Of a DNA stretch of 64,000 bases, positions 1-64,000 are shown piece by piece. Origin of the DNA: Bacteroidota bacterium (GTDB lineage: Bacteria; Bacteroidota; Bacteroidia; Sphingobacteriales; Sphingobacteriaceae); contig JAZKCT010000055.1 of the NCBI GenBank assembly GCA_040387995.1, positions 5,372-69,371 of the forward strand, given 5' to 3'. The notes below the pieces were generated by a model. It had not been told where the DNA came from, searched no databases, and was given only the letters and a program-made list of their open reading frames with translations. How positions within the stretch are numbered: position 1 is the first letter of the stretch; each line of letters starts with the position of its first letter. Made by a program: the position numbers and the translations under genes.

Positions 1-2
1 CG

Positions 3-302
3 ATGAAAATGATCGAAGGAAACTGGCAGCCTGTATTCTGGGTCTATTATGATGACGCTAGACAGTTGCTTAGCACAAAACGTATGATTAATCCCGGAAA
101 CGATGCATCAACATTGACATTCGATGATTTTTTTGTCAGAAGGTTGTTCTATAGTTACATCATCAAGGAAACAAATCCCGGAAATAAAAATATTATTGAC
201 ATGCTGGGATTAAGCGATCCTAAGGACCCAAAAAAACTATATGAATCTGAGCGGATCAAGAAATCGATTTCGGATTATGAGCAGAGCCTTTGGGAGTATT
301 AA
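3..302 (+). CDS. gldN: Gliding motility/T9SS protein GldN (PorN), C-terminal part, truncated by window start
   Basis: Motif PVFWVYY...NDASTLTFDDFFVRRLFYSYIIKE...E+IK..I.DYEQSLWEY is typical of the GldN C-terminus. Confidence 0.75.
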   Translation: MKMIEGNWQPVFWVYYDDARQLLSTKRMINPGNDASTLTFDDFFVRRLFYSYIIKETNPGNKNIIDMLGLSDPKDPKKLYESERIKKSISDYEQSLWEY

Positions 303-324
303 TCGCTAATTAATATTTATTTGT

Positions 325-394
325 CGTCATCTCGACTTTAGGAGTCTCTTGAACCAAATTCAGACAAGAGATCTCTCCTAAAGTCGAGATGACG
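325..394. repeat. REP-like palindromic element, copy 1
   Basis: Perfect 20-bp inverted repeat CGTCATCTCGACTTTAGGAG (325-344) / CTCCTAAAGTCGAGATGACG (375-394), plus inner TCTCTTG/CAAGAGA; lies between convergent gldN and uvrC. Confidence 0.85.
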
Positions 395-417
395 TGTTTT
401 ATGACTCCTTTTTTGGG

Positions 418-2214
418 CTATTCGGAGAAATATTGTAGAAGTGTCTGTACCTGCTTTTTATTCAATACTGTAGTAAGTTCAGCCTCAGTGGCTTCTTTTA
501 TCTTTTTAACGGACTTAAAATGTCGGAGCAGTTTGTCTGCCGTAGTTTTTCCAATTCCAGGAATTACTTCTAATTCCGTTTTTAGCGTCCCCTGATCCCG
601 CTTTTTTCTGTGGAAGGTAATTCCGAAACGATGTGCCTCATCCCGCAGTTGCTGGATTATCTTCAGGGTTTCAGATTTTTTATCTAAATACAGCGGATAG
701 GAATCACCCGGATAGTACAGTTCCTCCAGTCTTTTTGCGATGCCAATGACGGTGACCCTTTTCTCTATGCCAAGCTTTGCCAGACTCGTCATGGCAGAGG
801 AAAGCTGCCCCTTACCTCCATCAATGATAATCAGTTGAGGCAATGTATCCTCTTCTTCCAACATGCGCTTATATCGCCTGTAAACCGCTTCTTCCATCGT
901 CGCAAAATCATTTGGTCCTTCAACTGTCTTAACATTGAAATGCCTGTAGTCTTTTTTGGAAGGTTTAGCATCTTTGAATACGACAATTGCAGATACCGGA
1001 TATTTTCCCTGAAAATTGGAGTTGTCAAAACACTCGATGTGTTTAGGCAGCTGGGTAAGTCTCAGGTCTTTTTGCATGGTGGATAGAATCCTGTCTGTAC
1101 GCAGATCCGGATTTAATTTTTCATATTGGTTGAGCTTATCCTTTTTAAAGAAGAGTACGTTCTTTTGTGAAAGCTCCAGTAATTTTTTCTTCTCACCCAA
1201 TTTAGGTACTGTGAATTTCAGATTTTCATCCACTAAAATGATTTCGAAAGGGACAATGATTTCCCTGGATGTGCTGTGAAATTTGGTCCTAAATTCGGTA
1301 ATGGCAATGGTCAGCAATTCTTCATCAGTTTCATCCAAACGCTTTTTGATCTCGATGGTCTGGGTCTGAATGATGCTGCCATTCATGACTTTCAAATAAT
1401 TGACGAAGGCGTAGCGTTCATCTGAAGCGATGCTCACCACATCGATATTAGTGATTGCGCTGTTTACAACTGTTGATTTGCTCTGATATTTTTCAAGTAC
1501 CTGAAGTTTGCGCTGGTACTGGTGTGCATATTCAAAATTGAGCTGATCTACCGCATTTTTGATGGTTTGCTTAACACTTCGGATGACATTGCCGATTTTT
1601 CCATTGAGGATATCCTTGATCTCCTCGATACTGTTGTCATAGTCTTCCAGTGTTTGGTAGGCCTGACAAGGTCCTTTGCAGTTGCCGATCTGGAATTCGA
1701 GGCAAACCTTAAATTTGCCCCCTTCAATATTAGCCGGTGTTAGCGGAAGGTTACAAGTTCTCAGTGGATAGGTCTCCTTGATCAGGTCGAGTATGGTATG
1801 CATCATGCCTACAGATGCATAAGGGCCAAAATAGGTAGAGCCGTCTTTTACCATTTTCCGGGTCCAGAACACCCTTGGGAATGCTTCTTTTTTGATGATG
1901 ATCCAGGGATAAGTCTTGTCATCTTTGAGCATGATGTTGTACCTGGGCTGGTGTTTCTTGATGAGGCTGTTCTCCAGCAACCAGGCATCGATTTCAGTAT
2001 CAACAATGGTAAAGGTTATCTTTCTGATGCGGGAAACCAGAACCTTTGTTTTCCCGTTCATCTGGTTGTCCTTATTGAAATAAGAGCCAACACGATTGCG
2101 GAGGTCTTTGGCTTTGCCGATATAGATCAGCGTTCCGTCTGTATCCCAGTATTGGTAAACACCAGGCTTATGAGGAATATCTGCCAGTACCTTTTTATGA
2201 TCGAATACACTCAT
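418..2214 (-). CDS. uvrC: Excinuclease ABC subunit C
   Basis: N-terminal GIY-YIG (PGVYQY...IYIGKAKDLRNRV), RNase H-like domain (IECFDNSN, DGGKGQL, RDEAHRFGITFHR), C-terminal HhH. Confidence 0.97.
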   Translation of the reverse strand: MSVFDHKKVLADIPHKPGVYQYWDTDGTLIYIGKAKDLRNRVGSYFNKDNQMNGKTKVLVSRIRKITFTIVDTEIDAWLLENSLIKKHQPRYNIMLKDDKTYPWIIIKKEAFPRVFWTRKMVKDGSTYFGPYASVGMMHTILDLIKETYPLRTCNLPLTPANIEGGKFKVCLEFQIGNCKGPCQAYQTLEDYDNSIEEIKDILNGKIGNVIRSVKQTIKNAVDQLNFEYAHQYQRKLQVLEKYQSKSTVVNSAITNIDVVSIASDERYAFVNYLKVMNGSIIQTQTIEIKKRLDETDEELLTIAITEFRTKFHSTSREIIVPFEIILVDENLKFTVPKLGEKKKLLELSQKNVLFFKKDKLNQYEKLNPDLRTDRILSTMQKDLRLTQLPKHIECFDNSNFQGKYPVSAIVVFKDAKPSKKDYRHFNVKTVEGPNDFATMEEAVYRRYKRMLEEEDTLPQLIIIDGGKGQLSSAMTSLAKLGIEKRVTVIGIAKRLEELYYPGDSYPLYLDKKSETLKIIQQLRDEAHRFGITFHRKKRDQGTLKTELEVIPGIGKTTADKLLRHFKSVKKIKEATEAELTTVLNKKQVQTLLQYFSE

Positions 2215-2232
2215 AAGGCCGTATCAGATTAA

Positions 2233-4458
2233 TTAAAATCCAAGCTTTTCATCCAGTTCAGTGCTTTGATCCTGCTGTTGCTGATACTGGTTGCAATCGT
2301 AGATAATGGATACTCCGTTTTTCGGAGGCTCGAAATCTGCCTGATTAATTTTGAGTTTTGGATTTGAATATACACGTTTCATAAACCCTGCGAAAATCGG
2401 CAGGGCAGTGGTCGCTCCGTCACCTTGTGCGGTGCTGGTGAAGTGAAATGCACGGTCTTCGCAACCTGTCCACACTCCGGCAACGAGTTGTGGGCTAATG
2501 CCCATAAACCAACCATCAGAATTGTTTTGCGTTGTACCGGTTTTTCCACCTATAGGTGCCTTTACTCCATATTTGTTTGACAAGCGCCAACCTGTACCAC
2601 TGGTGATCACGCCCCGGAGCATCCTTGTCATGATATAGGCGACTTCTTCATTCATTGCAGGTACGGGAATTGGTTTTTCACTGTGAAGAACTACTCCGTT
2701 TTTATCTTCAATCCTTAAAATGTAAGTAGGTTTTGTCCAGACACCTTTGTTGGCGAAAGTACTGTAAGCACCAACCATATCGTACACAGATGCATCAAAA
2801 GAACCTAAGGCAATGGAAGGATAGGCAGGAACGTCAGTCGTGATGCCCATCTTTTTAGCCAGGGTAGACACAGCGGTTGGACCGACCTGTTTCATGAGGT
2901 AGGCGGCAATGTAGTTCTGAGATAAAGCGAGGCCTTTTTGTAAGGTCAGATAGCCCGGAACTGTACCGCTCGAACGTGGGGTCCATGGTTCGCTGCCCGG
3001 GACTTCAATTGTGACGGGCTCATTGAGAACTGTATAGCAGGGAGAATAGCCATTTTCTACTGCCACGGCATAAGTAAAAGGCTTTGCAGTAGAACCAACT
3101 TGTCTGGTTCCCATTTTTACCTGGTCGTATTTGAAATGTTCATAGTTGATCCCGCCGACCCAGGCTTTCACATAACCAGTCTGGGGATCCATGGCCATCA
3201 TTGCATTCCTGAGTAACATTTTGTAATATTTTACGGAGTCGATGGGTTTCATTACCGTATCAATATTGCCTTTCCAGGTAAAAATGGTCAGCTTGACAGG
3301 CGTGTTAAAATCTTCTTTGATCTCTTCTTCAGATTTGCCTTCGAGTTGCAGTGATTTGTACCTATCGGATCTCTTTACGCCCTGTTCGATCTGCATTTCC
3401 TTACCCTTAAAAGGATTTCTGCCTTTCCAACTCTTTAAAAATGAGGCCTGGAGGATCTTCATATATTCTTTTTGAGCCTCTTCTGCATATACCTGCATGT
3501 CGTAATTGAGTGTCGTTATGATGCGAAGCCCATCCCTGTCCAGATCATATGGAGTGCCGTCTGGTTTAGTGATGGAGCGCTCTTCGAATATCTTTTTGAT
3601 GTCGCTTTTAAGAACAGCTCTGAAATAAGGTGCTATACCTTCATTAACCGTAGCAGCACTAAACCTGAGGCCAAGGGGCTTCTCTTTTTCCTTTAGGTAA
3701 TCCTGTTCAGTTAGTTTCTCTGCTTTTACCATTAGTTCCATAATGGTATTCCGCCTGGCGAGCGAGCGGTCCGGGTTTCTGGTAGGTGAATACCGGGTGA
3801 TTCCTTTTAAGATTCCGACTAACGTAGCTGCCTGAGCGACACTAAGCTTGTCTGGGGTAGTATTGTAGTATACCCTTGCGGCAGATTTAATACCATAGGC
3901 CTGGTTGCCAAAGTCAACAGTATTGAGGTACATGACGATAATCTCCTGTTTGGTATAATTTCGTTCGAGTTTAACCGCGATTACCCACTCTTTGAACTTT
4001 TGGAGCATTCGTTTGACGATGTTCCGTTCCCTTCCTTCTTCTGAAAAAAGATTTAAGGCTAGTTGCTGGGTAATGGTACTTCCGCCTTGTTTTTTGCCGA
4101 TTAGATTGTAAAGAATGATGGTAAAAGTACGTTTGAAATCGATACCTGAATGCTCCAGGAAACGGATATCTTCAGTGGCAATCAATGCATTGATCACATT
4201 GGGGGATATTTCCGAATAGGCCACACTCGAGCGGTTTTGGACAAAGTAAGTGCCGAGAACCCTGCCGTCATCCGTAACAATTTCGGATGCCTGGTTGCTT
4301 TTTGGATGCTCAATATCCCTGAACGATGGCAGCTCACCGAACAGACCGAAGCCAATGGCAATGATGAAGAGTGCAAATAAAACCAGTGCCCCGATTAATA
4401 GCTTCCATAAGGTGTAATTGTACTTTCTGATCTCTACCTGCGAAAGTGGTTTCTTCAT
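2233..4458 (-). CDS. Class A penicillin-binding protein (PBP1A, transglycosylase + transpeptidase)
   Basis: N-terminal TM anchor, EDIRF..HSGID and GGSTITQQLA transglycosylase motifs, STAK, SQN and KTGT transpeptidase motifs. Confidence 0.93.
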   Translation of the reverse strand: MKKPLSQVEIRKYNYTLWKLLIGALVLFALFIIAIGFGLFGELPSFRDIEHPKSNQASEIVTDDGRVLGTYFVQNRSSVAYSEISPNVINALIATEDIRFLEHSGIDFKRTFTIILYNLIGKKQGGSTITQQLALNLFSEEGRERNIVKRMLQKFKEWVIAVKLERNYTKQEIIVMYLNTVDFGNQAYGIKSAARVYYNTTPDKLSVAQAATLVGILKGITRYSPTRNPDRSLARRNTIMELMVKAEKLTEQDYLKEKEKPLGLRFSAATVNEGIAPYFRAVLKSDIKKIFEERSITKPDGTPYDLDRDGLRIITTLNYDMQVYAEEAQKEYMKILQASFLKSWKGRNPFKGKEMQIEQGVKRSDRYKSLQLEGKSEEEIKEDFNTPVKLTIFTWKGNIDTVMKPIDSVKYYKMLLRNAMMAMDPQTGYVKAWVGGINYEHFKYDQVKMGTRQVGSTAKPFTYAVAVENGYSPCYTVLNEPVTIEVPGSEPWTPRSSGTVPGYLTLQKGLALSQNYIAAYLMKQVGPTAVSTLAKKMGITTDVPAYPSIALGSFDASVYDMVGAYSTFANKGVWTKPTYILRIEDKNGVVLHSEKPIPVPAMNEEVAYIMTRMLRGVITSGTGWRLSNKYGVKAPIGGKTGTTQNNSDGWFMGISPQLVAGVWTGCEDRAFHFTSTAQGDGATTALPIFAGFMKRVYSNPKLKINQADFEPPKNGVSIIYDCNQYQQQQDQSTELDEKLGF

Positions 4459-4459
4459 T

Positions 4460-7252
4460 TTAATAGTTGTTTTTGTAGAATTCCATGTATTTGTTTAACA
4501 GGTCTTTATTGGTCAGTTTTTCAAAGTTCTCTTTACTGACGATAAAGCTGCTGTAGACATTAACAGGAACCTTCATGATCTGTTTTAATTGAGCATCTAT
4601 CCCACTGGCATAGGATTTGGCATCTTCAAAATTACTAAAGTTCCCTACATAAATGAGCTGATCATTGTCAAATTCTTTTATTTGATGCTTTAGGTTGCTT
4701 CCTGAATAATTGCCACGATTGAACTGGCCAATGCCAAAACGGGATGAGCTTAACGTTAACGAGGCATCCGCTACGTCAATAACGTAATAATACACAGTAG
4801 ATTTAGCATTGCTAAACGGTCCCTCTGTCTTGATTTTTTCCGGAGCAACAATTGGAGCTGCAACCGGAGGATTAGGTAGCACTGGAGCTGCTAAGGGGTC
4901 TGTTTTTTTAACGATGTCAGAAACGACTGGCACGGGTGAGCCGACAGATTCCTGCTGTTGCGTAACCACCGTAGAAGTTGCTTTAGTGGCTGGTAGGAAG
5001 GGCGGTTCATTCGGGTCAAAATCCGTGATGGCTATTGGCCTCTTTTTTAATTCATCCAGATGTGCCATGATGTAAGACAAATGTGCCTTAACAAGAGGCG
5101 TAATCAATTTGTCTTCAGGGAACCGGAGGATGATGGAATCGAGGGACTGAATCAGCGCGTTTACATCAGCCGTACGTCCGATAGAAATTGCATTAAGATA
5201 GGCAAACTGCGGAGATAAAAGTCCCTGTGCTGTTTCAGGGCGACCTTTAATTTCTGCTATAACATTGCCGAATTCTTTGCTTGCATACTTGTCAAAAATG
5301 TCATTGTATTTTTTATTCAGCGCTGCCTCAAATTCAGATTGTTTTGCAGAGAAATTAGGATCTGGAATTGTTTTGGCGTAGATGGAGCCAGGAAATTCTG
5401 TGAGTACCTTGCTTTTAAATTCGTTTGATTTGGCCGGGTTTTTCTCTTTATTGATGAGAAATAAACTATAATAGACCGCAGGAAGGTGATTGTTGGACGG
5501 AAATCTTTTTACTAAGGTAGTATAAGTTTCTTCAGCTTCCTCCGGATCCTGAAGCTCCTGCAAATAAAAGCTGGCGATTTCGTAGTAAGCATCGATAATT
5601 TTTTGATTCGATTGGGTGAGTAAATCAGGAGTAACCGGCAGTGCGTCCGTATATTGCTTGACGAGAGTTGCCTTGTCTTTTACAAGAGGAAGTGCCTCGC
5701 CAGTTGCCGCTGGATCAGCAGCAATGCTGTTTGCGAGGTCCTGTGTAGTTTCCTGAGCGGAAGATCTCATGCTCTGACGCCAGTTGTTTTCCAATTTTCG
5801 GCCACCCCATTTTTTCTTAAAATCATTGAAACCGATACTGACTGCAGTTGGGTTACTGAAATAGAAAGAGTTTTGCGATTGATTTTTATTGCCTTGACTC
5901 GCACCAAAAGCCGCAGGCATGTTGGCGGAGGTATTGTTTTCATTTGGCTGTTGGGATGCTTGTACAGGCGGATTGGCCAATGCCTCTATCAACGGAGCCC
6001 GGCTCGCTTCTGGCTGCCTTGCAATATATTGTAGGGTATCTTCGGTAGCAATGATCTGGAGACGATTGGTCAGATAGGCCAGATTTTGCGTTTTTTTAGC
6101 AATCAAATCATATCCGGGGTAGCTTTTAGGCAGCGTAGCTATGGTACTGTCGTAATAGGATTTTGCCTCGGGATAATTTTTGAACTGTTTGAAATTCAGA
6201 TCTGCAATACGGAGGTAGGATAATCCTTTTTGATACAAATTGGCGGTACTCCGCTGGATAGAAAGCTGGTAGAATTTTTTTGCCTCATCGTATTCCTCCT
6301 TCGACGCATGTGCTTCGGCTACCTGGAAATAGATCTGATCATTATAATCTAAATTCTTATCGTCTTTTAACAAACTAAGCAATTCATCTTCGTTCGTTTT
6401 TCCTGTTTTGCCCTGCAAACCGCGCAGTTTGATCTGATTGAGGTTTGCATTGAAATACATTTCAAATGGCGCATTACTGCGCTCGACCTTTCTGTAGTTT
6501 TTTGATGCTTCGCCATAATTTTTCTGGCTTTCAAACAACTGACCAAGAATGTATGTCCATCTAATCTTATTTTGGTTCTCAGCATTTGATTTTACGGCAT
6601 CCTTAAGATAGGAAATGGCAGCTTCATTGTTTTTGAGATAGATGCACATCTGTGCCAGTGTAGCGAGCGGTTCTGATCGGTTTCTTTTGGCTTTTACAAT
6701 TGGCATAATGGCTTCCATCGTATCTAAAACCTGGTTGGCCTCTGCAATGCGTTTAAGTTGCATCAGGCTTCTTGCTTTCCAGTTGAGCGCTTCCAGATAG
6801 CTGCCTGTATTGTTTTTATACGTTTTAATGGTGTAGTCGAAATATTCTGCGGCGTTGAAATAGCTGCCGTTGTAAAAGTTTGCCTTGCCCAGCAAGAGAT
6901 AAGCATCATCAAGATAATTGCTATAGTTCTTTTCGAGGATAATGTTCTGGGCTTTTTTTATAATGTCGTCCATCGGCTTGAGATTTAAAGAGGCTCCAGG
7001 AAACGAACTGTCGTTTTCCGGTCCGAGATAAACCGGTAGAATTTGGTCATAATTATCTACGTAGGTTTCAGTAAGCTCTTGCTGGTGAGCCGAGAGTGTT
7101 GCTTTTGCATTGTACAAATAATTGTACCTGGCGGTAAGGTTTTGCAATGCTCTTGAAGTTGCGGTATCTCTTTGTGAACTGCATGAACAGATCATACATA
7201 GACCGAAGCTAAATAGTAGTATCTTTAAATTGCTTGTGGCGTGCTGTTTCAA
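4460..7252 (-). CDS. TPR-repeat lipoprotein, SprE/PorW-like (type IX secretion/gliding)
   Basis: Lipobox-like CSCS, NLTARYNYLYNA and YLDDAYLLLGKANFY motifs, many TPRs, WG.RKLENNWR motif; 1 bp from the PBP1A gene. Confidence 0.65.
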   Translation of the reverse strand: MKQHATSNLKILLFSFGLCMICSCSSQRDTATSRALQNLTARYNYLYNAKATLSAHQQELTETYVDNYDQILPVYLGPENDSSFPGASLNLKPMDDIIKKAQNIILEKNYSNYLDDAYLLLGKANFYNGSYFNAAEYFDYTIKTYKNNTGSYLEALNWKARSLMQLKRIAEANQVLDTMEAIMPIVKAKRNRSEPLATLAQMCIYLKNNEAAISYLKDAVKSNAENQNKIRWTYILGQLFESQKNYGEASKNYRKVERSNAPFEMYFNANLNQIKLRGLQGKTGKTNEDELLSLLKDDKNLDYNDQIYFQVAEAHASKEEYDEAKKFYQLSIQRSTANLYQKGLSYLRIADLNFKQFKNYPEAKSYYDSTIATLPKSYPGYDLIAKKTQNLAYLTNRLQIIATEDTLQYIARQPEASRAPLIEALANPPVQASQQPNENNTSANMPAAFGASQGNKNQSQNSFYFSNPTAVSIGFNDFKKKWGGRKLENNWRQSMRSSAQETTQDLANSIAADPAATGEALPLVKDKATLVKQYTDALPVTPDLLTQSNQKIIDAYYEIASFYLQELQDPEEAEETYTTLVKRFPSNNHLPAVYYSLFLINKEKNPAKSNEFKSKVLTEFPGSIYAKTIPDPNFSAKQSEFEAALNKKYNDIFDKYASKEFGNVIAEIKGRPETAQGLLSPQFAYLNAISIGRTADVNALIQSLDSIILRFPEDKLITPLVKAHLSYIMAHLDELKKRPIAITDFDPNEPPFLPATKATSTVVTQQQESVGSPVPVVSDIVKKTDPLAAPVLPNPPVAAPIVAPEKIKTEGPFSNAKSTVYYYVIDVADASLTLSSSRFGIGQFNRGNYSGSNLKHQIKEFDNDQLIYVGNFSNFEDAKSYASGIDAQLKQIMKVPVNVYSSFIVSKENFEKLTNKDLLNKYMEFYKNNY

Positions 7253-7360
7253 AAATAGAGATTAAGTTAATGCTGCTTATTAATATTAAGATATATACAA
7301 AAGTATTTTATTCGGCAATAAAATCTTAAGAAAAGATGTTTTATTTAGTGTTATTGAGAT

Positions 7361-7585
7361 ATGAACGAAACAGAGGATAAAAAACGGGCGGTTAATAATT
7401 TTGCCAGGTATTCTGCGATTAGTTTCCAGATGCTGGCAACCATTGGCGTGTTTGCCTTTGCAGGATATAAGATCGATCAGCAAAGAAACGCGAAGACCCC
7501 GCTTTGCACTGCAATTTTAAGCTTAATTGGTGTGGTCATATCACTGTATCAGGTTGTAAAGCAATTGAATAAAAACAGCCGCTGA
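7361..7585 (+). CDS. AtpZ/AtpI-family small membrane protein
   Basis: Two TM helices, GYKIDQ motif, first gene of the atp cluster. Confidence 0.75.
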   Translation: MNETEDKKRAVNNFARYSAISFQMLATIGVFAFAGYKIDQQRNAKTPLCTAILSLIGVVISLYQVVKQLNKNSR

Positions 7586-7610
7586 TTATTTAAAGCTGGG
7601 GGTAAATTCT

Positions 7611-7618
7611 TACTTTTG
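7611..7618 (+). promoter_or_regulatory. Bacteroidota primary sigma -7 promoter element
   Basis: TACTTTTG matches TAnnTTTG, 15 bp upstream of the next ORF. Confidence 0.55.
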
Positions 7619-7633
7619 TAAAAAATATAAATT

Positions 7634-8020
7634 TTGAGCATTCAAAGGTTCACCCTTTTTTATTTATTGTATTGCGTCTTCATTGCGCTGTTGGCTTATG
7701 CAATCCCATTAATTTTTCCCGGAACTGCGATTTTACTCGGAAAATTTTGGGTGGTCTATGGTTTTCTTGCCGGGGTCACATTTATAGCTTATGTTCTGGC
7801 TTATTTGGGCATTAAACGTAACCCTGAAGCCGGTGTGATGGCCATTATGGGTTCGATTGCATTGAAAATGATTTTTTCTATGGCTTTTGTGTTGATTTAC
7901 AGCTTGAAAGCTCATGAAAAGGGGATCGTGTTTGTACTGAACTTTTTTTCTTTATATTTATTGTTCAGCTTCTTTGAAATATACGCTTTGTTGTGTAACT
8001 TGCGCCACCAAAATAAATAG
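7634..8020 (+). CDS. Four-TM membrane protein of the atp operon (ATP synthase I-like accessory)
   Basis: Hydrophobic 128 aa ORF with TTG start, directly before atpB. Confidence 0.6.
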   Translation: MSIQRFTLFYLLYCVFIALLAYAIPLIFPGTAILLGKFWVVYGFLAGVTFIAYVLAYLGIKRNPEAGVMAIMGSIALKMIFSMAFVLIYSLKAHEKGIVFVLNFFSLYLLFSFFEIYALLCNLRHQNK

Positions 8021-8037
8021 TAAAAATCTGCGACTAA

Positions 8038-9198
8038 ATGGATTGTAGCCACGTTTTTGAGTTTAAAGTTAATAGGTTAATTGTTGTTTTTACGCTTTTT
8101 TTAGCGTTTTTTTCTGCTGCACCTGCTGCTTTTGCTCAGGAAGACACAGTTAATTCAGTAGCGCAAGCGCATCTGGAGGATACTGCGCATGTTGCTGAAG
8201 GCGGACATGCTGAGCAAAGTAAAAAGTTTGATATTGGTAAGTTCGCTTTGCACCATATTGCTGATTCGCACAGCTGGCATGTGATTGGTGAGACTTATAT
8301 TAGTCTACCGGTGATTTTGTATACTTCTAATGGCTTTGTCACTTTTAGTTCTGGTGATTTTAATCACGATGACGATGCGAAAGTTGTTGTAGAAAGAAAA
8401 GGCCTTCGTTTTGTGAAGCTGCATGAGAAAATTTATTATGCTTCGTCTGCTGCAAATGAACATGGTTCTTTTGTTGATCTTGATGAGAAGCACCATGCTT
8501 CTAATTCACGTCCTCTGGATCTTTCCATTACGAAGAACGTTTGTACGCTTTTTCTGTCGATCATTATCATACTTGCTGTGTTTCTTAATGTGGCTAAGGG
8601 CTATAGGGTTCGTAAGGGTAAATCTCCTAAAGGTTTGCAGTCCTGGATGGAGCCGATCATTCTTTTTGTCCGTGATGATATTGCCAAGCCTAACTTGGGT
8701 CATAAGTATGAGCGTTTCATGCCTTATTTACTGACCGTGTTTTTCTTTATCTGGTTTAACAATATGCTTGGTTTGGTTCCTTTTCTTCCGGGAGGAGCGA
8801 ATTTGACCGGGAATATTGCAGTAACTTTAGTTTTGGCAGTTGCAACTTTCTGTCTGACAGTATTCAATGGGAACAAATACTACTGGAAGCATATTTTCAT
8901 GCCGGATGTGCCCTGGTGGATGTATATCGTGATGGTTCCGGTTGAGCTTTTCGGTATTTTTACCAAGCCGATCGCATTGATGATTCGTTTGTTTGCAAAC
9001 ATCACTGCCGGCCACATTTTGGTGCTGTCGCTGATCTGTCTGGTTTTCGTTTTCAATAGTTTGTGGATTGCTCCTGTTTCTGTTGCGTTTGCTGTGTTCA
9101 TCGGTGCAATTGAATTGCTGGTTGCTTTTATCCAGGCCTTTATATTTACGATTTTGTCTGCCTTGTTTATCGGTATGGCAATTGAGGAACACCATTAA
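8038..9198 (+). CDS. atpB: F0F1 ATP synthase subunit a (long Bacteroidota form)
   Basis: ALMIRLFANITAGH with the conserved Arg, ELLVAFIQAFIF; N-terminal soluble extension. Confidence 0.96.
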   Translation: MDCSHVFEFKVNRLIVVFTLFLAFFSAAPAAFAQEDTVNSVAQAHLEDTAHVAEGGHAEQSKKFDIGKFALHHIADSHSWHVIGETYISLPVILYTSNGFVTFSSGDFNHDDDAKVVVERKGLRFVKLHEKIYYASSAANEHGSFVDLDEKHHASNSRPLDLSITKNVCTLFLSIIIILAVFLNVAKGYRVRKGKSPKGLQSWMEPIILFVRDDIAKPNLGHKYERFMPYLLTVFFFIWFNNMLGLVPFLPGGANLTGNIAVTLVLAVATFCLTVFNGNKYYWKHIFMPDVPWWMYIVMVPVELFGIFTKPIALMIRLFANITAGHILVLSLICLVFVFNSLWIAPVSVAFAVFIGAIELLVAFIQAFIFTILSALFIGMAIEEHH

Positions 9199-9224
9199 TA
9201 AGAATTATTTTTTAACAACAATAA

Positions 9225-9449
<225 letters not shown>

Positions 9450-9457
9450 AACTAATT

Positions 9458-9488
9458 TGTGCCAGGCATACGCCTGGCACATTTTTTT
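9458..9488 (+). terminator. Intra-operon hairpin with U-tract after atpE
   Basis: TGTGCCAGGC-ATAC-GCCTGGCACA followed by TTTTTTT. Confidence 0.7.
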
Positions 9489-9527
9489 GTTAAAGAAGAA
9501 GAAGATTATTTTATAATACATACGTAG

Positions 9528-10022
9528 ATGGAATTATTAGTACCTGAATTTGGATTGGTTATCTTGCAGACGATAGCTTTCTTATTGCTGATGTTTTTGT
9601 TGGCAAAATTCGCATGGAAGCCTGTTTTGGCGGCTATTAAAGAACGCGAGCAATCAATTGACGAAGCATTGAACAAAGCTGAACTGGCTAAACAGGAAAT
9701 GACGCGTTTGACTTCCCAGAACGAGGAATTAATGAAAGAGGCGCGTGCTGAACGTGACAGCATATTAAAAGAGGCAAAAAACCTTAAAGATAGTATTCTT
9801 CATGAGGCGAAAACTCAAGCCCATACCGAAGGTGCTAAATTAATTGAAAAAGCAAGGATTGAAATTGAAAATCAGAAGAAGGCTGCTTTAGCGGAACTTA
9901 AAACTCAGGTTTCGAGTTTGTCACTGGAGATTGCTGAACGTGTATTGCGCAGCCAACTGGATGATCAGGCCAAACAGCAGGATCTAGTAGCTAACCTTTT
10001 AAAAGACGTTGAACTGAACTAG
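9528..10022 (+). CDS. atpF: F0F1 ATP synthase subunit b
   Basis: Single N-terminal TM, KFAWKPVL..IKERE, long coiled coil. Confidence 0.95.
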   Translation: MELLVPEFGLVILQTIAFLLLMFLLAKFAWKPVLAAIKEREQSIDEALNKAELAKQEMTRLTSQNEELMKEARAERDSILKEAKNLKDSILHEAKTQAHTEGAKLIEKARIEIENQKKAALAELKTQVSSLSLEIAERVLRSQLDDQAKQQDLVANLLKDVELN

Positions 10023-10053
10023 TGTTTGGGTTTAATCAGATATAACGAAGATA

Positions 10054-10602
10054 ATGTCAGAAAACAAAGCAGCATCAAGATACGCCAAGTCGCTAATTGA
10101 TCTTTCCGTTGAGCAGAATGCACTGGAAGAAATCAAGAATGATATGGTTCTTTTAGATCAGGTAATTGATGGCAATCCTGAATTGGAGGCGATCCTGAAA
10201 AATCCAATAGTTCCCCTGGACAAGAAAGCCGGAATATTGGAGCAGGTTTTTGGCGCTCACGTTCATGCCGTGACCAATGCTTTTTTAAAGTTAGTGGTCA
10301 AAAAAGGCCGTTCTGCAATTTTATATGGAACTGCTAAGGCATTCATTGCACAATACAATTTAAGTAAGGGTATTGTGACTGCTGAAGTAACTTCGGCGAT
10401 CGGATTAACGGATGCAAATAGAACCGAGATCGTGGCGATTGTGAAGAAGGAAGCTGGTGCTAAGGAAGTGGTGATCAATGAGAAAGTCAATGAGAAACTG
10501 ATTGGAGGTTTTATACTAAAAGTTGGTGACAGGCAGTTTGATGCCAGCATTCTTCATGGATTGAATAAATTGAAAAAAGAATTTGCTCAGGGTATCGTTT
10601 AG
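10054..10602 (+). CDS. atpH: F0F1 ATP synthase subunit delta
   Basis: ASRYAKSL start, LIGGFILKVGDRQFDAS C-terminus. Confidence 0.95.
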   Translation: MSENKAASRYAKSLIDLSVEQNALEEIKNDMVLLDQVIDGNPELEAILKNPIVPLDKKAGILEQVFGAHVHAVTNAFLKLVVKKGRSAILYGTAKAFIAQYNLSKGIVTAEVTSAIGLTDANRTEIVAIVKKEAGAKEVVINEKVNEKLIGGFILKVGDRQFDASILHGLNKLKKEFAQGIV

Positions 10603-10657
10603 TCCTGGGAAATAGAAGATAACATATACTGATTTATAAAAGAAATAATATAAAATT

Positions 10658-12232
10658 ATGGTAGAGGTAAGACCAGACGAAGTATCGGCAATTATCAGGC
10701 AACAATTGGCGGGCTTCAAATCAGAAGCAGAACTTGAGGAAGTTGGTACCGTATTGCAAGTGGGTGATGGTATTGCCCGTGTATATGGCTTAACTAAAGT
10801 TCAATCAGGTGAGTTAGTTGAGTTTGAAAACGGCTTGCAAGGAATTGTTTTGAACCTTGAGGAAGATAATGTTGGAGTGGTTCTTTTGGGCCCTTCAGAC
10901 AATATCAAAGAAGGTGATACGATCAAACGTACCAAGAAAATCGCCTCTATCAAAGTTGGAGAAGGTATGCTGGGCCGTGTTGTAAACACGCTGGGCGAGC
11001 CTATTGACGGTAAAGGTCCGATTCTGGGGCAAACTTACGAAATGCCGATCGAACGTAAAGCTCCCGGTGTAATTTATCGTCAGCCAGTAACTGAGCCTTT
11101 ACAAACTGGTATAAAAGCGATCGACGGTATGATTCCAATCGGACGTGGTCAGCGTGAATTGGTAATCGGTGACCGTCAGATTGGTAAAACTGCTGTTTGT
11201 ATCGATACCATTATCAACCAAAAAGAGTTTTATGAGGCTGGTAACCCGGTATTCTGTATCTATGTGGCTTGCGGACAAAAAGCGAGTACTGTAGCGAACA
11301 TCGTGCGTACACTGGAAGAAAATGGTGCAATGGCATATACTGTGGTTGTAGCTGCTTCTGCCGCTGAGCCTGCTCCATTACAGTTCTATGCACCTTTCTC
11401 TGGTGCAGCTATTGGTGAGTTTTTCCGCGATACGGGAAGGCCTGCATTGATCGTTTATGATGACTTGTCTAAACAGGCTGTAGCTTACCGTGAGGTTTCT
11501 TTACTATTGCGTCGCCCACCAGGTCGTGAGGCTTATCCAGGAGACGTGTTTTATCTGCACAGCCGTTTATTGGAGCGCGCAGCTAAAATCAATTCGAATG
11601 ATGAAATCGCTCAAGCGATGAACGATTTGCCTGAATCATTGAAAGGTATCGTAAAAGGTGGTGGTTCGTTAACAGCCCTTCCAATTATCGAAACTCAGGC
11701 AGGTGACGTTTCTGCTTATATTCCTACTAACGTAATTTCAATTACTGACGGACAGATCTTCCTGGAAAGTAACTTGTTCAACTCTGGTATTCGTCCAGCT
11801 ATTAACGTAGGTATTTCGGTATCACGTGTGGGTGGAAATGCGCAGATCAAATCAATGAAAAAAGTGGCTGGTACCTTGAAACTGGACCAGGCTCAATACC
11901 GCGAATTGGAGGCTTTCTCCAAATTCGGTTCGGATCTGGACGCAGCGACCAAATCTGTATTGGATAAGGGTGCACGTAACGTAGAGATCCTTAAGCAAGG
12001 CCAGTTCTCGCCAATGACAGTGGAGAAGCAAGTTGCGATCATTTATATTGGTACTAAGAACCTGATGCGTTCGGTTCCTGTAAATAAAGTAAAAGAGTTT
12101 GAAGCTGAGTATTTACAACAGCTTGAATTGCGTCATCCGGAAACTTTGAAAGCGCTTAAAGCTGGTAAGTTTGATGATCAAATTACAGGAGTATTGGAAA
12201 CTGTAGCTAAGGAGCTTTCAGGTAAATATTAA
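10658..12232 (+). CDS. atpA: F0F1 ATP synthase subunit alpha
   Basis: [18 protein letters not shown] Walker [27 protein letters not shown]. Confidence 0.99.
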
Positions 12233-12236
12233 TTAG

Positions 12237-13121
12237 ATGGCTAATTTAAAAGAAGTAAGAAACCGTATAGCGTCGGTACAATCTACGCAGCAGATCACCA
12301 AAGCCATGAAGATGGTCTCGGCCGCTAAGTTGAAACGTGCGACCAACGCTATTATACAATTACGTCCTTATGCTACAAAGTTGAAAGAAATCCTTGGAAA
12401 TCTTTCAGCAAGCCTTGAGGGATCTTCATCTCCTTTTATCCAGGAACGTGAGCCTAATAAGGTATTAATCGTAGCAGTTTCTTCTAATCGTGGTTTGGCC
12501 GGAGCATTCAATATGAATGTGATTAAGACTACGAATAACCTGATTGCCGGGAAATACAATGAGCAGTATAAGAACGGTAACGTAAGTATCTTAGCTATTG
12601 GTAAAAAGACTCAGGATTTTTACGAGAAGCGTGGCTATAAAGTAATTGGGAATAACAATGAAGTATATGCTGCACTGACTTTTGAGAATGTGACTAAGAT
12701 TACCGATGCAATTATGGCTGGTTTTGTAAAGGGAGATTTTGATAAGGTTGAATTGGTGTACAACAGGTTTAAAAATGCTGCTGTCCAGATTCTGACAACC
12801 GAGCAATTGCTTCCTCTGCCTAAAGCAGAAGCAGAGGCAAATGACAAGATTTCTTCCAATGTGGATTATATCCTCGAGCCGTCGCAAGAACAGATCGTTG
12901 AGCAGTTGATCCCTAAATCCATTAAAATCCAATTGTACAAAGCGGTGTTGGACTCTCATGCTTCTGAGCATGGGGCACGTATGACGTCCATGGACAAGGC
13001 GACCGAGAATGCGGGTGATTTGCTGAAAGCTTTGAAGCTTTCGTACAACCAGGCCCGTCAGGCTGCAATTACAACAGAGCTTACAGAAATCGTAAGTGGT
13101 GCTGCTGCATTGAACGGTTAG
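12237..13121 (+). CDS. atpG: F0F1 ATP synthase subunit gamma
   Basis: QITKAMKMVSAAKL, RGLAGAFN, SEHGARMTSMDKATENA, RQAAITTELTEIV. Confidence 0.98.
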   Translation: MANLKEVRNRIASVQSTQQITKAMKMVSAAKLKRATNAIIQLRPYATKLKEILGNLSASLEGSSSPFIQEREPNKVLIVAVSSNRGLAGAFNMNVIKTTNNLIAGKYNEQYKNGNVSILAIGKKTQDFYEKRGYKVIGNNNEVYAALTFENVTKITDAIMAGFVKGDFDKVELVYNRFKNAAVQILTTEQLLPLPKAEAEANDKISSNVDYILEPSQEQIVEQLIPKSIKIQLYKAVLDSHASEHGARMTSMDKATENAGDLLKALKLSYNQARQAAITTELTEIVSGAAALNG

Positions 13122-13141
13122 TCTTCCTGACAAATATTAAG

Positions 13142-13174
13142 GCCCTTCGGATTTCATCCGGAGGGCTTTGTTTT
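13142..13174 (+). terminator. Intrinsic terminator after atpG
   Basis: GCCCTTCGGAT-TTC-ATCCGGAGGGC followed by TTTGTTTT. Confidence 0.75.
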
Positions 13175-13230
13175 ATAACTGATTTTTTGAAAAAGATAAC
13201 GCGTACTTGCTTCTTTTATAGAAAAAACAC

Positions 13231-13238
13231 TATTTTTG
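13231..13238 (+). promoter_or_regulatory. Bacteroidota -7 promoter element
   Basis: TATTTTTG, about 20 bp upstream of the ORF at 13260. Confidence 0.5.
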
Positions 13239-13259
13239 CGATGTAAATAATTTATCAGC

Positions 13260-13475
13260 ATGGAACAGACACCAAACCAAAATACCGAGAGCATGAAAAG
13301 GGCTAATGATACTGCGATCTACAGGCTGATGACTGTGGGTATATTAGTCGGAATCGTAGGCGTTTACCTTCGTTTTGCATTTGATTCTACTGCGTTGTCT
13401 ATCGTTTCTTGGGTAATCTTATTGATTGGATCTATCATTGCCTGTAAAGGTGTATTTAAAATATTAAACGCATAA
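13260..13475 (+). CDS. Small two-TM hypothetical membrane protein
   Basis: 71 aa, two hydrophobic helices, preceded by a promoter motif. Confidence 0.7.
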   Translation: MEQTPNQNTESMKRANDTAIYRLMTVGILVGIVGVYLRFAFDSTALSIVSWVILLIGSIIACKGVFKILNA

Positions 13476-13593
13476 GTTTAAAATCTCTTGTTCGGATCCC
13501 CATCAGTATTAAAACTGTTGGGGATTTTTTTTGCGCAAAGGTTACCTATTTCAAGAATTGGTATTAAGGGAAAAACCATTTATAATTAATTTT

Positions 13594-14448
13594 ATGAAGA
13601 AATATTTAATCTATTGTGTATTCGCAATAGTGGCTTTCGGCTGCAACGGAGAAAAAAGAGAAGCCCACAATACTGCAGATACTACAGAGGCGAATCTGGA
13701 AAATAATGATACTTTACTCACGGAGAAAATCATCAAAACAGCAGACATGCGTTTTCGGGTTAAGGATGTACAATCCTCAAAAGAAAAATTGACGGGTATA
13801 ATCCGTAATATGGGGGGAAACCTCTCAGAATTTTCGATACAAAGCAATGTTCAGCAGAGGGAAAAAGTAAAGTATTCAGCAGATTCTCTTCTTGAACTAA
13901 CTGCATACACTACAGAAGGAATGCTGGTGGCTAAGGTGCCTTCTGATAAACTGGATGGTTTTACCAATCAGGTGGTGAAGCTTTCCGTTTTTGTTGACCA
14001 GCAATCGCTTAAAATGGATGACCAAAGTGTCGCTTACCTCGCCAATAAGTTAAAGAACATTAATCGGGCAGAGGCTGTGGAACAACTTAACAAGCATGCT
14101 TCGAAAAAAAGTAATAATGTGGAAACCGCGCTGTTTCTAAAGGACGACTATGTAGACAAAAAAATAGAGAACTTGCTTATTGACAATAAAGTAAAGTACA
14201 GCAATATCACCTTGAATTTTTATCAGGATAATGCCGTGAGAAAACAGTTGGTAGCCAATGATGATCTATACGATTACCGCCCGGGATTCGGGAATAGGAT
14301 CGTGTTAAATCTGCAAAATGGCTGGGTAGTATTTGTCGAGATTATACTGGCGCTGACAAATCTATGGGTATTGATTTTACTTGCTGTAGCAGGCTTCTTC
14401 ATATTCAGACGCTATAAAAGACAAGGCCTGTCTGTAAAAACTACTTAA
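13594..14448 (+). CDS. DUF4349-type lipoprotein with C-terminal TM
   Basis: Start placed at MKKYLIYC..FGC (lipobox); KIIKTADMRFRVKD and YSNITLNFYQ motifs; C-terminal TM helix. Confidence 0.7.
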   Translation: MKKYLIYCVFAIVAFGCNGEKREAHNTADTTEANLENNDTLLTEKIIKTADMRFRVKDVQSSKEKLTGIIRNMGGNLSEFSIQSNVQQREKVKYSADSLLELTAYTTEGMLVAKVPSDKLDGFTNQVVKLSVFVDQQSLKMDDQSVAYLANKLKNINRAEAVEQLNKHASKKSNNVETALFLKDDYVDKKIENLLIDNKVKYSNITLNFYQDNAVRKQLVANDDLYDYRPGFGNRIVLNLQNGWVVFVEIILALTNLWVLILLAVAGFFIFRRYKRQGLSVKTT

Positions 14449-15004
14449 CCCTTTTGGCGTTACCTTTTGCAAAAGCTTCCCAGCCGGAGTAACTTTTGCC
14501 TGTGCCGGTGGTACTAATCCGTTGAAAAGAATGGCAGACTGCTACCGATAGGCCGTCGGTAGCGTCTAAAAATTCAGGGGTTTCCTTAAAATTCAGGAGC
14601 CGCTGAAGCATGGCTGCTACTTGTTCTTTACTTGTGTTACCCTTTCCAGTAATGGATTGTTTGATCTTTCTGGGTGCATATTCGACCACAGGAATGTTTC
14701 TGGACAGGGCTGCTGCCATTGCAATGCCCTGCGCTCTGCCCAATTTGAGCATGACTTGTATATTTTTACCATAGAAGGGGGCTTCCAGGGCCAATACATC
14801 GGGTTTGTATTCATCCAGTAGCGCAAGGGTCTTTTCAAAGATACGCTGAAGTTTCAGGAAATGATCGTCAAGGTGATCCATTCTTACAATGCCCATTGTA
14901 ATGAGGTCAATTTTACTTCCTTTCTCCAGGATAATGCCGTAACCCATGATTGCCGTTCCGGGATCTATTCCCATGATCACCCTTTCCTTTTTTTCAACCA
15001 ACAT
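14441..15004 (-). CDS. ruvC: Holliday junction resolvase RuvC
   Basis: MGIDPGT..MGYGII, LALEAPFYGKN..V.LKLGRAQG, DATDGLSVAVCH. Confidence 0.96.
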   Translation of the reverse strand: MLVEKKERVIMGIDPGTAIMGYGIILEKGSKIDLITMGIVRMDHLDDHFLKLQRIFEKTLALLDEYKPDVLALEAPFYGKNIQVMLKLGRAQGIAMAAALSRNIPVVEYAPRKIKQSITGKGNTSKEQVAAMLQRLLNFKETPEFLDATDGLSVAVCHSFQRISTTGTGKSYSGWEAFAKGNAKRVK

Positions 15005-15023
15005 AGCACAATATTAAGCATAT

Positions 15024-16025
15024 TTGCACACAGTGGACAGAAAAAAATTGACATTATCCAACAAGAAAACACTTTCCTTTTTGCTGAAGGCAGTAATAGT
15101 TGTGTTTGCCTTTTGGTTTATCTACCATAAGTTGACAGCTAACGAAAATCTGCTTAATTTTAAAATGCTGATTAGTAAGCTACCTCAGGCGGAAATCGCC
15201 ATTGTACTTTCAATTGTCCTGATACTCATGTTGGCAAATTGGGGTCTTGAAGCGATAAAGTGGAAGCGACTAATCGCTCAGGTGGAGCAAATTTCACTAT
15301 GGCGAGCTATTGAGTCTGTTTTTTGTGGGCTTACCTGGGCTGTCTTTACACCGAACCGGATCGGAGAATATGGCGGGAGAATCTTTTTTTTGCCCCCTAA
15401 AAGACGAATTGTCGGTATTGTTGCAATGGCAGTGGGCAATATTGGCCAAATGGTTTTAACCAACGTTTTCGGCGCTATTGCGCTATGTGTGTTTATTTAT
15501 AGGTTTACAAGTATTGATTACCGGCTTTTTTATGCGTTGAGCGTCTTGTCTGGTATGTTTTGCCTTTTTTTTATCGTGTTCTATTTCAATATAAAATGGC
15601 TGAACGGACTTTTACTTTCGGTGAGGTTTACGAGAAAATACAAGAAATTTTACAGCATACTCGCCAGATATAAAAAGCAGGAGCTACTCAAAATTCTTCT
15701 TTTTTGTCTGGCGAGGTACGCCGTATTCAGTACACAGTATTTCATACTTTTTAATTGGTTGATTCCAGAGATACATTATTTGGATATTTTGATGATGGTA
15801 AGCATCATGTTCTTTGTCCAGTCAAGCCTGCCTTCTCTTGACCTCTTTGATATCGGTGTAAGAAGTGTTACGGCGTCCTATTTCTTCAAATCTGTGACTG
15901 ATCAGGAAGTCGCAGTAATAGCCTGTACAGCCATCATCTGGCTTGTAAATATTATAATTCCCGCTATCTTAGGCGTATATTTTGTTTTTAAACTCAGATT
16001 TTTTGGAAATATTCAGCATAATTAA
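15024..16025 (+). CDS. Lysylphosphatidylglycerol synthase TM / flippase-like membrane protein
   Basis: NWGLEAIKWKRL, FTPNRIGEYGGRI motifs, multi-TM. Confidence 0.75.
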   Translation: MHTVDRKKLTLSNKKTLSFLLKAVIVVFAFWFIYHKLTANENLLNFKMLISKLPQAEIAIVLSIVLILMLANWGLEAIKWKRLIAQVEQISLWRAIESVFCGLTWAVFTPNRIGEYGGRIFFLPPKRRIVGIVAMAVGNIGQMVLTNVFGAIALCVFIYRFTSIDYRLFYALSVLSGMFCLFFIVFYFNIKWLNGLLLSVRFTRKYKKFYSILARYKKQELLKILLFCLARYAVFSTQYFILFNWLIPEIHYLDILMMVSIMFFVQSSLPSLDLFDIGVRSVTASYFFKSVTDQEVAVIACTAIIWLVNIIIPAILGVYFVFKLRFFGNIQHN

Positions 16026-17145
16026 ATTCATATCCATTTTTCTAACTGTCTATTATCTGGTTGTAGTCTCTTCATTTATAAGAGGCTGGCATAAGATAAA
16101 AAACAGCAGTGAGCCCATAGAAAAATTAGACGGAACAACTATGGTAACCGTGATCATCGCGGCCCGGAACGAGGAAGGGAGCATAGCTAAAACATTAGAC
16201 GATCTTGTCGCACAGCGCTATCCTAAAGCCTTAACCGAAATTATATTCGTAGATGACCATTCGACAGACCGTACTTCTGAAATTATTAAATCTTATGCCA
16301 AACATGGGATCAAGTTAATCGTTCTTAACGAAGACAGCGCCTTGAATTCCTATAAAAAGATGGCGATTCAAAGGGCAATAGGTCAGTCAAGCGGACAACT
16401 AATCATTACGACAGATGCGGATTGCAGAATGGGGCATAACTGGATACAGACGATAGTCACTTTTTATGAAGCAAATCGTTTTAAAATGATTTCCTCCCCT
16501 GTGTCTTTTTTTGAAGAGCGAAATTACTTTGAAAAGGCCCAGTCGCTTGAGTTTCTTTATTTGATTGGTCTCGGTGCCTCCACTATCGGTAATGAAAAGC
16601 CGTCAACCTGCAATGGGGCCAATCTCGCCTATGAAAAGCAAGCTTTTTACGAAGTTGGAGGATTCAAAGGCATCGATGAACTTGCATCCGGTGATGATGA
16701 GTTGTTACTTCATAAAATGGCTGCCAGATTCGAAAAAGGCATCGGCTTTTTAAAAAGTGAAGACGCCATGGTTTATACCCATGCAAAGCGCACACTAGCA
16801 GAGTTCTTACAGCAAAGGAAACGATGGGCTTCTAAAAGCACTAAATACAAGAACAAAGCTATAATCGTGCTTGGCGTAGGGGTCTGGTTGTTCAACCTAA
16901 GTATATTGGTTAATATTCTGCTTGCATTCGTGGACGTAGGTTATTTGAAGATTGCGCTTGGTCAACTTGCATCAAAAGCATTGTTTGAATTTGTGTTCCT
17001 ATATGGCGTTACAAAATTCGCCAATAGAAGAGCATTGTTAGTCCTCCAGCCTATACTGAGTGTGTCACATATTGTTTATATTATCTATATTGGCATTGCC
17101 GGAAACACTGGTAAATATAACTGGAAAGGCAGGATGGTAAGATAA
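15982..17145 (+). CDS. Glycosyltransferase family 2 (membrane-bound); exact start uncertain
   Basis: VIIAARNEE, VDDHSTD, TTDADC, SGDDELLL, QRKRW motifs. Confidence 0.9.
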   Translation: MFLNSDFLEIFSIIKFISIFLTVYYLVVVSSFIRGWHKIKNSSEPIEKLDGTTMVTVIIAARNEEGSIAKTLDDLVAQRYPKALTEIIFVDDHSTDRTSEIIKSYAKHGIKLIVLNEDSALNSYKKMAIQRAIGQSSGQLIITTDADCRMGHNWIQTIVTFYEANRFKMISSPVSFFEERNYFEKAQSLEFLYLIGLGASTIGNEKPSTCNGANLAYEKQAFYEVGGFKGIDELASGDDELLLHKMAARFEKGIGFLKSEDAMVYTHAKRTLAEFLQQRKRWASKSTKYKNKAIIVLGVGVWLFNLSILVNILLAFVDVGYLKIALGQLASKALFEFVFLYGVTKFANRRALLVLQPILSVSHIVYIIYIGIAGNTGKYNWKGRMVR

Positions 17146-18236
17146 TGACAGCGTATCATAAACCTTCACAACGTATATGGAATAGATTCAGGAAAAATAT
17201 ATTGGCCCTGGGCGGACTTTCCTTTGTCTTGTTTTTGTTACTGGTCGGCATTTTGGGTTATCAAATCACGCCGGATCAAACCCCATATGCCAATACGATG
17301 CACATACAGATTAGAAATAAAAAGCCCGGAAGGGTTTTTACGTTTTTAGTCATTGGCAAAAACCCACAATTTAAAAAGATAGGAATTTTAGAAAAAATGC
17401 TTTATGGACAAGAAGCCGAATTCAAAAGTATTCCTATAACATCCTATAGAGTCATAAAAAACAAGAGCTACGTCAGGGAATACATTGGAGATGACGAAGT
17501 CGCCGAAGAAAAGGTCTATCCTCGATTAGGGCATGACTCAACTTATTCGAAAACGTATTGGTTGGGTACAGACAGTTATGGCCGAGATCTGTTAAGCAGG
17601 CTGATTATAGGTGTACGGGTATCCTTATCCGTAGGGCTTCTGGCCGTATTGATTTCATTACTAATTGGCGTCGGTCTGGGTGCAATAGCCGGATATTTTG
17701 GTGGTAAAACCGACGCCTTCATCAGCTGGTTTATGAATGTAATCTGGTCGCTACCCTCACTGTTGCTTGTCATTGCCATTTCATTTGCACTAGGAAAAGG
17801 CTTCTGGCAGATCTTCATTGCGGTTGGTTTGTCAACCTGGGTAGATGTAGCCAGGTTGGTGAGAGGCCAGGTAATGGCACTTAAAGAAGTGGGATTTGTA
17901 GAGGCATCCAAGGCATTGGGTTATTCCACCCCCCGAATTATCACCAGGCATATTTTACCAAATATTGCCGGTCCGATACTTGTCATGGCTTCCGCTAATT
18001 TTGCATCAGCAATTTTGCTTGAGACAGGGCTGAGTTTTTTGGGTTTCGGCGCGCAGCCACCTATGCCAAGCTGGGGAGCTATGATCAAAGAGCATTATGC
18101 GTACATCATTATGGATGCGGCCTATCTTGCGATTATACCAGGCCTTGCAATCATGTTGACAGTTTATGCATTTAATCTTTTAGCGACTGGACTGAGAGAT
18201 GCATTTGACGTAAAATCGCAAAATATTTCATTTTAG
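17145..18236 (+). CDS. ABC transporter permease (OppC/DppC-like)
   Basis: WLGTDSYGRDLLSRL, EAA loop FVEASKALGY...IITRHILPN, LSFLGFG...PSWGAMI. Confidence 0.88.
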   Translation: MTAYHKPSQRIWNRFRKNILALGGLSFVLFLLLVGILGYQITPDQTPYANTMHIQIRNKKPGRVFTFLVIGKNPQFKKIGILEKMLYGQEAEFKSIPITSYRVIKNKSYVREYIGDDEVAEEKVYPRLGHDSTYSKTYWLGTDSYGRDLLSRLIIGVRVSLSVGLLAVLISLLIGVGLGAIAGYFGGKTDAFISWFMNVIWSLPSLLLVIAISFALGKGFWQIFIAVGLSTWVDVARLVRGQVMALKEVGFVEASKALGYSTPRIITRHILPNIAGPILVMASANFASAILLETGLSFLGFGAQPPMPSWGAMIKEHYAYIIMDAAYLAIIPGLAIMLTVYAFNLLATGLRDAFDVKSQNISF

Positions 18237-18252
18237 CCTGCCATATAATCCT

Positions 18253-18260
18253 TAAATTTG
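18253..18260 (+). promoter_or_regulatory. Bacteroidota -7 promoter element
   Basis: TAAATTTG just upstream of rnhB. Confidence 0.45.
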
Positions 18261-18267
18261 TAGTCTC

Positions 18268-18867
18268 ATGTTATTACATTGTTATCAAAACGAGTTCCTG
18301 GAAGCAGGCTGTGATGAGGCTGGCCGCGGCTGTCTTGCGGGACCGGTATTTGCTGCTGCTGTTATACTTCCTCCGAATTTCCTGGCGGGTGAACTCAATG
18401 ATTCTAAAAAATTAAGCCATAAGCAGCGTTGCAGTTTACGGGTCATTATCGAAAAAGAAGCCATCGCCTGGGCGGTAGCAGAAGTAGATAATATAGAGAT
18501 CGATCAGATCAATATACTAAATGCGTCATTCCTGGCCATGCACCGTGCGGTTGAAAAATTAGCCATACAACCGAAGTATCTGAGCATTGATGGCAATCGT
18601 TTTAAAGCCTATCCCGGCATTCCTCATGCCTGTGTGATAAAGGGAGATGGGAAATACCTCAATATAGCAGCGGCCTCTATCCTCGCAAAGACACACCGGG
18701 ACGAATATATGGAGAAAGTATCCGGAACATACCCAAATTACCAATGGCATCAAAATAAGGGATATCCTACTGTTGTGCACAGAAATGCAGCACTAGAGCA
18801 CGGTCTGTCCCCCCTTCATAGAAAAACTTTCAATATCAGCGACCCGCAACTTGAGCTATTTTCGTAG
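18268..18867 (+). CDS. rnhB: Ribonuclease HII
   Basis: GCDEAGRGCLAGPV, LNDSKKL, IDGN, KGDGKY..IAAASILAKT.RD. Confidence 0.96.
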   Translation: MLLHCYQNEFLEAGCDEAGRGCLAGPVFAAAVILPPNFLAGELNDSKKLSHKQRCSLRVIIEKEAIAWAVAEVDNIEIDQINILNASFLAMHRAVEKLAIQPKYLSIDGNRFKAYPGIPHACVIKGDGKYLNIAAASILAKTHRDEYMEKVSGTYPNYQWHQNKGYPTVVHRNAALEHGLSPLHRKTFNISDPQLELFS

Positions 18868-18896
18868 AACAGAGTAGAAATCGTATTTTCACACTG

Positions 18897-20099
18897 TTGA
18901 AAACACTGATTCTTACCAGCAGAGTTCCGTTTCCTGTCAATAGCGGATACCCAATAGTAGTTTACAATACTATAAAGGGATTGCTACAACTTGGCGTTGA
19001 AATAACTTTGTTCAGCATTAATACCAGCAAACATCAGGTAGATGTTGATGACATTTACGATCCCGTCTTTGATAATATCCGCTTTCATTCCTTTGACCTG
19101 GATACAGAAGTAAATGTTTGGGGGGCGTTTTTCAATATATTTTCTAATCAGTCCTACAACGTTTCCAGGTTCTTTGACGATGATGCAGCCAGGATGCTGG
19201 AGGAAATACTTAGAGAAACAGAATTTGACATCATTCAGTTTGAGGGGCTTTTTATTGTACCCTACCTGGATGTGGTAAAGTCCAATAGCAAAGCAAAGCT
19301 CATTTACCGTGCCCATAATATCGAATTCGAAGTATGGGAACGCATCGCTATGACAGAGGGCTTTACACCCAGAAGGCGCTATCTGCAATTTCTTGCAAGG
19401 CGGTTAAAAGTTTATGAAACAGAACAGATTGATCGCTTTCATCAGATTTTTGCAATCAGTGAGCAGGACAGGCAAAGCATGCTTAGATTTGGCGGACAAG
19501 CGGGCATAGAGGTTGTCCCGGTGGCGCTTGATTTTAGCAAGTATATCCATGACGCTTCTAAAACCAGCTTTCCGACATTGTTTCATCTCGGGGCAATGGA
19601 CTGGCGTCCCAATAAAGAAGGACTGGAGTGGTTTTTAAATGAGATCTGGCCGGATATAGAAACCCTCAGCAGCGAACTGCGTTTTTATATTGCTGGTAAA
19701 CATATGCAGCAGGAATTTTTTGAATATGATTCAGAAAACCTGGTAGTAGAGGGGGAAGTATTTGATGCCGTCGAGTTTATCAATTCAAAAGCGATCATGA
19801 TCGTGCCCTTACTTTCGGGTAGTGGCATGCGGGTAAAGATTATCGAAGGAATGGCCATGAGTAAATGCATCATTGCTACGAGTATGGCAGCTGAAGGAAT
19901 CAGATGCGTACACGGCAGAGATATTCTGATTGCAGATACTGCAGATGAATTTTACAGATCTATTCTCCAATGCATCACCAATCCAACCAAATGGAGAGAT
20001 ATTGGTGAACATGCCCGAAAAACAGTGGAGCGGGACCACGACATCAATATTATTTCAGAAAGAATCCTCAATATCTATCACAGATTACTTGCTGGGTAA
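18897..20099 (+). CDS. Glycosyltransferase family 4
   Basis: HNIEFEVW, MDWRPNKEGL..F, GSGMRVKIIEGMA GT-B motifs; TTG start. Confidence 0.88.
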   Translation: MKTLILTSRVPFPVNSGYPIVVYNTIKGLLQLGVEITLFSINTSKHQVDVDDIYDPVFDNIRFHSFDLDTEVNVWGAFFNIFSNQSYNVSRFFDDDAARMLEEILRETEFDIIQFEGLFIVPYLDVVKSNSKAKLIYRAHNIEFEVWERIAMTEGFTPRRRYLQFLARRLKVYETEQIDRFHQIFAISEQDRQSMLRFGGQAGIEVVPVALDFSKYIHDASKTSFPTLFHLGAMDWRPNKEGLEWFLNEIWPDIETLSSELRFYIAGKHMQQEFFEYDSENLVVEGEVFDAVEFINSKAIMIVPLLSGSGMRVKIIEGMAMSKCIIATSMAAEGIRCVHGRDILIADTADEFYRSILQCITNPTKWRDIGEHARKTVERDHDINIISERILNIYHRLLAG

Positions 20100-20107
20100 A
20101 ATTTGCG

Positions 20108-20115
20108 TATTTTTG
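20108..20115 (+). promoter_or_regulatory. Bacteroidota -7 promoter element for gcvT
   Basis: TATTTTTG, 23 bp before the ATG at 20139. Confidence 0.5.
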
Positions 20116-20138
20116 CCCACGTTTTACAGAAAGATATT

Positions 20139-21218
20139 ATGAAGAATACCGCATTAACAGAAAAACACATTTCACTGGGTGCTAAAATGGTACCTTTTGC
20201 AGGATATAACATGCCCGTTCAATACGAAGGGATCAATGCAGAGCATGCCGTGGTAAGAAACGGTGTGGGCGTATTTGATGTAAGTCATATGGGTGAATTT
20301 ATTTTGAAAGGCGATAATGCCCTCGATTTAATTCAACGTGTAACCAGCAATGATGCCTCAAAATTATACGATGGAAAAGTGCAGTATTCCTGCCTTCCCA
20401 ACGAAGACGGAGGTATAGTCGACGATCTGTTGGTTTATCGCATTGACGAAAAAACCTATATGCTGGTTGTAAATGCTTCCAATATTGATAAGGACTGGAA
20501 CTGGATCCAAAAATTTAACGACAAAGGAGTGGAGATGCACAACATTTCTGACAAAACCTCCTTGCTGGCGATTCAGGGTCCCAAAGCGGCCGAGGCGCTG
20601 CAAAGTCTGACTGATGTAAATCTTGCGGCTATGGAATATTATAGTTTTGTGAAAGGTAGTTTTGCCGGAATAGACAATGTTGTGATCTCCGCAACAGGCT
20701 ATACCGGAGCAGGAGGATTTGAGATCTATTTTGACAATGAACATGCGAATTCGATATGGGAGGCTATTTTTGCTGCAGGATCGTCACTTGATATCAAGCC
20801 GATTGGTCTGGGTGCAAGGGACACGCTGCGCTTGGAAATGGGCTTTTGTTTGTACGGAAATGACATTGACGATACCACTTCACCGATTACTGCCGGCCTG
20901 GGCTGGATCACCAAATTCACCAAGCAATTTACGAACTCAGCAGCTTTGCTTGCACAAAAAGAGGCCGGAGTAGCGCAAAAGCTTGTTGGTTTTGAAATGA
21001 TTGAAAGGGGAATTCCGCGTCATGATTATGAGATTGTTAATGCTGAGGGTGTATCAATCGGGAAAGTTACTTCAGGAACGCAATCACCTTCTCTGCAAAA
21101 GGCAATCGGGATGGGGTATGTTGCTAAAGAAATGGCCAAAGAAGGAACAGAGATTTATATTAGCATCCGTAATGCAAGAATTAAAGCCCGTATAGTTAAG
21201 TTTCCTTTTTACAAGTAA
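20139..21218 (+). CDS. gcvT: Glycine cleavage system aminomethyltransferase T
   Basis: [41 protein letters not shown]; start placed at MKNT. Confidence 0.97.
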
Positions 21219-21228
21219 AAAACAGACA

Positions 21229-21939
21229 ATGCCTAAACGTATCGAAGTTTGTCTAACCCCTGCATTACTTCATCTTTATGATATCAGCGAGAGTATAGTC
21301 GTCGTCATCGATGTGCTCAGAGCCACCTCGTCCATGGTCTATGGAATTGATAACGGGGCTACCGCGATTATACCTGTGGCGCAGGTCGAGGATTGTCTCG
21401 GCTATGCTGACAAAGGATTCCTCTTGGCCGCAGAACGCGATGGCTGTGTGGTAGAGGGCTATGACTTTGGCAATTCGCCCTTTTCCTATTCCAGAGACAA
21501 AATTGAAGGAAAGACCATAGTGCTAACCACTACAAACGGAACAAAAGCGCTACATATGGCCAGAGAAAGCGCCAGTCAGGTAGTTGTTGGGGCTTTCTTA
21601 AATCTCGATGCGCTGTGTGAGTGGTTAAAAGTTCAGGATAAGAGCGTATTGTTGCTTTGCGCAGGCTGGAAAGACCAGTTCAACATTGAAGATACCTTAT
21701 TTGCTGGTGCTGTAGTAGCCGAGTTAAGAAAGGAATTTACGCATTATGACGATTCATCTGTGGCAGCCGAAGATTTGTATTTACTGGCAAAAGACGATCT
21801 GAGAACTTATCTTCATAAATCATCACATAGTCACCGTTTGGCCGAACTGAATATAGAAGAAGATGTCAGGTTTTGCCTGCAATTAAACCTTTGCAAGGCC
21901 ATTCCAGTTCTTGTAGGCGATGCACTGGTTGCTTTGTAA
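21229..21939 (+). CDS. comB: 2-phosphosulfolactate phosphatase family protein
   Basis: VIDVLRATS, AAERDG, FGNSP, TTTNGT, EDTLFAG. Confidence 0.9.
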   Translation: MPKRIEVCLTPALLHLYDISESIVVVIDVLRATSSMVYGIDNGATAIIPVAQVEDCLGYADKGFLLAAERDGCVVEGYDFGNSPFSYSRDKIEGKTIVLTTTNGTKALHMARESASQVVVGAFLNLDALCEWLKVQDKSVLLLCAGWKDQFNIEDTLFAGAVVAELRKEFTHYDDSSVAAEDLYLLAKDDLRTYLHKSSHSHRLAELNIEEDVRFCLQLNLCKAIPVLVGDALVAL

Positions 21940-21942
21940 AAC

Positions 21943-22998
21943 TCAATTGAGCTTTGGCTTATATTTAGAAAGGTTAAGAATTTTCTGGGCATCCTTTTCG
22001 GCCATCAGTTCCTGCAGTGTCACGTCCTTGTTTTCTTTCATATACTGTCTTACAATTTGCCAGCCGGTCCAGATACCTAGCTTGGGCGCAGACTCCGTTC
22101 TCTCTCCCAGGCCAGGTGTAAAAGGCCCCTCACTAAGGTATACCTGTATGTTTTCATAATTAGTTTCATACAGCAGATTATTTTGGAGGTAGAATCCCCA
22201 CAAATCACCTTCAAAGTGTTTGCACCATTCGATTTGCTTGGTTGTATAACCGATCTTGACCGAATCTGGTGTTTGATCTGGTAGTACCTGGTCCATAAAA
22301 TAGAGAATTTTTCCATTGTGAACCATCTTGCTGAGCAATGTGCGGTCCTCGTCCTTTGCAGGAAATAATTCTTCCCTTGCAAAGGTTTCCGTAACTCTGG
22401 GAACCAGGTATTCCGGAGCGAAGCGACGGGAAAGATAAACGGGAACGCTCGTAACGATGGCCTTGTAAAATTTGCTGTCTTTGCCCATAAACATATCCAG
22501 CCCAATACCCAAATAGTCATCTCCAACCGGAGTTTGTACAGCAAAACCAGATACAAAATAAACCAGTCTCGGAATTTTTACTTTTGGATAATAGTACCTG
22601 ATGTATTTAAAAGTTTCTGTCAGCTGCTCGTTATAAGGAGATAAATCTTTGAATACGCTATCTACCTCTTTCTGCAGATCGGCATATGCCGTATCGTTAT
22701 ACATCATTGCAGCGATTTTCTCAGTTGTGTATTCTCCATTTCCCACCATTCTGTGCGCAAAATCATCATAGAATGAACCATACTTTTTGTGCAGGAAAGC
22801 ATCAGTTTCTTTGATGTTCTTAGGTTTCCCTTCATAAAGATCACGATCAAAACGCTGCGCCTTTAAATCAACACGTATGTCGCCAATGTCAGGTTTATTC
22901 GTAGGATTGCAGGACACCATTAATATAGACTGAGAAAAAAAAGCAGTCACAAATAGAAAAAATAGATAGCTTTGACGGGATTTGACGTTATATCTCAT
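21943..22998 (-). CDS. gldB: Gliding motility lipoprotein GldB
   Basis: Lipobox LMVSC, RFDRDL, LGIGLDMFMG, EGPFTPGL...SAPKLGIWTGWQIVRQYM; start placed at MRYNV. Confidence 0.88.
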   Translation of the reverse strand: MRYNVKSRQSYLFFLFVTAFFSQSILMVSCNPTNKPDIGDIRVDLKAQRFDRDLYEGKPKNIKETDAFLHKKYGSFYDDFAHRMVGNGEYTTEKIAAMMYNDTAYADLQKEVDSVFKDLSPYNEQLTETFKYIRYYYPKVKIPRLVYFVSGFAVQTPVGDDYLGIGLDMFMGKDSKFYKAIVTSVPVYLSRRFAPEYLVPRVTETFAREELFPAKDEDRTLLSKMVHNGKILYFMDQVLPDQTPDSVKIGYTTKQIEWCKHFEGDLWGFYLQNNLLYETNYENIQVYLSEGPFTPGLGERTESAPKLGIWTGWQIVRQYMKENKDVTLQELMAEKDAQKILNLSKYKPKLN

Positions 22999-23053
22999 TG
23001 TAAACAAATATAAAAATACTTTTTCCATGCCTCGTGCTCTTAATAAAAATTAT

Positions 23054-23731
23054 ATGAAAAGAACCCTGATCGCCCTGCTGCTTATATTTTCGGCCAATTG
23101 TGTACTTGCACAAGACTTCGGTAAGACTTATGGATTCAGATTGGGGTTAACAGCACACCCTACTGTAGGATGGTTAAAGCCACAGGTCGGCAAAAGCAAT
23201 GGTGTTTCCCTTGGTTTTGCTTATGGCTTACTGGCGGATTTTAATTTTGCTGAAAATTATAGCTTTTCTACCGGACTGACCATTACTACGATCAATGGTA
23301 AAAGCACGGAAATCAACACACCTTATTATACTGCTCAGATACCGGCAGCCGGATCTGCACAAAACCCCCTGGAAATCAAATATAAACTACAATATGTAGA
23401 GTTGCCCTTCACCCTGAAACTTAGAACCGTAAAGATCGGTGAGGTTCGCTGGTATGGGCAATTTGGTTTATCCAACGACTTTAATATTGGGGCTAAGCAA
23501 GACGTCGACGTGACGGGTGGTTCCAAATACACTGACCTTAAGGTAGCTGATAATATCAAATTTTACAGGGCCGGACTAATCATCGGTGCCGGTGGCGAAT
23601 TCAATATTGGCGGACAGTCCAGCATCACAGCCGGCCTTACCTTCAACAATGGATTTACCGACATCACCGAGGATAAGGATACAAGCGTACGAAATCACTA
23701 TATTGGTATTAACCTGGGTATTTTCTTTTAA
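23054..23731 (+). CDS. Outer-membrane beta-barrel (porin/PorT-like family)
   Basis: Signal peptide MKRTLIALLL..., LQYVELPFTLK motif, terminal aromatic GIFF. Confidence 0.75.
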   Translation: MKRTLIALLLIFSANCVLAQDFGKTYGFRLGLTAHPTVGWLKPQVGKSNGVSLGFAYGLLADFNFAENYSFSTGLTITTINGKSTEINTPYYTAQIPAAGSAQNPLEIKYKLQYVELPFTLKLRTVKIGEVRWYGQFGLSNDFNIGAKQDVDVTGGSKYTDLKVADNIKFYRAGLIIGAGGEFNIGGQSSITAGLTFNNGFTDITEDKDTSVRNHYIGINLGIFF

Positions 23732-23749
23732 ACCGTATTTTTTAGACAC

Positions 23750-25390
23750 ATGAAAATAGCACTGGCGCAGCTCAACTACCATATTGGTAATTTTGAACAC
23801 AACACTAAAAAAATAACAGACCACATACAGTTGGCAAAAGAACAGGGTGCTGATCTGGTCGTGTTCGCAGAACTGGCTTTGTGCGGTTATCCGCCAAGAG
23901 ATTTTCTTGAATTTGATGAGTTCATTGACCTCTGCGAAGCTTCTGCCAGAGATATCGCTTCGCATTGCCATGGCATTGCCTGTATTGTTGGCCTGCCGGT
24001 AAGAAACGAAACGCTGGCAGGTAAGGACCTGTATAACGCGGCTTATTTTATTGAAGACGGCAAGATTAAATCTGTCATTAAAAAAGCACTGCTGCCCAAT
24101 TATGATGTCTTTGATGAGTACCGATATTTCGAGCCCTCCAGAGAATTTGACTGTATTGAATTTAGGGGACGCAAAATTGCTGTAACCATTTGTGAAGATC
24201 TTTGGAACATCAACAACAATCCTTTATATGTGTCCAATCCAATGGATGAGCTCATTCAGCAGGCTCCGGACTTGATGATCAACATTGCAGCTTCGCCGTT
24301 TTCTTATCTGCATGATGAAGAAAGGGTGATTGTACTGTCTGACAATGCAAAAAAATACAATTTGCCGCTTTTGTATGTAAACCAGGTTGGTGCACAGACA
24401 GAAATTGTTTTTGACGGAGGCTCATTGGTGCTTGACAGCGCCGGTAATGTGCTGGATGAAATGCCTTATTTTGAAGAAGCTTTGCGGGTATACGAATTGG
24501 AGGGACAGGATGTAAGAGGTTACAGTCCGGTATCCCGTAAGGTCGTTCCTGATGTGCAGCAGATTCACGATGCACTCATCCTTGGCATACAGGATTACTT
24601 TGGTAAATCAGGTTTCAACAAAGCTGTATTGGGCTTATCAGGCGGTATTGATTCTGCCATCGTCTGTGCTTTGGCCTGTCGTGCGCTTGGCCCTGAAAAC
24701 GTCATGGCCGTTTTGATGCCATCCAAATATTCCTCAGACCATTCCATTAAAGACGCGCTGGATTTGGTAACTAATTTTGGCTGTAAACATGAAATCATCC
24801 CTATTGAGGAAGCTGCAGAGGCTTTTGACAAGATGATGGCGCCAGCGTTTAGCGGACAACCCTTTAATTTAACCGAAGAAAACATCCAAGCCAGATGCAG
24901 GGGAGTCGTAGTAATGGCGATGTCTAATAAGTTCGGCTATATCTTGCTCAATACTTCCAATAAAAGTGAGTGCGCAGTAGGCTACGGCACGCTATATGGC
25001 GATATGTGTGGCGCTTTGGGTGTCATCGGTGATGTGTATAAAACACAGGTCTACCAACTGGCCGGTTATATCAACAAAGACAAAGAGCTTATACCGTTAA
25101 ACTCTATCGTTAAGCCCCCTTCTGCCGAACTACGTCCTGGTCAGAAGGATTCTGATTCTTTGCCAGAATACGATGAGCTGGACAGCATCCTGTTTCAGTA
25201 CATCGAAAAGAAACAAAGTTCGGCTGCCATTATCGCCCAGGGTTTTGAAGAAAGCCTGGTCAGGCGCATCATCAAAATGGTGAATACCGCAGAATTCAAA
25301 CGGTATCAGACGCCGCCAATCCTTCGGGTATCTCCAAAGGCATTTGGCATGGGCCGCAGAATGCCGATAGTAGGAAAGTACCTTTCTTAA
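23750..25390 (+). CDS. nadE: Glutamine-dependent NAD+ synthetase
   Basis: N-terminal nitrilase domain (E..K..ICED), LGLSGGIDS, NTSNKSE, KPPSAELRPGQKDSD. Confidence 0.96.
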   Translation: MKIALAQLNYHIGNFEHNTKKITDHIQLAKEQGADLVVFAELALCGYPPRDFLEFDEFIDLCEASARDIASHCHGIACIVGLPVRNETLAGKDLYNAAYFIEDGKIKSVIKKALLPNYDVFDEYRYFEPSREFDCIEFRGRKIAVTICEDLWNINNNPLYVSNPMDELIQQAPDLMINIAASPFSYLHDEERVIVLSDNAKKYNLPLLYVNQVGAQTEIVFDGGSLVLDSAGNVLDEMPYFEEALRVYELEGQDVRGYSPVSRKVVPDVQQIHDALILGIQDYFGKSGFNKAVLGLSGGIDSAIVCALACRALGPENVMAVLMPSKYSSDHSIKDALDLVTNFGCKHEIIPIEEAAEAFDKMMAPAFSGQPFNLTEENIQARCRGVVVMAMSNKFGYILLNTSNKSECAVGYGTLYGDMCGALGVIGDVYKTQVYQLAGYINKDKELIPLNSIVKPPSAELRPGQKDSDSLPEYDELDSILFQYIEKKQSSAAIIAQGFEESLVRRIIKMVNTAEFKRYQTPPILRVSPKAFGMGRRMPIVGKYLS

Positions 25391-27009
25391 AATTTGGATT
25401 GCTTACCCGCTCTTGAGGCCGTAAACTTATGATAAGGGATGATCAGCGCAAGCAGAATACCTAGCAAAGATAAAGTCATAGGGATAAAATCCCCGTTCTT
25501 GACATAAAATGTCGATTCGTCATTCAAATTGATATCTGCCTTAAGTGCCGTTCTGGTCCACCATTTGGTTTGCTGTAATAAATTTCCCTTCTGATCAATA
25601 ATGCCGGAAATCCCTGTATTCGCCGATCTTACCACATAACGGCGTGTTTCAATTGCCCTCAGTTTCGCATACAGCAGGTGCTGGTCTTTTCCAGAAGTAT
25701 TGCCCCACCAGCCGTCGTTGGTAATGATGGCAATGAATTGGGCGCCATTTTTCACCGCTTCGCCGATCCAGTTTCCCCATAGCGATTCATAACAAACAAC
25801 CGGAGCCGCTCCGATGCCCTGCTGAGAATAAAATACGCCAGGTTTTTCCTGAGTTCCATAGCCACCTATAGAGCCTCCAAATCCTTCAAATACTGGCGCC
25901 AGAAACGACAATGCTTCCGGAAACGGCATTCTTTCCACTCCTGGTACGAGTTTAGATTTATGATAAAACTGTACATTCGCCGAATTTTCAATCTGCATGG
26001 CGGAATTAAAGACATCTACATAAGTCAGTGGATCCACTTTTCTGGCACTTACAGTTTCCTGGCTATTGTAAAACTTTATCGTTTCAATTCCGGTAATCAG
26101 GCTCGCATTTTTATATTTTTCCAAAAAATGCTGAGCAGTAATAAAATCTGAATTGCTGCGTATGTTGTCTTCATTGTTCTGTCTGCTTGATATCGCTGTT
26201 TCAGGCCAAATAAAATATTCTGTATTGGGCTGGGCAATGGAATCCGATAAATGACTGAGGATCTCGAGTTGCTCAGCAGAAGAGAGGCTCGTGAATTTGT
26301 CATAAGGGTCAATGTTTGGTTGTACGACCACGACATTCACCGGCACAGATTTTTCGGTGTACTGGTTATATAGAAACAATGACAGTCCCGCAGGAACGAT
26401 GATTGTGCAAAGCCAAACCAAAGCCATAGATCGCTTCCTGGTGCTGTAGGCTTCATAGGCAAGGATATTGCTCAGCAGGATCCATAGTGAACCGCCATAC
26501 ACGCCTGTATATTCATACCACTGTGCCAACTGGTGCATTCCGGAGAAGCCATTGCCTAGTGTCATCCAGGGAAAGGCCAGCTGCCAACTTTCATGCAGGT
26601 ATTCCATGGCGATGTAAAAACAAATCAAACCGAGATAGGCGATAAACCGGTTTGCAACCCTGCCCAGACGGTAATAGAGCCAAAAGGCAAAAGTCATCAG
26701 TAAAGCCCCCAATCCATAGGGAATCAATGAGACAAAAAAAGCGACATAAGGGTTGTTGACCGCGCTAATCGCGTTGTAGACCCAATAAATGGAGGCCGTG
26801 TTCCAAACCAGGAAACAAAGGCCGGCAGTTAGAAATATCTTTTTTCCTTTTTTCGCTGCGTCAGTCTCCTTAATTTTATTCAGTGCAATCAGCAATGGCA
26901 CCAGTCCCACCAGCAATAAAGGGGTAGTGTAAGGAATAGGGGGCCAGGCCAGCCACAATAAAAAAGCACTGAGCAGCGCGAGCGCAAACGGATTTTTAAA
27001 AGCGTTCAT
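25387..27009 (-). CDS. lnt: Apolipoprotein N-acyltransferase
   Basis: FPWMTLG, QPNIDPYDKF, WPETA, KSKLVPGVE, VCYES, TNDGWW, RSANTGIS. Confidence 0.95.
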   Translation of the reverse strand: MNAFKNPFALALLSAFLLWLAWPPIPYTTPLLLVGLVPLLIALNKIKETDAAKKGKKIFLTAGLCFLVWNTASIYWVYNAISAVNNPYVAFFVSLIPYGLGALLMTFAFWLYYRLGRVANRFIAYLGLICFYIAMEYLHESWQLAFPWMTLGNGFSGMHQLAQWYEYTGVYGGSLWILLSNILAYEAYSTRKRSMALVWLCTIIVPAGLSLFLYNQYTEKSVPVNVVVVQPNIDPYDKFTSLSSAEQLEILSHLSDSIAQPNTEYFIWPETAISSRQNNEDNIRSNSDFITAQHFLEKYKNASLITGIETIKFYNSQETVSARKVDPLTYVDVFNSAMQIENSANVQFYHKSKLVPGVERMPFPEALSFLAPVFEGFGGSIGGYGTQEKPGVFYSQQGIGAAPVVCYESLWGNWIGEAVKNGAQFIAIITNDGWWGNTSGKDQHLLYAKLRAIETRRYVVRSANTGISGIIDQKGNLLQQTKWWTRTALKADINLNDESTFYVKNGDFIPMTLSLLGILLALIIPYHKFTASRAGKQSKF

Positions 27010-27018
27010 GGAACCAGG

Positions 27019-27684
27019 TTATAGGCTGTCTAAAATATCACCTTTTTTGGCCTCGTATTCTTCTTGTGTTATCAAGTGCTTGTCATAAAGGGTTTTCAGC
27101 TTTCTCAATTTTAAAGTTGTCTCATCTTCCGGAGCTTCAACGGGCGCAGGCGTAGGGGCGGGTTGCGCTATAACTGGCTTTTCTTCCTCTGCAGGTGCAA
27201 CAGGAGGTGCATAAGGTTCTTCCGCTACTGCATTTACCGTTACCGGCGAAGGTTTAGCGCGTCTTTCTTCTACTTCTGCAAGGTGCTGCTGTTCTTTAAA
27301 TTGATCCAGTTGCTCATAAGCAGCCTGGTAAAGTTTGCGTGCCTGTACTTTCGGAATGTATTCGGTGACTATATTTTCTCCATGCAAGGGCACGCAGATA
27401 AATTTAGAGCCAAAAATTTCCTCTTTAAATGAGACCTCTTTGATGTTTTTCCAGGAAATGTCTTTAAAGTTCATGGTAAAACCCAGATTGCCGGGTGTGC
27501 AATAAAAAATACGACGGGTGCTTACTGCAATGCAGTCCGGTAAAATATTTACTGCAGGTTTCTTCTGAACAGCCAGGTAAATCAGTTCTTCACTGGCGGT
27601 CAGCATGTCGTTCAACTTGCCCAATACTTTCTCTACCGCTTTTGGATCCTGTTCGTCACTTAAAAATCTATCTATTAAATTCAT
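27019..27684 (-). CDS. Bacterial PH-domain protein with C-terminal SHOCT domain
   Basis: N-terminal PH-like region, Pro/Ala/Glu linker, LRKLKTLYDKHLITQEEYEAKK SHOCT motif. Confidence 0.75.
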   Translation of the reverse strand: MNLIDRFLSDEQDPKAVEKVLGKLNDMLTASEELIYLAVQKKPAVNILPDCIAVSTRRIFYCTPGNLGFTMNFKDISWKNIKEVSFKEEIFGSKFICVPLHGENIVTEYIPKVQARKLYQAAYEQLDQFKEQQHLAEVEERRAKPSPVTVNAVAEEPYAPPVAPAEEEKPVIAQPAPTPAPVEAPEDETTLKLRKLKTLYDKHLITQEEYEAKKGDILDSL

Positions 27685-27725
27685 GTTGTCCTATCCTTAT
27701 TGTTTTTTTTATCGTTTTGTCTTTT

Positions 27726-27754
27726 CGTCATCTCGACGATAGGAGAGAGCTCTT
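27726..27754. repeat. REP-like element, half copy (copy 2)
   Basis: CGTCATCTCGACGATAGGAGAGAGCTCTT matches the left arm of copies 1 and 3. Confidence 0.7.
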
Positions 27755-27767
27755 ACATAGCGTGATG

Positions 27768-28478
27768 TCATGGTACCTCTTTATATTTCGATTTCTTCTT
27801 TACCTCCTCGGCTCCAGCGATACAAATTACGAATTCCCCCTTTAATATATTGTTTTCGAAATGTGATTTTATCTCCGTCAATGTGCCTCTTACCGTTTCT
27901 TCGTACAATTTCGTAAGCTCCCTGCTTACTGAAGCCTGCCGGTCAGCCCCCAGATATTGTGCAAATTCCTCGAGTGTTTTCAGGAGCCGGTGCGGACTTT
28001 CATACAAGACGATTGTCCTTTCTTCTTCAGCCAGTTTCTTAAAGCGTGTTTGCCTGCCTTTTTTTACTGGAAGGAAACCTTCGAATACAAAACTATCGGA
28101 GGGTAAACCGGAATTGACCAGTGCCGGAACAAATGCCGTAGCTCCCGGCAGGCATTCTACAAGCAGGTCATTCTTGATCGCTTCCCTGACCAGAAAAAAT
28201 CCAGGATCAGAGATCGCGGGTGTTCCGGCATCAGAGATCAAAGCCACATTTTTTCCTTCCTTCAAAAATTTGATAATTTCTGAGGTAGCCTGGTGCTCAT
28301 TGTGCTGGTGATGGGAATAGGCTTTTTTATCAATACCAAAGTGTTTTAGCATGGGCGCACTGGTACGCGTGTCCTCCGCCAGAATTACATCTACCTCCTT
28401 TAAAATGCGAATCGCCCTGAAGGTCATGTCCTCCAGATTTCCGATCGGCGTGGGTATGAGAAACAGTTTACCTTCCAT
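27768..28478 (-). CDS. rsmI: 16S rRNA C1402 2'-O-methyltransferase
   Basis: PTPIGNLEDMTFRA, AEDTR, SDAGTPAISDPG, YESPHRL, RELTKLYEE. Confidence 0.96.
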   Translation of the reverse strand: MEGKLFLIPTPIGNLEDMTFRAIRILKEVDVILAEDTRTSAPMLKHFGIDKKAYSHHQHNEHQATSEIIKFLKEGKNVALISDAGTPAISDPGFFLVREAIKNDLLVECLPGATAFVPALVNSGLPSDSFVFEGFLPVKKGRQTRFKKLAEEERTIVLYESPHRLLKTLEEFAQYLGADRQASVSRELTKLYEETVRGTLTEIKSHFENNILKGEFVICIAGAEEVKKKSKYKEVP

Positions 28479-28530
28479 ATTTATTAGCTAACCGGTTAAA
28501 CTCGGCATTCGCAATGACGACTTAAGTTCT

Positions 28531-28538
28531 TATCTTTG
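28531..28538 (+). promoter_or_regulatory. Bacteroidota -7 promoter element for serS
   Basis: TATCTTTG, 16 bp before the serS ATG. Confidence 0.6.
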
Positions 28539-28554
28539 TTTAAAAAATAAAATA

Positions 28555-29826
28555 ATGCTGCAAGTTAATTATATCCGCGAAAATAGAGAGAAAGTTTTAG
28601 AGCGACTGAGTGTACGTAATTTTAAACAACCTGAACTGGTAGACGAAATCATCCAAATTGATGAAGAGCGCAGACAGGTCCAAACTTCGCTGGATAACTT
28701 GTCGGCCATTGCCAATGCGAGTGCCAAACAGATTGGTGAACTGATGCGCAGCGGTAAAAAGGAAGAGGCGGAGGTGTTAAAATCTGAAACGACCAACAAC
28801 AAGGAACAACATAAAAAATTGTCTGACCACCTCACACAGCTGGAGCTTCAACTGCATAACCACATTGTGCAATTGCCAAACCTGCCGCACCAATTGGTGA
28901 AAACAGGGAGCACAGCAGAGGAAAATGAAGTAGTTTATACACACGGACAACCGGCTGAATTGCCTGAAAGTGCCATACCGCATTGGGAACTGACTGCTAA
29001 ATATGATATTATCGATTTTGAGCTAGGTACTAAAATCACAGGAGCAGGTTTCCCGGTATATAAGGGCAAAGGGGCGAGGCTTCAACGGGCTTTGATCAAC
29101 TTCTTTTTAGACCATGCTACTGAAGCAGGTTACAGAGAGATGCAGGTACCCCATTTGGTCAATGAAGCTTCAGGCTTTGGTACAGGCCAATTACCCGATA
29201 AAGAGGGACAGATGTACCATGCAGGAGTAGACAACCTGTACCTCATCCCGACGGCAGAGGTTCCTGTAACCAACCTTTACAGGGATGTGATCCTGAAAGA
29301 AGAAGAACTGCCAATAAAAAATACGGCCTATACCCCTTGTTTCCGGAGAGAGGCCGGTTCTTATGGCGCCCACGTACGCGGATTGAACAGACTTCACCAG
29401 TTTGACAAGGTTGAAGTCGTACAGGTCGTTCATCCAGACCAGTCTTACGAAGTGCTGGAGCAAATGAGTGCTTATGTGCAGTCGCTGCTTCAGGAGCTGG
29501 GCCTGCATTACCGCGTACTGCGCCTTTGCGGAGGCGATATGGGCTTTACCTCAGCAATGACTTATGACATGGAAGTCTGGAGTGCTGCCCAGCAACGGTG
29601 GCTGGAGGTATCTTCTGTGTCCAATTTTGAAACCTACCAGAGCAACAGGTTAAAACTCAGATTCAAAGGTGCTTCTGGTAAAACACAACTGGCACATACG
29701 TTAAATGGCAGTGCATTGGCCTTGCCACGTATTGTTGCCTCTATTTTAGAAAACAACCAGACAGAGCGGGGGATCAAGATTCCTGAAGCTTTGGTAAAAT
29801 ATACCGGTTTCGAATATATCGATTAA
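28555..29826 (+). CDS. serS: Seryl-tRNA synthetase
   Basis: N-terminal coiled coil, LIPTAEVPV, CFRREAGSYG..RGL.RLHQFDKVE, HTLNGSALA.PR. Confidence 0.98.
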   Translation: MLQVNYIRENREKVLERLSVRNFKQPELVDEIIQIDEERRQVQTSLDNLSAIANASAKQIGELMRSGKKEEAEVLKSETTNNKEQHKKLSDHLTQLELQLHNHIVQLPNLPHQLVKTGSTAEENEVVYTHGQPAELPESAIPHWELTAKYDIIDFELGTKITGAGFPVYKGKGARLQRALINFFLDHATEAGYREMQVPHLVNEASGFGTGQLPDKEGQMYHAGVDNLYLIPTAEVPVTNLYRDVILKEEELPIKNTAYTPCFRREAGSYGAHVRGLNRLHQFDKVEVVQVVHPDQSYEVLEQMSAYVQSLLQELGLHYRVLRLCGGDMGFTSAMTYDMEVWSAAQQRWLEVSSVSNFETYQSNRLKLRFKGASGKTQLAHTLNGSALALPRIVASILENNQTERGIKIPEALVKYTGFEYID

Positions 29827-29909
29827 AAGCAAGTTCGCCTTAAAGGCAAGTAGTCTTCTTAAAGCCAGGCAGTCGTCTTAACGCTATTCGGTCGTCATAA
29901 TGGTCCGGT

Positions 29910-30010
29910 CGTCCTCTCGACGATAGGAGAGATCTCTTGGTTTAGTAGGAAAGATTAGTATTAAGAGCTTAGCTCAGACAAGAGACCTCTCACATACGTT
30001 CGAGATGACG
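29910..30010. repeat. REP-like palindromic element, copy 3, with trailing degenerate AGATGAC repeats to about 30055
   Basis: Left arm CGTCCTCTCGACGATAGGAGAGATCTCTTG, right arm CAAGAGACCTCTC...TCGAGATGACG; shares CAGACAAGAGA with copy 1. Confidence 0.75.
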
Positions 30011-30062
30011 GAGCAGATTTAAGATGACTAAGCAGATCCGAGATGGACGGAGCACAAAAAAG

Positions 30063-30094
30063 AAAGCCCAGATGCAAATCCGGGCTTTTGTTTT
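30063..30094. terminator. Bidirectional terminator between serS and the convergent small gene
   Basis: AAAGCCC..GAT / ATC..GGGCTTT stem flanked by A and T tracts. Confidence 0.6.
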
Positions 30095-30127
30095 AAATAG
30101 GTAGGTAATTATATAGGGAGGATGTAA

Positions 30128-30439
30128 TTAAAGGATAAGGATCAGCAATAAAATGATAATGATGATCGCACCTACTGAAAGATAAACACCACCGCCCATT
30201 GCTTTGGCTTCTTGTTTCAGTCCTTTCAATTCTGTTTTTAATGCTTTTTTCTCTTCTCTGGACAATTGCGATTTGTCCATGGACCTGATCTCTTCCACGC
30301 GGTTCTGGATTCGTTCCAGTTGGACTTTCTGTTCAGCCGTCATTTCAGTTTTCGCCTTGTTGTTGCTTGCAGCAGAAACAGTATTTGCACTGATGGTCAG
30401 TGTGAAAATCAGCACTAGGGAGTAGATCAATTTTTTCAT
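30128..30439 (-). CDS. Small secreted helical hypothetical protein with hydrophobic C-terminal tail
   Basis: Signal peptide, coiled-coil middle, GGGVYLSVGAIIIIILLLILIL end. Confidence 0.8.
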   Translation of the reverse strand: MKKLIYSLVLIFTLTISANTVSAASNNKAKTEMTAEQKVQLERIQNRVEEIRSMDKSQLSREEKKALKTELKGLKQEAKAMGGGVYLSVGAIIIIILLLILIL

Positions 30440-30475
30440 AAGATTCGGGTTTTAGTATCAGTTATTCTTAATAAC

Positions 30476-30510
30476 AAAAAACCTACCAAAAACAATTGGT
30501 AGGTTTTTTT
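30476..30510. terminator. Intrinsic terminator after the SIMPL gene
   Basis: AAAAAACCTACCAA / TTGGTAGGTTTTTT inverted repeat. Confidence 0.7.
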
Positions 30511-30558
30511 TACTGTTTTTTAATAAAAGTGTCTACTTCAGTAGTCAGAGCGTACTAT

Positions 30559-31266
30559 TTATTTGATCTCAAATACCGTATTCATCACGTAGTTGAGTTT
30601 GATTTTTTTGAAGTCAATTTCAGGAGCAGATGCAGCCTCTGCGTTAGCGCCGTCAAAACTGGTTTTCATCATTACGTTTCTGTACATGGCTTGTGGAAAT
30701 ACCTCGTTGTTGATCTCCTGAATGTCAATTACACTGCCCAGTTTATCGCCAAGCGCTTCAACAAGATAGGTAGCTTTGGCTTTTGCAGCTTGTAAGGCCT
30801 GGATCTTCAATTCCCTTTTCAGGGTCTCAATTTTGGAGTAGTCATAACTCTCGATGTTGGTATAGGCAATTCCTTTCGGATCAATGGCACCAATGATCGC
30901 ATTCCATTTGTTCAGGTCGGTAACCTTCAAACGATACTGCTTGCTGGCCAAAAAATCAGGATTTTTCTTTTTCTCAGTAGTAATGGTAAAGCTCGACAGG
31001 TTGTTGATGGTCAGATTCTCTTTATCAATGCCTGCTTTTTGTACCGCAGTATACAATTGATTCTCCAGGTCTGTGATGTCCACTTTCTTTTTGCTGTTAC
31101 CATCTTTCAGGTATTCTTTCAGCGAAATGGTCAGGTAAATGATATCAGGAGTGACTTCAGTTTCAGCGGAACCGCTTACAGTGATTTTTTTTCTAAGGTC
31201 TGCTTGTTGGGCCAGGGCACTTACACTTAATAAGGCAAAGAAGGCAAGGGTGAATAACTTTTTCAT
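30559..31266 (-). CDS. SIMPL (DUF541) domain periplasmic protein
   Basis: Signal peptide, ITVSGSAETEVTPD, ALQAAKAKA.YL.EALG.KLG. Confidence 0.85.
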   Translation of the reverse strand: MKKLFTLAFFALLSVSALAQQADLRKKITVSGSAETEVTPDIIYLTISLKEYLKDGNSKKKVDITDLENQLYTAVQKAGIDKENLTINNLSSFTITTEKKKNPDFLASKQYRLKVTDLNKWNAIIGAIDPKGIAYTNIESYDYSKIETLKRELKIQALQAAKAKATYLVEALGDKLGSVIDIQEINNEVFPQAMYRNVMMKTSFDGANAEAASAPEIDFKKIKLNYVMNTVFEIK

Positions 31267-31347
31267 AATTAAATATTCTTTGTGTATTTGATAGGTAGAT
31301 GTAATTATCGTACCAATTCCACAAAGAATATTTAATTAAAATGAGGG

Positions 31348-31950
31348 TTAATCCTCAACTACTTCATTATTAGGGCCAATTTCTTCGACAGACTCTTCTT
31401 TAAAATAAGATTTCTGGAAAATCAGGATGATCACCACCCCAACTGAAATTGCCGCATCCGCTACATTGAAGACAGGTCTGAAAAATACGAAGTCTTCACC
31501 GCCCCAAATCGGTACCCATGCAGGGAACACGCCTTCCAGCAGCGGGAAATAAAACATGTCTACTACCCTTCCGTGAAACAAACCGGCATAACCATAGATT
31601 TTTCCGTAGAGAACAGAGTCGATGATATTGCCCAATGCGCCGGCAAAAATCAAGGCAACATTTAAGATCAGGCCGCGGTGGTATTTTTTCTGAATCAGGT
31701 AATGCAGACCATAGCCAATCCCTGCTACGGCAGCAATTCTGAACAAGGATAACGCAAGCTTGCCAAATTCACCACCAAACTCAAGACCAAAAGCCATTCC
31801 GTTGTTTTCGGTAAAATGAATAATAAACCAGTCACCAATAATCTTAAATTCCTGACCAATATACATATGGGTCTTAATCCAGGTCTTCAGAACCTGGTCA
31901 GCCAACAAAACAAGGAAGATGATCAACAAAGGTTTTGTATATCCCTTCAT
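31348..31950 (-). CDS. lspA: Lipoprotein signal peptidase II
   Basis: DQVLK, ENNGMAFG, GALGNIID, GRVVDM, FNVADAAISVG. Confidence 0.95.
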   Translation of the reverse strand: MKGYTKPLLIIFLVLLADQVLKTWIKTHMYIGQEFKIIGDWFIIHFTENNGMAFGLEFGGEFGKLALSLFRIAAVAGIGYGLHYLIQKKYHRGLILNVALIFAGALGNIIDSVLYGKIYGYAGLFHGRVVDMFYFPLLEGVFPAWVPIWGGEDFVFFRPVFNVADAAISVGVVIILIFQKSYFKEESVEEIGPNNEVVED

Positions 31951-32333
31951 TACGACTGCTTCAGTTTAGCTTCCATACTCAAGGTAGCATGCGGTACTGC
32001 ACGTAAACGTTCTTTCTGGATCAGTTTACCGGTTTCCCTGCAAATGCCATACGTTTTGTTCTCGATACGTACCAATGCAGCTTCCAGATTTTCAATAAAC
32101 TTTTTCTGACGTGCGGCCAGTTGGTTTAGCTGCTCTTTTTCAAGAGTAGCCGATCCATCCTCGAGGGTTTTATACGTACCTGAAGTGTCCTCTGTTCCAT
32201 TAGAATTCGGACTGCTTAACGAGCGCGACAAGTCCAGAAATTCTTCCCTTGCCATCCTTAACTTTCCCTGGATCAATTCCTTGAATTCGAGAAGTTCACT
32301 ATCCGAGTACCTGGTTTTTATAGCTTTTTCCAT
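31950..32333 (-). CDS. TraR/DksA family transcription factor
   Basis: Coiled coil then ALVRIENKTYGICRETGKLIQKERLRAVPHATL. Confidence 0.88.
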   Translation of the reverse strand: MEKAIKTRYSDSELLEFKELIQGKLRMAREEFLDLSRSLSSPNSNGTEDTSGTYKTLEDGSATLEKEQLNQLAARQKKFIENLEAALVRIENKTYGICRETGKLIQKERLRAVPHATLSMEAKLKQS

Positions 32334-32339
32334 AATATT

Positions 32340-35300
32340 TTATTGTTGTGCAATCAAAATTTGTAGTTCAACATCATCGATTACTATTTTGTTTCCCTTG
32401 TCTAAAGATTCCGTTAATTTAAGATCATCTGCTAATATTTCAGCGCAAATGTACTGCTTATTTTTCTCCACAGCAGTTGCTAACAGGTTATGGTTCTGTA
32501 AAGTCACCGTAATCCTGTCGGTAACTTCAAAATTAAGTTCTTTTCTCAGGTTCTGAATCCTGTTGATCAGTTCACGTGACAGGCCTTCCTGTTTCAATTC
32601 CTCTGTAATGGTTACATCTAGGGCTACAGTAAGACTACCCGTATTGGCTACCTGCCAGCCTGGAATATCCTCAGCCATAACTTCCACATCACTGAGGAGG
32701 ATCAGGTAATTGGTTTCAGGCAGCAAGATTTCTCCTTGAGACTCCAGTATTGAAATCTCTTCCTGCGTGAATTCAGAGATCGCCTGTGCCACCGCTTTCA
32801 TGTCCTTGCCTACTTTTTGTCCAAGGGTCTTAAAATTAGGTTTAATCTTTTTGGTGATAAATCCGGCAGTGTCGGTTATGAACTCGATATCCTTAATGTT
32901 TGTTTCCGAAAGGATCAGGTCTTTGACCAGCTTCACACGGTCCGCGAACTTATGGTCTAGTACAGGGATCAGGATCTTTGCCAGTGGCTGGCGTACATTG
33001 ATGCTGGTTTTCTTTCTAAGCGACAACACCATCGATGAAATGTCCTGTGCCAGGCGCATGCGCTCATTGAGTTCGGTATCAATCAAACTGCCATCTGCAT
33101 CAGCCAGCAAAGTAAGGTGTACCGACTCATATGGGTTTGCAGCATCTCCGGCAGTCAGATTTTGAAAAAGCCAGTCCGAGAAGAACGGCGCGATTGGCGC
33201 CATCAGTTGCGATAAACTGGTCAGGCAGGCATACAAAGTTTCATAAGCCGCTTTTTTATCCGCAGTCATTTCTCCCTTCCAGAAGCGACGGCGGGACAGG
33301 CGGATGTACCAGTTACTCAGGTGTTCATCTACAAAAGCCTGAATGGCCCTTGCTGCTTTGGTCGGCTCATAGGCATTATAGCTTTCGTCCACTTCAGCTA
33401 CCAGTGTCTGCAGTAAAGACAAGATCCACCTGTCCAGTTCACTGCGTTCCGCTACCGGAGTCAGGTTGTTGTGGTCTATCTCAAACTTATCAATATTAGC
33501 ATACAGCGCAAAGAAGGTGTAAGTATTGTATAAGGTTCCGAAGAATTTGCGGCGTACTTCGGCAATTCCGTCTACGTCAAATTTCAGGTTGTCCCATGGA
33601 TTTGCATTGGAGATCATGTACCAGCGCGTCGCATCCGGACCATACTCCTCCAGCGTCTTAAAAGGATCCGTAGCGTTACCGAGACGTTTAGACATTTTCT
33701 GTCCGTTTTTGTCCAGCACCAGGCCGTTGGAAACTACATTTTTATAAGCAACTTTATCAAATACCAACGTACCAATCGCATGCAGGGTATAAAACCATCC
33801 GCGTGTCTGATCTACACCTTCAGCAATGAAATCTGCCGGAAAATCTTTATTGTCGTCAATTTTGTCCTTGTTTTCAAAAGGATAGTGCCATTGTGCATAA
33901 GGCATTGCACCCGAATCAAACCAAACATCGATCAGGTCGCTTTCCCTTGTCATTGGTTTGCCGGATGGCGAGACCAGGACAACACCGTCCACTACATTTT
34001 TATGTAAATCTACCAGGTCGTAGTTTTCTTCAGACATGTTTCCGATCTCAAATCCTTTAAATGGATTTTCAGTCATGAACCCGGCGGTTATTGCTTTTTC
34101 GATACCCCTGTATAATTCTTCTACCGAACCGATCAGTACCTCTTCTTTCTTATCTTCCGTTCTCCAGATCGGCAATGGGATACCCCAGTACCTGGAGCGC
34201 GAAAGGTTCCAGTCGTTGGCATTTTTCAACCAGTTACCAAAACGGCCTTCGCCCGTAGATTTTGGTTTCCAGTTGATGGTCTCGTTCAGGTCAAACATCC
34301 TGTCTTTAACATCCGTTACCTTAATGAACCAGGAATCCAGCGGATAATACAACAGCGGCTCGTCCGTTCTCCAGCTGTGCGGGTAACTGTGCACGTACTT
34401 TTCGACTTTAAAAGCCTTATTTTCTTCTTTCAGACGGATCGCAATCTCCACATCTACTGATTTCTCAGGAGCTGCTCCGGCATCATAATATTCATTTTTT
34501 ACATACTTGCCGGCCAGATCGCCTACATGCGATGTGAACCTGCCTTGCAGATCAACCAATGGCACCGGTGTTCCGTTTTCGTCCAGTACCAGCATCGGCG
34601 GAATCTCAGGGACGGCTTCTTTAGCTACTTTAGCATCATCAGCGCCGAAAGTTGGTGCCGTATGCACAATACCGGTTCCGTCTTCTGTCGTTACAAAATC
34701 GCCAGAGATCACACGGAAGGCATTTTCAGCATGCTGGTAAGGCAATACATAATCCAGCAGTTGCTCATACCGGATGCCTACCAGGTCAGTTCCTTTACAT
34801 TCGGTCAGGATCTGGTACGGGATTTTTTTATCGCCCGCTTTAAAGTTGTCAAAATCTTCAGCTGCTGAACTTTCAAAATAAACTTTGCTGAATTGTTTGC
34901 CAACCAGGTTTTTAGCGAGGATGACATTGACAGGAAGAAAAGTATATTGATTGAAAGTCCTGACCAGAACATACTCTATTTTCGGCCCAACAGTCAGCGC
35001 AGTATTTGACGGCAGTGTCCATGGTGTGGTAGTCCATGCCAATATTGAAATTGTTCCAAATCCTTTCAGAAATTCAGGAAGTGTTTGCTCCAGGGCTTTA
35101 AACTGGGCCACAATGGTCGTGTCCGTTACATCGCGGTAAGCGCCAGGCTGGTTCACTTCATGCGAACTCAATCCCGTACCTGCTTTAGGCGAATACGGCT
35201 GGATGGTATACCCCTTGTACAACAAACCTTTATCATAGATCTGCTTTAAGAGCCACCAAACCGTCTCCATATATTTAGACTTGTAGGTGATGTACGGATC

Positions 35301-35735
35301 ATTCATATCCACCCAATAGCCCATCTTTTCCGTGAGGTCGTTCCACACATCCGTGTAACGCATTACTGTACGCTTGCAGGCTTCGTTGTATTCCTCGATA
35401 GAGATGGTTTTTCCGATATCCTCCTTGGTAATTCCCAGTTCTTTTTCAGTACCCAGTTCCACAGGAAGGCCATGGGTATCCCAACCGGCTTTCCGTTTTA
35501 CCTGGAAACCTTTCTGGGTTTTGTAACGGCAAAAAATATCCTTAATCGCGCGGGCCATAACATGGTGAATACCAGGCATCCCGTTGGCCGAAGGCGGGCC
35601 TTCATAAAAAGTAAACGGATTCGACTTTGACCGGGTGGAAATGCTTTTTTCGAAGATGTTTTCCTTCTTCCAAAAGTCAAGTATTTCTTGCCCTATTTTA
35701 GCCAGTTCTAATTGTTTAAATTCCCTATACATCAA
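32340..35735 (-). CDS. ileS: Isoleucyl-tRNA synthetase, type 2 (long), with GIHH in place of HIGH
   Basis: EGPPSANGMPGIHH, GWDTHGLPVE, WTTTPWTLPSN, GTGIVH, DWNLSRSRYWG, DQTRGWF, KMSKR. Confidence 0.98.
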   Translation of the reverse strand: MMYREFKQLELAKIGQEILDFWKKENIFEKSISTRSKSNPFTFYEGPPSANGMPGIHHVMARAIKDIFCRYKTQKGFQVKRKAGWDTHGLPVELGTEKELGITKEDIGKTISIEEYNEACKRTVMRYTDVWNDLTEKMGYWVDMNDPYITYKSKYMETVWWLLKQIYDKGLLYKGYTIQPYSPKAGTGLSSHEVNQPGAYRDVTDTTIVAQFKALEQTLPEFLKGFGTISILAWTTTPWTLPSNTALTVGPKIEYVLVRTFNQYTFLPVNVILAKNLVGKQFSKVYFESSAAEDFDNFKAGDKKIPYQILTECKGTDLVGIRYEQLLDYVLPYQHAENAFRVISGDFVTTEDGTGIVHTAPTFGADDAKVAKEAVPEIPPMLVLDENGTPVPLVDLQGRFTSHVGDLAGKYVKNEYYDAGAAPEKSVDVEIAIRLKEENKAFKVEKYVHSYPHSWRTDEPLLYYPLDSWFIKVTDVKDRMFDLNETINWKPKSTGEGRFGNWLKNANDWNLSRSRYWGIPLPIWRTEDKKEEVLIGSVEELYRGIEKAITAGFMTENPFKGFEIGNMSEENYDLVDLHKNVVDGVVLVSPSGKPMTRESDLIDVWFDSGAMPYAQWHYPFENKDKIDDNKDFPADFIAEGVDQTRGWFYTLHAIGTLVFDKVAYKNVVSNGLVLDKNGQKMSKRLGNATDPFKTLEEYGPDATRWYMISNANPWDNLKFDVDGIAEVRRKFFGTLYNTYTFFALYANIDKFEIDHNNLTPVAERSELDRWILSLLQTLVAEVDESYNAYEPTKAARAIQAFVDEHLSNWYIRLSRRRFWKGEMTADKKAAYETLYACLTSLSQLMAPIAPFFSDWLFQNLTAGDAANPYESVHLTLLADADGSLIDTELNERMRLAQDISSMVLSLRKKTSINVRQPLAKILIPVLDHKFADRVKLVKDLILSETNIKDIEFITDTAGFITKKIKPNFKTLGQKVGKDMKAVAQAISEFTQEEISILESQGEILLPETNYLILLSDVEVMAEDIPGWQVANTGSLTVALDVTITEELKQEGLSRELINRIQNLRKELNFEVTDRITVTLQNHNLLATAVEKNKQYICAEILADDLKLTESLDKGNKIVIDDVELQILIAQQ

Positions 35736-35761
35736 TCAAGTATCTCCAAAAATTAAGGATG

Positions 35762-35769
35762 CAAAGTTA
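35762..35769 (-). promoter_or_regulatory. Bacteroidota -7 promoter element for ileS
   Basis: TAACTTTG on the minus strand, 26 bp before the ATG. Confidence 0.6.
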
Positions 35770-35896
35770 AGGATTTAGGACTTGAATTCCTATCTTAAGG
35801 GGTAAATATTAGCAGTATGAGCAGCATTGCCTGAAAAGGATACTTAAGCTTGAGGCTCTTTAAGGACAGGAACAGGTCAGAAACATAAAAGGAACG

Positions 35897-35934
35897 CAAA
35901 AGGTTCGGATAAAGGTACCCCCTACCCGAACCTT
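35897..35934 (-). terminator. Intrinsic terminator after the lipoprotein gene
   Basis: AAGGTTCGG (35900-35908) / CCGAACCTT (35926-35934), with U-tract on the minus strand. Confidence 0.6.
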
Positions 35935-36008
35935 ATACGTTGTTGTTACGTTCTTCTTGCGTTACTGGCTACAGCCAGCACAATGAATAACCATTCTGTT
36001 TTTAGGTG

Positions 36009-36431
36009 CTAATCGAAGGCGATCTTATCCGGACCTGATAGTTTTTGGATGTGACAAGCACATTTTCCACCTGCAATTTTCACCGTCGCTGTCTTGGTCT
36101 GATTTGTGGCTTCGTAAGTTCCGCTGATTTTGATGTCATCACCGTTTTCAGCGAGTACTTTCCTATGGCTGTCGTCGGCGATGACATAGGTTCCGGCAAC
36201 AAGGCTTAAACTGGCTAGGGTTGCACTTTTTAGGGTGTCGCCTGTACGCTTGTTGACCGCACTGTAGTTTTTTACGGGAACGCCAAGACCGTTCTTATCT
36301 GTAAATGAAACCATAACATAAGAAAAACTCTGGTCGCATATTTTGCTTTCGCAATCTGAGGGCGTCTCTGATGTTTCGCAGGATGAAAACGTCACTACTG
36401 CAAGAAGTAGGATAAAGATGGCTTTGTACAT
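36009..36431 (-). CDS. Hypothetical lipoprotein
   Basis: Lipobox TFSSC, beta-rich body with paired Cys. Confidence 0.8.
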   Translation of the reverse strand: MYKAIFILLLAVVTFSSCETSETPSDCESKICDQSFSYVMVSFTDKNGLGVPVKNYSAVNKRTGDTLKSATLASLSLVAGTYVIADDSHRKVLAENGDDIKISGTYEATNQTKTATVKIAGGKCACHIQKLSGPDKIAFD

Positions 36432-36638
36432 ATCGGTTGATTTTTACACTAATACGAGTGCAGATCGGCAAATGCTACAGGCAACTGCGTAATTGTAAAA
36501 TGAATGTAACGGACCTGCTGCGGTTAAAAGTACCTGTAAGCGCAGCGAATCTGCAGCACTAGCGCAGAAATTCCACAGAAAGGCGCAGCCAGGTAGCTTT
36601 GCCGGTATAAATTTCCTTATTTTTAGTCAAAAAAAACT

Positions 36639-37529
36639 ATGCTGCTCGTACAGAACATCCGTTTAAGTAGAATTTTGCGAAACACCTGGCAGGTAGACCT
36701 GATTATGATTGTTTCCTGTACCGGTGCCTACCTGATCCGGGAATATTTGATTGCCAATCATTTTGAGATCCCTGTTATTATTCCTTCTTTGTTGGGTACT
36801 GCCATTGCTTTTTTCATTGGTTTCAACAACAACCAGGCATACGACCGCTGGTGGGAGGGCCGAAAAATCTGGGGTTCTCTGGTCAATGATTCAAGGTCTT
36901 TTGCAAGGGCATTGATCAACTATGTAGATGGTGAACAGGAATTGGCCGAGGTAATGATTTGCAGACACATTGCGTTTTTATATGCTTTAAAAGCCAGTTT
37001 GAGGGGGGCGACTGATGAAATTTACATCAAATATTTGAGCCAGGAAGATCTGAAGGAGATCAGCAGTCATAGCAATACACACAATGCGATTTTAAATCTC
37101 CAGTCCCGGGACCTGCAGCGGCTTTCTAAACTCAATGCCATTGATGGCTTTCGATTTATCGAGATTAATGAACAGCTGAACCGGTTTTCGGATAGTATGG
37201 GGATGAGTGAACGCATTCGGAACACCGTTTTCCCTACGACTTATACCTACCTAACTAAGGTATTCATCTGGCTTTTCGTGGTCAGTTTTACGCTGGTGAT
37301 CAGTCAGTCGGCCGGTGTGTACGCCATTTTTCTGGGCTGGATGATCGGTTTTGTCTTTGTGTCCACACAGATCAATGGCATGAGCCTGGTCAACCCTTTC
37401 GATAATCAGTCGGCAGGTGTGCCGCTCAATCAGATTACGCGGACCATAGAAATCAATTTATTGCAGATGATGGGAAAAGAAGAAATACCTGAGCCCGTTA
37501 AGCCCATCAATGATGAATACATTTTGTAA
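36639..37529 (+). CDS. Bestrophin-family (UPF0187) ion channel
   Basis: FIGFNNNQAYDRWWEGRKIWGSLVNDSR, ERIRNTVFP..Y, NPFD...GVPL. Confidence 0.9.
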   Translation: MLLVQNIRLSRILRNTWQVDLIMIVSCTGAYLIREYLIANHFEIPVIIPSLLGTAIAFFIGFNNNQAYDRWWEGRKIWGSLVNDSRSFARALINYVDGEQELAEVMICRHIAFLYALKASLRGATDEIYIKYLSQEDLKEISSHSNTHNAILNLQSRDLQRLSKLNAIDGFRFIEINEQLNRFSDSMGMSERIRNTVFPTTYTYLTKVFIWLFVVSFTLVISQSAGVYAIFLGWMIGFVFVSTQINGMSLVNPFDNQSAGVPLNQITRTIEINLLQMMGKEEIPEPVKPINDEYIL

Positions 37530-37570
37530 CATTTAGATAGGCTGTTGCTTAGCATAAAATCGGGCAGCTG

Positions 37571-37599
37571 AGGTGGATGTAACCCTAAAACATCCACCT
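37571..37599 (+). terminator. Hairpin after the bestrophin gene
   Basis: AGGTGGATGT / ACATCCACCT perfect 10-bp stem. Confidence 0.6.
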
Positions 37600-37860
37600 G
37601 TGCTCCCTTTCAAATCACCCTCTCTATCTATAAACAAGCATCCTCCCCGGACACTTCTTTTAATGCAAAAGGCAGGCCATGACGACAATCGCCCTTGATG
37701 GGCTTTTTGAGGATGGTGTGTAAAAATGCCCGGTGTAGAAAATCACCATATTGTTGAACTCCCGCCCCTTAGCGGCTGAAACTAATGTGGAATTGTTTAA
37801 AAGTTTTTTGCAAATACAAACTTCAGAATCGCTAAATTGTTAGTACTAACAGATAGCAGT

Positions 37861-37972
37861 TTATTCCGAGAAAAAAAGTCCTGTGAGCGGGTGATCCGCG
37901 TAGGGCAGGCACAACATAAAGGAGGGTCAAACAAGCTGGTGAAAACTACTTGTCTGCCCCTCCTGTTTTTTT
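37861..37972 (+). ncRNA. Candidate riboswitch/attenuator leader or small RNA with intrinsic terminator; family unidentified
   Basis: Nested stems (GTCCTG/TAGGGC, GCGG/CCGC), then terminator GGAGGG..CAAG/CTTG..CCCTCC + T7; alternative pairing GGGCAGGCA with TGTCTGCCC. Confidence 0.5.
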
Positions 37973-38025
37973 CTGAGGGTATCTGGTTTGATTTTTGTTA
38001 ACCATATCACTCAAGAACTTCAGCC

Positions 38026-38265
38026 ATGATACGGATTTTAAAACTTCAAAAAGCAGTGATTGCCTTTATACTAGGTGTAGTGGCATTGGTGGCATACAGA
38101 ATAATGAGCGAAAACAAACTGGAGTCGAGCCGGTATCTCTTAACCCTGTCCGGCATTTTATTCATAGCCGGGGCATTGATGTTTTTGTATCCGATCCTAT
38201 CGGCTAAAAAAGTTAAAGAAGAAGATTGCGTGGAATTGGATCCTGAAAAGCAGGAAGAACTTTAA
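38026..38265 (+). CDS. Small two-TM hypothetical protein
   Basis: 79 aa, two hydrophobic helices, acidic tail; stop overlaps the convergent plc stop. Confidence 0.7.
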   Translation: MIRILKLQKAVIAFILGVVALVAYRIMSENKLESSRYLLTLSGILFIAGALMFLYPILSAKKVKEEDCVELDPEKQEEL

Positions 38266-40643
38266 ACAATACCACCCATATAAGGATCGGTAATAGACTC
38301 TCCTCCGTTTTCTGCGTGACCTGCATGTTGCCTGTAATAGTCCTTGTTTCCATTTATCGTGAGACTAAGGTCATACCAACCATTGCTTTTTTGGAGATCT
38401 ACCGGCATTTTTACCTTGCTTTTTGATGCAATGACCAATGTCCTGGAATAGCTGCTTTTATACGCGTTGTCCGTCAGTTTAATTTCTACCGGCGTACTGC
38501 CTCTGTTTTCAATCTCAACTTCAATATTACCAGTCATCTTTTTGGCCAGTACTCCAGTCGTTTCGTATAAACAGTTTACCGTTATTTCCGGGTCGTTTGT
38601 CCCGCCCTTAAACGCGCGGTAAAAGCCGTTCGGCCCATTCACACAGAGGTGATAACTTCCGCTCGCAAAGCTTTTTAATTCGATATTGTCTGTTATTTTT
38701 TCACCGCCTGTGACAGCGTAAGACCATGTTTTCCCAAATTCTGCATTGAAGGGCAGGGGTGTGTACATGTTGAAAGGAGCACCTTTTGGCAATAGTTTTT
38801 GGCCAAAATTTCCTTTGTCTGATGCGAAAGAAATTTCCAGATGAGTTTTAGAATCGCTGACCCGACACTCTGCATGCAACTGATAAGGCAATGCACATGC
38901 CTTTTTAACACCTTTTTCCTGAGCGGGCATGAATTTAGATGCGCCAGGCGCAAAAGGAAGATGGGTATTGATCCTGGCGATCTCTGAGGGACTAAGCGGA
39001 TCTGGTTTTAACTGCGCAGGTTTGTTTTTCGCATTTTGGATATTGGTGATTACTTCGTCTTTTTTCTGCAGCTGCGGAAGCTGAGCGGATTCCTTTTTTG
39101 CAGGTCTGAAAGCCGAGCTGAGGTCTCCGCAAATGGCCCGCCGCCAACTACTGATCTGGTTGCTCTTAATCTTTTTGCCTGTTTTTTTGCTCAGGAAATT
39201 CTCCAGGAACATGATCGTTGAGGTATGGTCGCAAACTTCAGAGTTGACATAGCCTCCCTTGCTCCATGGAGAAGCAATGAGCATCGGTACCCGGTAACCC
39301 AGACCTATTGGACTGTCTTTTTTTACTTCATAATCAGCTGCGACATTTATTTTGGAAGAGACCTTTCCTGTCGCAGAACTTCCCGGTTTGGGCACCACAT
39401 ATGGCGGGATATGGTCAAAATACCCATCGTTTTCGTCATATGTCAGAATAAAAATTGTTTTTTTCCAGACCTCCGGGTTTTTCGTGAGGATTTCTATTGC
39501 TTCTGAAACATACCAGGTGCCGTAAAGCGGGGAACTGGTATGGTCTGAAAATCGTTGAGGGGCCACCAGCCAGGATACTGCCGGAAGTTTACCGCTGTCG
39601 ACATCCGAACGAAATTGGTGGAAAATGTCGTTTTTTGGAATCCGGATATTCTGTTTGATCCCCTGATCGTCCTTATAGTCAAATGGCGCCAACTCAAGGT
39701 AATTGAAAGGCGCATTGATGTTGGTTGCAAATGCCTTGTCAATCAGGTTTTTTTCCCGGCTGCTTAAGGCTTCATATTTCTCTCTTACTTCTTTGGCACT
39801 CAGGTTCTTTTTAGGATCTCCGTTTTTTCGGAACCAGGCCGAAAGTCTTACATTGTAACGCTTGACGTATTCAATGGCATTGTCGCCATAGTTGCCCAGC
39901 CAGTCGTCCACCTCTTCGCCCTGGACATCGCTGGTCCATATTTCATTCTGGTAGATTTTCCAGCTTATGCCGTTGTCTTCCAATACCTCAGGGAAAGTAT
40001 CCCAGTCAACATATACGTCATCACGGGATTCAGCCTGTGAGTTGTTTACCGCAGCATTAATCAGTTTGCCATTCTGCTCTGGTTGTATGGTGCCTGTCCA
40101 CATGAACAAGCGGTTGGGTGTGGTGCCTGTCAGAGAGGAACAAAAATGATGATCGCATATGGTGAAGGCATCTGCCATCGCATAGTAAAAAGGAACATCT
40201 GAACGTTCATAATGGCCGAGGCACATGAGTGATTTTACAGGGACCCATTTGTCGTATTTCCCCTGGTTGCGTGCTGCCAGCTGATCGGTCCATGAATGTG
40301 GAAGACCTCCCTGCCAGGTGATCTTGGTTTTGTTAATATCGATGTGAAAAGGAGCAAAGGTATTGCCCTTATCGTCTTTCTGCAACCATACTTTATTTTG
40401 ATCCGGAAGAATACGTGCTCTTGGATCATTGAACCCCCTTACGCCTTTTAATTTGCCAAACATGTGGTCAAATGAGCGGTTTTCCTGCATCAGGATGACC
40501 ACATGTTCCGCATCATAAAAGGTAGTTCCCGGATCGGCACTAATGGCCATTGCTTTTTGAAGAGACATGGGAATAACGTTTGGCAATCCGGCTGCGCCGG
40601 ATAATAATGCTGCTTTTTTGAGAAATTCCCTTCTTGAATCCAT
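38262..40643 (-). CDS. Tat-exported phosphocholine-specific phospholipase C (PlcN/PlcH family)
   Basis: Tat motif SRREFLK, HVVILMQENRSFDH, GTTPNRLF, TYDENDGYFDH, GLGYRVP, C-terminal DUF756-like region. Confidence 0.92.
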   Translation of the reverse strand: MDSRREFLKKAALLSGAAGLPNVIPMSLQKAMAISADPGTTFYDAEHVVILMQENRSFDHMFGKLKGVRGFNDPRARILPDQNKVWLQKDDKGNTFAPFHIDINKTKITWQGGLPHSWTDQLAARNQGKYDKWVPVKSLMCLGHYERSDVPFYYAMADAFTICDHHFCSSLTGTTPNRLFMWTGTIQPEQNGKLINAAVNNSQAESRDDVYVDWDTFPEVLEDNGISWKIYQNEIWTSDVQGEEVDDWLGNYGDNAIEYVKRYNVRLSAWFRKNGDPKKNLSAKEVREKYEALSSREKNLIDKAFATNINAPFNYLELAPFDYKDDQGIKQNIRIPKNDIFHQFRSDVDSGKLPAVSWLVAPQRFSDHTSSPLYGTWYVSEAIEILTKNPEVWKKTIFILTYDENDGYFDHIPPYVVPKPGSSATGKVSSKINVAADYEVKKDSPIGLGYRVPMLIASPWSKGGYVNSEVCDHTSTIMFLENFLSKKTGKKIKSNQISSWRRAICGDLSSAFRPAKKESAQLPQLQKKDEVITNIQNAKNKPAQLKPDPLSPSEIARINTHLPFAPGASKFMPAQEKGVKKACALPYQLHAECRVSDSKTHLEISFASDKGNFGQKLLPKGAPFNMYTPLPFNAEFGKTWSYAVTGGEKITDNIELKSFASGSYHLCVNGPNGFYRAFKGGTNDPEITVNCLYETTGVLAKKMTGNIEVEIENRGSTPVEIKLTDNAYKSSYSRTLVIASKSKVKMPVDLQKSNGWYDLSLTINGNKDYYRQHAGHAENGGESITDPYMGGIV

Positions 40644-40648
40644 AATTT

Positions 40649-42001
40649 TTATTGGTGCAATGCTTTCCAGATGATATCGTAAACGCCTGTGGCAGGTTGG
40701 TTTTCTGAGTTGAGTGCTTTATCGGTAATTAATACCGGGTGAAATTCGGCAGGTGTATCCACACTACCGTGTGATCCTCCGATCAGCGTGGCATCCAATG
40801 GGATCACATCCATTACATAACGGAAACCTGCTTTCTTGCGGAGTAACTTATAACCAGCTCTTGCTTTGGAGGACATAAACATTTCCACCGGATCATAGCC
40901 CGGTTTCTTGTGGATGTCTACACACCGCGCATAGTCAGGCGCTACGGCATCATCCAGCCAGAAGTAATAAGTGAACCAGCTTTCAGGAGCAGCTACGACA
41001 ACAAAATCGCCTGCCCTGGAGTGGTCAATGCCATATTTCTGTTTTCCCGCTTCATCCAGGATCAGGGCGATGCCTGCCGCTTTTTCCAGGATGGATTTTA
41101 CCAGTTCTTTGACCGATGGGTCGTTGATGTAAATGTGGGCAACCTGGTGGTCGGCCACAACAAAAGCCTTAGAAGCCCCAGCGTCGAGGAGTTCAAGTCC
41201 CCTTTCTACGCGGATTTGCAATAAATTATTTTCCCTGAACAGCCTGTTTAAGTGTATTGGCTGGCGCACGGGAACAATACCATATTCAGAAAGAATAATG
41301 ATGTTTGCACCCTGTTTTTCATAATGGCGCACGAGGCCTTCGACTACCTGGTCTACTTCAGTCAGCTCTTTACCTATTTTGCTAAAGTCATGGCCAAATT
41401 TCTGCAGACAATAATCCAGATGTGGTAAGTAAATCAGTGTCAGTGTTGGATCGTATTGTTCATCGGTAATAATCGCTGCATCAGCGATCCATTTGGTTGA
41501 TTTGATATTTGCGCCAGGTCCCCAAAATTGAAATAATGGAAACTGTCCCAGTTTGTCCTGCAGCAGATCTCTGAGTTCAGCGGGTTCTGAGTAGCAGTCT
41601 GGCATTTTTCTACCATCAGCAAGGTAGTTTGGACGAGGGGTAACCGAATAGTCTGCGTTGGAGTACATGTTGTACCACCAAAACATGTTGGAACAAGTGA
41701 AATTAGGATCTTCCTTTTTAGCCCGGTCCCAGATTTTGTCGACCAACACCAATTTGTTGGATTGTTTCCAGAACTTAATTTCCGCATCGGTATGGTCATA
41801 CCAGCCGTTGCCCACAATTCCGTGTTCTGAAGGTGTTTTTCCGGTCAGATAGGTTGACTGCACTGCCGTAGTTACCGCTGGCAGCATGGGCGCGATGGTC
41901 TGCAGATTTTTTTCTTCGCTATATTTTTTAAGGAATGGCGTATATGAACCGATCAGATTGGACGATAAACCAACAACATCTATTACAACAGTCTTTTTCA
42001 T
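40649..42001 (-). CDS. eboF: EboF, alkaline phosphatase/nucleotide pyrophosphatase family
   Basis: VVIDVVGL, PAVTTAVQSTYLTG, HGIVGNGWY, YLPHLDYCLQ, GYDPVEMF; position in the ebo cluster. Confidence 0.88.
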   Translation of the reverse strand: MKKTVVIDVVGLSSNLIGSYTPFLKKYSEEKNLQTIAPMLPAVTTAVQSTYLTGKTPSEHGIVGNGWYDHTDAEIKFWKQSNKLVLVDKIWDRAKKEDPNFTCSNMFWWYNMYSNADYSVTPRPNYLADGRKMPDCYSEPAELRDLLQDKLGQFPLFQFWGPGANIKSTKWIADAAIITDEQYDPTLTLIYLPHLDYCLQKFGHDFSKIGKELTEVDQVVEGLVRHYEKQGANIIILSEYGIVPVRQPIHLNRLFRENNLLQIRVERGLELLDAGASKAFVVADHQVAHIYINDPSVKELVKSILEKAAGIALILDEAGKQKYGIDHSRAGDFVVVAAPESWFTYYFWLDDAVAPDYARCVDIHKKPGYDPVEMFMSSKARAGYKLLRKKAGFRYVMDVIPLDATLIGGSHGSVDTPAEFHPVLITDKALNSENQPATGVYDIIWKALHQ

Positions 42002-42002
42002 T

Positions 42003-43211
42003 TTAATTCAATTGATTGACAACCCATTGCAGTTCCTTGCTGATAGATTCTGCGATCGGTAATTTGATTTGTTCAGGCAATACTTCCCAAGTATAGGTTT
42101 CAACCTCAAGGTGCTGGGTAAATGGCCTGTTTTTCTGAAGCTGTAATACTTCGATGATGTCGCTTTGGGTAGTGGAAAGTAATCCGATTTCCCGGATAGA
42201 GATCGGGACATGAAAGTGTGCTCTCCATTCCGCTACATTTTCATTTTCAAAATCCTCCAGTGCAGGAGGGAGGTCGGTATACCTGATGAGTTCCCCGTCA
42301 TTTTTACGCGCGACCACCTGGTGAAGATATACTGGCTCATTGAACAGGTCGAAAGCTTTTTTGAGGTCAGCTTTTTCTGCAGCAGGTCTGTCAAGTTTGG
42401 CTTTCAGGGCCGCACTGATCTGGATTTTTCCTACGGTAATGTTCTTTTGTTCGAGTTCCTGGAGAACAGCCTTGTGTGGTTCATATCCGATTGCAAAATG
42501 ACAGACGTCATAACAAATGCAAACGTGCGTTCTAATCATGGCCTCAGCGGCGGTTGGCCCAACATTAAAAGCCGCTGCGACTTCAGGGATTCCCAGGGTC
42601 ATCAGGTCGCCTTCAAACCAGTCAATAAATTCTCTTCCGGTCTCCATGATGCCATCTGGCTCAGGCTCTATATCCAGGTGCAGTACTTTTCCTGTTTCCC
42701 GCTGAATCAGCACCAGTTCTTTGATGACTTCAATGACGTTTAAAGTACCTGTTTTGGTTGCCTGCGCCAGTTCTTCCGGGCTTTTAAACCAATGTCTGTA
42801 ACTTAAGGGATTGGTAGAAACCCCACCGTCCATGCCTTCCGGAAGTAACTGCGCTAAAATGTGGAACAACCGGATGCTGTATGTCTTTCTGGCATCTGTT
42901 GTCCAGTCTGGCGCGTGTACATCAGCTTTGACCACGGTATGATGAAATTCCCCGTAAGGAAAACCATTCATAGTGAAGACATAGGTGTCATTGTCAGCAA
43001 GCCATTTCTTGAACTGGTCAAGAGCCAGCTGGTCTGACAAACCGATGCTCGATTCATTAGAGAGCCTCAGTCCCAGTCCCATAGGTGCATGTGGTGATAA
43101 TGTCTTTTTGATCACCGGAAAATTGATCTGGAGGGCTTCAAAGTCATTTGCCCAATTCTTGCCAGCGTGGATATTGGTACAATAGGTGAGGTGGCCGCTG
43201 TTGACTTTCAT
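42003..43211 (-). CDS. eboE: EboE, xylose-isomerase-like TIM barrel
   Basis: HLTYCTNIH, FTMNGFPYGEFH, LDIEPEP, CYDVCHFA, RAHFHVP, HLEVETYTW. Confidence 0.92.
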   Translation of the reverse strand: MKVNSGHLTYCTNIHAGKNWANDFEALQINFPVIKKTLSPHAPMGLGLRLSNESSIGLSDQLALDQFKKWLADNDTYVFTMNGFPYGEFHHTVVKADVHAPDWTTDARKTYSIRLFHILAQLLPEGMDGGVSTNPLSYRHWFKSPEELAQATKTGTLNVIEVIKELVLIQRETGKVLHLDIEPEPDGIMETGREFIDWFEGDLMTLGIPEVAAAFNVGPTAAEAMIRTHVCICYDVCHFAIGYEPHKAVLQELEQKNITVGKIQISAALKAKLDRPAAEKADLKKAFDLFNEPVYLHQVVARKNDGELIRYTDLPPALEDFENENVAEWRAHFHVPISIREIGLLSTTQSDIIEVLQLQKNRPFTQHLEVETYTWEVLPEQIKLPIAESISKELQWVVNQLN

Positions 43212-43212
43212 G

Positions 43213-44388
43213 TTAATGAGTTGTGTTTACGCTTGTTTTATCTTTGATGAACCTGGCAACATAATTGCTGGCTGCTATGAGCAGCTCGTGGTCCATTTCG
43301 TGAACTTCTTCGCCCTTGCCCAGGTCAGTCAGCAGCGTGATGGTGAGCACGCCACCCAGGTGTTCCTGAAATTCTGCGAGGCCCTTTAATATTGGGGAAT
43401 CCGTGTCTTTAATCTGGATAATTGGATCAGAGATACCGAAATGAAGTGCAGTTAAAACATTTAAAATTCTTAAGGCCTTTTCTTCGGTCAACATGCCTTT
43501 CATAAAAGAGTATACGCTGTCCAGCGCAATGCCCATTGCTACAGCTTCACCGTGCAGTACTTCAAAATTACTCAATTGTTCCAGTTTGTGCGCCGCCCAA
43601 TGTCCAAAGTCAAGCGGCCTTGCCGAACCAGTTTCAAACGGGTCGTCACCCGCAATGTGGTCCATGTGGAGCTTTGCGCAGTGCTTAATGAGGTAATTCA
43701 TGCTTTCCAGATCCCTTGTCGCCAATTGATCTGCGTGTGCCTCCAGCCAATAGAAAAACTCGGCATCTTTGATCAGCGCCACCTTGATGGCCTCGGAAAT
43801 GCCAGAACGGTAGTCCCGGTCAGTCAGTGTGCTGAGGAAGTCTTCGTCGTTAAATACTGCTACTGGCGGTGCAAAGGTGCCCAGGAAGTTTTTCTTGCGT
43901 TTGTAGTTGATGCCATTTTTGACACCAATGCCAGAGTCATTTTGTGAAAGTACGGTAGTAGGAATGCGGATATGCTTGATTCCGCGGTGGGAAACCGCTG
44001 CGGCATAGCCAACCAGGTCAAGTACTGCTCCACCACCAATAGCAGCGATGTAGGAATGCCTGTCTATCCCATGCACATTTACTGCCTCCACAATCTGGTC
44101 AAACAGTGCGGTATCGTTTTTAGCTGCTTCTCCTCCCGGAACAATCAGGATTTCTGAGATCAACTGCAGGTCACTGTATTGGGAAAAGTAATTTCTGATT
44201 GCATCGCTGATTGCCGGATGCGCATCTGCCACGCCCTGATCCAGCACAAAGAATATTTTGCGCAATGCAGTTGATGGCCGTTCTTTAAAGAAGTTTGATA
44301 AAGTGGTATTTCCTGTATCGAATAGCGAAGCGGTGAAGTATACATTATACTCAAATTTTACGCTAAACGATTGTTTTAAATAGTTCAT
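43213..44388 (-). CDS. eboD: EboD, 3-dehydroquinate synthase-like sugar phosphate cyclase
   Basis: GGEAAKN, IDRHSY..AIGGGAVLD, PTTVLSQNDSGIGVKN, PLDFGHWAAHKLE, LHGEAVAMG. Confidence 0.92.
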   Translation of the reverse strand: MNYLKQSFSVKFEYNVYFTASLFDTGNTTLSNFFKERPSTALRKIFFVLDQGVADAHPAISDAIRNYFSQYSDLQLISEILIVPGGEAAKNDTALFDQIVEAVNVHGIDRHSYIAAIGGGAVLDLVGYAAAVSHRGIKHIRIPTTVLSQNDSGIGVKNGINYKRKKNFLGTFAPPVAVFNDEDFLSTLTDRDYRSGISEAIKVALIKDAEFFYWLEAHADQLATRDLESMNYLIKHCAKLHMDHIAGDDPFETGSARPLDFGHWAAHKLEQLSNFEVLHGEAVAMGIALDSVYSFMKGMLTEEKALRILNVLTALHFGISDPIIQIKDTDSPILKGLAEFQEHLGGVLTITLLTDLGKGEEVHEMDHELLIAASNYVARFIKDKTSVNTTH

Positions 44389-44403
44389 AGATCTAATAAT
44401 TGC

Positions 44404-45291
44404 CTAAGTAACCGCAAAGGCTTTACTTAGTAAAAGTGATATTGGTAAAAGAATAACGATAAACACGGCCAAATGCCATGCCCCGAATGCGCTTGCCCAT
44501 GCGGCATTCATCAGGATGAGGGCGATAACCCCGGATTTTACGGCTTTGCCAATATTTGGTCCTATCGGATTTTGAATGGCTTTGATCAGCGGCAAAAAAA
44601 TCATCAGCAAAAAAGGGATCACAAATACGGTGGTCAGGGGCAATTGTCCATTGATGGCAGCAAATGTCAGCAAGGCAGCGATAACCACTGCGTACAGCGC
44701 TGCGGCAAAATAAAGCGTTTTTTTACTGCCACCATGCACCTCTCCGCGACTGATCATGGTAATGGCTGCAATGTAGATGATGGGCACAATGGCTAGATAC
44801 CACCAGGTATGCAGGGTGGAGGGAAGAATACTTACGCCCAGCAATAAATTAAGTCCCCGGCATAGTCCCATATTGACCGGTCCGAGAATGGCATTGTGCT
44901 TTAAAAACTTATTATATACCAGACAGGCGATCATGATGCCTGCAGCCAGGTATTGCGAAGCCGGACTGTACATACCTGCAGCAAAAATCCCGATGACAAA
45001 TAAGACACCACCAAAGATCGCTGCCCCCTGTTCAGATACCAGGCCGCTGGATATTGGCCTTTCAGGGCGCTCTACCTTGTCCAGTTCTGCGTCAAAAACA
45101 TCATTATAGATAATTCCACCGCTATACAGGCCTATTGTGGCGATGCAAAGCAATATGGCTGGCAGCAATTGTGCATTCAGTCCAAAAGAAAGGAAATAAC
45201 CGGATATGGCAATCCCCGCAACCACATCTGCAACTGACGTGACCACGTTTGCAGGACGCATAAGTCTGAGGTAACCTAATAGCTTATTCAC
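44404..45291 (-). CDS. eboC: EboC, UbiA-family prenyltransferase
   Basis: LMRPANVVTSVAD, NDVFDAELD..ERPERPI, MGLCRGLNLLLG, ITMISRGEV. Confidence 0.92.
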   Translation of the reverse strand: MNKLLGYLRLMRPANVVTSVADVVAGIAISGYFLSFGLNAQLLPAILLCIATIGLYSGGIIYNDVFDAELDKVERPERPISSGLVSEQGAAIFGGVLFVIGIFAAGMYSPASQYLAAGIMIACLVYNKFLKHNAILGPVNMGLCRGLNLLLGVSILPSTLHTWWYLAIVPIIYIAAITMISRGEVHGGSKKTLYFAAALYAVVIAALLTFAAINGQLPLTTVFVIPFLLMIFLPLIKAIQNPIGPNIGKAVKSGVIALILMNAAWASAFGAWHLAVFIVILLPISLLLSKAFAVT

Positions 45292-45296
45292 CCTGA

Positions 45297-46283
45297 TTAA
45301 GAAATAATAATGGAATTCTTATCTATTCTTGGCTGTTGACCACCGCGAAGGATAGAATTGCTTTCAAACTTCTGGCTTTGATCGATCGGTCCGACTGAAG
45401 TAAAGTCGCTTTCATTGATCTGACCACTTTGCGCAAATGCAGTGATTGCATTTCTATAAGTAACCAGTTCTATATCGGCCAGACTGATTCCTGATTTTTT
45501 CATCAATGCCGCAGTTTTAGGAATGGCCAGCGGATCGCTGATTCCCCAATCGGCCGCAGAATTGATCATAATTCTTTCTGATCCGTACTGTTTGACTACT
45601 TCTACCATGCGCTCATTGCCCATTTTGGTAAAAGGATAAATGGTAAATGCTGCCCAGAATCCCCGGTCCAGCACTTCTTTCACTGTTTCTTCATTGTTGT
45701 GGTCTACGATGACCATATGCGGGGCAACACCTTGCTCAATCGAGATGTCCATGCTGCGCTGTGTTCCTTTTTTCTTATCCCGGTGGGGGGTGTGGATTTG
45801 GACGGGAAGCCCTGCTTCTTTGGCCAGATCTAATTGGAGCCTGAAATATTTTTCTTCAGCAGCAGTTTGGTCGTCAAAACCAATCTCACCAATACCCACC
45901 ACCCCTTCTTTGAAAATAAAATTGGGCAGGATCTCCATCACTTGTTCCGCAAGGGCCTCATTATTGGCTTCACGGGAATTTAAGCCGATGGTACAATAAT
46001 GCTTGATGCCAAACTGGGATGATCTGAAACGTTCCCAGCCGATCAGGCTGCTATAATAATCTGTGAAACTTGCCAGGCCAGTACGGGGCTGGCCCAGCCA
46101 GAAGGCAGGCTCAATAAGTGCCACAATACCAGCATCCGCCATGGCCTGGTAATCATCGGTAGTGCGGGAGGTCATGTGGACATGCGGATCGAAGAACTTC
46201 ATTCCGTTAACATCATTCAGATCAAGGGAAGTTTGAATTTTTTCTCCTTCGCTTCTTTCCTGGAAATTTTCATTACAGCACAT
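45297..46283 (-). CDS. eboB: EboB, TatD-family metallohydrolase
   Basis: FDPHVHMTSRTTDDY, GEIGFD, IHTPHRDK, DHNNEETV, NSAADWG. Confidence 0.9.
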   Translation of the reverse strand: MCCNENFQERSEGEKIQTSLDLNDVNGMKFFDPHVHMTSRTTDDYQAMADAGIVALIEPAFWLGQPRTGLASFTDYYSSLIGWERFRSSQFGIKHYCTIGLNSREANNEALAEQVMEILPNFIFKEGVVGIGEIGFDDQTAAEEKYFRLQLDLAKEAGLPVQIHTPHRDKKKGTQRSMDISIEQGVAPHMVIVDHNNEETVKEVLDRGFWAAFTIYPFTKMGNERMVEVVKQYGSERIMINSAADWGISDPLAIPKTAALMKKSGISLADIELVTYRNAITAFAQSGQINESDFTSVGPIDQSQKFESNSILRGGQQPRIDKNSIIIS

Positions 46284-46306
46284 AATTCAAGTATTTTTAT
46301 CTGGTG

Positions 46307-46963
46307 TTATAGTTCTATTAGTTTGTAGATTTCAGGATGCACCGTTCTGTGCGCAGCTTGCCGCTCCTCTACATAGTCTTTGAGCGTTTCTGAAAGCGAC
46401 CTGTTTTTTCTTTCGCTGATGCCGATGATTTTGGTCACATCTTTTTCAGTAAAGAAGGCTTTCAGTATCAACTGGTTCCAGGAACTTTCAGGAAGGTATT
46501 TAGCAGGGTATGGGTTGTGGTACATGATCGCTTCCAGCACTGTGCCGATATTGCTCCTGATGCCTTCTTCACAGCGGTGTATCCAGGCCTCAGGAAAGCT
46601 GTAAACTGGCAATGCCGAATAAAGGGCAACCAGTTCGTTCATTTCAGCTGCGGCGAATAAGCCATCAACTTTTTTTAGATAGGTTTCCTGATTGTCGGAA
46701 GGCAACTGCATAAGCAGCCATACACGGCATAAGTGGTCGATGCTCCAGTCTGAAACATCAAGGCCATTCGCTGCCACTGATAATTCACCTTCTTCTAATA
46801 CCACCGTCCTTTTACCCGTAAAGCGCGGTATGTGAGAGAAGGTAAGGTTTAGTTGTACAGATTTCTCCTCTGCTTTGACCAGGCTGATTTTTTGTTCAAG
46901 CCACGCCATTGCCTCAGCGCTCAGGCTACGCCTGATGATCCTTTCTACATCTGTTAAAAGCAT
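46307..46963 (-). CDS. eboA: EboA domain protein
   Basis: ELVALYSALP, EGIRSNI..VLEAI...NPYPA.Y.....WNQLILKAFF, DYVEERQAAHR. Confidence 0.88.
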   Translation of the reverse strand: MLLTDVERIIRRSLSAEAMAWLEQKISLVKAEEKSVQLNLTFSHIPRFTGKRTVVLEEGELSVAANGLDVSDWSIDHLCRVWLLMQLPSDNQETYLKKVDGLFAAAEMNELVALYSALPVYSFPEAWIHRCEEGIRSNIGTVLEAIMYHNPYPAKYLPESSWNQLILKAFFTEKDVTKIIGISERKNRSLSETLKDYVEERQAAHRTVHPEIYKLIEL

Positions 46964-46968
46964 ATCTC

Positions 46969-47340
46969 TTAGTTAACAGCCACAAAATAGTTGATGGCAA
47001 GAGCCCCGCTGATGATGAGCAGACCAAAGAATTCCCTGGTTTTCTCAATATACGGCTTGGTCGCCTGCATGCTTTCAACTAGACTTGGGCTTTTGTACTT
47101 CATTATCCAGTCTCGTACCCCGTCTTTAGAAAAAAACAAAATGACGGCATAAACTAAGTAGAAAGATATGGCCCCGAGATAAACATTCGGATAAAATTTA
47201 TTAAATATGGCAAATCCACAACAAACGGCGGATACCATGTAGATCGGCACCCAAAGCCAGGGGTCGACATCGTTGAGATTCAGATAAGCAAATGCAACAA
47301 ATGCTATACAGAAAATGGAATTTAAAATGCTAAGCAGCAT
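46969..47340 (-). CDS. Transmembrane-220-family membrane protein, first gene of the ebo operon
   Basis: FAYLNLNDVDP.LWVPIY and REFFGLLI motifs; 5 bp from eboA. Confidence 0.75.
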   Translation of the reverse strand: MLLSILNSIFCIAFVAFAYLNLNDVDPWLWVPIYMVSAVCCGFAIFNKFYPNVYLGAISFYLVYAVILFFSKDGVRDWIMKYKSPSLVESMQATKPYIEKTREFFGLLIISGALAINYFVAVN

Positions 47341-47599
47341 ACTCGTAAAGATTTAATTTGTGTGTTGTGTTGATTACTAAATGCAAATAAACAGATAATT
47401 ATACCGATTTAGCAATATGCAATTGTAATATTTTTCCTAGATTCAAAGACAGGCGTAAATCTGAAAATAAATGCAACGAACGTAAAAGTAGGGTGCTTTA
47501 CGTGACGTTCCGGGAAATGGTACTGATGAGAAATGTGGGTTGAAAATGTCAAAGCCCAGGCCGATCCGCCGGGGCTTAGTTTTATAGGGTTTGTACGGT

Positions 47600-48331
47600 T
47601 TATTTAACGCGGCTCCAGATTTCATGGATCTTAGCCCCTTTGCTGCTTAGTCCGCTGTGGTTCCAGTTTCCGTCTTCCAATTTTGCGTCAAAAGTCAGCG
47701 CAGCGCCGACTCTGCTGCTATCACGCGAAAAGAACTTGATGTGTTCTGTATATTTTCCGTCTTTGAACGTATAAGTTCCACCTCCTGTACCTGAAAATTG
47801 CTTTTTACCCGGATCGATGGCTACCCATTGGAACCGCGTGCCTGTGAGTACTTTGTAAGTTTGTCGGGTTCCTGTCTGGTGAATTGCAGCCATTTTACCA
47901 TCCTCAGCCATTCTTCCGGTAATGTGCCATACACCCGCAAGCGGGGTTTTACTGTCATCTGTCCGGTCAAAACTGATCTTTCCATCCCAGAGCTGAATGG
48001 ACAAGCGGCTTCCGGATACGGTAAAAGGAACATCCATGCCTGTGCCTACACTAGTTGAATCTGAAGTATTAAAAAGGACCTTAGCTTTTAGTGTATTGTC
48101 TTTGATTTCATAAGTACCGCCCTGACTGGAGATAAACCGGTTTCCCTGGTAAGCAGTATGAAAATAAAAGCCATCCTGAAAAAGCAGCTGGTGTTGTTCA
48201 TCCCCATCCCTAAGTTCCCAGGCACCTGTTACTGCATTTGATTGTGCATGGACACAGGTAGTGAAAATGAGCATAAATAGCAGCAGTGAGACACTGCTGC
48301 TGTATTTTTTTAGGATCATTATAGTTTTCAT
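47600..48331 (-). CDS. Secreted protein with two tandem lipocalin-like beta-barrel repeats
   Basis: Signal peptide; duplicated G.W ... GGTY..KD ... DSS.VG units. Confidence 0.7.
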   Translation of the reverse strand: MKTIMILKKYSSSVSLLLFMLIFTTCVHAQSNAVTGAWELRDGDEQHQLLFQDGFYFHTAYQGNRFISSQGGTYEIKDNTLKAKVLFNTSDSTSVGTGMDVPFTVSGSRLSIQLWDGKISFDRTDDSKTPLAGVWHITGRMAEDGKMAAIHQTGTRQTYKVLTGTRFQWVAIDPGKKQFSGTGGGTYTFKDGKYTEHIKFFSRDSSRVGAALTFDAKLEDGNWNHSGLSSKGAKIHEIWSRVK

Positions 48332-48387
48332 ATCTGGTTAATCTTTATTTTTAGTAATAAAGATAACAAATTACCAGGAATGTATTG

Positions 48388-49581
48388 TTATGCCTGAAGT
48401 CCGGGTATTTCAACAACCTCGTCAACCTCAACACTATAGTCTACACCTGGAACTTCAAATCCGAACAGGTTAAAAAAGTCTGTTTTATAGCCTTCCAGAT
48501 CACCGATCTCCGGTAAGGTCTCTGTTGCAGCTTGTTGCCATAAGGCAAATACTTCTTCCTGAACATCTGGTCTCATTTCCCAATCGTCGATTCTGATCCT
48601 GCCTTTTTCATCGATACTTAATGCCGCTGAGGAATATAAATGCTCCTGGAAAAGCCTGCTGATTTGTTCAATACAACCCTCGTGGATGCCTTTGGCTTTC
48701 ATCACCTTATAGAGCAGGGAGATGTACAAAGGAATTACCGGAATTGCAGAGCTCGCTTGGGTAACAAGCGCTTTATTTACAGAGACGTAAGCTTCTCCGT
48801 TGATGTCTTTTAATTGGTCTGATATGGTAAATGCAGTCGCTTCAAGGTGGTCTTTCGCGCGTCCTATGGTGCCTTTACGGTACACGGGTTCGGTAAGCGC
48901 AGGGCCGATATAGGAATAGGCCACTGTTTTGACGCCCTGGGCAAGCAGCCCCTCTTTTTTTAAAGCATCGATCCACATTTCCCAGTCCTCACCGCCCATT
49001 ACAGCCACTGTATTGGAGACCTCGTCCTCATTCGCAGGTGAGATGGAAACAGTAGAAACGATTCCGGTATGGAAATCTACCGTTTTATCACTGAAGGTCT
49101 CTTCAATTGGTTTTAGAACAGAATTATGGGTTTCTCCGGTTGTGGGATGAACTCTTTTTGGAGAAGCCAGACTGTAAATTACGAGATCAATTTGTCCAAG
49201 GTCTGCTTTGATCAGTTCAATGGTTTGCTGTTTGATCTCGTTAGAGAAGGCATCGCCATTGATGCTTTTGGCATAAAGGCCAGCTTCATTGGCGAAAGCC
49301 TCAAAAGCTGCGGTATTGTACCAGCCTGCAGAAGCCGGCTTGCCGGGAGCAGGTGGTTTTTCAAAATAGACACCTATGGTGGCGGCCTCTGAGCCAAATG
49401 CGGCGGTGATTCTTGAGGCCAGGCCAAAGCCTGTCGAAGCACCTATGACCAGCACTTTTTTAGGGCCGTTAACCGTTCCTTTAGATTTTACGTAGTCAAT
49501 TTGTTTCAATACATTTTGTCTGCATCCTTCGGGATGCGCTGTAAGGCAAATAAATCCGCGTGTTCTTGGACTGATAATCAT
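48388..49581 (-). CDS. fabV: Enoyl-ACP reductase FabV (trans-2-enoyl-CoA reductase family)
   Basis: AHPEGC, KVLVIGASTGFGLASRI, INGDAFS, YSLASP, YSYIGP, GTIGRAKDHL, IRIDDWEM. Confidence 0.95.
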   Translation of the reverse strand: MIISPRTRGFICLTAHPEGCRQNVLKQIDYVKSKGTVNGPKKVLVIGASTGFGLASRITAAFGSEAATIGVYFEKPPAPGKPASAGWYNTAAFEAFANEAGLYAKSINGDAFSNEIKQQTIELIKADLGQIDLVIYSLASPKRVHPTTGETHNSVLKPIEETFSDKTVDFHTGIVSTVSISPANEDEVSNTVAVMGGEDWEMWIDALKKEGLLAQGVKTVAYSYIGPALTEPVYRKGTIGRAKDHLEATAFTISDQLKDINGEAYVSVNKALVTQASSAIPVIPLYISLLYKVMKAKGIHEGCIEQISRLFQEHLYSSAALSIDEKGRIRIDDWEMRPDVQEEVFALWQQAATETLPEIGDLEGYKTDFFNLFGFEVPGVDYSVEVDEVVEIPGLQA

Positions 49582-49624
49582 ATGTTGCTGCTATAATTTG
49601 TAAATGAGGTTAGATTAATTCCGA

Positions 49625-49632
49625 CAAAGCTA
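49625..49632 (-). promoter_or_regulatory. Bacteroidota -7 promoter element for fabV
   Basis: TAGCTTTG on the minus strand. Confidence 0.45.
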
Positions 49633-49645
49633 AAGTTTTTATTGA

Positions 49646-50209
49646 TCAAAGGAGTATGCAGCGCTCGCCTTCCAGAAGTATTTTGCATTGCTCGTCGTTT
49701 GTTGGGATACTGATTTCATCCAGTTCTTTTCTATGGTTTAGTTTGATCTCCTTGCGGCTTTTTGCCCGGAGAAACCTTCTGATATCATCACTGTTGGCCA
49801 ATACGAGTCCAGGCACCTGGGCTGGCTGGTTGTCTTCATCTTTGGCCACCATTGTAAAATAGCTGGTATTGGTATGTTTGACTTCGTTGGTCTTTACATT
49901 TTCAGAAACTACCCTGATGCCCACTACAATGGAGGTTTTGCCGACGTAGTTGACCGAAGCCATAAGTGACACCAAATCGCCAACCTCTATAGGCTGCAGG
50001 AAATTGACGGTGTCGATAGAAGCAGTGACACAGTAGTTTCCGGCATGTTTAGAAGCGCAGACATAGGCTACTTTATCCATCAGCGAAAGCAAAATTCCTC
50101 CGTGGATTTTCCCGCCGAAATTGGAATAGGAGGGGATCATTAACTCTGTTAAAACTGTTTTGGAAAAGCTGACTGGTTTATAAGTAATGTTTTGTGTTGG
50201 ATCGGACAT
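49646..50209 (-). CDS. Acyl-CoA thioesterase (hotdog fold)
   Basis: NFGGKIHGGILL.LMDKVAY.CA, VTASID.V.FL.PI.VG. Confidence 0.92.
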   Translation of the reverse strand: MSDPTQNITYKPVSFSKTVLTELMIPSYSNFGGKIHGGILLSLMDKVAYVCASKHAGNYCVTASIDTVNFLQPIEVGDLVSLMASVNYVGKTSIVVGIRVVSENVKTNEVKHTNTSYFTMVAKDEDNQPAQVPGLVLANSDDIRRFLRAKSRKEIKLNHRKELDEISIPTNDEQCKILLEGERCILL

Positions 50210-50343
50210 TGCAGGATTAAGTTGTCTGTTCAGTGTTACGCTAAAATAAGCAGGATAAACCGGATCGAGGGTAAAATTTAGAAATAATTAAAATTATGGG
50301 AGGTCTTGCCTTTTTGGAGATCAAAAGAAATTAGAGGGTCAAA

Positions 50344-50384
50344 AAAAATGGACAACTTCGGATTTATTGAAGTTGTCCATTTTT
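50344..50384. terminator. Strong bidirectional hairpin
   Basis: Perfect 16-bp inverted repeat AAAAATGGACAACTTC / GAAGTTGTCCATTTTT with a 9-nt loop. Confidence 0.75.
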
Positions 50385-50385
50385 G

Positions 50386-50506
50386 TGGTGGCTAAGATAC
50401 GGATTTCGAATCAATTCCATAATAATGTCCTCAAATTAGTGAATATGGACATAGATTGACCTAAAAATCAGGGTTTTATTTTTGATGGTCGGAGTTAGTT
50501 CGAACC
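50386..50506 (-). other. Two degenerate tRNA-3'-end-like / att-scar sequences
   Basis: Minus strand reads GATTCGAAATCCGTATCTTAGCCACCA and GGTTCGAACTAACTCCGACCA (T-loop-like TTCGAA, ending ACCA); no full cloverleaf. Confidence 0.35.
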
Positions 50507-50587
50507 AACTTTTTTAAAGATTTTAGTATTTCTGATTTTCGTAACATATAACTTAGCTTAATTTTTTATGTAGCAAGCGATAAACAT

Positions 50588-51172
50588 TTAAAAAAGGAAG
50601 GTTAAAATAACGGTGGCAACTGTTAAATATCCCAGACAAGCACGCAGGTGTTTCAATGCAAAACTAAGCTGGTTCTTTACCGTCTGTTCAGAAAGGTGCA
50701 GCAGCGCGGCGATTTCTGGGATACTCCTATTTTCTTCCCGGCTTAGCTGGTAAATTTCCCTTATCCTTGGGCTGAGCTGATCCAGGGCCAGACGGATCTG
50801 CTCTTTTAATTCTTTGGCGGCAAGTTGCTGTTCGATCTCCGAGCCTGGACTGGTCTGCAAAGCGATCACCATTTCCATATGAGCTTCCCTGGTAATGTTT
50901 TTCCGGATTTTATCGATGATCTGATAACGGACAAGGGTAAATAAATAAGCTTCCAGGTTTCGCTCCACCATTATAGCGTTTCTCTGCGCCCATAATTTAA
51001 CAAATACATCGTGGATAATGTCCCTGGCATCTTCCAGATCATACAGCTTGGAACTGGCAAATCCGGTTAATTTGTCCGCATACCTGGAATAAATCTCGGT
51101 AAAAGCAGATTCATCATCTTCTTTAAGAAGATCAGACAGTTTAAGGTCACTTAACAATTGATAGTCGGACAT
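50588..51172 (-). CDS. ECF RNA polymerase sigma-70 factor
   Basis: AFTEIYSRY, DIIHDVFVKLW region 2, LSPRIREIYQLSREE..SIPEIA...TVKNQL region 4. Confidence 0.93.
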   Translation of the reverse strand: MSDYQLLSDLKLSDLLKEDDESAFTEIYSRYADKLTGFASSKLYDLEDARDIIHDVFVKLWAQRNAIMVERNLEAYLFTLVRYQIIDKIRKNITREAHMEMVIALQTSPGSEIEQQLAAKELKEQIRLALDQLSPRIREIYQLSREENRSIPEIAALLHLSEQTVKNQLSFALKHLRACLGYLTVATVILTFLF

Positions 51173-51317
51173 GTCTGTTTAGCTTTTATCGCAAGTTCGA
51201 GCACTTACCCCGGCAAGCTTGACAAAATTATGCAGCTTTACAACAACCACATCCAACAATAAATAACTCCTCTGTACTGATCTCCTGACTATTTTCATTT
51301 AAGTTTTTAATAGTTAA

Positions 51318-54059
51318 TTATAAGCGACGTCTTGCATCGTTTCCGGCAGCATCCACATTCTCTTTGTTATTCTGCTTTTTCCCAACGGAGAAGTTGTAGT
51401 TCAGTGACAACCCGATATAACGTGCATAGTCTACTTTATTTCGCACTACGTTCCGGCTAAACTCAGGCGTATTGATCTCATACCTGGGTTTATACAAATG
51501 TAAAGGATCCCAGATCTCCGCCGTACAGTTAAGTTTGTCTTTAAAAAAGCTCTTTTTTATCAGCACATTGACCGACTGCTCCCCAAACTGGTCGTACAAA
51601 TTACGGAAGCTTGGGCTGTTATAGTATCCGGAAATTTCTAAGAAATATTTCCCGGGCAGGTTAAATTTGCTGGATGCCCAAACGTTTTGCGTAAACTTTT
51701 CGCGATGAAATCCAAGATTTCCATCAACCTCAAGTGTCCGGTATCTAAAGGTTGCGTTGGTATTGAACTCCCACCAGCTGGTCAGTTTAATGGGAATATA
51801 AATCGAGGTGAAAACATTATTATTATCACTCAGGTTCTCATCTTTTGAAATGATGAGCTCGCCCTGGTTGGTTACATTTTCAGCGATCCCATTGCTGGTA
51901 TTCTGGTAGCCTGCGGTAAAGGAATACTTATTCTTTAGCAAATATTCCAGCTGGAGGTTATTACTGTAATAGGGAACCAGCTCCGGGTTTCCCAATCGGA
52001 TGGTATTTAAACTGGTGTAGGAAACAAAGGGGTTTAACTGACGAAATCCCGGACGCTCTATTCTTCTGTTATAAGAGAGGGTTAAGGAATGATTTTCTCC
52101 AAGTTTCCGGTTAAAATAGGCAGAAGGAAACAGGTTCCACTGGTTGCGTGCTATTGTGGCACCGGTTATTGGGGAGTGACCGTTGTAATTGGTTTGCTCA
52201 GTTCTTAGCCCAATTTTGTACCCCCATTCTTTGTAGGTTTTAGCAAGTGTCCCGTAAAATGCCAGAATGTGTTCGTTGTACAGGAACTTGTCAGATTGCA
52301 GCGGGTCTATTGGTGCCTGCTCATTGAGTCCAAGTCGGTAATCCAGGCTATAATCGGTAGCTGAACCTGTGTACTTAGCGCCCGCCCCCAAAACCATGGA
52401 ATTGGAAAGATGTTTTTCGAGGTCTGCATTGGCGACGTGAATGGTGGATCTGCCCCTGGTGTAATTAAACAGGCTGTCGCGGGAACGAGATTCCCCACCA
52501 CCTGCGTTTAAAAACCGCGTTTCCAGCGCAGAAGGATCGTTTAAACCATAATAGATAAAGCTATAACCTACATCCAGTCTGCTGCCCATCGTGTCCAGTT
52601 TATTCCGGTAAAAAGCATTAGCCATATGATTGGCGTATTTAAAGGTGGTGGTTCTTTGAGAAATCAGCGAAGAATCGGCCACCTCGGGGTCGGAAGAATA
52701 ATACCTTGCATCGGTAGTCAGGTTATTGCTGATGTCCCCGGGGTTAGCGAACATATTATAGCTCAGACCAATGGTTTGCCTCAGATCCAGTTTATAGTCC
52801 GCGCTCGCATTGTAAGCTACAGAATTGTAACGCTCCAGGTACTTTTCGTCCTGGCGGGTAGACAGTCCGGTGCCGTAGAAGGTTTGCTCGATATGATCCT
52901 CGTAAAATGCGGGCCAGCGCCTATAGTTGAAGCCGCCCTGAAGGTTGAATTTCCCTGCGCGATAGTTTAAAAATGCGGAGCCTATGACATTGCTTTCCGA
53001 GCTGCGAAAGAACCCGGCATTGACATTCCCGGAGAGTCCATATTTAAATTCGGACTTTAAAACGATGTTAACCACAACGCCGGCATTTTGCGCATCACTT
53101 TCCGCTCCCGGCACAATCCTAAGCTCGTAAGACTTAATGGATTCAGAAGGGATAGACCTCAAATAACCCAGCAACTGGTCTCCCGGAAGCAGGATCCTCC
53201 TGTTGTCTACATAAACCGTAATGCCTTCATCACCGCGAAAGCGCAGGTCCCTTCCGTTAAAAGTGACCCCGGGAATCACATTGAAAAGCTGGAGCGCATT
53301 TTGTCCTTTTTCATAAATGCCTCCTTCAATGTTCAGGATCAGTTTATCAATTGACCGGCTGATCAATGGCCGGCTGGCTTTGATGGACACATCTTTTAAT
53401 TGGATGGCCGAAGCCATCAGCAAGATGTCAGCAAGCTGCACCTCCTTTGCTGTTCCCACAGTGATCTTTTGCACAAGGCTGTCGGTTTCCGGGGAAACGA
53501 CTTTAAGCAGGTAATCGCCCTGTTCAAAAACTTTCAGGCTAAACCTGCCGCCGGTATCAGCCAGGGCGGTAAAGATGACCTTTGGATTGGCCTGCTTAAG
53601 GATGCTGATGGTTGCAAATTCCGCTGGTTTGCCCTCAGGGCCTAAAATCCTTCCTTTAATCGTGAATCCGTCCTGCTGATCTCTTTTCTGCAAAAGGATG
53701 CTGTTATCGATCTGCCGGAAAGAAAAGTCGGAATTTCGGAGCAACTCATACAGGGTTGTTTCAACAGAACGGGTGCTGTAGTCTAAATGAAGTCCGGAAA
53801 TTTCCCTGATCTCAGCTTTTCGGAAATAAAAGCGAAAAGGGGTTTGCGCTTCGATTTTGCGAAGCGCTACCAGCAGGCTTTCATCTTCCAGTCGGATAGT
53901 GACACTTTGCTCAGCCATGCTTTGGCCCTTGACATCGGTGGCCAGGGTCATTTGGGCGGAAGCAGAAATGATCAGCAATATAGCAGTACTTATGCGCATC
54001 AGGTGAATGATAAATTTTTCAATAGTTAACCGATCCCACAATATTGTAGAATTTTTCAT
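51318..54059 (-). CDS. TonB-dependent-type outer-membrane receptor with N-terminal STN signalling and carboxypeptidase-regulatory-like domains
   Basis: Long signal region, STN-like IEAQTPFRFYF, D.TGGRFSL, plug IDKLILNIE, beta-barrel with NWNLFPSAY and YNRRIERP; no susD follows. Confidence 0.8.
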   Translation of the reverse strand: MKNSTILWDRLTIEKFIIHLMRISTAILLIISASAQMTLATDVKGQSMAEQSVTIRLEDESLLVALRKIEAQTPFRFYFRKAEIREISGLHLDYSTRSVETTLYELLRNSDFSFRQIDNSILLQKRDQQDGFTIKGRILGPEGKPAEFATISILKQANPKVIFTALADTGGRFSLKVFEQGDYLLKVVSPETDSLVQKITVGTAKEVQLADILLMASAIQLKDVSIKASRPLISRSIDKLILNIEGGIYEKGQNALQLFNVIPGVTFNGRDLRFRGDEGITVYVDNRRILLPGDQLLGYLRSIPSESIKSYELRIVPGAESDAQNAGVVVNIVLKSEFKYGLSGNVNAGFFRSSESNVIGSAFLNYRAGKFNLQGGFNYRRWPAFYEDHIEQTFYGTGLSTRQDEKYLERYNSVAYNASADYKLDLRQTIGLSYNMFANPGDISNNLTTDARYYSSDPEVADSSLISQRTTTFKYANHMANAFYRNKLDTMGSRLDVGYSFIYYGLNDPSALETRFLNAGGGESRSRDSLFNYTRGRSTIHVANADLEKHLSNSMVLGAGAKYTGSATDYSLDYRLGLNEQAPIDPLQSDKFLYNEHILAFYGTLAKTYKEWGYKIGLRTEQTNYNGHSPITGATIARNQWNLFPSAYFNRKLGENHSLTLSYNRRIERPGFRQLNPFVSYTSLNTIRLGNPELVPYYSNNLQLEYLLKNKYSFTAGYQNTSNGIAENVTNQGELIISKDENLSDNNNVFTSIYIPIKLTSWWEFNTNATFRYRTLEVDGNLGFHREKFTQNVWASSKFNLPGKYFLEISGYYNSPSFRNLYDQFGEQSVNVLIKKSFFKDKLNCTAEIWDPLHLYKPRYEINTPEFSRNVVRNKVDYARYIGLSLNYNFSVGKKQNNKENVDAAGNDARRRL

Positions 54060-54114
54060 AATTTTAAATGTTTTAAGTGATTCCGAATTGTTTAAAACCC
54101 CGGTTTTCCGGGAT

Positions 54115-54146
54115 ACCCGTAAACTGATTGCCGTCGGTTTACGGGT
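54115..54146. other. Intergenic hairpin between fecR and the receptor gene
   Basis: ACCCGTAAAC / GTTTACGGGT 10-bp stem next to an A/T tract. Confidence 0.55.
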
Positions 54147-54230
54147 TCTTTTTTTGGGGTATTGCTTCTAAAGCGTTCCCACCGGCGCCAGGCATTAGGT
54201 GCTATTCATATTCATTTTGTCTTCATGCGA

Positions 54231-55211
54231 TTAATTACAGCCCTGGCCGTAAATGGTGATACTGCCGTCGGATTGCTGTTTCCATGTGGCGTTGTTGAAT
54301 CCACAGATCACGTTTAAGATTTTAGCTAATTGATCCTGTTTAAATGTGCTGCCGCTGAACCGGCAGGTTTTTAACTTTTCATTATCAAAGGATATCTTTA
54401 CTTGGAAGTGTTTTTCCAACTGTGCCGCTGCGCTTTCAAAAGTGACATCATCAAAGTCCATTTCGTTGCTTATCCAGGCAATTATTTTTTCGGCCTCAAT
54501 TGTTTTTTTGCTGAAATTTCCGCTTAACAAGTCGACGGTTACCTGCTGATCAGGGGTGAGAATACTGATTTTATCTCCCCTGGTGACGCTCACCCTTCCG
54601 CGCGTTACGGTAACCTCAACACTTTGTCCGGTTTTGTTTTCTTTAACATTAAATGCGGTTCCAAGTACAGTGGTGGTTACCTCCCCGGTATGGATCACAA
54701 ACGGTCTGCCGGCATCGTGTTTAACGTCAAAAAAACCTTCTCCAGAAAGAGAGACGGTTCTCAATTTTTTATTAAAATCTGGTTCATATTTTAATTCAGA
54801 ACCGGCATTCAGCCAAACCCGGGTGCCATCTGGCAGCGTAATTTGTCTTTTTTGCGCTTTCGCTTCAGCGATCACTGTCGTTTTTGTACTAAGATCATCC
54901 TGATCTGACCATGGCCTGCTCAGGTATATGCCAAAAAGCAAGACCAGTAACGCAGCGACACCCGCTAGCTTATACCATAGGTAGTGATTGGGCGTCTTCA
55001 CCAATGATTTTGGTTCATTCTTATGAATCGATGTTTTGATGTCTGCAAATACACCTGAAAGCCACTGGTCTTTATCCGAACGGTTGAGCTGCTGCCAGCC
55101 AGGATCAGCAATACTGTTTTCAGTCAGCCATTTTTCTACCAGGCGGTCTTCCTCAATGGAGGTCTCCCTGTTCAGGTATCGGTCTAGTAGGATTTTTGTA
55201 TTCGGGTTCAT
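54231..55211 (-). CDS. FecR-family anti-sigma factor
   Basis: LLDRYL..ETS.EE, TM helix, ITLPDGTRVWLNAGSEL, LSGEGFFDVKHD..RPF, VLGTAFNV. Confidence 0.95.
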   Translation of the reverse strand: MNPNTKILLDRYLNRETSIEEDRLVEKWLTENSIADPGWQQLNRSDKDQWLSGVFADIKTSIHKNEPKSLVKTPNHYLWYKLAGVAALLVLLFGIYLSRPWSDQDDLSTKTTVIAEAKAQKRQITLPDGTRVWLNAGSELKYEPDFNKKLRTVSLSGEGFFDVKHDAGRPFVIHTGEVTTTVLGTAFNVKENKTGQSVEVTVTRGRVSVTRGDKISILTPDQQVTVDLLSGNFSKKTIEAEKIIAWISNEMDFDDVTFESAAAQLEKHFQVKISFDNEKLKTCRFSGSTFKQDQLAKILNVICGFNNATWKQQSDGSITIYGQGCN

Positions 55212-55230
55212 ATTTCCGGATTTTGACTAT

Positions 55231-55256
55231 AGACGTATGAACTGCCGTTTGGTACC
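55231..55256 (-). promoter_or_regulatory. Possible ECF-type promoter for fecR
   Basis: Minus strand GGTACC-N15-CGTCT, 19 bp upstream of the ATG; resemblance only. Confidence 0.3.
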
Positions 55257-55475
55257 ATATCAAAATGAATTATTTTTTTTGACGACCACACCTTAAAAAA
55301 GGAAAGTCAATAGTAAACGGTTTAGTTTTAAGTAATCCATCTTATTTTGTGGCTGAAAATCAAATAGTAGAACTTATGATCAGCTCATTGGTAAAATCCT
55401 TTTCCAAATGATCAGAAGGCACGATGCCCGAAAGGGCCGCCGGAAATTTGTGTCTTTAAATTCAGCACTGAAACC

Positions 55476-55688
55476 TCAAAATAGGCAAGTAATTAGGCCA
55501 AATAGAATCAATAACAAGCCGATGCCGTTTAACAGCCATTCCAGAAATTTGATCAATAGGCTCGCTAAATAACCGGAATAAACCGGCATCCCTGCCGCAT
55601 TTCTGCGGTAAAACCTGCGTCTGCCGATCAGGTAACGGATAAATAAACCTGCCGCTAATAGTAGCAGCCCATCTATATCTAAATGCAT
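55476..55688 (-). CDS. Small two-TM membrane protein typical of Bacteroidota mobile elements
   Basis: RYLIGRRRFYRRNAAG between two TM helices. Confidence 0.7.
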   Translation of the reverse strand: MHLDIDGLLLLAAGLFIRYLIGRRRFYRRNAAGMPVYSGYLASLLIKFLEWLLNGIGLLLILFGLITCLF

Positions 55689-55702
55689 AATTTTTTCAGT
55701 TT

Positions 55703-55729
55703 AAAAAGGGGAGGGTCTATATCCTCCCC
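55703..55729 (-). terminator. Hairpin with U-tract on the minus strand
   Basis: GGGGAGG / CCTCCCC stem, AAAAA on the plus strand. Confidence 0.55.
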
Positions 55730-55742
55730 GATAAAGAATAGA

Positions 55743-56219
55743 TTAAAAGTGCATCAGTAATATTCTTCGACTGGTCAGCCGGTTTGCCACCCAAACATGA
55801 CTTTGCCCGTAACCTGTGCTAAACTCTGCTGATGAACCTACAATTTCCTGGCAATCTCTGGCCAATTTGCGCAATACGTATTCTTGATAGGTTTCCCCCC
55901 TTTTTTTTGCATTGGGATAAACCTCCAGACCGTATCGGTTATAAAACCGGAGCAGGTCAATTACCTGGTGCAAAGCCTCGGGCAGGCTTGGGGTTTCCAG
56001 AATTCCAAAAATCAGCTTCCCGGTTTCGTTTGTTGCCTCGGGATACCTTAACAAGTAAATGCCGTGGGTATCTAGCCTCCAATTGCTGTACCCGTGCTTT
56101 CTGCAAAATTCGCAGGCCTGATTAAAGGCCGATATTTCATCGTCTCCTTTGCGCAGGTATAATCTTAAGCCTAAAGCATCGAGCGGGGAAAGGTATAGGT
56201 TTGTTGTTTGCGTATCCAT
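55743..56219 (-). CDS. Hypothetical protein (mobile-element cargo)
   Basis: 158 aa ORF co-oriented with neighbours; GYGQSHVWV..RILLMHF C-terminal motif. Confidence 0.7.
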   Translation of the reverse strand: MDTQTTNLYLSPLDALGLRLYLRKGDDEISAFNQACEFCRKHGYSNWRLDTHGIYLLRYPEATNETGKLIFGILETPSLPEALHQVIDLLRFYNRYGLEVYPNAKKRGETYQEYVLRKLARDCQEIVGSSAEFSTGYGQSHVWVANRLTSRRILLMHF

Positions 56220-56258
56220 AACGTGGTAATAGTGGGGGCTTTCGCCCCCGTGAAAAAA

Positions 56259-57320
56259 TCAGTTAAATTCTATTGCGCCGTATCTTGAAAAATCAGCGCA
56301 GAGGTCAAAGGCCTTTTGCCCTTTTTGCAGACCTGTCCCGTACATAATGGATTTGAACTTGCTTTCGGTATCCCTATAAGTTTTGAAGTTTTGATAGTAT
56401 CCGGTAATGGCATTGTAAGCGCCAAATAAAGTCCCCTTTGTGGTTTCTTCCTGCTGGCTTGGGCTAGTCATTGCGTATTCAAATACGTTGTCAATGGTAT
56501 TTTTATACAGGCTGGAAAGGTTGTCTAAATTGCCATTTTGAAGCGCTTCAGTCGTTTCTCTGTTGGGTGCCATGGCAATTTGAATGAGTTTTTTAACTTC
56601 ACTATCTGAAATTCTGATCCTAGACCAGTGGTTAAATACTTCTTCCAGTTCACCAGCTAACTGGTTGCTTAAGCCCAATAGCCGGTGCGCTACTTTTAGC
56701 CTGTCCTGTACGTTGGCGGTATGTTTTAAGCGGATGCAATTGGTTTTGTTGCGCATAGCGGCATTTAAAGTATTGTTACAAACAATGCGGGTGGGGGTAA
56801 AAGCGGCGGTAATGCTTCCATAACCATCGTGCGAAGTGGTCAGAAAAAGGTATTTTTCAATCAAATCGTTACGGCCGACACGGATATAATCGGGCAATTT
56901 TGCAGTGATAAAGATCCGCTCACCTTTACCTAATGCGCCCGCTGTCTCATACTGGATGCCGCCACTTCCCCCGACAATGCTGTCAAAAAATTCAAAGGCC
57001 TGCACGTTTTGCACAATCTCATAATCCCTGCCCACTACGCCCAAAACATCCTCTGTATCGGTGCGTACAGTAGCGTAATAATCAGGAACTTTGAGTTCAG
57101 CAATGACTAAATCCCGGTCGGGGTCGCCTACATTGTTTTCATTGTCGTAGGTAAACAGCTTGCGCTTTTCTACCGTGTAATCCAGTCCGGCATAGCGCAG
57201 GGCTTCACTACTGGTCGGGTAATTTTCTATAATTGTGCCCAGCCCGTGCCATGCTTTTTCTTTTACGCTCATAAAGGCGTGTTTCCCTGTAGCCGTGTTA
57301 TAATTTAAGTTGTGTGCCAT
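56259..57320 (-). CDS. DUF932-family phage/plasmid-like protein
   Basis: MAHNLN, AWHGLG, VVGRDYEIVQN..AFEFFD, YETAGAL..GERIFITAKLP, TSHDGYG, RIVCNNTL, TLFGAYNAITGY. Confidence 0.88.
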   Translation of the reverse strand: MAHNLNYNTATGKHAFMSVKEKAWHGLGTIIENYPTSSEALRYAGLDYTVEKRKLFTYDNENNVGDPDRDLVIAELKVPDYYATVRTDTEDVLGVVGRDYEIVQNVQAFEFFDSIVGGSGGIQYETAGALGKGERIFITAKLPDYIRVGRNDLIEKYLFLTTSHDGYGSITAAFTPTRIVCNNTLNAAMRNKTNCIRLKHTANVQDRLKVAHRLLGLSNQLAGELEEVFNHWSRIRISDSEVKKLIQIAMAPNRETTEALQNGNLDNLSSLYKNTIDNVFEYAMTSPSQQEETTKGTLFGAYNAITGYYQNFKTYRDTESKFKSIMYGTGLQKGQKAFDLCADFSRYGAIEFN

Positions 57321-57325
57321 GATAG

Positions 57326-57505
57326 TTAGTTTAAGGGGTTAAATGGTGCTGTTGTTAAAATCTCTGTTTCTATTACGGTAATATTCTTCGTGCCTGAAAA
57401 CTGGTACTTGGTCTCCTGCTCAAATTCCTGTACGGTTTCCGACAAATTGGAAAGTTTGCTATCTACCGTTACCCTAATGGTCAGGTATAAATGGTGCTGT
57501 TTCAT
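57326..57505 (-). CDS. 59-aa ORF missing from the ORF track; paralog of 57474-57698
   Basis: Hand translation MKQHHLYLTIRVTVDSKLSNLSETVQEFEQETKYQFSGTKNITVIETEILTTAPFNPLN; stop lies 5 bp before the DUF932 ATG. Confidence 0.7.
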   Translation of the reverse strand: MKQHHLYLTIRVTVDSKLSNLSETVQEFEQETKYQFSGTKNITVIETEILTTAPFNPLN

Positions 57506-57698
57506 AAGAATTCAATTTATTAATGTGCGGATTGCGAACCCTTGATAACAGGATTTCAGTTTCCATAATATTGACATTGGCCGTATCGGTCATGGCTAAT
57601 TTGGAATGGCTTTCAACCTCGCTGACAATAGCAGATAGGCTTTCATGATCGGCGTGAACGGTCACGCGGACCATAATAAATAGTGTTTCGTACTTCAT
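57474..57698 (-). CDS. Small hypothetical protein, tandem paralog
   Basis: MKYETLFIMVRVTV...N.N+METEIL aligns with the 59-aa ORF. Confidence 0.7.
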   Translation of the reverse strand: MKYETLFIMVRVTVHADHESLSAIVSEVESHSKLAMTDTANVNIMETEILLSRVRNPHINKLNSYETAPFIPDH

Positions 57699-57832
57699 AG
57701 CGGTAAAGCATGGTTAGTTTTAAATTCCCTGAACTGGCTATTAAAGGCGGCCGGATTATCGTTTTCCAATTCATCTGCGTATCCTTCCCAGTAAAGCCGG
57801 TCTAAAAATTCAATAAATGCGTCTAACATCAT
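57695..57832 (-). CDS. 45-aa acidic ORF missing from the ORF track
   Basis: MMLDAFIEFLDRLYWEGYADELENDNPAAFNSQFREFKTNHALPL; ATGA stop/start overlap with the next gene. Confidence 0.6.
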   Translation of the reverse strand: MMLDAFIEFLDRLYWEGYADELENDNPAAFNSQFREFKTNHALPL

Positions 57833-57885
57833 CGTAGATTTAAGTGAATAGTAGCCTCCCAAACCAGTCGGGAGGCAATCAGAAT

Positions 57886-58470
57886 TTAAAGGGTTAAAGA
57901 AATTTGGCTTTCTACTTCAGTCAATTTATCAGTGCAAAGCGTTTTAATGTTGTTTGCCACCTGGTTAATAATAAAAGGGTTTTTCGTGCTGAACGTATTG
58001 CCGTTATCATCGGTAATTTTCAGCTCGCAACGCTGAAAATGGTTCAGGTTGGTTTCCTCTGCTTCGTCCTCCTGTTTGATCTCAAAGGATTCTAAATTGT
58101 CAATCGTGCCGATCAACTTTTCCCTTTGGTTGGACAAACGGCTTAAATCTTTGATTTTTTTCAAGGTCTGCTCTAAATTTAAAGCCGGTTTTTCCTGCAA
58201 CAGTTGCGCTTTAATTTCCAGTTTAGTAGGTTCAGCTTTCACTTCTTCGGGTTTTGCTTCCTCTGCTTTCTTTTCAGATACCGCATTGACCGGATTACCC
58301 GCCACAAATTTTGGCTCCTCTTTTTTTCTCGGCTCTTCCGCCTTTTTTTCCTCAAAAGCCTGGCTTAAGGGCAACCCATTAGCCGTTGGCGTTTTTACTG
58401 CTTCCACTGATTTTACAGGAATGTTATTTACTTTGTTGTCTTTTTCGCTGGTGATTACTGTAGTTTTCAT
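57886..58470 (-). CDS. Hypothetical protein, first gene of the leading-region cassette
   Basis: Low-complexity Lys/Glu/Pro N-half, coiled-coil C-half with FSTKNPFII; AT-rich Bacteroidota-type start context. Confidence 0.8.
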   Translation of the reverse strand: MKTTVITSEKDNKVNNIPVKSVEAVKTPTANGLPLSQAFEEKKAEEPRKKEEPKFVAGNPVNAVSEKKAEEAKPEEVKAEPTKLEIKAQLLQEKPALNLEQTLKKIKDLSRLSNQREKLIGTIDNLESFEIKQEDEAEETNLNHFQRCELKITDDNGNTFSTKNPFIINQVANNIKTLCTDKLTEVESQISLTL

Positions 58471-58665
58471 GATCTTTTATTTTTAGTGTTCTCTGATAGT
58501 TAAATAATATGTTGTGAGCCGTTAATTGCTTTATGGGATTCTTCGCCGTGCTAAGGCGGTGCTTTATTTTTTGCCTGTTTCATGTCCTTAATTTTTTTAG
58601 CCGTCCTGCCTCCGCCCTTCGGCAGGAGCCATTTCCGGCTTTTTGTTAAGCACCCGCTCCTGAAA

Positions 58666-58907
58666 GGCAGGGGTTACAGGCAAGGCTTTTGGAAAAAAAA
58701 TACTACCCAAGCGAAGCGCAGGTGTGGAGATTATTTTTCTAAAACCAGCGAAGCAAAGCGGAGCCGCCTTGACTAGGTAATCCCTGCCAATCAGAAATTT
58801 GTTGCGCAAACAGCCAAAATCAACCCTTATCAACCCTATGAGAATCTCACAAAAAACTTAAGCAAGGGAGAGCAAGTCTGGCCTTAAGGAACGGCGGCCA
58901 GTCTTGC
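58666..58907. promoter_or_regulatory. Large imperfect stem-loops (ssDNA promoter / ssi-like candidate)
   Basis: 58666-58677 pairs with 58777-58788, 58681-58686 with 58766-58771, 58687-58701 with 58730-58744; second hairpin at 58872-58907. Confidence 0.5.
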
Positions 58908-58983
58908 AAAAAAAGCAGCAATGCGGCTGAAGGGAAGTATGACCAAAGCGGCAGCGCTGCGCACCTGACATGCACCCATAAAA

Positions 58984-59628
58984 TCAATTGCTTTTAAACA
59001 AAAGCGGATCATCATCACCTGGTTTTCTCACGATGTAAACCGTCTTAAATTCCGGTGGGGGACAGGAATACAGCCTGCGTGCCAGTTCCACTGCTGCCAG
59101 TACGGAACTGGCTTTAGCTACACCCATGCCTTTGAAACTACACAACGAAGAATAGCTACTGCTTTTCAGCATATGGATCTTTCCGCCCATGCCTTCCAGT
59201 ATGCGGCCGGCCAGCTCAATAGCCGATTCGCCAGGCGAACCCGAGCCCAGCAAAATAGCCAGCAGTTCCGCATTATTTATTTTATTTGCACCATGCGCAA
59301 ACAGCTTTTCCCTTGGACGTGTATCCTCAGGCATCGCTTTAATCCCTTTTGAAACCCTCGATTCTTCTGCCACCTCTCTAAGCGTCTGGTATCCGCGCCC
59401 CTGGTAAGCAGCCGACTGGAATAGCGAAGCGAAAGCGCTGATAAAATCCTCCAGGTGATTTTCAAAAACGACGAACGACCACCTTTTATAGCTGCCGTCG
59501 GGCTGCTGTTCACTGCGGGTTAACTGGATATAGCGGCTGTCATTCTCCGCGCGTTTAAAATCTAAAAAGTAATGTCTTTTGTCAGTGGCCGAAAAGGATT
59601 CCGAGGCCAGTATTTCTTTCTTTTTCAT
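58984..59628 (-). CDS. PUR-alpha-like (DUF3276) domain fused to the RadC N-terminal HhH region, lacking the JAB domain
   Basis: RHYFLDFKRAEND.RYIQLT.S PUR-like N-half; RPREKL...G...+NNAELLAILLGSG...SAIELA..IL and GMGVAKA..+LAAVELARR. Confidence 0.8.
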   Translation of the reverse strand: MKKKEILASESFSATDKRHYFLDFKRAENDSRYIQLTRSEQQPDGSYKRWSFVVFENHLEDFISAFASLFQSAAYQGRGYQTLREVAEESRVSKGIKAMPEDTRPREKLFAHGANKINNAELLAILLGSGSPGESAIELAGRILEGMGGKIHMLKSSSYSSLCSFKGMGVAKASSVLAAVELARRLYSCPPPEFKTVYIVRKPGDDDPLLFKSN

Positions 59629-59692
59629 GGTGCTTAGAATTAGTTCCCAGCAAAGCTCTGCAAGCTAAAATGCTGCAATCGGTACAAAAACA

Positions 59693-59745
59693 ACTTACCT
59701 GATCCGGTATTTTAACACCCGATCCAACAAGCACTTACCCGATCT
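59693..59745. repeat. Three direct repeats ACC(C/T)GATC at exact 20-bp spacing
   Basis: Starts at 59697, 59717 and 59737, in the divergent intergenic region. Confidence 0.75.
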
Positions 59746-60192
59746 TTGAAATATTTTCGGGATAATTTCGTTCTGCAATTACCAACTTTAATGAAATTAC
59801 AGATGTCCAGTGGTTTGAAAACTTGTGAATGGTGTAATAAAATACTGCATGGCCGCTCGGACCAGCGTTTTTGCAATGATGCATGTAGGAATACCTACAA
59901 CAGGGAAAAAAGGCAGTTTGAAAAAATTCAGATGCATCCCAATGCCCCGGAAATATTCAGGGTTTTAAAAACGAATTACGAAATACTTAAAAAGGGAATA
60001 CCCGGTCAGGTACCATATTTTAGAGGCTCAAAATGCGATACAGAAGTCTTTATGAAAAGTGGCATTAACCTTAAATTTTACACCAGTTCATTTAATGATT
60101 CAAATCAATGGTTTTGTGTGTTTGATTATTGCTATTCGATAAAAGGTGATGAAACCCGAATCATTTGTATTGAAGAGCAGGCGGATTTATGA
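59746..60192 (+). CDS. Zn-ribbon hypothetical protein (DUF2116-like); true start probably downstream
   Basis: CEWCNKILHGRSDQRFCNDACRNTYNREK motif. Confidence 0.75.
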   Translation: MKYFRDNFVLQLPTLMKLQMSSGLKTCEWCNKILHGRSDQRFCNDACRNTYNREKRQFEKIQMHPNAPEIFRVLKTNYEILKKGIPGQVPYFRGSKCDTEVFMKSGINLKFYTSSFNDSNQWFCVFDYCYSIKGDETRIICIEEQADL

Positions 60193-60277
60193 AAGTCAAT
60201 TGTACGACATAAATTATGATGGTGGTAGTATGCGAATTGTACAATATGTATGTTTGGGGTTGCATACCGCACGTTTC

Positions 60278-60661
60278 TTAAACACGTTCAGCAACAGCGA
60301 ACGCTAAAGTTAAAATTTCAGAATGTGTGATAGTAACATGCCATTTGTTGATACCGAATTTGTCACTGAGGGTTTTGACTTTTCCTGAAAGTTTTACCTC
60401 CGGCTGGCCGTTTGGAGAGCGAATGATATCAATGTCTTTAAGGGAAATGTCATCCTGCATTCCCGTTCCAAGGCACTTTAATATCGCCTCTTTTGCAGCG
60501 AAACGCCCCGCAATGAAATTGTCTTTAGAAGCGTGTGCATGAAATAGCGCTAATTCACTTTCTGACAGGATCCTGCTAGGAAAATTACCCTGTGTGTCCC
60601 AGGCAAGTAATTTGCTGTTTTGGTCGTGTTGAACAATATCACTTCCGATTCCAATGATCAT
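60278..60661 (-). CDS. acpS: AcpS-type 4'-phosphopantetheinyl transferase (holo-ACP synthase)
   Basis: MIIGIGSDIV, AGRFAAKEAILKCLGTG, NGQPEVKL, VTITHS motifs. Confidence 0.88.
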   Translation of the reverse strand: MIIGIGSDIVQHDQNSKLLAWDTQGNFPSRILSESELALFHAHASKDNFIAGRFAAKEAILKCLGTGMQDDISLKDIDIIRSPNGQPEVKLSGKVKTLSDKFGINKWHVTITHSEILTLAFAVAERV

Positions 60662-60672
60662 GGGACAGGCAA

Positions 60673-61263
60673 TTAATTTATTGCCAGGTAATCGATTTCT
60701 TTTGTTAAAAGATTAAAGTTGACACGACCGCCTCCATTATTTATTAACAACCGGAACATATCATAAGCTTTTAAAATAGCCTTTTCCCATTCTTTGGAAG
60801 TACGTGCGTTGACTTCAAAATTCTCAGTCATTTCCTTAACGATTCGTAGCGTCGTACGTGATACTTTAGAAGCGCCCTCAAAATACTTTTTACGCTTTGC
60901 CTCATTAAAAATGACCATAGATAGCGCTTCTTCTGTTATAGTTGCCCTTGCTCCATCTTCAATTTCATCTAGTAAGACATCGCTTTTGCGCTTACGCTTC
61001 ATCATGGCACGGGTACAAGGTGACCAGCCAAGCAGGGTAGCAAAGGTGTAGTGAAAAATATCGTGATAACGGTAGAAATCATTGCTGTAAGCATTATCAT
61101 TGATGACATCCCCAATCTGCTCATCGTCATTGAGTACAACACGCACTTCTTCCCTGATCCCATTTCCTACCTCATAAAAAGAGACAGAAAAGGACCGCGG
61201 GATTTGTTCCTCAGGCTTACAGCCTGCATCAAAATAACTATTTTGCTTTTTTGATCGTGTCAT
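60673..61263 (-). CDS. Stand-alone MazG C-terminal (MazG_C) domain protein
   Basis: EQIPRSF, IGD.INDNAY..D.YRYHDIFH...A.LLGWSP..RAMMKRKRKS...DEIEDGARA.ITEEALS; no N-terminal MazG helical domain. Confidence 0.75.
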   Translation of the reverse strand: MTRSKKQNSYFDAGCKPEEQIPRSFSVSFYEVGNGIREEVRVVLNDDEQIGDVINDNAYSNDFYRYHDIFHYTFATLLGWSPCTRAMMKRKRKSDVLLDEIEDGARATITEEALSMVIFNEAKRKKYFEGASKVSRTTLRIVKEMTENFEVNARTSKEWEKAILKAYDMFRLLINNGGGRVNFNLLTKEIDYLAIN

Positions 61264-62092
61264 TTTTTATTTCGTTAGCTAATATACTATCTATTTTTTG
61301 AACCAGAACCTTATCAGTTAATGTTTTACGTATTTCGGTGATAACTTCCTCTGTTGATTCTTTAGATTTTCTGCCATCCGCGAATCCCCGGTCATAGGCT
61401 ACCCAATCCCAACCTAACTTTAAAGCTATCGCAATAAAAAGGCCAATGATAATTTTATATAACCAGTCGTTGCGATCTTTTTTCTCGTCTGATTTTACAA
61501 TCTTTTCAGAAAGGGATTGTTCAACGGCTACAATTTTATCTAACAGAGCTTTTGGCGAAGTCAGTTCTCCCCGTTTTAAAAACTCAATATATTTTGGCGG
61601 AATATGATCGAGTTTTTTAAAATGATCGTTGTTGTCATTGTAAGCTTCATCTTCGCTTAGTTCATGCTTCATCTCCGCAAACCAAATCGGGAAATAAGGT
61701 TCGCCAAAATTAAGTACAATTGTAGAAGGCCCTGCATTGTATACAGAAAATAGCAAATGGTCATTGAAACCAGGGTCAACATGAAAACCAGATACGTTAA
61801 TGAGACCCTTTAGCTTTTCTCCGGCTTTGATAGAAATAAAGGCAATTTTGTCTTTTGGAATACTGACCTTTTCTTTTGTTAGCAACAAGGCAAACTGTCC
61901 TGGATTGATATCAATCTGCCGGTCGTCTTTATCCAATGTTTCTACCTTTCCTGTCTTAGAGTCAGTGAGGTAAACTTCTTTGCCAAGGGATAATTCATAC
62001 GCGCCGTTTTTTACCCTTCGGGCATCAAATGGATCTATCACGTTTGATGTTGTTTGTAAGACCAGTAATTCTTTTACACCTAAAAATGCCAT
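61238..62092 (-). CDS. dCTP deaminase/dUTPase-fold protein with substituted deaminase residues and a C-terminal TM helix
   Basis: AYELSLG, INPGQFALLLT.E.V, GLINVSGFHVDPGF, VYNAG; hydrophobic WLYKIIIGLFIAIALKLGWDWV near the C-terminus. Confidence 0.8.
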   Translation of the reverse strand: MAFLGVKELLVLQTTSNVIDPFDARRVKNGAYELSLGKEVYLTDSKTGKVETLDKDDRQIDINPGQFALLLTKEKVSIPKDKIAFISIKAGEKLKGLINVSGFHVDPGFNDHLLFSVYNAGPSTIVLNFGEPYFPIWFAEMKHELSEDEAYNDNNDHFKKLDHIPPKYIEFLKRGELTSPKALLDKIVAVEQSLSEKIVKSDEKKDRNDWLYKIIIGLFIAIALKLGWDWVAYDRGFADGRKSKESTEEVITEIRKTLTDKVLVQKIDSILANEIKNDTIKKAK

Positions 62093-62133
62093 CTCTATTA
62101 ATTTTTATTTATTTCAATCAGTCATCTATTACC

Positions 62134-63222
62134 TCAGTCCAATATTTCTATCAACCGCGGAGCCTGCTGTATCCTGTGGTTAATTCCCCATTTTGGCGGG
62201 AACCAGTAATCAATTTTTGAGGCGTTGCTCCGAAATTTCTGCTTAATGTTTACCCGTTCACTTGCTCCTTTGATGTCAGGATGTTTCACTCTGGCATATT
62301 TGTCCACTTCACAAAATAAATTCTGACAATCTATCAACTGCAGCTTTCTAGTCCAAAGATCTTTAAACTCTAAACCCAGACGTTCGAACTCCCGTTCCTG
62401 GCTATCGGTCATCAGTTTAATAATCTCCACATTATTCAGTCCCCCAGTATTGGAAAAACATTTACTGATTCCTCCTTTTGCGCCAGGACCTGGCACAACA
62501 AAAGATGATTCAGAAAAATCAGTTAGGGTAGAATAATTGATGTCAATTACCAACTGATAAGCCAGGAAGTCTCCAAGTCCAGGAAACCTTTTGATCAATT
62601 CAAACGCATGTTGCATATTCTTGGCAGTAACCAGATGCTCATGCGTATCCTCTGCAATCATGAACTCGATTAACTTAAGGTGGTTGGAGTGCTTTCTGGT
62701 ATAACCAAAATAAGAGCCTCCTGACGGCATGATGTAAGCAGCCGAATAGATTCGCTCGCCGGCCAACATGGCTATCGTTAAGATCTTATCATAAGCTTCA
62801 AAATTATAGTCTTCGAAAGTTATCGTTCCAAATTCTGCAAGAAGTAACTCCCAGGTATCTATTTTGTTGAATAGCTTAAATACTAAAATGCGGAAAAGTA
62901 TTTCCTTAGGTGTATTTGGAAACTGATCATTGTAGATCACGTTTTTAATGAGGTATTGACTGACCCTATCCGCTGCCCGATACGCATTTGTAAACTTGTA
63001 TTTATTTAAAATATCGTCATCTGACCAGGGTGCACTCAGACCGTTAAACCTGTTAAAAAATGCTTCCTGGCGCAGTGCAGCAAACTTCCAATAAGAGATG
63101 TATACGTCCGTAACAATAGCAGGAGCAAGAGAAACATGAATATTTATCGTATGCCCGGTAGTGTTTGCTGCCGGGGCTGTAGTTGATTTACTTTCTTTGT
63201 TTTGTTTTGTCATGACCTGCAA
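62134..63222 (-). CDS. 5-hydroxymethyl-dU DNA kinase-like protein (aGPT-Pplase clade 1 / helical domain family)
   Basis: YWKFAALRQ..F, W.DD.IL..YKFTNAYRAADRVSQY, FKLFNK..TW, YSAAY, FPGLGDFLAYQ..ID.NY, GPGA.GG, LIDCQNLFCEVDKYAR. Confidence 0.8.
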   Translation of the reverse strand: MQVMTKQNKESKSTTAPAANTTGHTINIHVSLAPAIVTDVYISYWKFAALRQEAFFNRFNGLSAPWSDDDILNKYKFTNAYRAADRVSQYLIKNVIYNDQFPNTPKEILFRILVFKLFNKIDTWELLLAEFGTITFEDYNFEAYDKILTIAMLAGERIYSAAYIMPSGGSYFGYTRKHSNHLKLIEFMIAEDTHEHLVTAKNMQHAFELIKRFPGLGDFLAYQLVIDINYSTLTDFSESSFVVPGPGAKGGISKCFSNTGGLNNVEIIKLMTDSQEREFERLGLEFKDLWTRKLQLIDCQNLFCEVDKYARVKHPDIKGASERVNIKQKFRSNASKIDYWFPPKWGINHRIQQAPRLIEILD

Positions 63223-63231
63223 AGATAACCG

Positions 63232-63978
63232 CTATAGAATAGAACTTAAATTAATTCTGTCCAATAAATCCTTGGCAGATGTCTTTCCCAGATTGTCCAG
63301 TTGTTCCACCCCGATAAAGCAATTCAACCGCTCGAATTCAAGACCAGTTTCCTGGGCGATAAATTTTCCTAGATTGATCAGTCCCAGCCAATTTCCGTAG
63401 GCCCGGCGGTAAAAAAACTGAATCGCATAAAAACTATTCAGCACCAGGCCACCTGTTTCTGATTTGTAAAATGTAACATGCTGAAGGCAGGGGAATCTCT
63501 GGTATGGGCCGTTGGTATGGTCCTGTTCAGGATCAAAGATTGATGCCTGGAGCTTGGATCTCCGTTTATTAGTGGTGCTTAAAATAGAGGTAATGATCAT
63601 CTCCAGCTGGTTGATCGGCTGTCCAGCATTTTGATAAGCGATCATTCTTTGGAAATAAGTACCCTTGTGATTACTGGAATCTATGCGCCTGATACGTTGA
63701 TAATTTCGCATATATTGGTCGTACAGTTCATGGCGATCCCATCCGCAAAACTGATAAAGGGATTGCGGGAAAATTGTTTCTGAAACAGTTTGTATCGATG
63801 GTAAATCGTGACTGGCCAGATCAGCATCCAACAATTCCCGAACATCTGAAGATTCCACAAAGTCAGTAAGGGTCAATAATAGTGGACTAATTTCTTTTCC
63901 AGAGTTACTCACCAGCGTATTCAGTACTTCAGTCCAGGCTTCTGATAAATTGGTGTTTTTAATAAATAATGGTTCCAT
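63232..63978 (-). CDS. Divergent thymidylate synthase-fold protein (dUMP hydroxymethylase-like)
   Basis: TVSETIFP, GTYFQRM, ASIFDP, FPCL catalytic-Cys motif, AYGNW equivalent of the TS PFN motif. Confidence 0.75.
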   Translation of the reverse strand: MEPLFIKNTNLSEAWTEVLNTLVSNSGKEISPLLLTLTDFVESSDVRELLDADLASHDLPSIQTVSETIFPQSLYQFCGWDRHELYDQYMRNYQRIRRIDSSNHKGTYFQRMIAYQNAGQPINQLEMIITSILSTTNKRRSKLQASIFDPEQDHTNGPYQRFPCLQHVTFYKSETGGLVLNSFYAIQFFYRRAYGNWLGLINLGKFIAQETGLEFERLNCFIGVEQLDNLGKTSAKDLLDRINLSSIL

Positions 63979-64000
63979 AAATTGCTAATCTAGATCGTTT

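Follow-up and report, generated by a model that had tools for sequence, protein, structure and literature searches.

A repressor-controlled operon with relatives of phage thymidine-hypermodification enzymes as a putative inducible anti-phage system

The five genes at the end of the window, as we call the whole 64,000-nucleotide stretch of Bacteroidota DNA that was analyzed, form the downstream end of an operon of eight genes under repressor control. This operon is the cargo of a CTnDOT-like conjugative transposon in a Pedobacter-like host. We propose that this operon is an inducible anti-phage (or anti-mobile-element) system, and assign a probability of roughly 0.55 to this reading and the six steps through which it would work. 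The defence role is inferred from distant relatives and genomic neighbourhoods, and every biochemical step is put forward in the same conditional sense. Direct observations cover the anatomy and conservation of the operon, its operator, the patterns of conserved and lost residues, and the exchange of modules between loci. The operon most probably represents an as yet uncharacterised branch of an anti-phage family that is based on HMUDK_hel and was validated recently, with DS-4 as its one tested member. DS-4 ('NTTI') was validated in E. coli MG1655 in the DefensePredictor study (Science 2026, PMC13092281).

The original prediction described five minus-strand genes separated by 9, 41, -26 and 11 bp and guessed that the operon continues past position 64000. 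All five are intact ORFs with exact coordinates and gaps, and three further genes lie upstream of the TS-like gene. The gene order is carrier protein, XRE repressor, ImmA/CapP-like peptidase, TS-fold protein, HMUDK_hel protein, Dcd-fold membrane protein, MazG_C protein and AcpS, and all eight genes are separated by short gaps or overlap.

A Bacteroidetes-type promoter, TTTG-N19-TACATTTG, precedes the operon beyond the window (-33 box TTTG at 65504-65507 and -7 box TACATTTG at 65477-65484; positions beyond 64000 are the numbering of L002 plus 59000). The spacer holds a perfect palindrome of the form GTAAGA-N3-TCTTAC, the operator GTAAGAAAATCTTAC (65485-65499, also beyond the window), which lies between the two boxes and occurs once in L002 and nowhere in the window. 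The palindrome is found upstream of the repressor gene in 42 of the 46 loci that carry the switch, compared with 22 matches in the other 835 kb. The ORF of the XRE/CapH-like repressor (64850-65185, beyond the window) matches HTH_3 (1.1e-13) and PADLOC capH (1.3e-17). The ImmA/IrrE (CapP-like) M78 peptidase (63985-64848, minus strand, with only the 3' end, 63985..64000, inside the window) matches PF06114 (1.2e-11) and PADLOC capP (9.3e-16) and has a HELGH motif; 6 bp lie between the end of its gene and the TS-like ATG. The repressor/protease switch is part of the operon. At rest, the repressor would sit on the palindrome between the promoter boxes and keep the operon off, and infection or DNA damage would activate the peptidase and so remove the repressor. 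CapH/CapP pairs are regulators of CBASS and ImmR/ImmA pairs are switches of mobile elements. Switches of the ImmR/ImmA type also control ICE functions outside immunity, which counts against a defence role.

The first gene of the operon (65166-65459, beyond the window) encodes the carrier protein, of 97 aa, and the last one (60278..60661, minus strand) an AcpS-type 4'-phosphopantetheinyl transferase of 127 aa. In a profile search of PDB sequences, the best matches of the carrier protein are ACPs, with Ser43 aligned to the DSL serine, and the best 50 Foldseek matches of its AlphaFold model (pLDDT 90) are all ACP or PCP. The previous assignment of AcpS is confirmed by matches to PF01648 (2.2e-17) and TIGR00516 (97.1 bits, cut-off 59.8), and residues D8, E58 and K62 each reach a conservation of 90% or more across 49 homologues. 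The 'CoA-using transferase' of the original prediction is no orphan enzyme: its partner is the carrier protein, which it would turn into the holo form. Since the genome has three other PPTase genes, the AcpS of the operon is supernumerary; its linkage with the operon is seen in 48 of 81 loci. Actinobacteria have the genes in the order carrier, TS-like and AcpS, and a small ORF with a DS motif precedes the repressor even in loci without AcpS. The operon stands out by having its own carrier protein, whose role is a conjecture because no carrier-loading enzyme is encoded. The pairing of an ACP and a PPTase is typical of natural-product pathways, and TS-fold hydroxymethylases are known in nucleoside-antibiotic clusters. 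Together with the operon being ICE cargo, these features could also point to a non-immune function, namely a carrier-bound nucleoside-derived small molecule, or an addiction or exclusion module of the mobile element. We give very little credence to such a function, as about 45 loci are all free of ketosynthase, acyltransferase, adenylation and condensation enzymes, HMUDK_hel is patchily distributed in about 1% of genomes (400 Bacteroidota), and components have been exchanged time and again for immune modules (TIR, Nmad2, ThsA and SLATT).

The divergent thymidylate-synthase-fold protein (63232..63978, minus strand, 248 aa) has no Pfam match and scores below the cut-off of TIGR03283 (7e-14). Its alignment to canonical TS (hhalign, 97% probability, E 1e-10) bears out the fold originally assigned to it, and the family comprises 635 representative clusters at E<=1e-30. 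Residues C164, Y108 and N196, which correspond to C146, Y94 and N177 of ThyA, are kept and invariant across phyla. Equivalents of E58, W80/W83, R166, S167, D169, H207 and Y209 are missing, as are most nucleotide-phosphate and folate contacts, and a housekeeping ThyA is present elsewhere in the genome. The conserved cysteine would attack C6 of a uracil nucleotide, and the enzyme and the holo-carrier together would make a C5-modified uracil nucleotide without folate. To judge from its sequence, the TS-fold protein could also be a binding protein instead of an enzyme.

The HMUDK_hel protein (62134..63222, minus strand, 362 aa) matches PF18723 over residues 39-319 (5.7e-106), and G217, C304, E305, K308 and Y309 are invariant, phage members included. 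We take this family to be the former aGPT-Pplase clade 1, and JGI annotates one of its members as 'aGPT-Pplase clade 1'; the profile comparison with aGPT-Pplase clade 2, a group transferase, was not significant. The label 'hmdU DNA kinase-like' proved right in that the protein corresponds to the helical partner domain of phage 5-hmdU DNA kinases, and wrong in that no P-loop kinase domain is present. We rejected the protein as the kinase itself: in SP10 gp186 its homology is to the C-terminal helical half (residues 313-598), and the kinase is a separate P-loop domain (PF18748, residues 35-193). It is also homologous to YuA gp14, which adjoins the kinase gp13. Fusions join HMUDK_hel to the P-loop kinase in SP10 gp186, to Thymidylate_kin in L073, and to MazG and MazG_C in L076 and L083. 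The stand-alone MazG_C domain protein (60673..61263, minus strand, 196 aa) had been correctly recognized (PF18722, 1.9e-65), and it has no MazG domain. Its invariant motifs are YRYHDxFH, KRKRKS and DExEDGARA..TEE. Foldseek finds no counterpart of its AlphaFold model (pLDDT 92) in PDB or BFVD, and its profile finds no PDB sequence. In sister loci, a thymidylate-kinase-like gene takes the MazG_C slot, or MazG_C is fused to HMUDK_hel. MazG_C would fill the place of the P-loop kinase in phages and DS-4; to call it a 'kinase analogue' is a purely positional argument, because it has no recognisable fold or known activity. Together, MazG_C and HMUDK_hel would phosphorylate or otherwise process the modified base, as a nucleotide or in DNA.

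Given that the phage HMUDK_hel is the partner domain of a kinase acting on hmU in DNA, the system might instead recognise and attack phage DNA that already contains 5-hydroxymethyluracil, as the original prediction also suggested. No specific support emerged for such an attack, which we regard as the least probable of all readings. The system carries its own TS-fold enzyme, which would be superfluous if the phage supplied hmU, and hmU phages are too rare to account for hundreds of loci across phyla. To our knowledge, the DNA of phage lambda has no hmU. This phage is the subject of the DS-4 assay row in the part of Table S7 used here, which also argues against an attack on hmU.

The Dcd-fold membrane protein (61238..62092, minus strand, 284 aa, with a 26 bp overlap with the MazG_C gene) is composed of a Dcd/dUTPase-fold domain at residues ~1-150, a linker, one transmembrane helix at ~210-233 and a tail of roughly 50 aa. 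The DCD domain (PF22769, 1e-11) and the membrane helix agree with what had been predicted for this gene, and all three deaminase residues are lost family-wide. E138, S111 and R115 of E. coli Dcd align to S116, A90 and L94 of the window protein. None of the 79 full-length members has a Glu at position 116, and all of them retain the pocket residues D106, H104 and N99 as well as S101 and K93. The protein has 2226 homologues, and the hydrophobic helix, defined by a mean Kyte-Doolittle value of at least 1.6 over 19 residues, is present in 71 of 82 family members. In the PDB, the protein best matches two 155-aa 'dCTP deaminase' entries, 8y1w and 9ln0. The catalytically degenerate trimer would bind a deoxypyrimidine nucleotide at the membrane, and its output would be growth arrest or blocked phage replication. 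Nucleotide chemistry with a degenerate Dcd-fold output at the membrane is, of the three models initially proposed, the one that best fits these data.

The same genes could also poison DNA directly. The induced enzymes would divert the dUMP/dUTP pool to C5-modified dU, which polymerases would insert into replicating DNA. HMUDK_hel and MazG_C would then activate the modified dU in DNA, the phosphorylated or adducted base would block transcription, replication or packaging, and the Dcd-fold protein would only manage the pool or localise the machinery. The gene set does mirror the first steps of phage thymidine hypermodification (TS homologue, dUTPase-fold protein, kinase with HMUDK_hel), and one phage enzyme, a dUTPase-fold dTTPase/dUTPase, channels pools toward hmdU. 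DS-4 has a canonical TS and a dNMP kinase, and 5hmU that is phosphorylated enzymatically in the DNA template is reported to stop in vitro transcription by bacterial RNA polymerase (PMC6457204). We nevertheless consider direct poisoning unlikely, as the TS-fold protein of the window is devoid of folate-binding residues, the Dcd-fold protein lacks the motif-II serine and the C-terminal arm needed for hydrolysis, no dedicated kinase or polymerase is present, and a pool enzyme would leave the membrane anchor unexplained.

The genes of the operon co-occur in other genomes far beyond chance: TS-like, AcpS, HMUDK_hel and Dcd-TM are found together in about 45 of 81 related loci, even in loci with inverted or split modules. 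When HMUDK_hel served as an independent anchor in 400 Bacteroidota genomes, each of the 4 other positive genomes turned out to have a version of the system. Some sister layouts have TIR and Nmad2 in place of the carrier module, and in Kribbella a papain-like peptidase takes the place of Dcd-TM. Type II loci among the relatives are made up of MazG_C, the Dcd/dUTPase fold and HMUDK_hel; since Dcd-TM occurs there with TIR and Nmad2, it cannot simply be counted among a set of interchangeable effectors. On the ICE, the operon lies near DUF932 and RadC-type genes, and an OLD-like ATPase adjoins. Of 10 large neighbouring genes sampled in sister loci, 4 are known defence genes, and Thoeris, type I R-M and GmrSD genes adjoin one of these loci. 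Overall, the data support a conserved, horizontally carried operon of relatives of phage thymidine-hypermodification enzymes.

Both the location, within a conjugative transposon and close to DUF932 and RadC-type genes, and the anti-restriction function of the homologous phage enzymes could suit an operon whose products hypermodify host DNA or that of the transferring element, as a restriction-like 'self' label or to shield the ICE against restriction in recipients. Self-marking, also among the initial models, found no specific support, and we hold it to be very improbable. There is no conserved nuclease partner, many sister loci take the form of chromosomal islands next to Thoeris or R-M genes, and self-marking has no place for a membrane-anchored degenerate Dcd-fold protein or a carrier protein. 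It is also disfavoured by the damage-type repressor/protease switch with its promoter-embedded operator, because of which the operon is not constitutive.

When the proposed anti-phage operon is compared with known systems, its repressor/peptidase pair has its best PADLOC matches in CapH/CapP, and it shares with CapH/CapP of CBASS and with ImmR/ImmA an XRE repressor, an M78 zinc peptidase with HExxH and a palindromic operator overlapping the promoter. Unlike these switches, the pair sits after the carrier gene within the operon that it presumably controls rather than being divergent, its cleavage and trigger are putative, and the peptidase of a Cellulomonas sister locus is fused to a chagasin-type inhibitor (Inhibitor_I42). 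The Dcd-fold protein shares its beta-barrel fold with the anti-phage dCTP deaminase, housekeeping Dcd and dUTPase, and keeps the VDPGF motif and its invariant Asp. It differs from them in the family-wide absence of the catalytic Glu, Ser and Arg, in the added transmembrane helix, and in having neither a PADLOC dCTP-deaminase match nor a kinase domain. Phage thymidine hypermodification (SP10 gp186 5-HMUDK; M6/YuA gp54-55 homologues; ViI) has HMUDK_hel in common with the window, as well as a TS homologue nearby and, in some phages, a dUTPase-fold pool enzyme (PMC8989533, PMC5889632). However, the phage P-loop kinase (PF18748) and group transferase (aGPT-Pplase clade 2) are absent from the window, whose context is cellular and repressor-controlled rather than a phage replication module.

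The operon had been presented as a candidate undescribed one, and PADLOC models indeed match none of the five window genes, but DS-4 has been validated and a related trio predicted. In the DefensePredictor report (Fig. 6F, S12C; PMC13092281), this trio is a predicted, untested MazG-C/dUTPase/aGPT-Pplase system. Compared by legend descriptions, its three domain families appear to be those of the window's core (MazG_C, Dcd/dUTPase fold, HMUDK_hel), and it differs in having no carrier protein, AcpS, TS-like protein or switch. DS-4, composed of TS, dNMP kinase, HMUDK_hel, TIR and Nmad2 in the same report (PMC13092281), shares one clear homologue with the window. Its canonical PF00303 TS, P-loop adenylate/dNMP kinase, ThsB-like TIR and Nmad2 are all absent from the window, whereas the folate-site-less TS-fold protein, MazG_C, Dcd-fold membrane protein, carrier with AcpS and repressor/protease switch are found in the window and not in DS-4. 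DS-4 is nonetheless the closest known system: its stand-alone HMUDK_hel (DS-4C) is 29% identical to that of the window (E 1e-32) with the C-E-x-D-K motif in both, a TS-fold enzyme and a phosphotransfer-type partner gene lie beside HMUDK_hel as in the window, and sister loci with a Dcd-TM of the same family as that of the window encode proteins 36-56% identical to the TS, TIR and Nmad2 of DS-4.

We recovered the five minus-strand genes of the original prediction as intact ORFs with unchanged boundaries: a TS-like gene (63232-63978), HMUDK_hel (62134-63222), Dcd-TM (a Dcd/dUTPase-fold domain with one transmembrane helix, 61238-62092), MazG_C (60673-61263) and AcpS (60278-60661), with gaps of 9, 41, -26 and 11 bp. 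The source contig (C55:5372-69371) belongs to a 5.85-Mb genome whose closest relatives are Pedobacter. Family scans bore out the labels AcpS (PF01648, and TIGR00516 with 97 bits, over its cut-off), MazG_C (PF18722, 1.9e-65) and Dcd-fold (PF22769, 1e-11). The TS-fold label stood in part: similarity to TS is present in the 248-aa protein, but it stays below threshold in the family scan (TIGR03283, 7e-14), and the Pfam scan returned no match. As anticipated, no PADLOC model matches any of the five genes, and none matches the carrier protein described below. The operon was also expected to go on beyond the end of the window, and a 20-kb stretch across the window edge (L002; window numbering is L002 + 59000) indeed contains three extra co-directional genes. 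The nearest, whose stop codon lies 6 bp ahead of the TS-like ATG, encodes a 287-aa M78/ImmA peptidase that contains HELGH (Peptidase_M78, 1.2e-11; best PADLOC match capP, 9.3e-16). The second encodes a 111-aa XRE repressor (HTH_3, 1.1e-13; best PADLOC match capH, 1.3e-17), and the third is an ORF of 97 aa sharing 20 bp with the repressor gene. The pair of XRE HTH repressor and M78 HExxH peptidase is shared with CapH/CapP-type switches.

Sequence profiles and a structural model identify the 97-aa product as a predicted carrier protein with a serine at the start of helix II. All 25 homologues have Ser43, and in the AlphaFold model (pLDDT 90) residue 43 starts helix II. The best matches of the protein profile among PDB sequences are acyl carrier proteins (E 0.005), with Ser43 opposite the DSL serine, and the best 50 Foldseek matches are all ACP or PCP domains. 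At E<=0.1 the protein has no Pfam match, PP-binding included; its family has diverged too far for the curated model to detect. Given this carrier protein, AcpS is not an orphan. Elsewhere the same genome has a normal ThyA gene and three further PPTase genes, so the AcpS and TS-like copies of the operon are extra; a housekeeping role for the two proteins was ruled out on these grounds.

Upstream of the carrier-protein ATG, the sequence reads directly as TTTG, 19 nt and TACATTTG, which is the Bacteroidetes -33/-7 pattern. This promoter was found by eye, a sigma-70 promoter scan being uninformative. Its spacer holds a perfect palindrome, GTAAGA-N3-TCTTAC (promoter and palindrome at 6463-6507 of L002, or 65463-65507 in window numbering), and there is a weaker copy across the start region. 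The candidate XRE target site at the operon promoter is GTAAGAAAATCTTAC. The palindrome occurs once in the 20 kb of L002 and nowhere in the 64-kb window. When up to two mismatches were allowed, it was detectable no more than 700 nt ahead of the repressor gene in 42 of the 46 loci with TS-like, M78 and HTH genes, including those of Verrucomicrobia and Acidobacteria, and only 22 further matches were found in the other 835 kb. In divergently transcribed modules, it is positioned in the common intergenic region. There is therefore strong sequence evidence for a repressor-controlled unit beginning at the carrier gene, and the operon's own XRE protein is presumably the repressor that binds the palindrome. 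Conservation over several phyla is unusually deep for an operator. The palindrome is ready for use as a search motif for more members, and so sharply defined an operator, combined with the switch, offers a handle on controlled induction.

The TS-like protein is homologous to canonical TS (97% probability, hhalign). Its C164 and N196, invariant in 21 divergent members, align with C146 and N177 of ThyA, and the equivalents of the catalytic Cys, Tyr94 and Asn177 are kept and invariant across phyla. The catalytic Cys and the uracil-reading Asn are thus common to this protein, thymidylate synthase and dUMP hydroxymethylase. In the hhalign comparison with the genome's own ThyA, other residues occupy E58, W80, W83, R166, S167, D169, H207 and Y209, and unlike thymidylate synthase the protein lacks the folate-site residues, including the folate tryptophans, and several phosphate contacts.

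The label 'hmdU DNA kinase-like' had to be abandoned for the next gene. Its product consists of PF18723 alone (HMUDK_hel, 5.7e-106), the helical partner domain of phage 5-hmdU DNA kinases, whereas the phage enzymes also have the P-loop kinase PF18748. In SP10 gp186, listed as a characterised 5-hmdU DNA kinase in Table 1 of PMC8989533, the two domains lie at 35-193 (PF18748) and 313-598 (PF18723), and in YuA the HMUDK_hel homologue gp14 comes after the kinase gp13. Residues G217, C304, E305, K308 and Y309 are invariant, in phage members too. One member carries the JGI label 'aGPT-Pplase clade 1', an older name of the family. MAFFT aligns C304 with the Cys of the phage aGPT-Pplase clade 2 enzyme, an amino acid:DNA transferase, but the comparison of the family profile with YuA gp10 of that clade was not significant (hhalign, E 0.51). 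The clade 2 enzyme is the group transferase of phage thymidine hypermodification, and the window operon has no such gene.

In the Dcd-fold protein, none of the catalytic residues of dCTP deaminase is kept: E138, S111 and R115 of the E. coli enzyme are replaced by S116, A90 and L94. None of 79 full-length relatives has Glu at 116 or Ser at 90, while D106, H104, N99, S101 and K93 are invariant; one hydrophobic helix around residue 210 is also conserved. Since the deaminase residues are missing family-wide, we ruled out a deaminase. Judged from its sequence, the protein would most simply be a membrane-tethered nucleotide-binding module. For MazG_C, the AlphaFold model has a pLDDT of 92, and neither the profile search of PDB sequences nor Foldseek against PDB and BFVD returned anything usable. 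We therefore did not adopt 'predicted kinase' as a finding.

To place the operon among its relatives, we clustered the genes of 81 loci into layouts. The Dcd-TM family comprises 2226 homologues, with 412 relatives among GTDB species genomes, and the TS-like family 635 clusters at E<=1e-30. The genes were predicted to co-occur in other genomes, and the window's layout (type I: carrier, HTH, M78, TS-like, HMUDK_hel, Dcd-TM, MazG_C, an optional 243-aa gene and AcpS) recurs in about 45 of the 81 loci; in several, its two halves are inverted or split, still kept together. Type II (about 20 loci) is composed of a ThsB-like TIR, ThsA or a larger TIR protein, Nmad2, Dcd-TM, MazG_C and HMUDK_hel. Type III, found outside Bacteroidota, has a small ORF with a DS motif, HTH, M78, TS-like, Dcd-TM, a thymidylate-kinase-like gene, HMUDK_hel and a canonical TS. 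The families PF18722, PF22769 and PF18723, encoded by consecutive window genes, occur together in 64 to 73 of the 81 loci. When HMUDK_hel served as a separate anchor in 400 other Bacteroidota genomes, 4 were positive, and each of them has one of the layouts. The optional 243-aa gene, which matches HEPN_RiboL-PSP weakly (1e-3), lies beside MazG_C or Dcd-TM in eight loci (L013, L039, L042, L046, L058, L064, L065 and L066) and is missing from the window.

Some genes change partners across these loci. Sister loci have Thymidylate_kin in the kinase slot beside HMUDK_hel, one locus (L073) has a Thymidylate_kin-HMUDK_hel fusion, and in two others (L076 and L083) HMUDK_hel is fused with MazG and MazG_C. 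As neighbour or fusion partner, HMUDK_hel can therefore have either MazG_C or a P-loop kinase. The DS motif recurs in the small ORF ahead of the repressor also in loci without AcpS, which makes carrier, HTH, M78 and TS-like a four-gene module. In actinobacteria, an integrative and conjugative element of Kribbella encodes a carrier-like small ORF (weak similarity), a TS-like protein (hhalign 99.9%), AcpS, HTH, M78, MazG/MazG_C, Tmk and HMUDK_hel; a papain-like Peptidase_C1 adjoins its enlarged M78 peptidase (L094, 10579-12659). In Cellulomonas, M78 is fused with a chagasin-type Inhibitor_I42 (L095, 4366-5460). Dcd-TM is absent from both loci. Microbacterium has a set resembling DS-4, an anti-phage system discussed below, plus SLATT and TIR genes. 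The actinobacterial relatives suggest an inhibitor-restrained protease as an alternative output.

A CTnDOT-like element carries the operon as cargo; TraG, TraJ, TraM and RteC lie on one side of it and DUF932 and a RadC-N gene on the other. The operon is real, conserved and mobile. The system is widespread, and conjugative elements carry it in at least two phyla. Divergent from it, on the plus strand outside the window, lies an ABC-ATPase/OLD-like gene of 623 aa (6642-8513 of L002, 65642-67513 in window numbering; PADLOC ATPase-Toprim_I-B 2e-24 and AriAB 9e-22, Pfam AAA_21 and AAA_15), which is probably defence cargo of that element in its own right, consisting of one gene. Known defence genes account for 4 of 10 sampled large neighbours in sister loci (a type IIG R-M enzyme, a mads8/HerA protein, a dCTPase and a GajB-like helicase), and one type II locus is flanked by Thoeris, type I R-M and GmrSD genes. 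In L039, a known anti-phage dCTP-deaminase-type gene (3872-5905, plus strand; PADLOC dCTPase 2e-120) directly adjoins a type I operon, so two different Dcd-fold defence strategies are adjacent there.

Other genes lie near the operon within the window. The RadC-like gene (58984-59628, minus strand) has the UPF0758 N-terminal domain and a weak DUF3276 match and is missing the JAB domain; full RadC JAB genes stand beside several sister loci. Two small overlapping minus-strand ORFs of 59 and 74 aa (57326-57505 and 57474-57698) look like paralogues by eye, having in common (I/V)RVTV near the start, then ...LS..V.E.E... and then ETEIL; no family is assigned to either. A zinc-ribbon-like protein of 148 aa (59746-60192, plus strand), convergent with the operon end, gave only weak treble-clef matches in Pfam; other contigs of the genome encode four paralogues of it (27-33% identity).

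From direct observations (the anatomy, the operator, the conservation of the TS-fold catalytic Cys and of the HMUDK_hel Cys-Glu, the loss of deaminase residues, and the swaps of kinase slot and output module) we infer an order of events. Infection or DNA damage would lead the peptidase to derepress the operon, AcpS would convert the carrier to its holo form, and the TS-fold enzyme with the carrier would perform folate-independent C5 chemistry on a uracil nucleotide. MazG_C and HMUDK_hel would then carry out phosphotransfer or processing, and the membrane-bound Dcd-fold protein would provide the output. We assign a probability of roughly 0.55 to an inducible HMUDK_hel-family defence system working broadly in this way, and are far less confident of any single chemical step. 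The main rival, which we consider unlikely, keeps the defence role and makes modified DNA itself the weapon. Less likely readings are that the operon serves self-marking or anti-restriction, that it is a non-immune metabolite or addiction module, and that it attacks hmU phages.

In an immune system of this kind, the carrier's phosphopantetheine arm could itself take part directly in pyrimidine C5 chemistry, an idea that we regard as quite unlikely. The arm might supply the TS-fold enzyme with a group independently of folate. Alternatively, its thiol might capture the C5 exocyclic-methylene intermediate, giving a protein-nucleotide or protein-DNA thioether conjugate that would block phage DNA. 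We know of no carrier proteins acting on nucleotides or DNA. Carrier protein and TS-fold gene are linked across phyla, and a carrier-loading enzyme is encoded in none of the loci examined. The phage transferase takes a thiol nucleophile in vitro, according to PMC8989533. If true, carrier-arm chemistry on nucleotides or DNA bases would be a new use of phosphopantetheine, from which new DNA-modifying enzymes could follow, and a function and a fold class would be established for MazG_C. Most of the interest lies in the pairing of carrier protein and PPTase, in MazG_C as a fold orphan and in a Dcd-fold membrane protein that is catalytically silent. This branch makes the chemistry approachable through a dedicated carrier and its activating enzyme, a TS-fold enzyme devoid of a folate site and a silent, membrane-anchored nucleotide-binding fold.

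The closest known system is DS-4 of DefensePredictor, validated in E. coli and composed of a TS, an adenylate/dNMP kinase, HMUDK_hel, a ThsB-like TIR and Nmad2, as described in the available text of PMC13092281, in which we found no account of its mechanism. There, phage protection is demonstrated for DS-4 itself only. For bacterial systems built of phage DNA-hypermodification parts, such protection has been demonstrated only recently (2026). A stand-alone HMUDK_hel is common to DS-4 and the window (29% identity between DS-4C and the window protein, BLASTP E 1.4e-32). However, DS-4 has a canonical TS (PF00303), and the window TS-fold protein clusters apart from the canonical TS matching DS-4A. 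In DS-4 a P-loop dNMP/adenylate kinase adjoins HMUDK_hel, whereas the window operon has no P-loop gene and MazG_C takes this slot. The ThsB-like TIR and Nmad2 are both absent from the window operon and both present in type II sister loci; the TS, TIR and Nmad2 of DS-4 share 36-56% identity with accessory genes of types II and III. The original description of the operon as undescribed stands for the carrier-protein branch as far as our literature searches reach, which yielded no named system with a carrier protein or PPTase, but not for the HMUDK_hel kind, known since DS-4. The same source also predicts a MazG-C/dUTPase/aGPT-Pplase system, which we matched by its figure legends; by its domain names this trio corresponds to the core of type II, and genes of the three domain families are adjacent in the window. 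The window operon is a variant, itself new, of a kind of system known only since 2026.

Follow-up and report, generated by a model that had tools for sequence, protein, structure and literature searches.

DS-4 ('NTTI') of Escherichia coli combines a thymidylate synthase (TS) with an adenylate kinase, an HMUDK_hel protein, a TIR domain and Nmad2, and it has been shown experimentally to be anti-phage, by a mechanism that was left unexplained (DeWeirdt, Mahoney & Laub, Science 2026; PMC13092281). It is with DS-4 that phage protection of E. coli by TS/HMUDK_hel cassettes was demonstrated, and only recently. Systems built from aGPT-Pplase, MazG, MazG-C and dUTPase are considered defensive by prediction (PMC13092281). 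Several of these families also operate in phage: the hypermodification pathways of ViI, M6, PhiW-14 and SP10 (PMC5889632, PMC8989533) share with the locus described here a TS-like pyrimidine hydroxymethylase homolog and the 5-HMUDK/aGPT-Pplase family, as well as a dCTP-deaminase/dUTPase fold and MazG-like domains.

Neither a carrier protein nor a phosphopantetheinyl transferase (PPTase) is mentioned in the two phage hypermodification papers (PMC5889632, PMC8989533), and the terms ACPS, PF01648, PP-binding, carrier protein and phosphopantetheine do not appear in the DS-4 paper or its 12 supplementary files (PMC13092281). A literature search found no publication linking a carrier protein or PPTase to these systems, and none of relevance on a PPTase or ACP in anti-phage defense; the neighborhood figures of Iyer et al. 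2013 and Burroughs et al. 2015 may show such a link. In the literature searched, a role for carrier-protein chemistry in nucleotide-modifying cassettes is so far undescribed.

The window analyzed here (the whole stretch of DNA, 64,000 nt) contains part of an operon that brings the two together. Including the sequence past the window end, the gene order is carrier protein (CP), XRE-HTH, M78 peptidase, TS-like, HMUDK_hel, DCD-TM, MazG_C and AcpS, with intergenic gaps of at most 41 nt or overlapping genes throughout. As in DS-4, a TS-fold gene and an HMUDK_hel gene lie within one operon, and sequence comparison indicates that both are kin to those of DS-4.

An intact acpS gene closes the operon

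The last gene of the operon (60278-60661, minus strand) encodes a 127-aa AcpS-type 4'-phosphopantetheinyl transferase. The protein scores 63.5 bits against PF01648 ACPS (cut-off 25) and 97.1 bits against TIGR00516 acpS (cut-off 59.8), and it carries the motifs G6-S7-D8 and G52-RFAAKEA-59. With a single PF01648 domain of ∼120 aa and scores above the curated cut-offs, it falls within the group I AcpS family, homotrimeric enzymes that transfer 4'-phosphopantetheine from CoA to the serine of a carrier protein. Its ORF is separated from that of MazG_C (60673-61263) by 11 bp. The initial annotation had described an intact AcpS at this distance from MazG_C, and the ORF, both motifs and both profile scores agree with that description.

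Residues D8, E58 and K62 are invariant in all 65 cassette AcpS sequences and in 8 of 8 other AcpS sequences. We take these positions to be the Mg2+ and phosphate (CoA) ligands of Bacillus subtilis AcpS. The catalytic residues of the cassette proteins show no cassette-specific change; W107 is a clade-specific tryptophan, present in 60 of the 65 cassette sequences. The conserved residues and profile scores indicate that the 60278-60661 product is a genuine AcpS-type PPTase, predicted to be functional.

Profile matches bear out the upstream neighbors that had first been named from the ORFs (MazG_C, DCD-like, HMUDK_hel and TS-like), all encoded on the minus strand. The stand-alone MazG_C domain protein (60673-61263, 196 aa; PF18722, 220 bits) has counterparts in other phyla that are fused to MazG (L036) or to HMUDK_hel. 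Next is DCD-TM (61238-62092, 284 aa), a protein of the dCTP-deaminase/dUTPase fold whose C-terminal segment is hydrophobic. It matches PF22769 DCD with 45.5 bits and TIGR02274 with 60.5 bits, the latter under the cut-off. Its gene is variable in position and was undetected in many loci from other phyla. The HMUDK_hel protein, of the 5-hmdU DNA kinase/aGPT-Pplase helical family (62134-63222, 362 aa; PF18723, 354 bits), is encoded by the best-conserved gene of the cassette, with at least 54% identity in at least 395 loci among the genome contigs searched; identity to phage homologs is 27-32%. The divergent TS-fold protein (63232-63978, 248 aa) has an invariant P-C-L-Q motif. It matches TIGR03283 under the cut-off (7e-14), and its PDB profile search returned a non-significant match to CMP 5-hydroxymethylase. 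PDB profile searches with MazG_C (A6) and HMUDK (A3) gave no meaningful match.

The window edge cuts the gene for an M78 (ImmA/IrrE/CapP-like) zinc peptidase, of which the 3' end is inside (63985-64000, minus strand); the whole gene corresponds to window-equivalent positions 63985-64848 (L005 5985-6848) and encodes 287 aa. The protein matches PF06114 (1.2e-11), its HELGH motif is invariant, and its profile (A7) matches CapP (PDB 7t5t, E 1.5e-5) and also IrrE (3dte). The adjoining XRE HTH gene (window-equivalent 64850-65185; L005 6850-7185) encodes 111 aa and matches PF01381 (1.1e-13). A scan of the operon for sigma-70 promoters and terminators returned no more matches than shuffled sequence did. 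PADLOC v2 had no model for the seven genes scanned, which ran from AcpS to TS-like and included a Zn-ribbon ORF and a RadC-like gene.

The first gene encodes a predicted carrier protein

The initial annotation had reported no carrier protein in view. This holds inside the 64-kb window, where no carrier-protein gene is found, but the operon continues past base 64000 and opens with one, so the apparent absence results from where the window happens to end. The gene, which lies 1.2 kb beyond the window end (window-equivalent 65166-65459; L005 7166-7459) and shares 20 nt with the HTH gene, encodes a 97-aa protein with acceptor residue Ser43. A carrier protein encoded upstream that would deliver an acyl or aminoacyl group for base modification had been one of the options considered at the outset. 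The existence of a carrier protein is supported by this one, which has an invariant serine, belongs to the same operon and co-occurs with AcpS across phyla.

Ser43, in the context GFDS/GISS, is the sole residue invariant in all 76 CP sequences, which come from many phyla. The best PDB match of the CP profile (A2) is an aminoacyl carrier protein (4h2s_C, E 1.4e-3), with the serines aligned; the sub-threshold PDB matches are mostly ACPs, and in these too Ser43 aligns with the phosphopantetheine (Ppant) serine. In an AF2 model (pLDDT 87, pTM 0.78), helix II begins at S43. Essentially all of the 50 PDB matches listed by Foldseek for this model are carrier proteins or carrier domains of the ACP, PCP or aminoacyl-CP kind (probability up to 1.00, TM up to 0.76, E no lower than 0.05); the modest E-values are expected for a short domain. 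The homolog P0122 bears the UniRef name 'Carrier domain-containing'. It is by this profile-to-PDB match, fold and name that the CP is recognized, as it falls outside Pfam PF00550, which matched neither the CP nor 15 diverse members even at E <= 1. A six-frame search of the whole genome likewise gave no PF00550 match on the contig of the cassette. Profile and model comparison thus identifies the first gene product as a carrier protein of the ACP/PCP fold. The CP family comprises more than 1000 clusters, described as all unnamed.

AcpS and CP are linked across phyla

At least 395 species genomes encode HMUDK homologs, and they span Bacteroidota, Pseudomonadota, Cyanobacteriota, Planctomycetota, Acidobacteriota, Gemmatimonadota and Chloroflexota. 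Seven of seven AcpS homologs with 48-80% identity lie in the same cassette, while their flanks are unrelated. It had been considered that acpS might be absent from homologous operons; this is not the case, as it lies in or adjoins the cassette in 52 of 67 complete HMUDK-centered loci. In these counts, which are drawn from related loci, the same 52 encode both CP and AcpS, nine encode CP alone, six encode neither and none encodes AcpS alone. Among 80 HMUDK-centered loci from many phyla, AcpS never occurs without CP. Phylogenetic control left four independent contrasts, in none of which AcpS changed in the opposite direction, a number too small for significance. The nine CP-bearing loci without a nearby AcpS indicate that a dedicated AcpS is not obligatory and that a host PPTase apparently can serve.

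Cassette membership is kept while the strand and position of acpS vary: in Alphaproteobacteria and Cyanobacteria the gene has a convergent orientation, and in L072 it immediately precedes CP on the upstream side. The cassette itself is patchily distributed, being found in 5 of 401 Bacteroidota genomes and, within the same genus, in two of five. In the present genome it has a low GC content and is carried by a Bacteroidota conjugative transposon with TraG, TraM and further tra genes; across cassette loci, genes for Hachiman HamA, NACHT, SIR2 and Fic proteins occur in the flanks, as do integrases and ICE genes. Comparison of the loci indicates that the CP-AcpS linkage is conserved and that the eight-gene operon travels between phyla as one unit.

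Cassette AcpS is an additional copy

Ten genomes whose cassette includes AcpS were checked, and all ten encode other PPTases besides it. Among cassette genomes, the proteobacterial ones examined have a separate housekeeping-type AcpS, and those of Bacteroidota an Sfp/AcpT-type PPTase, whose gene adjoins lipB in this genome. In a phylogenetic tree, a single branch separates cassette AcpS from six housekeeping AcpS sequences, five of them from genomes that have a cassette AcpS, and a single origin of cassette AcpS has an SH-aLRT support of no more than 73%. A plasmid search with AcpS retrieved housekeeping-type acpS only, with identities of up to 41%; the top 'plasmid' match has a Bacillus-like chromosomal context (alr, mazF, rsb). 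Gene content and phylogeny indicate that the cassette AcpS is an extra, cassette-specific copy.

It could be argued that this AcpS is a housekeeping holo-ACP synthase that has become a chance neighbor of the cassette and has the fatty-acid ACP as its sole substrate. The protein passes the TIGR00516 equivalog cut-off, and it is the one canonical AcpS-type match of its genome, the remaining ones being divergent or Sfp-type. Such a role is nevertheless highly improbable. The gene resides on a conjugative element and is missing from three of four sampled genomes of the same genus, its near homologs are all within the same cassette, and cassette genomes are otherwise equipped with the PPTases described above. 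The conserved linkage with the cassette contradicts a chance association. Genes annotated as 'holo-ACP synthase' that belong to the cassette AcpS clade should not be taken as fatty-acid housekeeping genes.

The operon's own carrier protein is the probable substrate of AcpS

The cassette AcpS is very likely a dedicated PPTase for the cassette CP, as suggested by the conserved linkage of the two genes, and we infer that Ser43 is its target. The enzyme would move 4'-phosphopantetheine, or possibly acyl-phosphopantetheine, from CoA or acyl-CoA onto Ser43 of the operon's own small CP rather than onto the housekeeping ACP, and the resulting holo-CP would be required for cassette function. As a possible sign of a private pair, the charges of AcpS helix 1 and CP helix II were compared for complementarity; the differences were small (-0.4 vs +0.6 for the AcpS region) and unconvincing, and CP helix II is roughly neutral in charge on average.

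The initial annotation had offered two other proposals. In one, the enzyme modifies a hydroxyl outside ACP, for which the 5-hydroxymethyl group of hmU (in DNA or in nucleotides) was suggested; in the other, it serves as a CoA-draining effector. Both proposals draw on chemical analogy, namely transfer to a hydroxyl, and no support was found for either. An acceptor other than a carrier protein has become superfluous with a cognate CP in the operon, which has an invariant acceptor serine and without which AcpS is never found; the unaltered catalytic residues of AcpS speak against it as well. A toxic drain meets the difficulty that, with no Ppant hydrolase present, an acceptor modified stoichiometrically cannot deplete CoA. 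Both explanations, a non-protein or non-carrier acceptor and a CoA drain, are accordingly very hard to sustain, and modification of the CP is the favored reading.

An inducible conflict system as the most likely function

Judging from its gene content and genomic context, the cassette most likely serves in conflict with phages, as an inducible system whose enzymes would modify DNA or pyrimidine nucleotides. That it is both defensive and inducible we infer from the same comparisons. The XRE HTH gene adjoins a gene for an M78 peptidase with an HExxH motif, which is the gene pair of CapH/CapP and ImmR/ImmA, and the two products may act as a repressor/protease switch of that type.

The enzymes might instead form a DNA-modification module of mobile elements with no part in immunity, in which CP and AcpS deliver the appended group and thymine in the element's own DNA is replaced or decorated, for example in order to escape restriction after conjugative transfer. 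The cassette described here is indeed carried by a conjugative transposon, and its enzyme families are those of phage thymidine hypermodification (PMC5889632). Several other genomes, however, flank the cassette with defense-type rather than conjugation genes, the repressor/protease switch points to emergency induction, and DS-4, the sole tested relative, protects against phage. The cassette moreover lacks an aGPT-Pplase-type transferase paralog, a PLP enzyme and a radical-SAM enzyme. A DNA-modification module is therefore improbable, and the inducible conflict system is retained as the preferred interpretation.

Within such a system, the Ppant arm of the CP may itself participate chemically in reactions on pyrimidines or DNA bases, a proposal that is put forward tentatively. 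Two routes can be envisaged. In the first, the Ppant thiol would trap an electrophilic C5-methylene or 5-phosphomethyl intermediate generated by the TS-like and HMUDK_hel enzymes. In the second, AcpS would place acyl-phosphopantetheine from acyl-CoA on Ser43, and the acyl group would then be handed to the base. E. coli AcpS is capable of direct acyl-phosphopantetheine transfer from acyl-CoA in vitro (PMC5613970), and such a transfer would explain why the cassette encodes no loading enzyme for the CP (adenylating enzyme, acyltransferase or ketosynthase). If true, participation of the Ppant arm would constitute the first carrier-protein chemistry in nucleotide or DNA modification, and a new use for one of biology's oldest cofactors.

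The holo-CP and AcpS could also belong to a regulatory front end (CP-HTH-M78) rather than to the nucleotide chemistry, in which case the phosphopantetheinylated CP would time HTH cleavage, be it as a sensor, as a co-repressor or by modulating the protease. This would affect only the downstream role of the CP and leave its modification by AcpS in place. The CP is always accompanied by HTH and M78, and the CP and HTH genes overlap. Loci without CP also lack HTH, M78 and AcpS, yet may keep TS, HMUDK and MazG_C (L060). The absence of a loading enzyme fits a regulatory role too, as does L093, in which CP and HTH share one open frame, although this fusion is seen on one MAG contig and may be an assembly error. 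On the other side, AcpS lies at the enzyme end of the operon, away from the regulators, and we know of no XRE/M78 switch that includes a carrier protein. A purely regulatory CP is thus conceivable but rather unlikely. Whichever role applies, the dedicated CP and PPTase offer an experimental handle, as the product that is built or sensed should be covalently attached to Ser43-Ppant.

Comparison with known systems

The cassette AcpS resembles the group I enzymes of E. coli and B. subtilis in its length (∼125 aa), its single PF01648 domain and its D8/E58/K62 residues. It differs from them in being an additional copy on mobile cassettes, with a presumed substrate that is a near-neutral, non-FAS carrier protein missed by Pfam PP-binding. 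In encoding a dedicated PPTase together with its own small CP, the cassette is similar to the pairs of PPTase and stand-alone CP found in secondary-metabolite clusters; the aminoacyl CP of the Bradyrhizobium glycine:[carrier protein] ligase system (PDB 4h2s) is the best PDB match of the cassette CP. Unlike those pairs, the cassette has no ligase, adenylation domain, ketosynthase, condensation domain or acyltransferase, and the partners of its CP and PPTase are nucleotide enzymes and a repressor/protease switch.

With CapH/CapP, the CBASS regulators, and with ImmR/ImmA of ICEBs1, the cassette shares an XRE HTH gene followed by an M78 peptidase gene with HExxH. It differs from both in having a CP gene translationally coupled upstream of the HTH gene, and repressor cleavage is predicted in the present case. 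Compared with phage hypermodification pathways, the cassette is cellular and mobile and carries repressor/protease switch genes. The aGPT-Pplase paralogs and tailoring genes characteristic of the phage pathways are not found in it, as it encodes a single HMUDK_hel protein and no PLP or radical-SAM gene.

DS-4 has an adenylate-kinase-type kinase where the cassette has MazG_C, a predicted nucleotide kinase that may stand in for it. DS-4 also includes TIR and Nmad2 but has no CP, AcpS, XRE/M78 pair or DCD-TM. A domain search of the cassette returned no adenylate-kinase-type kinase, TIR or Nmad2 domain and, since it lacks an adenylate-kinase-type dNMP kinase, TIR and Nmad2, the cassette is regarded as a relative of DS-4 and not as a member. 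The locus L134, with a Tmk-like kinase and a second TS, forms a bridge between the two, and the CP-bearing form of the cassette appears to be by far the more widespread.

An AcpS gene closing a cassette that opens with a carrier protein

The AcpS-type phosphopantetheinyl transferase (PPTase) gene lies on the reverse strand at 60278-60661 and encodes an intact 127-aa protein that matches PF01648 (63.5 bits) and TIGR00516 (97.1 bits; cut-off 59.8 bits). In agreement with the initial annotation, its GSD and GRFAAKEA motifs were located (residues 6-8 and 52-59) and an 11 bp gap separates it from the MazG_C gene. Taken alone, AcpS has nothing out of the ordinary for its enzyme family. Residues D8, E58 and K62 are unchanged in 65/65 AcpS sequences from related cassettes, which argues that selection maintains its catalytic activity. 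At locus L023 (9849-10287) of Mucilaginibacter sp. SP1R1, two overlapping ORF fragments (111 and 42 bits) stand in place of a whole cassette AcpS, probably because a frameshift has made the gene a pseudogene or because of an error in sequencing.

Upstream of AcpS, the same strand encodes MazG_C (220 bits), then a DCD-fold protein whose tail is hydrophobic, HMUDK_hel (354 bits) and a divergent TS-fold protein. The window corresponds to positions 5372-69371 of a 98.7-kb contig, whose continuation was fetched as locus L005 (L005 coordinate + 58000 = window coordinate). Past the window edge, the reverse strand carries an M78 (ImmA/IrrE) peptidase, an XRE HTH protein and a 97-aa ORF without a Pfam match, which is the first gene of the operon. 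These three genes overlap or are separated by at most 6 nt, and spacing across all eight cassette genes is at most 41 nt. The initial annotation, which saw no carrier protein in view, holds for the 64-kb window, where no carrier-protein gene was found; past base 64000, the same operon begins with the 97-aa ORF. The search for ACP-like ORFs that it suggested there recovered this gene, and its alternative of an upstream carrier stands as far as existence is concerned.

The 97-aa product is identified by sequence and modelled structure as a carrier protein (CP), with Ser43 as the putative acceptor. Across 76 homologs from many phyla, Ser43 is the sole invariant residue, and Pro36 is retained in 75. 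The serine motif reads GISS in the majority of Bacteroidota and takes the canonical-looking form GFDS elsewhere. A profile of 18 homologs matched the aminoacyl carrier protein of PDB 4h2s (E 1.4e-3), with Ser43 aligned to the acceptor serine; a broader profile gave 17 sub-threshold PDB matches, of which 14, aligned in that register, are to proteins named as acyl carrier proteins. In the AlphaFold model (pLDDT 87), the second of three long helices begins exactly at Ser43, and essentially all of the 50 Foldseek PDB matches listed are ACP, PCP or aminoacyl-CP chains or carrier domains. One homolog bears the UniRef name "Carrier domain-containing protein". The family comprises 1056 clusters (E <= 1e-3); CP is annotated as hypothetical because Pfam PP-binding does not detect it.

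A six-frame PF00550 search of this genome did not find a canonical acpP; the only match (20.4 bits, C22:260075) adjoins a PPTase/ketosynthase cluster. The first-look filter may have removed the housekeeping acpP, or the gene may belong to the ~6% that the assembly is missing.

AcpS is linked to the cassette and its carrier protein

The initial annotation had allowed that AcpS might be a chance neighbour missing from homologous operons. Contigs of seven AcpS homologs with 80% to 48% identity, including Pedobacter, Larkinella, Mucilaginibacter and Chryseobacterium, were inspected. In six, the same cassette of eight genes ends with AcpS, and the seventh contig starts within it. The genes on either side are unrelated from one contig to the next, among them RecO, a NACHT protein, integrases, Hachiman HamA with a DEAD helicase, and SIR2/Fic.

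An HMUDK alignment scan with one genome per species returned at least 395 loci in Bacteroidota, Alpha-, Beta- and Gammaproteobacteria, Cyanobacteriota, Planctomycetota, Acidobacteriota, Gemmatimonadota and Chloroflexota. The 80 loci retained at >=54% identity, mapped with iterated HMMs for the eight components, keep a CP-HTH-M78-TS-HMUDK core, usually followed by MazG_C and AcpS. MazG_C is frequently joined to a MazG domain or to HMUDK outside Bacteroidota, and DCD varies in position and was undetected in many loci. AcpS remains with the cassette despite changes of strand and position: it is convergent in Alphaproteobacteria and Cyanobacteria, and immediately upstream of CP at one locus (L072).

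In the 67 loci with sufficient flanking sequence, HMM counts were 50 with both CP and AcpS, nine with CP only, two with AcpS only and six with neither. The two apparent AcpS-only loci (L074 and L085, Planctomycetota) hold a divergent ORF with an LDS motif at the CP position, which matches the CP profile in register and weakly (E 0.12); AcpS was thus never seen without a carrier-like gene (0/67 loci; Fisher p 5e-5, inflated by relatedness of the loci). On the HMUDK tree there are four independent contrasts, none opposite, too few to reach significance. Among 400 other Bacteroidota genomes, sampled evenly, HMUDK_hel was present in four: one full cassette with AcpS, one CP-bearing without AcpS, and two lacking both.

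The L027 and L028 loci (Chryseobacterium binzhouense and Empedobacter brevis) have AcpS domains identical in the tree and matching cassette maps and HMM scores, a likeness that points to very recent transfer between genera.

Cassette AcpS is distinct from housekeeping PPTases

This genome encodes three other PPTases: two divergent AcpS-like proteins within ketosynthase clusters and an Sfp/AcpT-type protein adjoining lipB and the housekeeping dcd. In 10/10 checked genomes with an AcpS-bearing cassette, one or more further PPTases were present. Among five proteobacterial cassette genomes, four have a separate housekeeping-type AcpS and the Xanthomonas genome has a second PPTase of ambiguous type. 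In the tree, one branch separates the 65 cassette AcpS from six housekeeping AcpS, five of them from cassette genomes, with weak but unconflicted support (SH-aLRT 73). The cassette occurs in two of five genomes of the same genus. The additional PPTases, separate tree group and patchy presence rule out AcpS as the housekeeping enzyme.

Putative role of holo-CP

These comparisons support conversion of apo-CP to holo-CP at Ser43 by AcpS, which would make the enzyme a dedicated activator of an unnamed carrier-protein family, an unusual job. The initial annotation's ideas of action on 5-hydroxymethyl bases or of CoA drain found no support. The cassette contains no adenylating enzyme, acyltransferase or ketosynthase, so the working group would be a bare thiol, an acyl-phosphopantetheine placed by AcpS directly from acyl-CoA, or a group loaded onto CP by a host enzyme. 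Direct acyl-phosphopantetheine loading by E. coli AcpS occurs in vitro (PMC5613970).

Just four partners, HTH, M78, TS-like and HMUDK_hel, are shared by all CP-bearing loci. Holo-CP has two possible roles. It may take part in the chemistry of the TS-like or HMUDK_hel enzymes, where it could donate a thiol or acyl group at pyrimidine C5. Alternatively, it may be part of a regulatory switch: gain or loss invariably affects CP, HTH and M78 together, one locus (L093) has a CP-HTH fusion, and another (L060) retains TS, HMUDK and MazG_C without CP. The L093 frame (5375-6352), with both domains in a single ORF, is a possible natural fusion, resting on one MAG contig in which an assembly error is possible.

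Genomic setting

Divergent from the cassette, and separated from the CP gene by an intergenic region of 182 nt, is a forward-strand gene for a 623-aa AAA_21/AAA_15 ATPase (AbiEii/OLD-like P-loop; L005 7642-9513, window-equivalent 65642-67513). Beyond it lie Bacteroidota conjugative-transposon genes (TraM, TraG and others); on the downstream side, AcpS is followed by RadC-like and DUF932 genes. GC content is ~37-42% in the cassette versus 45-51% in the tra genes; together with the flanks, this marks the cassette as cargo of an integrative conjugative element (ICE). The ATPase may be a further defence-type cargo gene.

The RadC-like protein (58984-59628, reverse strand) comprises only the UPF0758 N-terminal helix-hairpin-helix part, with a weak DUF3276 match and no detected JAB/MPN domain. 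The ICE also carries two adjoining reverse-strand ORFs of 59 and 74 aa (57326-57505 and 57474-57698), flanked by the DUF932 gene on one side and a Lys/Glu-rich ORF of 194 aa on the other, that resemble paralogs (LTIRVTVDSKLSNLSETVQEFEQETKYQF...ITVIETEIL and IMVRVTVHADHESLSAIVSEVESHSKLAM...VNIMETEIL).

Comparison with known systems

The M78 profile matched CapP (PDB 7t5t, E 1.5e-5) and IrrE. In CapH/CapP and ImmR/ImmA, a repressor and a protease form a switch that derepresses CBASS or ICEBs1 upon DNA damage.

DefensePredictor (Science 2026, PMC13092281) validated DS-4 (NTTI) as anti-phage in E. coli MG1655; this system combines thymidylate synthase, adenylate kinase, HMUDK_hel, TIR and Nmad2 proteins. 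There, aGPT-Pplase, MazG, MazG-C and dUTPase systems have a predicted defence role only, and MazG-C is "a predicted nucleotide kinase". The terms ACPS, PF01648, PP-binding, "carrier protein" and "phosphopantethein" are absent from its text and the 12 supplementary files examined. Papers on phage thymidine hypermodification likewise mention no carrier protein or PPTase, and phage HMUDK homologs share just 27-32% identity with the cassette HMUDK. No publication on the carrier/PPTase module was found in the literature covered; two Aravind-group papers outside that coverage might show it.

In the Planctomycetota variants L074 (6325-7062) and L085 (6501-7160), a gene for a papain-family (PF00112) cysteine peptidase separates M78 from TS-like, and HMUDK is fused to MazG_C. 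A Bacteroidota variant, L134 (G180:C1:3845300-3862300, 4506-10048), reads CP-HTH-M78-TS-like-DCD-Tmk-like kinase-HMUDK-second TS, the second TS being more canonical than the TS-like gene, with neither MazG_C nor AcpS within 8 kb. L134 bridges the CP cassettes and DS-4-type systems. By these comparisons, the widespread and mobile cassette, a relative of a just-validated defence system, appears to be nucleotide-modifying and is probably inducible.

Follow-up and report, generated by a model that had tools for sequence, protein, structure and literature searches.

DCD-TM is a protein with the dCTP deaminase (Dcd)/dUTPase fold that has lost the deaminase residues, carries a predicted membrane anchor, and is a near-obligate partner of two other proteins, MazG_C and HMUDK_hel. 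We consider it about evenly balanced that DCD-TM is a membrane-anchored dNTP pyrophosphatase or binder in a conflict system centered on uracil and hmU. It most likely binds a DNA building block of the thymidine or uridine type, and probably cleaves it. The mobile gene cluster to which DCD-TM belongs is probably anti-phage, and represents a system class with one weakly validated relative, DS-4. The gene was analyzed within a window, a stretch of 64,000 nucleotides from a member of the Bacteroidota.

The DCD-TM family is large and mislabeled. We found 2,226 homologues, with at least 796 clusters at 50% identity (E ≤ 1e-30), and the family is present in 412 of ~185,000 species genomes from several phyla. 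It is under strong purifying selection across phyla, and its architecture is uniform, with no swaps to other effector domains among the best 150 representatives. Databases label the homologues “dCTP deaminase”, whereas by their residues the members are deaminase-incompetent, and nearly all are predicted to be anchored. A corrected family description would thus prevent wrong metabolic inference. The host genome separately encodes a canonical Dcd and a canonical Dut; since it has its own Dcd, DCD-TM is accessory. Among 50,697 phage records, we found no Dcd-TM homologue, merely plain archaeal-virus Dcd domains at ~30% identity, and MazG_C was absent from the phage records. Within the phylum, 3 of 401 genomes carry MazG_C, and the distribution is sporadic and mobile.

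Fold and nucleotide pocket of the head

The head of DCD-TM resembles dUTPases and dCTP deaminases. The gene (61238..62092, minus strand; 284 amino acids plus stop) was taken from the list of open reading frames and has a Pfam DCD match: residues 16-140 match PF22769 (E=1.1e-11; 45.5 bits, cut-off 27). It scores below the cut-offs of both equivalog models, with 60.5 bits against 92.8 for the dCTP-deaminase model TIGR02274 and 13.3 bits against 130 for the dUTPase model NF002598. AF2 and Foldseek delimit a beta-barrel head of the Dcd/dUTPase fold (aa 1-140; 61673..62092, minus strand), which is predicted to be cytoplasmic. The AF2 monomer model has an overall pLDDT of 87, with most of the head above 90. 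Its best Foldseek matches are the dUTPases 8y1w and 9ln0 (E ~1e-12, TM 0.84-0.87, rmsd 1.6-1.8 Å), while Dcd structures match at E ~1e-11. The original prediction of a dCTP-deaminase-type fold at 61238-62092 is therefore borne out: the reading frame is exact on the minus strand, and the PF22769 match agrees with AF2 and Foldseek. The head, modeled here as a monomer, is of a type that forms trimers, in which subunit interfaces hold the active sites, and may do so in DCD-TM. It is followed by a lid or arm segment (aa 141-179; 61556..61672, minus strand), which is ordered in the AF2 model and was located by profile alignment to 9ln0 and 8y1w. Besides Y151, H157, and I164, this segment contains a GELxSP motif. 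Its counterpart by homology is the lid at the C-terminus of Dcd/P45 (PYRGNYQG), and Y151, I164, S179, and P180 are conserved.

The nucleotide pocket has changed throughout the clade. Residue equivalences, invariant columns, and clade-wide counts define a variant pocket motif (aa 86-120, ISIKAGEKLKGLINVSGFHVDPGFNDHLLFSVYNA; 61733..61837, minus strand) with the key residues K89, A90, K93, L94, N99, H104, D106, and S116. Equivalences were read from HMMER alignments to the E. coli Dcd chains 1xs1 and 1xs4 and to archaeal chains, and residue roles were assigned from PMC4827122 together with general dUTPase/Dcd knowledge; no residue-level literature was found on the structures 8y1w and 9ln0. Relative to E. 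coli Dcd, R110 corresponds to K89, S111 to A90, S112 to G91, R115 to L94, and E138 to S116, while D128 is kept as D106. The alignments thereby confirm the predicted replacement of S111, R115, and E138 by A, L, and S, and the aspartate of the DPG motif, also predicted to be kept, is D106, the motif-3 Asp.

Across 142 representatives of the clade (pairwise identity ≤50%), the Glu138 position is occupied by Ser (104), Ala (27), Thr (7), Gly (3), or Cys (1), and by Glu or Asp in none of the 142. The motif-2 Ser position is Ala or Phe in 122 of these representatives, and K93 is conserved in 141. The housekeeping Dcd of the same genome serves as an internal control, and retains both K-S-S-T-G-R and T-L-E-I-S. 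With its catalytic residues gone clade-wide, DCD-TM is, as judged from sequence, incapable of dCTP deamination. The original prediction read this loss, together with the membrane helix, as a sensor-effector architecture. The residues are indeed gone, but this does not imply decay into a sensor, since the Glu is missing from the closest dUTPases, 8y1w and 9ln0, as well.

No part of the family is more conserved than the variant pocket. In an alignment of 49 sequences (33-89% identity), the invariant positions are Y32, Q66, E74, K93, N99-VSGFHVDP-107, and N119, and D106 sits within this block of invariant columns. The motif-1 carboxylate is E33, which aligns with the Asp of GYDL. Motif 2 reads K89-A90-G91 instead of R-S-S/G, and P135 or Leu stands where motif 4 would have its Gln. 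With the Ser-Ser/Arg of motif 2 altered to K-A-G-x-K-L and Pro or Leu in the Gln position of motif 4, canonical dUTPase chemistry is not guaranteed. D106, E33, a basic cluster (K89, K93, K95, H104), and the lid Tyr are kept, and binding and cleavage of a pyrimidine dNTP are therefore most likely. The head would bind dUTP, dTTP, or a 5-substituted dUTP, and would cleave it to dNMP and PPi.

Predicted membrane helix and topology

A stalk and a predicted transmembrane helix follow the head. The helical stalk (aa 180-209; 61466..61555, minus strand), seen as a helix by AF2, links the head to the membrane and is a possible trimeric coiled coil. In the AF2 model, a single unbroken helix runs from residue 180 to 276, spanning the hydrophobic segment. 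This segment, the predicted transmembrane helix (aa 210-233, WLYKIIIGLFIAIALKLGWDWVAY; 61394..61465, minus strand), was identified by hydropathy and family conservation, and reaches 1.91 in its top 19-residue Kyte-Doolittle window. Beyond it lies a predicted extracytoplasmic C-terminal tail (aa 234-284; 61241..61393, minus strand), which is helical according to AF2, and variable. A helical linker, a transmembrane helix at about 61400-61470, and a short tail had all been foreseen; we place the helix at 61394-61465, with its insertion being predicted, and the tail at 51 aa.

The helix is retained by the family, even as its sequence varies. Of the 74 locus homologues, 66 have a helix of transmembrane grade after the domain, as do 136 of the 142 representatives (~96%). 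Its hydropathy rises to 2.7-2.9 in distant phyla, although the helix sequence itself is not conserved. Since the loss of the deaminase residues and the presence of the helix both recur across 142 divergent representatives, neither is a chance feature of one gene. In 54 homologues, against 4, lysine and arginine concentrate on the N-terminal side of the helix (p=2e-10). By the positive-inside rule, the helix is thus predicted to be a single-pass anchor with the head in the cytoplasm (N-in). The tail has a family median of 55 aa and shrinks to 2-31 aa in distant homologues, which argues that it is dispensable; some homologues end only 2-30 residues after the helix, which then amounts to a bare C-terminal tail anchor. 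DCD-TM would accordingly be a single-pass, N-in member of the dUTPase/Dcd superfamily, comprising a cytoplasmic head, a stalk, a transmembrane anchor, and a dispensable outer tail. A soluble enzyme has no obvious need for an anchor, yet ~96% of the family has one, an observation that stands against an enzymatic reading.

Operon partners and candidate roles

DCD-TM is part of an eight-gene operon, ordered carrier-like orf97, XRE, ImmA, TS-like, HMUDK_hel, DCD-TM, MazG_C, and AcpS. The operon is cargo of a CTnDOT-type conjugative element (ICE), near its tra genes. All of the following genes are on the minus strand. The window ends within the ImmA/IrrE (Peptidase_M78) gene, of which it holds the 3' end (63985..64000, Pfam matches); the remainder of ImmA, the XRE repressor, and orf97 lie beyond the window end, up to ~65459 in window numbering (~63985-65459, Pfam matches). 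Over 80 loci, ImmA is conserved in 49, XRE in 47, and orf97 in 33. The TS-like gene (63232..63978), found in 50 of the 80 loci, encodes a putative, divergent TS-fold protein of 248 aa with an invariant Cys164 in an FPCL motif. Its profile matches are weak: it scores 51.8 bits against TIGR03283, under the cut-off, and its PDB profile matches (E ~0.4) are exclusively to thymidylate synthases and CMP hydroxymethylase. BLAST found no similarity between this protein and the TS of DS-4. HMUDK_hel (62134..63222; 362 aa), a “DNA base hypermodification” protein (PF18723, E=5.7e-106), is close to DCD-TM in 73 of 80 loci. It is homologous to PaMx11 gp50 and shares 29% identity with the DS-4 protein WP_087900470.1 (E=2e-33). 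The last gene encodes an AcpS-type phosphopantetheinyl transferase (60278..60661; PF01648, E=2.2e-17), conserved in 47 of 80 loci. A promoter and terminator scan returned counts at chance, with models that do not cover Bacteroidota promoters, and placed no minus-strand terminator in the operon interior.

The partner that directly follows DCD-TM is MazG_C. The MazG_C gene (60673..61263, minus strand; 196 aa; PF18722, E=1.9e-65) shares 26 nt with the end of the DCD-TM gene, and this overlap indicates translational coupling. MazG_C is a standalone gene directly 3' of DCD-TM in 54 loci, with the two genes overlapping in 44 of them. By contrast, MazG_C is fused to MazG (PF03819) in 11 of 11 loci without DCD-TM adjacency, a difference with a Fisher p of 1e-11 against the 54 adjacent loci, although this value overstates independence because the loci are phylogenetically related. 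Triple fusions of HMUDK_hel, MazG, and MazG_C also exist. The MazG-MazG_C fusions (PF03819 plus PF18722) have the same order as the DCD-TM/MazG_C pair, with a module of dNTP-pyrophosphatase fold followed by MazG_C. The two modules are unrelated in fold, since MazG is all-alpha and DCD-TM is a beta barrel. Furthermore, MazG-MazG_C is one fused protein, whereas DCD-TM and MazG_C are two overlapping genes, with DCD-TM predicted to be membrane-anchored. The proposal that DCD simply replaces MazG had to be softened: DCD-TM occurs alongside MazG-MazG_C fusions in 11 loci, one of them on an Acuticoccus plasmid, and is thus not a plain one-for-one substitute, although the correlation between adjacency and a standalone MazG_C holds. 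The MazG_C fold is confidently predicted. For a possible kinase reading of MazG_C, sequence searches found no relatives in the PDB, and the best Foldseek match has E=0.28. The displacement pattern offers a way into the biochemistry of MazG_C, a protein without a solved structural relative.

Related loci retain the core genes in other arrangements. Type-B loci, of which ~20 have a DCD-TM homologue, comprise DCD-TM, MazG_C, HMUDK_hel, TIR, and Nmad2, with the DCD-TM and MazG_C pair in place of the TS and kinase with which a DS-4-like operon opens. They keep DCD-TM without XRE and ImmA, and also carry immune-type TIR, SLOG, and SIR2 genes. In type-C loci, which contain a canonical TS, the gene that directly follows DCD-TM is thymidylate-kinase-like and takes the place of MazG_C. 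PADLOC returned no matches for the four core proteins, DCD-TM and three neighbors. Pfam and PADLOC found no CD-NTase, Pycsar cyclase, or TIR in the type-A operon of the window. Neither a clade-2 aGPT-Pplase (AADT) nor a P-loop 5-HMUDK was found in the window.

These arrangements bear on the two readings in the original prediction, a membrane-tethered dUTPase or hmdUTPase and a membrane-disrupting receptor. The former, or a similar nucleotide-handling role, is favored, because conservation in the family is highest in the altered pocket and because DCD-TM sits in the place of MazG before MazG_C. The front slot in type-B loci, the bare tail anchors, and the absence of a CBASS or Pycsar synthase and of any PADLOC match point the same way. 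A ligand-gated effector is unlikely. Here, the neighboring enzymes would produce a modified dU nucleotide that a non-catalytic head would sense; its binding would rearrange or oligomerize the transmembrane helices of the trimer and so collapse the membrane in abortive infection. Such a protein could be a trimeric Dcd-fold receptor for a 5-modified dU nucleotide supplied by the TS-fold protein, MazG_C, and HMUDK_hel on infection, or a pyrophosphoryl or nucleotidyl transferase, but this is equally unlikely. The order of nucleotide-binding domain, stalk, and near-universal helix (136/142) is suggestive of an effector, as is the loss of the motif-2 Ser and motif-4 Gln, which are associated with hydrolysis. 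However, there is one helix per chain, sometimes as a bare tail anchor, and the best 150 representatives are uniform in architecture, without swaps to other effector domains. Toxic modules are often placed behind an XRE/ImmA switch, as this operon is, and the type-A operon has no other recognizable killing module. ThsB-like TIR proteins make nucleotide signals in Thoeris, and such proteins are found in type-B loci; nevertheless, no known signal synthase or cyclase is present, and type-B DCD-TM occupies the front “TS” slot rather than the terminal effector slot. DS-4 is functional without such a protein, and the displacement of MazG suggests a pyrophosphatase-like partner of MazG_C. If the receptor reading were true, both the dUTPase-fold sensor-effector, as a class, and its modified-pyrimidine immune signal would be new.

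It is rather improbable that DCD-TM is a non-catalytic membrane scaffold or regulator. Its head would bind a nucleotide, or MazG_C and HMUDK_hel, and so tether the modification machinery to the inner membrane, possibly near the DNA entry or conjugation apparatus. Alternatively, it would be a nucleotide-dependent regulator, like the trimeric Duts that derepress SaPI Stl; moonlighting Dut-repressor signaling has precedent (PMC5593958). The tight coupling to MazG_C (44/54 overlaps) and the retention of an anchor of varying sequence are consistent with a scaffold, and the triple fusions indicate partners that act as one complex. The invariant polar residues D106, K93, H104, N99, Q66, and E74 nevertheless fit catalysis or ligand binding better than docking. 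The XRE repressor at the head of the operon would suit a regulator, but type-B loci without XRE/ImmA keep DCD-TM.

At the level of the whole system, we regard it as very unlikely that the operon serves the conjugative element for self-modification, placing hmdU-derived bases in its own or host DNA to escape restriction in the recipient. DCD-TM would still be an enzyme that supplies dUMP or removes dTTP. XRE/ImmA modules control ICE induction, and their presence would fit this role, as would the location in a CTnDOT-type ICE beside tra genes, although most DCD-TM loci have no tra genes within 6 kb. The carrier protein with its own AcpS suggests biosynthesis of an appended group, and the gene set parallels the thymidine-hypermodification clusters of phages, which serve anti-restriction (PMC8989533). 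On the other hand, a homologous operon of TS, kinase, HMUDK_hel, TIR, and Nmad2 defends E. coli from phage (PMC13092281), type-B loci carry the immune-type TIR, SLOG, and SIR2 genes, and whole-chromosome modification needs its own polymerase and pool control. Finally, an ordinary housekeeping dCTP deaminase or dUTPase, as public annotation of the homologues would have it, or a decaying pseudogene, has negligible probability and was rejected, given the scores below both equivalog cut-offs, the canonical Dcd and Dut of the genome, the absence of Glu, Ser, and Arg from the catalytic positions throughout the clade, the sporadic and mobile distribution, and the strong purifying selection.

The favored reading is thus a membrane-anchored pyrophosphatase or binder, which would act together with the translationally coupled MazG_C enzyme. 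DCD-TM would be one core component of an XRE/ImmA-controlled operon with the putative TS-fold enzyme, HMUDK_hel, MazG_C, and the carrier protein with AcpS. This operon is related to DS-4 and mirrors the phage hmdU nucleotide pathway. The role of DCD-TM, once established, would reveal how uracil or hmU nucleotide chemistry is turned against phages by bacteria, or how DNA is modified by conjugative elements.

Relation to known systems

The closest structural relatives of DCD-TM are archaeal Dcd-type dUTPases. The best matches are P. furiosus P45 (9ln0/9ln3) and the T. pacificus enzyme (8y1w), with a phmmer E of 1e-13 and a profile E of 2e-19; 8y1w and 9ln0 superpose on DCD-TM at rmsd 1.6 Å (TM 0.87). 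Common to both are the barrel, motif 1 (GYDL, aYEL in DCD-TM), the VDPG Asp, YNA, and the lid Tyr, and 8y1w and 9ln0 likewise lack the deaminase Glu, with Met in its place. In motif 2, DCD-TM has K-A-G-x-K-L-K-G where the archaeal dUTPases have R-S-S-L-A-R-E-G, and its motif-4 Gln is Pro or Leu. The DCD-TM family also has invariants of its own (N99, H104, Q66, W137) and an extra C-terminal extension of ~145 aa that comprises stalk, helix, and tail. Furthermore, DCD-TM belongs to a mobile multi-gene operon rather than to the housekeeping genes. Canonical Dcd (EC 3.5.4.13) has PF22769, the fold, the Asp128 equivalent, and a YN...Q-type lid in common with DCD-TM. It differs in having S111/R115/E138 rather than A/L/S, and DCD-TM falls below the TIGR02274 cut-off, is predicted to be membrane-anchored, and is accessory.

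The likeness to CBASS, Pycsar, and type II Thoeris effectors is one of form, namely a nucleotide-binding domain followed by a transmembrane segment in a conflict-system context. The DCD-TM operon differs from these in lacking a cyclase, in its single transmembrane helix and enzyme-like operon slot, and in having no PADLOC match.

Phages offer a parallel at the level of pathway. The phage pathway combines dUMP supply, a dTTPase, a hydroxymethylase, and a dNMP kinase (PMC8989533). The pre-replicative hmdU pathway (SPO1-type dTTPase/dUTPase, dUMP hydroxymethylase, dNMP kinase) and the hypermodification clusters of M6, ViI, PaMx11, and SP10 are paralleled in DCD-TM loci by a putative TS-fold C5 enzyme, a candidate dNTP-to-dNMP enzyme, a kinase slot, and HMUDK_hel at the DNA level. 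Unlike the phage clusters, the DCD-TM locus is cellular and ICE-borne, without phage structural genes.

The closest relative among defense systems is DS-4 (“NTTI”) of E. coli, which comprises TS, a dNMP-kinase-like protein, HMUDK_hel, TIR, and Nmad2, and gave phage defense in E. coli with a weak phenotype (PMC13092281). This phenotype is shown for DS-4 only. DS-4 has neither a Dcd-fold/TM protein nor MazG_C. Relative to DS-4, the type-A operon is without TIR and Nmad2; its own set includes XRE/ImmA, AcpS, a carrier-like protein, and a putative, divergent TS-fold protein. Both have a homologous HMUDK_hel among nucleotide-handling genes, with the TS-fold theme being putative in the type-A operon, and the type-B relatives share the entire HMUDK_hel, TIR, and Nmad2 back end. 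In addition, DefensePredictor predicted a “MazG-C / dUTPase / aGPT-Pplase” system (Fig. S12C in PMC13092281), and this domain list fits the class of the DCD-TM operon.

The DCD-TM head and its predicted membrane helix

DCD-TM is encoded by a 284-aa open reading frame on the minus strand (61238-62092), originally predicted to be a dCTP-deaminase-fold protein that had lost three deaminase residues. ORF finding and HMMER alignments to solved Dcd chains agree with these coordinates and residue calls: S111, R115 and E138 of Dcd become A90, L94 and S116, R110 and S112 become K89 and G91, and the motif-3 Asp is retained as D106. Residues 16-140 match the Pfam DCD domain (PF22769, E=1.1e-11), and the protein falls below the cut-offs of the dCTP-deaminase (TIGR02274, 60.5 bits versus 92.8) and dUTPase (NF002598, 13 bits versus 130) equivalogs. 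The same genome has its own housekeeping Dcd (contig 28), with K-S-S-T-G-R and T-L-E-I-S retained, and a canonical Dut. The genome thus has three proteins of this superfamily, DCD-TM being the accessory one. A word-indexed search found 2,226 homologues, and DCD-TM loci number 412 on contigs from one genome per species. Exhaustive profile searching gave 5,358 matches, 796 of them at E<=1e-30.

Among 142 representatives (pairwise identity <=50%), the Glu138 position holds S (104), A (27), T (7), G (3) or C (1), and never E or D. The Ser111 position holds A (86), F (36), S (9), Y (5), T (5) or L (1), the Arg115 position is mostly F or L, and K93, new in this family, is K in 141 of the 142. Across 49 sequences of 33-89% identity, Y32, Q66, E74, K93, N99-VSGFHVDP-107, N119 and W137 are invariant. 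Conservation in this set peaks in the variant pocket, which we read as a maintained site, not a decayed one. Where the deaminase residues used to be, the family has small or hydrophobic side chains (S/A, A/F, L/F), which plausibly leave the pocket more open around C4 and C5 of the base.

AF2 models the protein with confidence (pLDDT 87): residues 1-140 form a barrel, the lid is ordered, 166-174 make a short helix, and 180-276 a single continuous one. The best PDB matches of the model are Dcd-type dUTPases, not deaminases (rmsd 1.6-1.9 A, TM 0.84-0.87), namely the T. pacificus dUTPase with dUMP (8y1w) and P. furiosus P45 (9ln0/9ln3). Since these enzymes also lack the deaminase Glu, with Met in its place, absence of the deaminase triad is nothing unusual among the closest catalytic relatives of DCD-TM. 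The two groups share motif 1 (aY32-E33-L), E74, the VDPG Asp, YNA and the lid Tyr; however, motif 2 changes from R-S-S-L-A-R-E-G in the dUTPases to K-A-G-x-K-L-K-G in the DCD-TM family, which has also lost the motif-4 Gln.

A hydrophobic stretch at residues 210-233 (nt 61394-61465; Kyte-Doolittle 19-mer score 1.91) lies where a TM helix had been proposed (about 61400-61470). A TM-grade helix occurs C-terminal to the domain in 136 of the 142 representatives; its sequence is unconserved among homologues, and its hydrophobicity is higher in distant phyla (2.7-2.9). The K/R excess falls on the N-terminal flank of the helix in 54 homologues versus 4 (p=2e-10), which would put the head in the cytoplasm. 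In distant homologues the tail after the helix is only 2-31 residues, and the predicted helix would therefore be a tail anchor there. Three MAG loci (L071, L078, L081) have a truncated DCD-TM frame (118-132 aa) and intact neighbours, which could reflect assembly error or counter-selection against DCD-TM.

The operon, its partner proteins and its variants

The type-A operon consists of eight tightly packed minus-strand genes: orf97, XRE (HTH_3), ImmA (Peptidase_M78), TS-like, HMUDK_hel, DCD-TM, MazG_C and AcpS. Spacing ranges from a 26-nt overlap to a 41-nt gap, and a search for minus-strand terminators inside the operon found none. It is carried by a CTnDOT-type conjugative element that also encodes TraM, TraJ and DUF932, and has as its neighbour a divergent plus-strand gene for a 623-aa AAA_21/AAA_15 (OLD/AbiEii-like) ATPase (6642-8513 of L002, the window's own locus; about 65642-67513 in window numbering). 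This ATPase is absent from the other 80 DCD-TM loci, so we count its gene as separate from the operon; it may be a defence gene.

Of 80 loci that carry a DCD-TM homologue, 73 have HMUDK_hel, 63 MazG_C, 50 TS-like, 49 ImmA, 47 XRE, 47 AcpS and 33 orf97. Among 401 genomes sampled from the phylum, just 3 have MazG_C, which is the sporadic distribution of mobile accessory cargo.

HMUDK_hel (62134-63222, minus) has a phage homologue in PaMx11 gp50 (L089, 4016-4903), whose gene is syntenic with M6 gp55. The latter, a helical paralogue, is dispensable for hypermodification in vitro, the kinase being a separate P-loop protein; the window protein shares no homology with that P-loop 5-hmdU DNA kinase. 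The Pfam name is therefore misleading and overstates knowledge. The TS-like protein (63232-63978, minus) has no Pfam match. Its sole PDB profile matches, which are weak (E about 0.4), are thymidylate synthases and CMP 5-hydroxymethylase, with whose catalytic Cys its invariant Cys164 (FPCL) aligns. We regard it as a putative, very divergent TS-fold C5-pyrimidine enzyme.

The first operon gene, orf97 (L002:6166-6459, about 65166-65459 in window numbering, past the window end; minus), is conserved in 33-37 loci. ACPs make up 9 of its 13 weak PDB profile matches (E 0.06-0.6), and the one Ser that is invariant, S43 (GISSQVL), lines up with the phosphopantetheine-attachment Ser. The protein resembles an acyl or aminoacyl carrier protein, which would account for an AcpS-type PPTase being encoded at the operon's far end. 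The housekeeping dcd has a 214-aa Sfp-type phosphopantetheinyl-transferase-like ORF beside it (L085:787-1431, minus), so the operon AcpS is not the genome's sole PPTase.

When the ORFs were clustered and scanned with Pfam, three system types emerged, A to C, of which A is the form in the window. Type B (about 20 loci; e.g., L012:8429-9493, L019:5381-11699 and L045:3229-4689) combines DCD-TM, MazG_C, HMUDK_hel, a ThsB-like TIR and Nmad2. Some of these loci add a 390-aa TIR protein, a SLOG (LD_cluster2) protein or a SIR2-STALD (ThsA-like) protein, which ties the DCD-TM/MazG_C module to immune genes of the Thoeris kind. In other phyla, about 13 loci are of type C: XRE, ImmA, TS-like, DCD-TM, a thymidylate-kinase-like gene, HMUDK_hel and a canonical TS. 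Further variants on alphaproteobacterial plasmids include a papain-like peptidase, UDG and a MazG-MazG_C fusion. A papain-family Peptidase_C1 gene follows ImmA in these plasmid variants, and in Acuticoccus a uracil-DNA glycosylase adjoins the fusion; the features lie at 3897-4547 of Rhizobium pRlX4 (L083) and at 7591-8316 and 9015-10843 of the Acuticoccus plasmid (L084).

MazG_C and the proposed role of DCD-TM

MazG_C (PF18722; 60673-61263, minus) has a confident AF2 model (pLDDT 88.8, pTM 0.87) and an invariant His/Asp/Glu/basic cluster (Y64, R65, H67, D68, H71, R85, K91-S94, D99, D103, E111, E112). The PDB gave neither a sequence match nor a Foldseek match (best E=0.28). It is probably an uncharacterised enzyme fold, and its “kinase” label is a prediction.

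In all 54 loci where MazG_C lies directly downstream of DCD-TM, it is standalone (about 190-206 aa), and the genes overlap in 44. Where non-adjacent, it carries a fused MazG pyrophosphatase domain (11 of 11 loci; Fisher p=1e-11, the loci not being independent). DCD-TM thus occupies the place that a dNTP-pyrophosphatase domain otherwise has relative to MazG_C. Two of the 11, in Isosphaeraceae and Verrucomicrobiales MAGs, are HMUDK_hel-MazG-MazG_C triple fusions (678 aa, L079:3472-5508, plus; 660 aa, L072:7136-9118, minus), which implies that the three activities function together as a unit. Type C has a Tmk-like kinase in the place of MazG_C. Because of the MazG displacement and this Tmk substitution, we favour DCD-TM as a dNTP-to-dNMP enzyme, or at least as a partner of MazG_C in nucleotide handling, rather than as a terminal effector; a ligand-gated membrane effector is unlikely.

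Our main reading, which we hold about as probable as all else together, is that a trimeric cytoplasmic head would bind a pyrimidine dNTP (dUTP, dTTP or a 5-substituted dUTP), its phosphates held by K89, K93, K95 and H104. The head would cleave it to dNMP and PPi via D106 and E33 and would act with MazG_C at the inner membrane, as part of a conflict operon that is XRE/ImmA-gated and uracil/hmU-centred. Slightly less likely than the ligand-gated effector is a membrane scaffold or regulator with no catalytic activity. At the system level, there is an outside chance that the operon self-modifies the DNA of its ICE and is not defensive, which is compatible with the enzyme role. That DCD-TM is a housekeeping Dcd or a pseudogene is scarcely credible.

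Relation to known systems

DefensePredictor validated the E. coli operon DS-4 (“NTTI”), comprising TS, an adenylate/dNMP-kinase-like gene, HMUDK_hel, TIR and Nmad2 (PMC13092281). The window HMUDK_hel is 29% identical to that of DS-4 (E=2e-33), and type B is the DS-4 operon with DCD-TM and MazG_C replacing TS and kinase. The predicted “MazG-C / dUTPase / aGPT-Pplase” system in Fig. S12C of the same study probably belongs to the DCD-TM/MazG_C class. The type-A gene set also parallels that of the phage hmdU pathway: a dUMP hydroxymethylase, a dTTPase, a dUMP supplier and a dNMP kinase, and then enzymes that act at the DNA level (PMC8989533).
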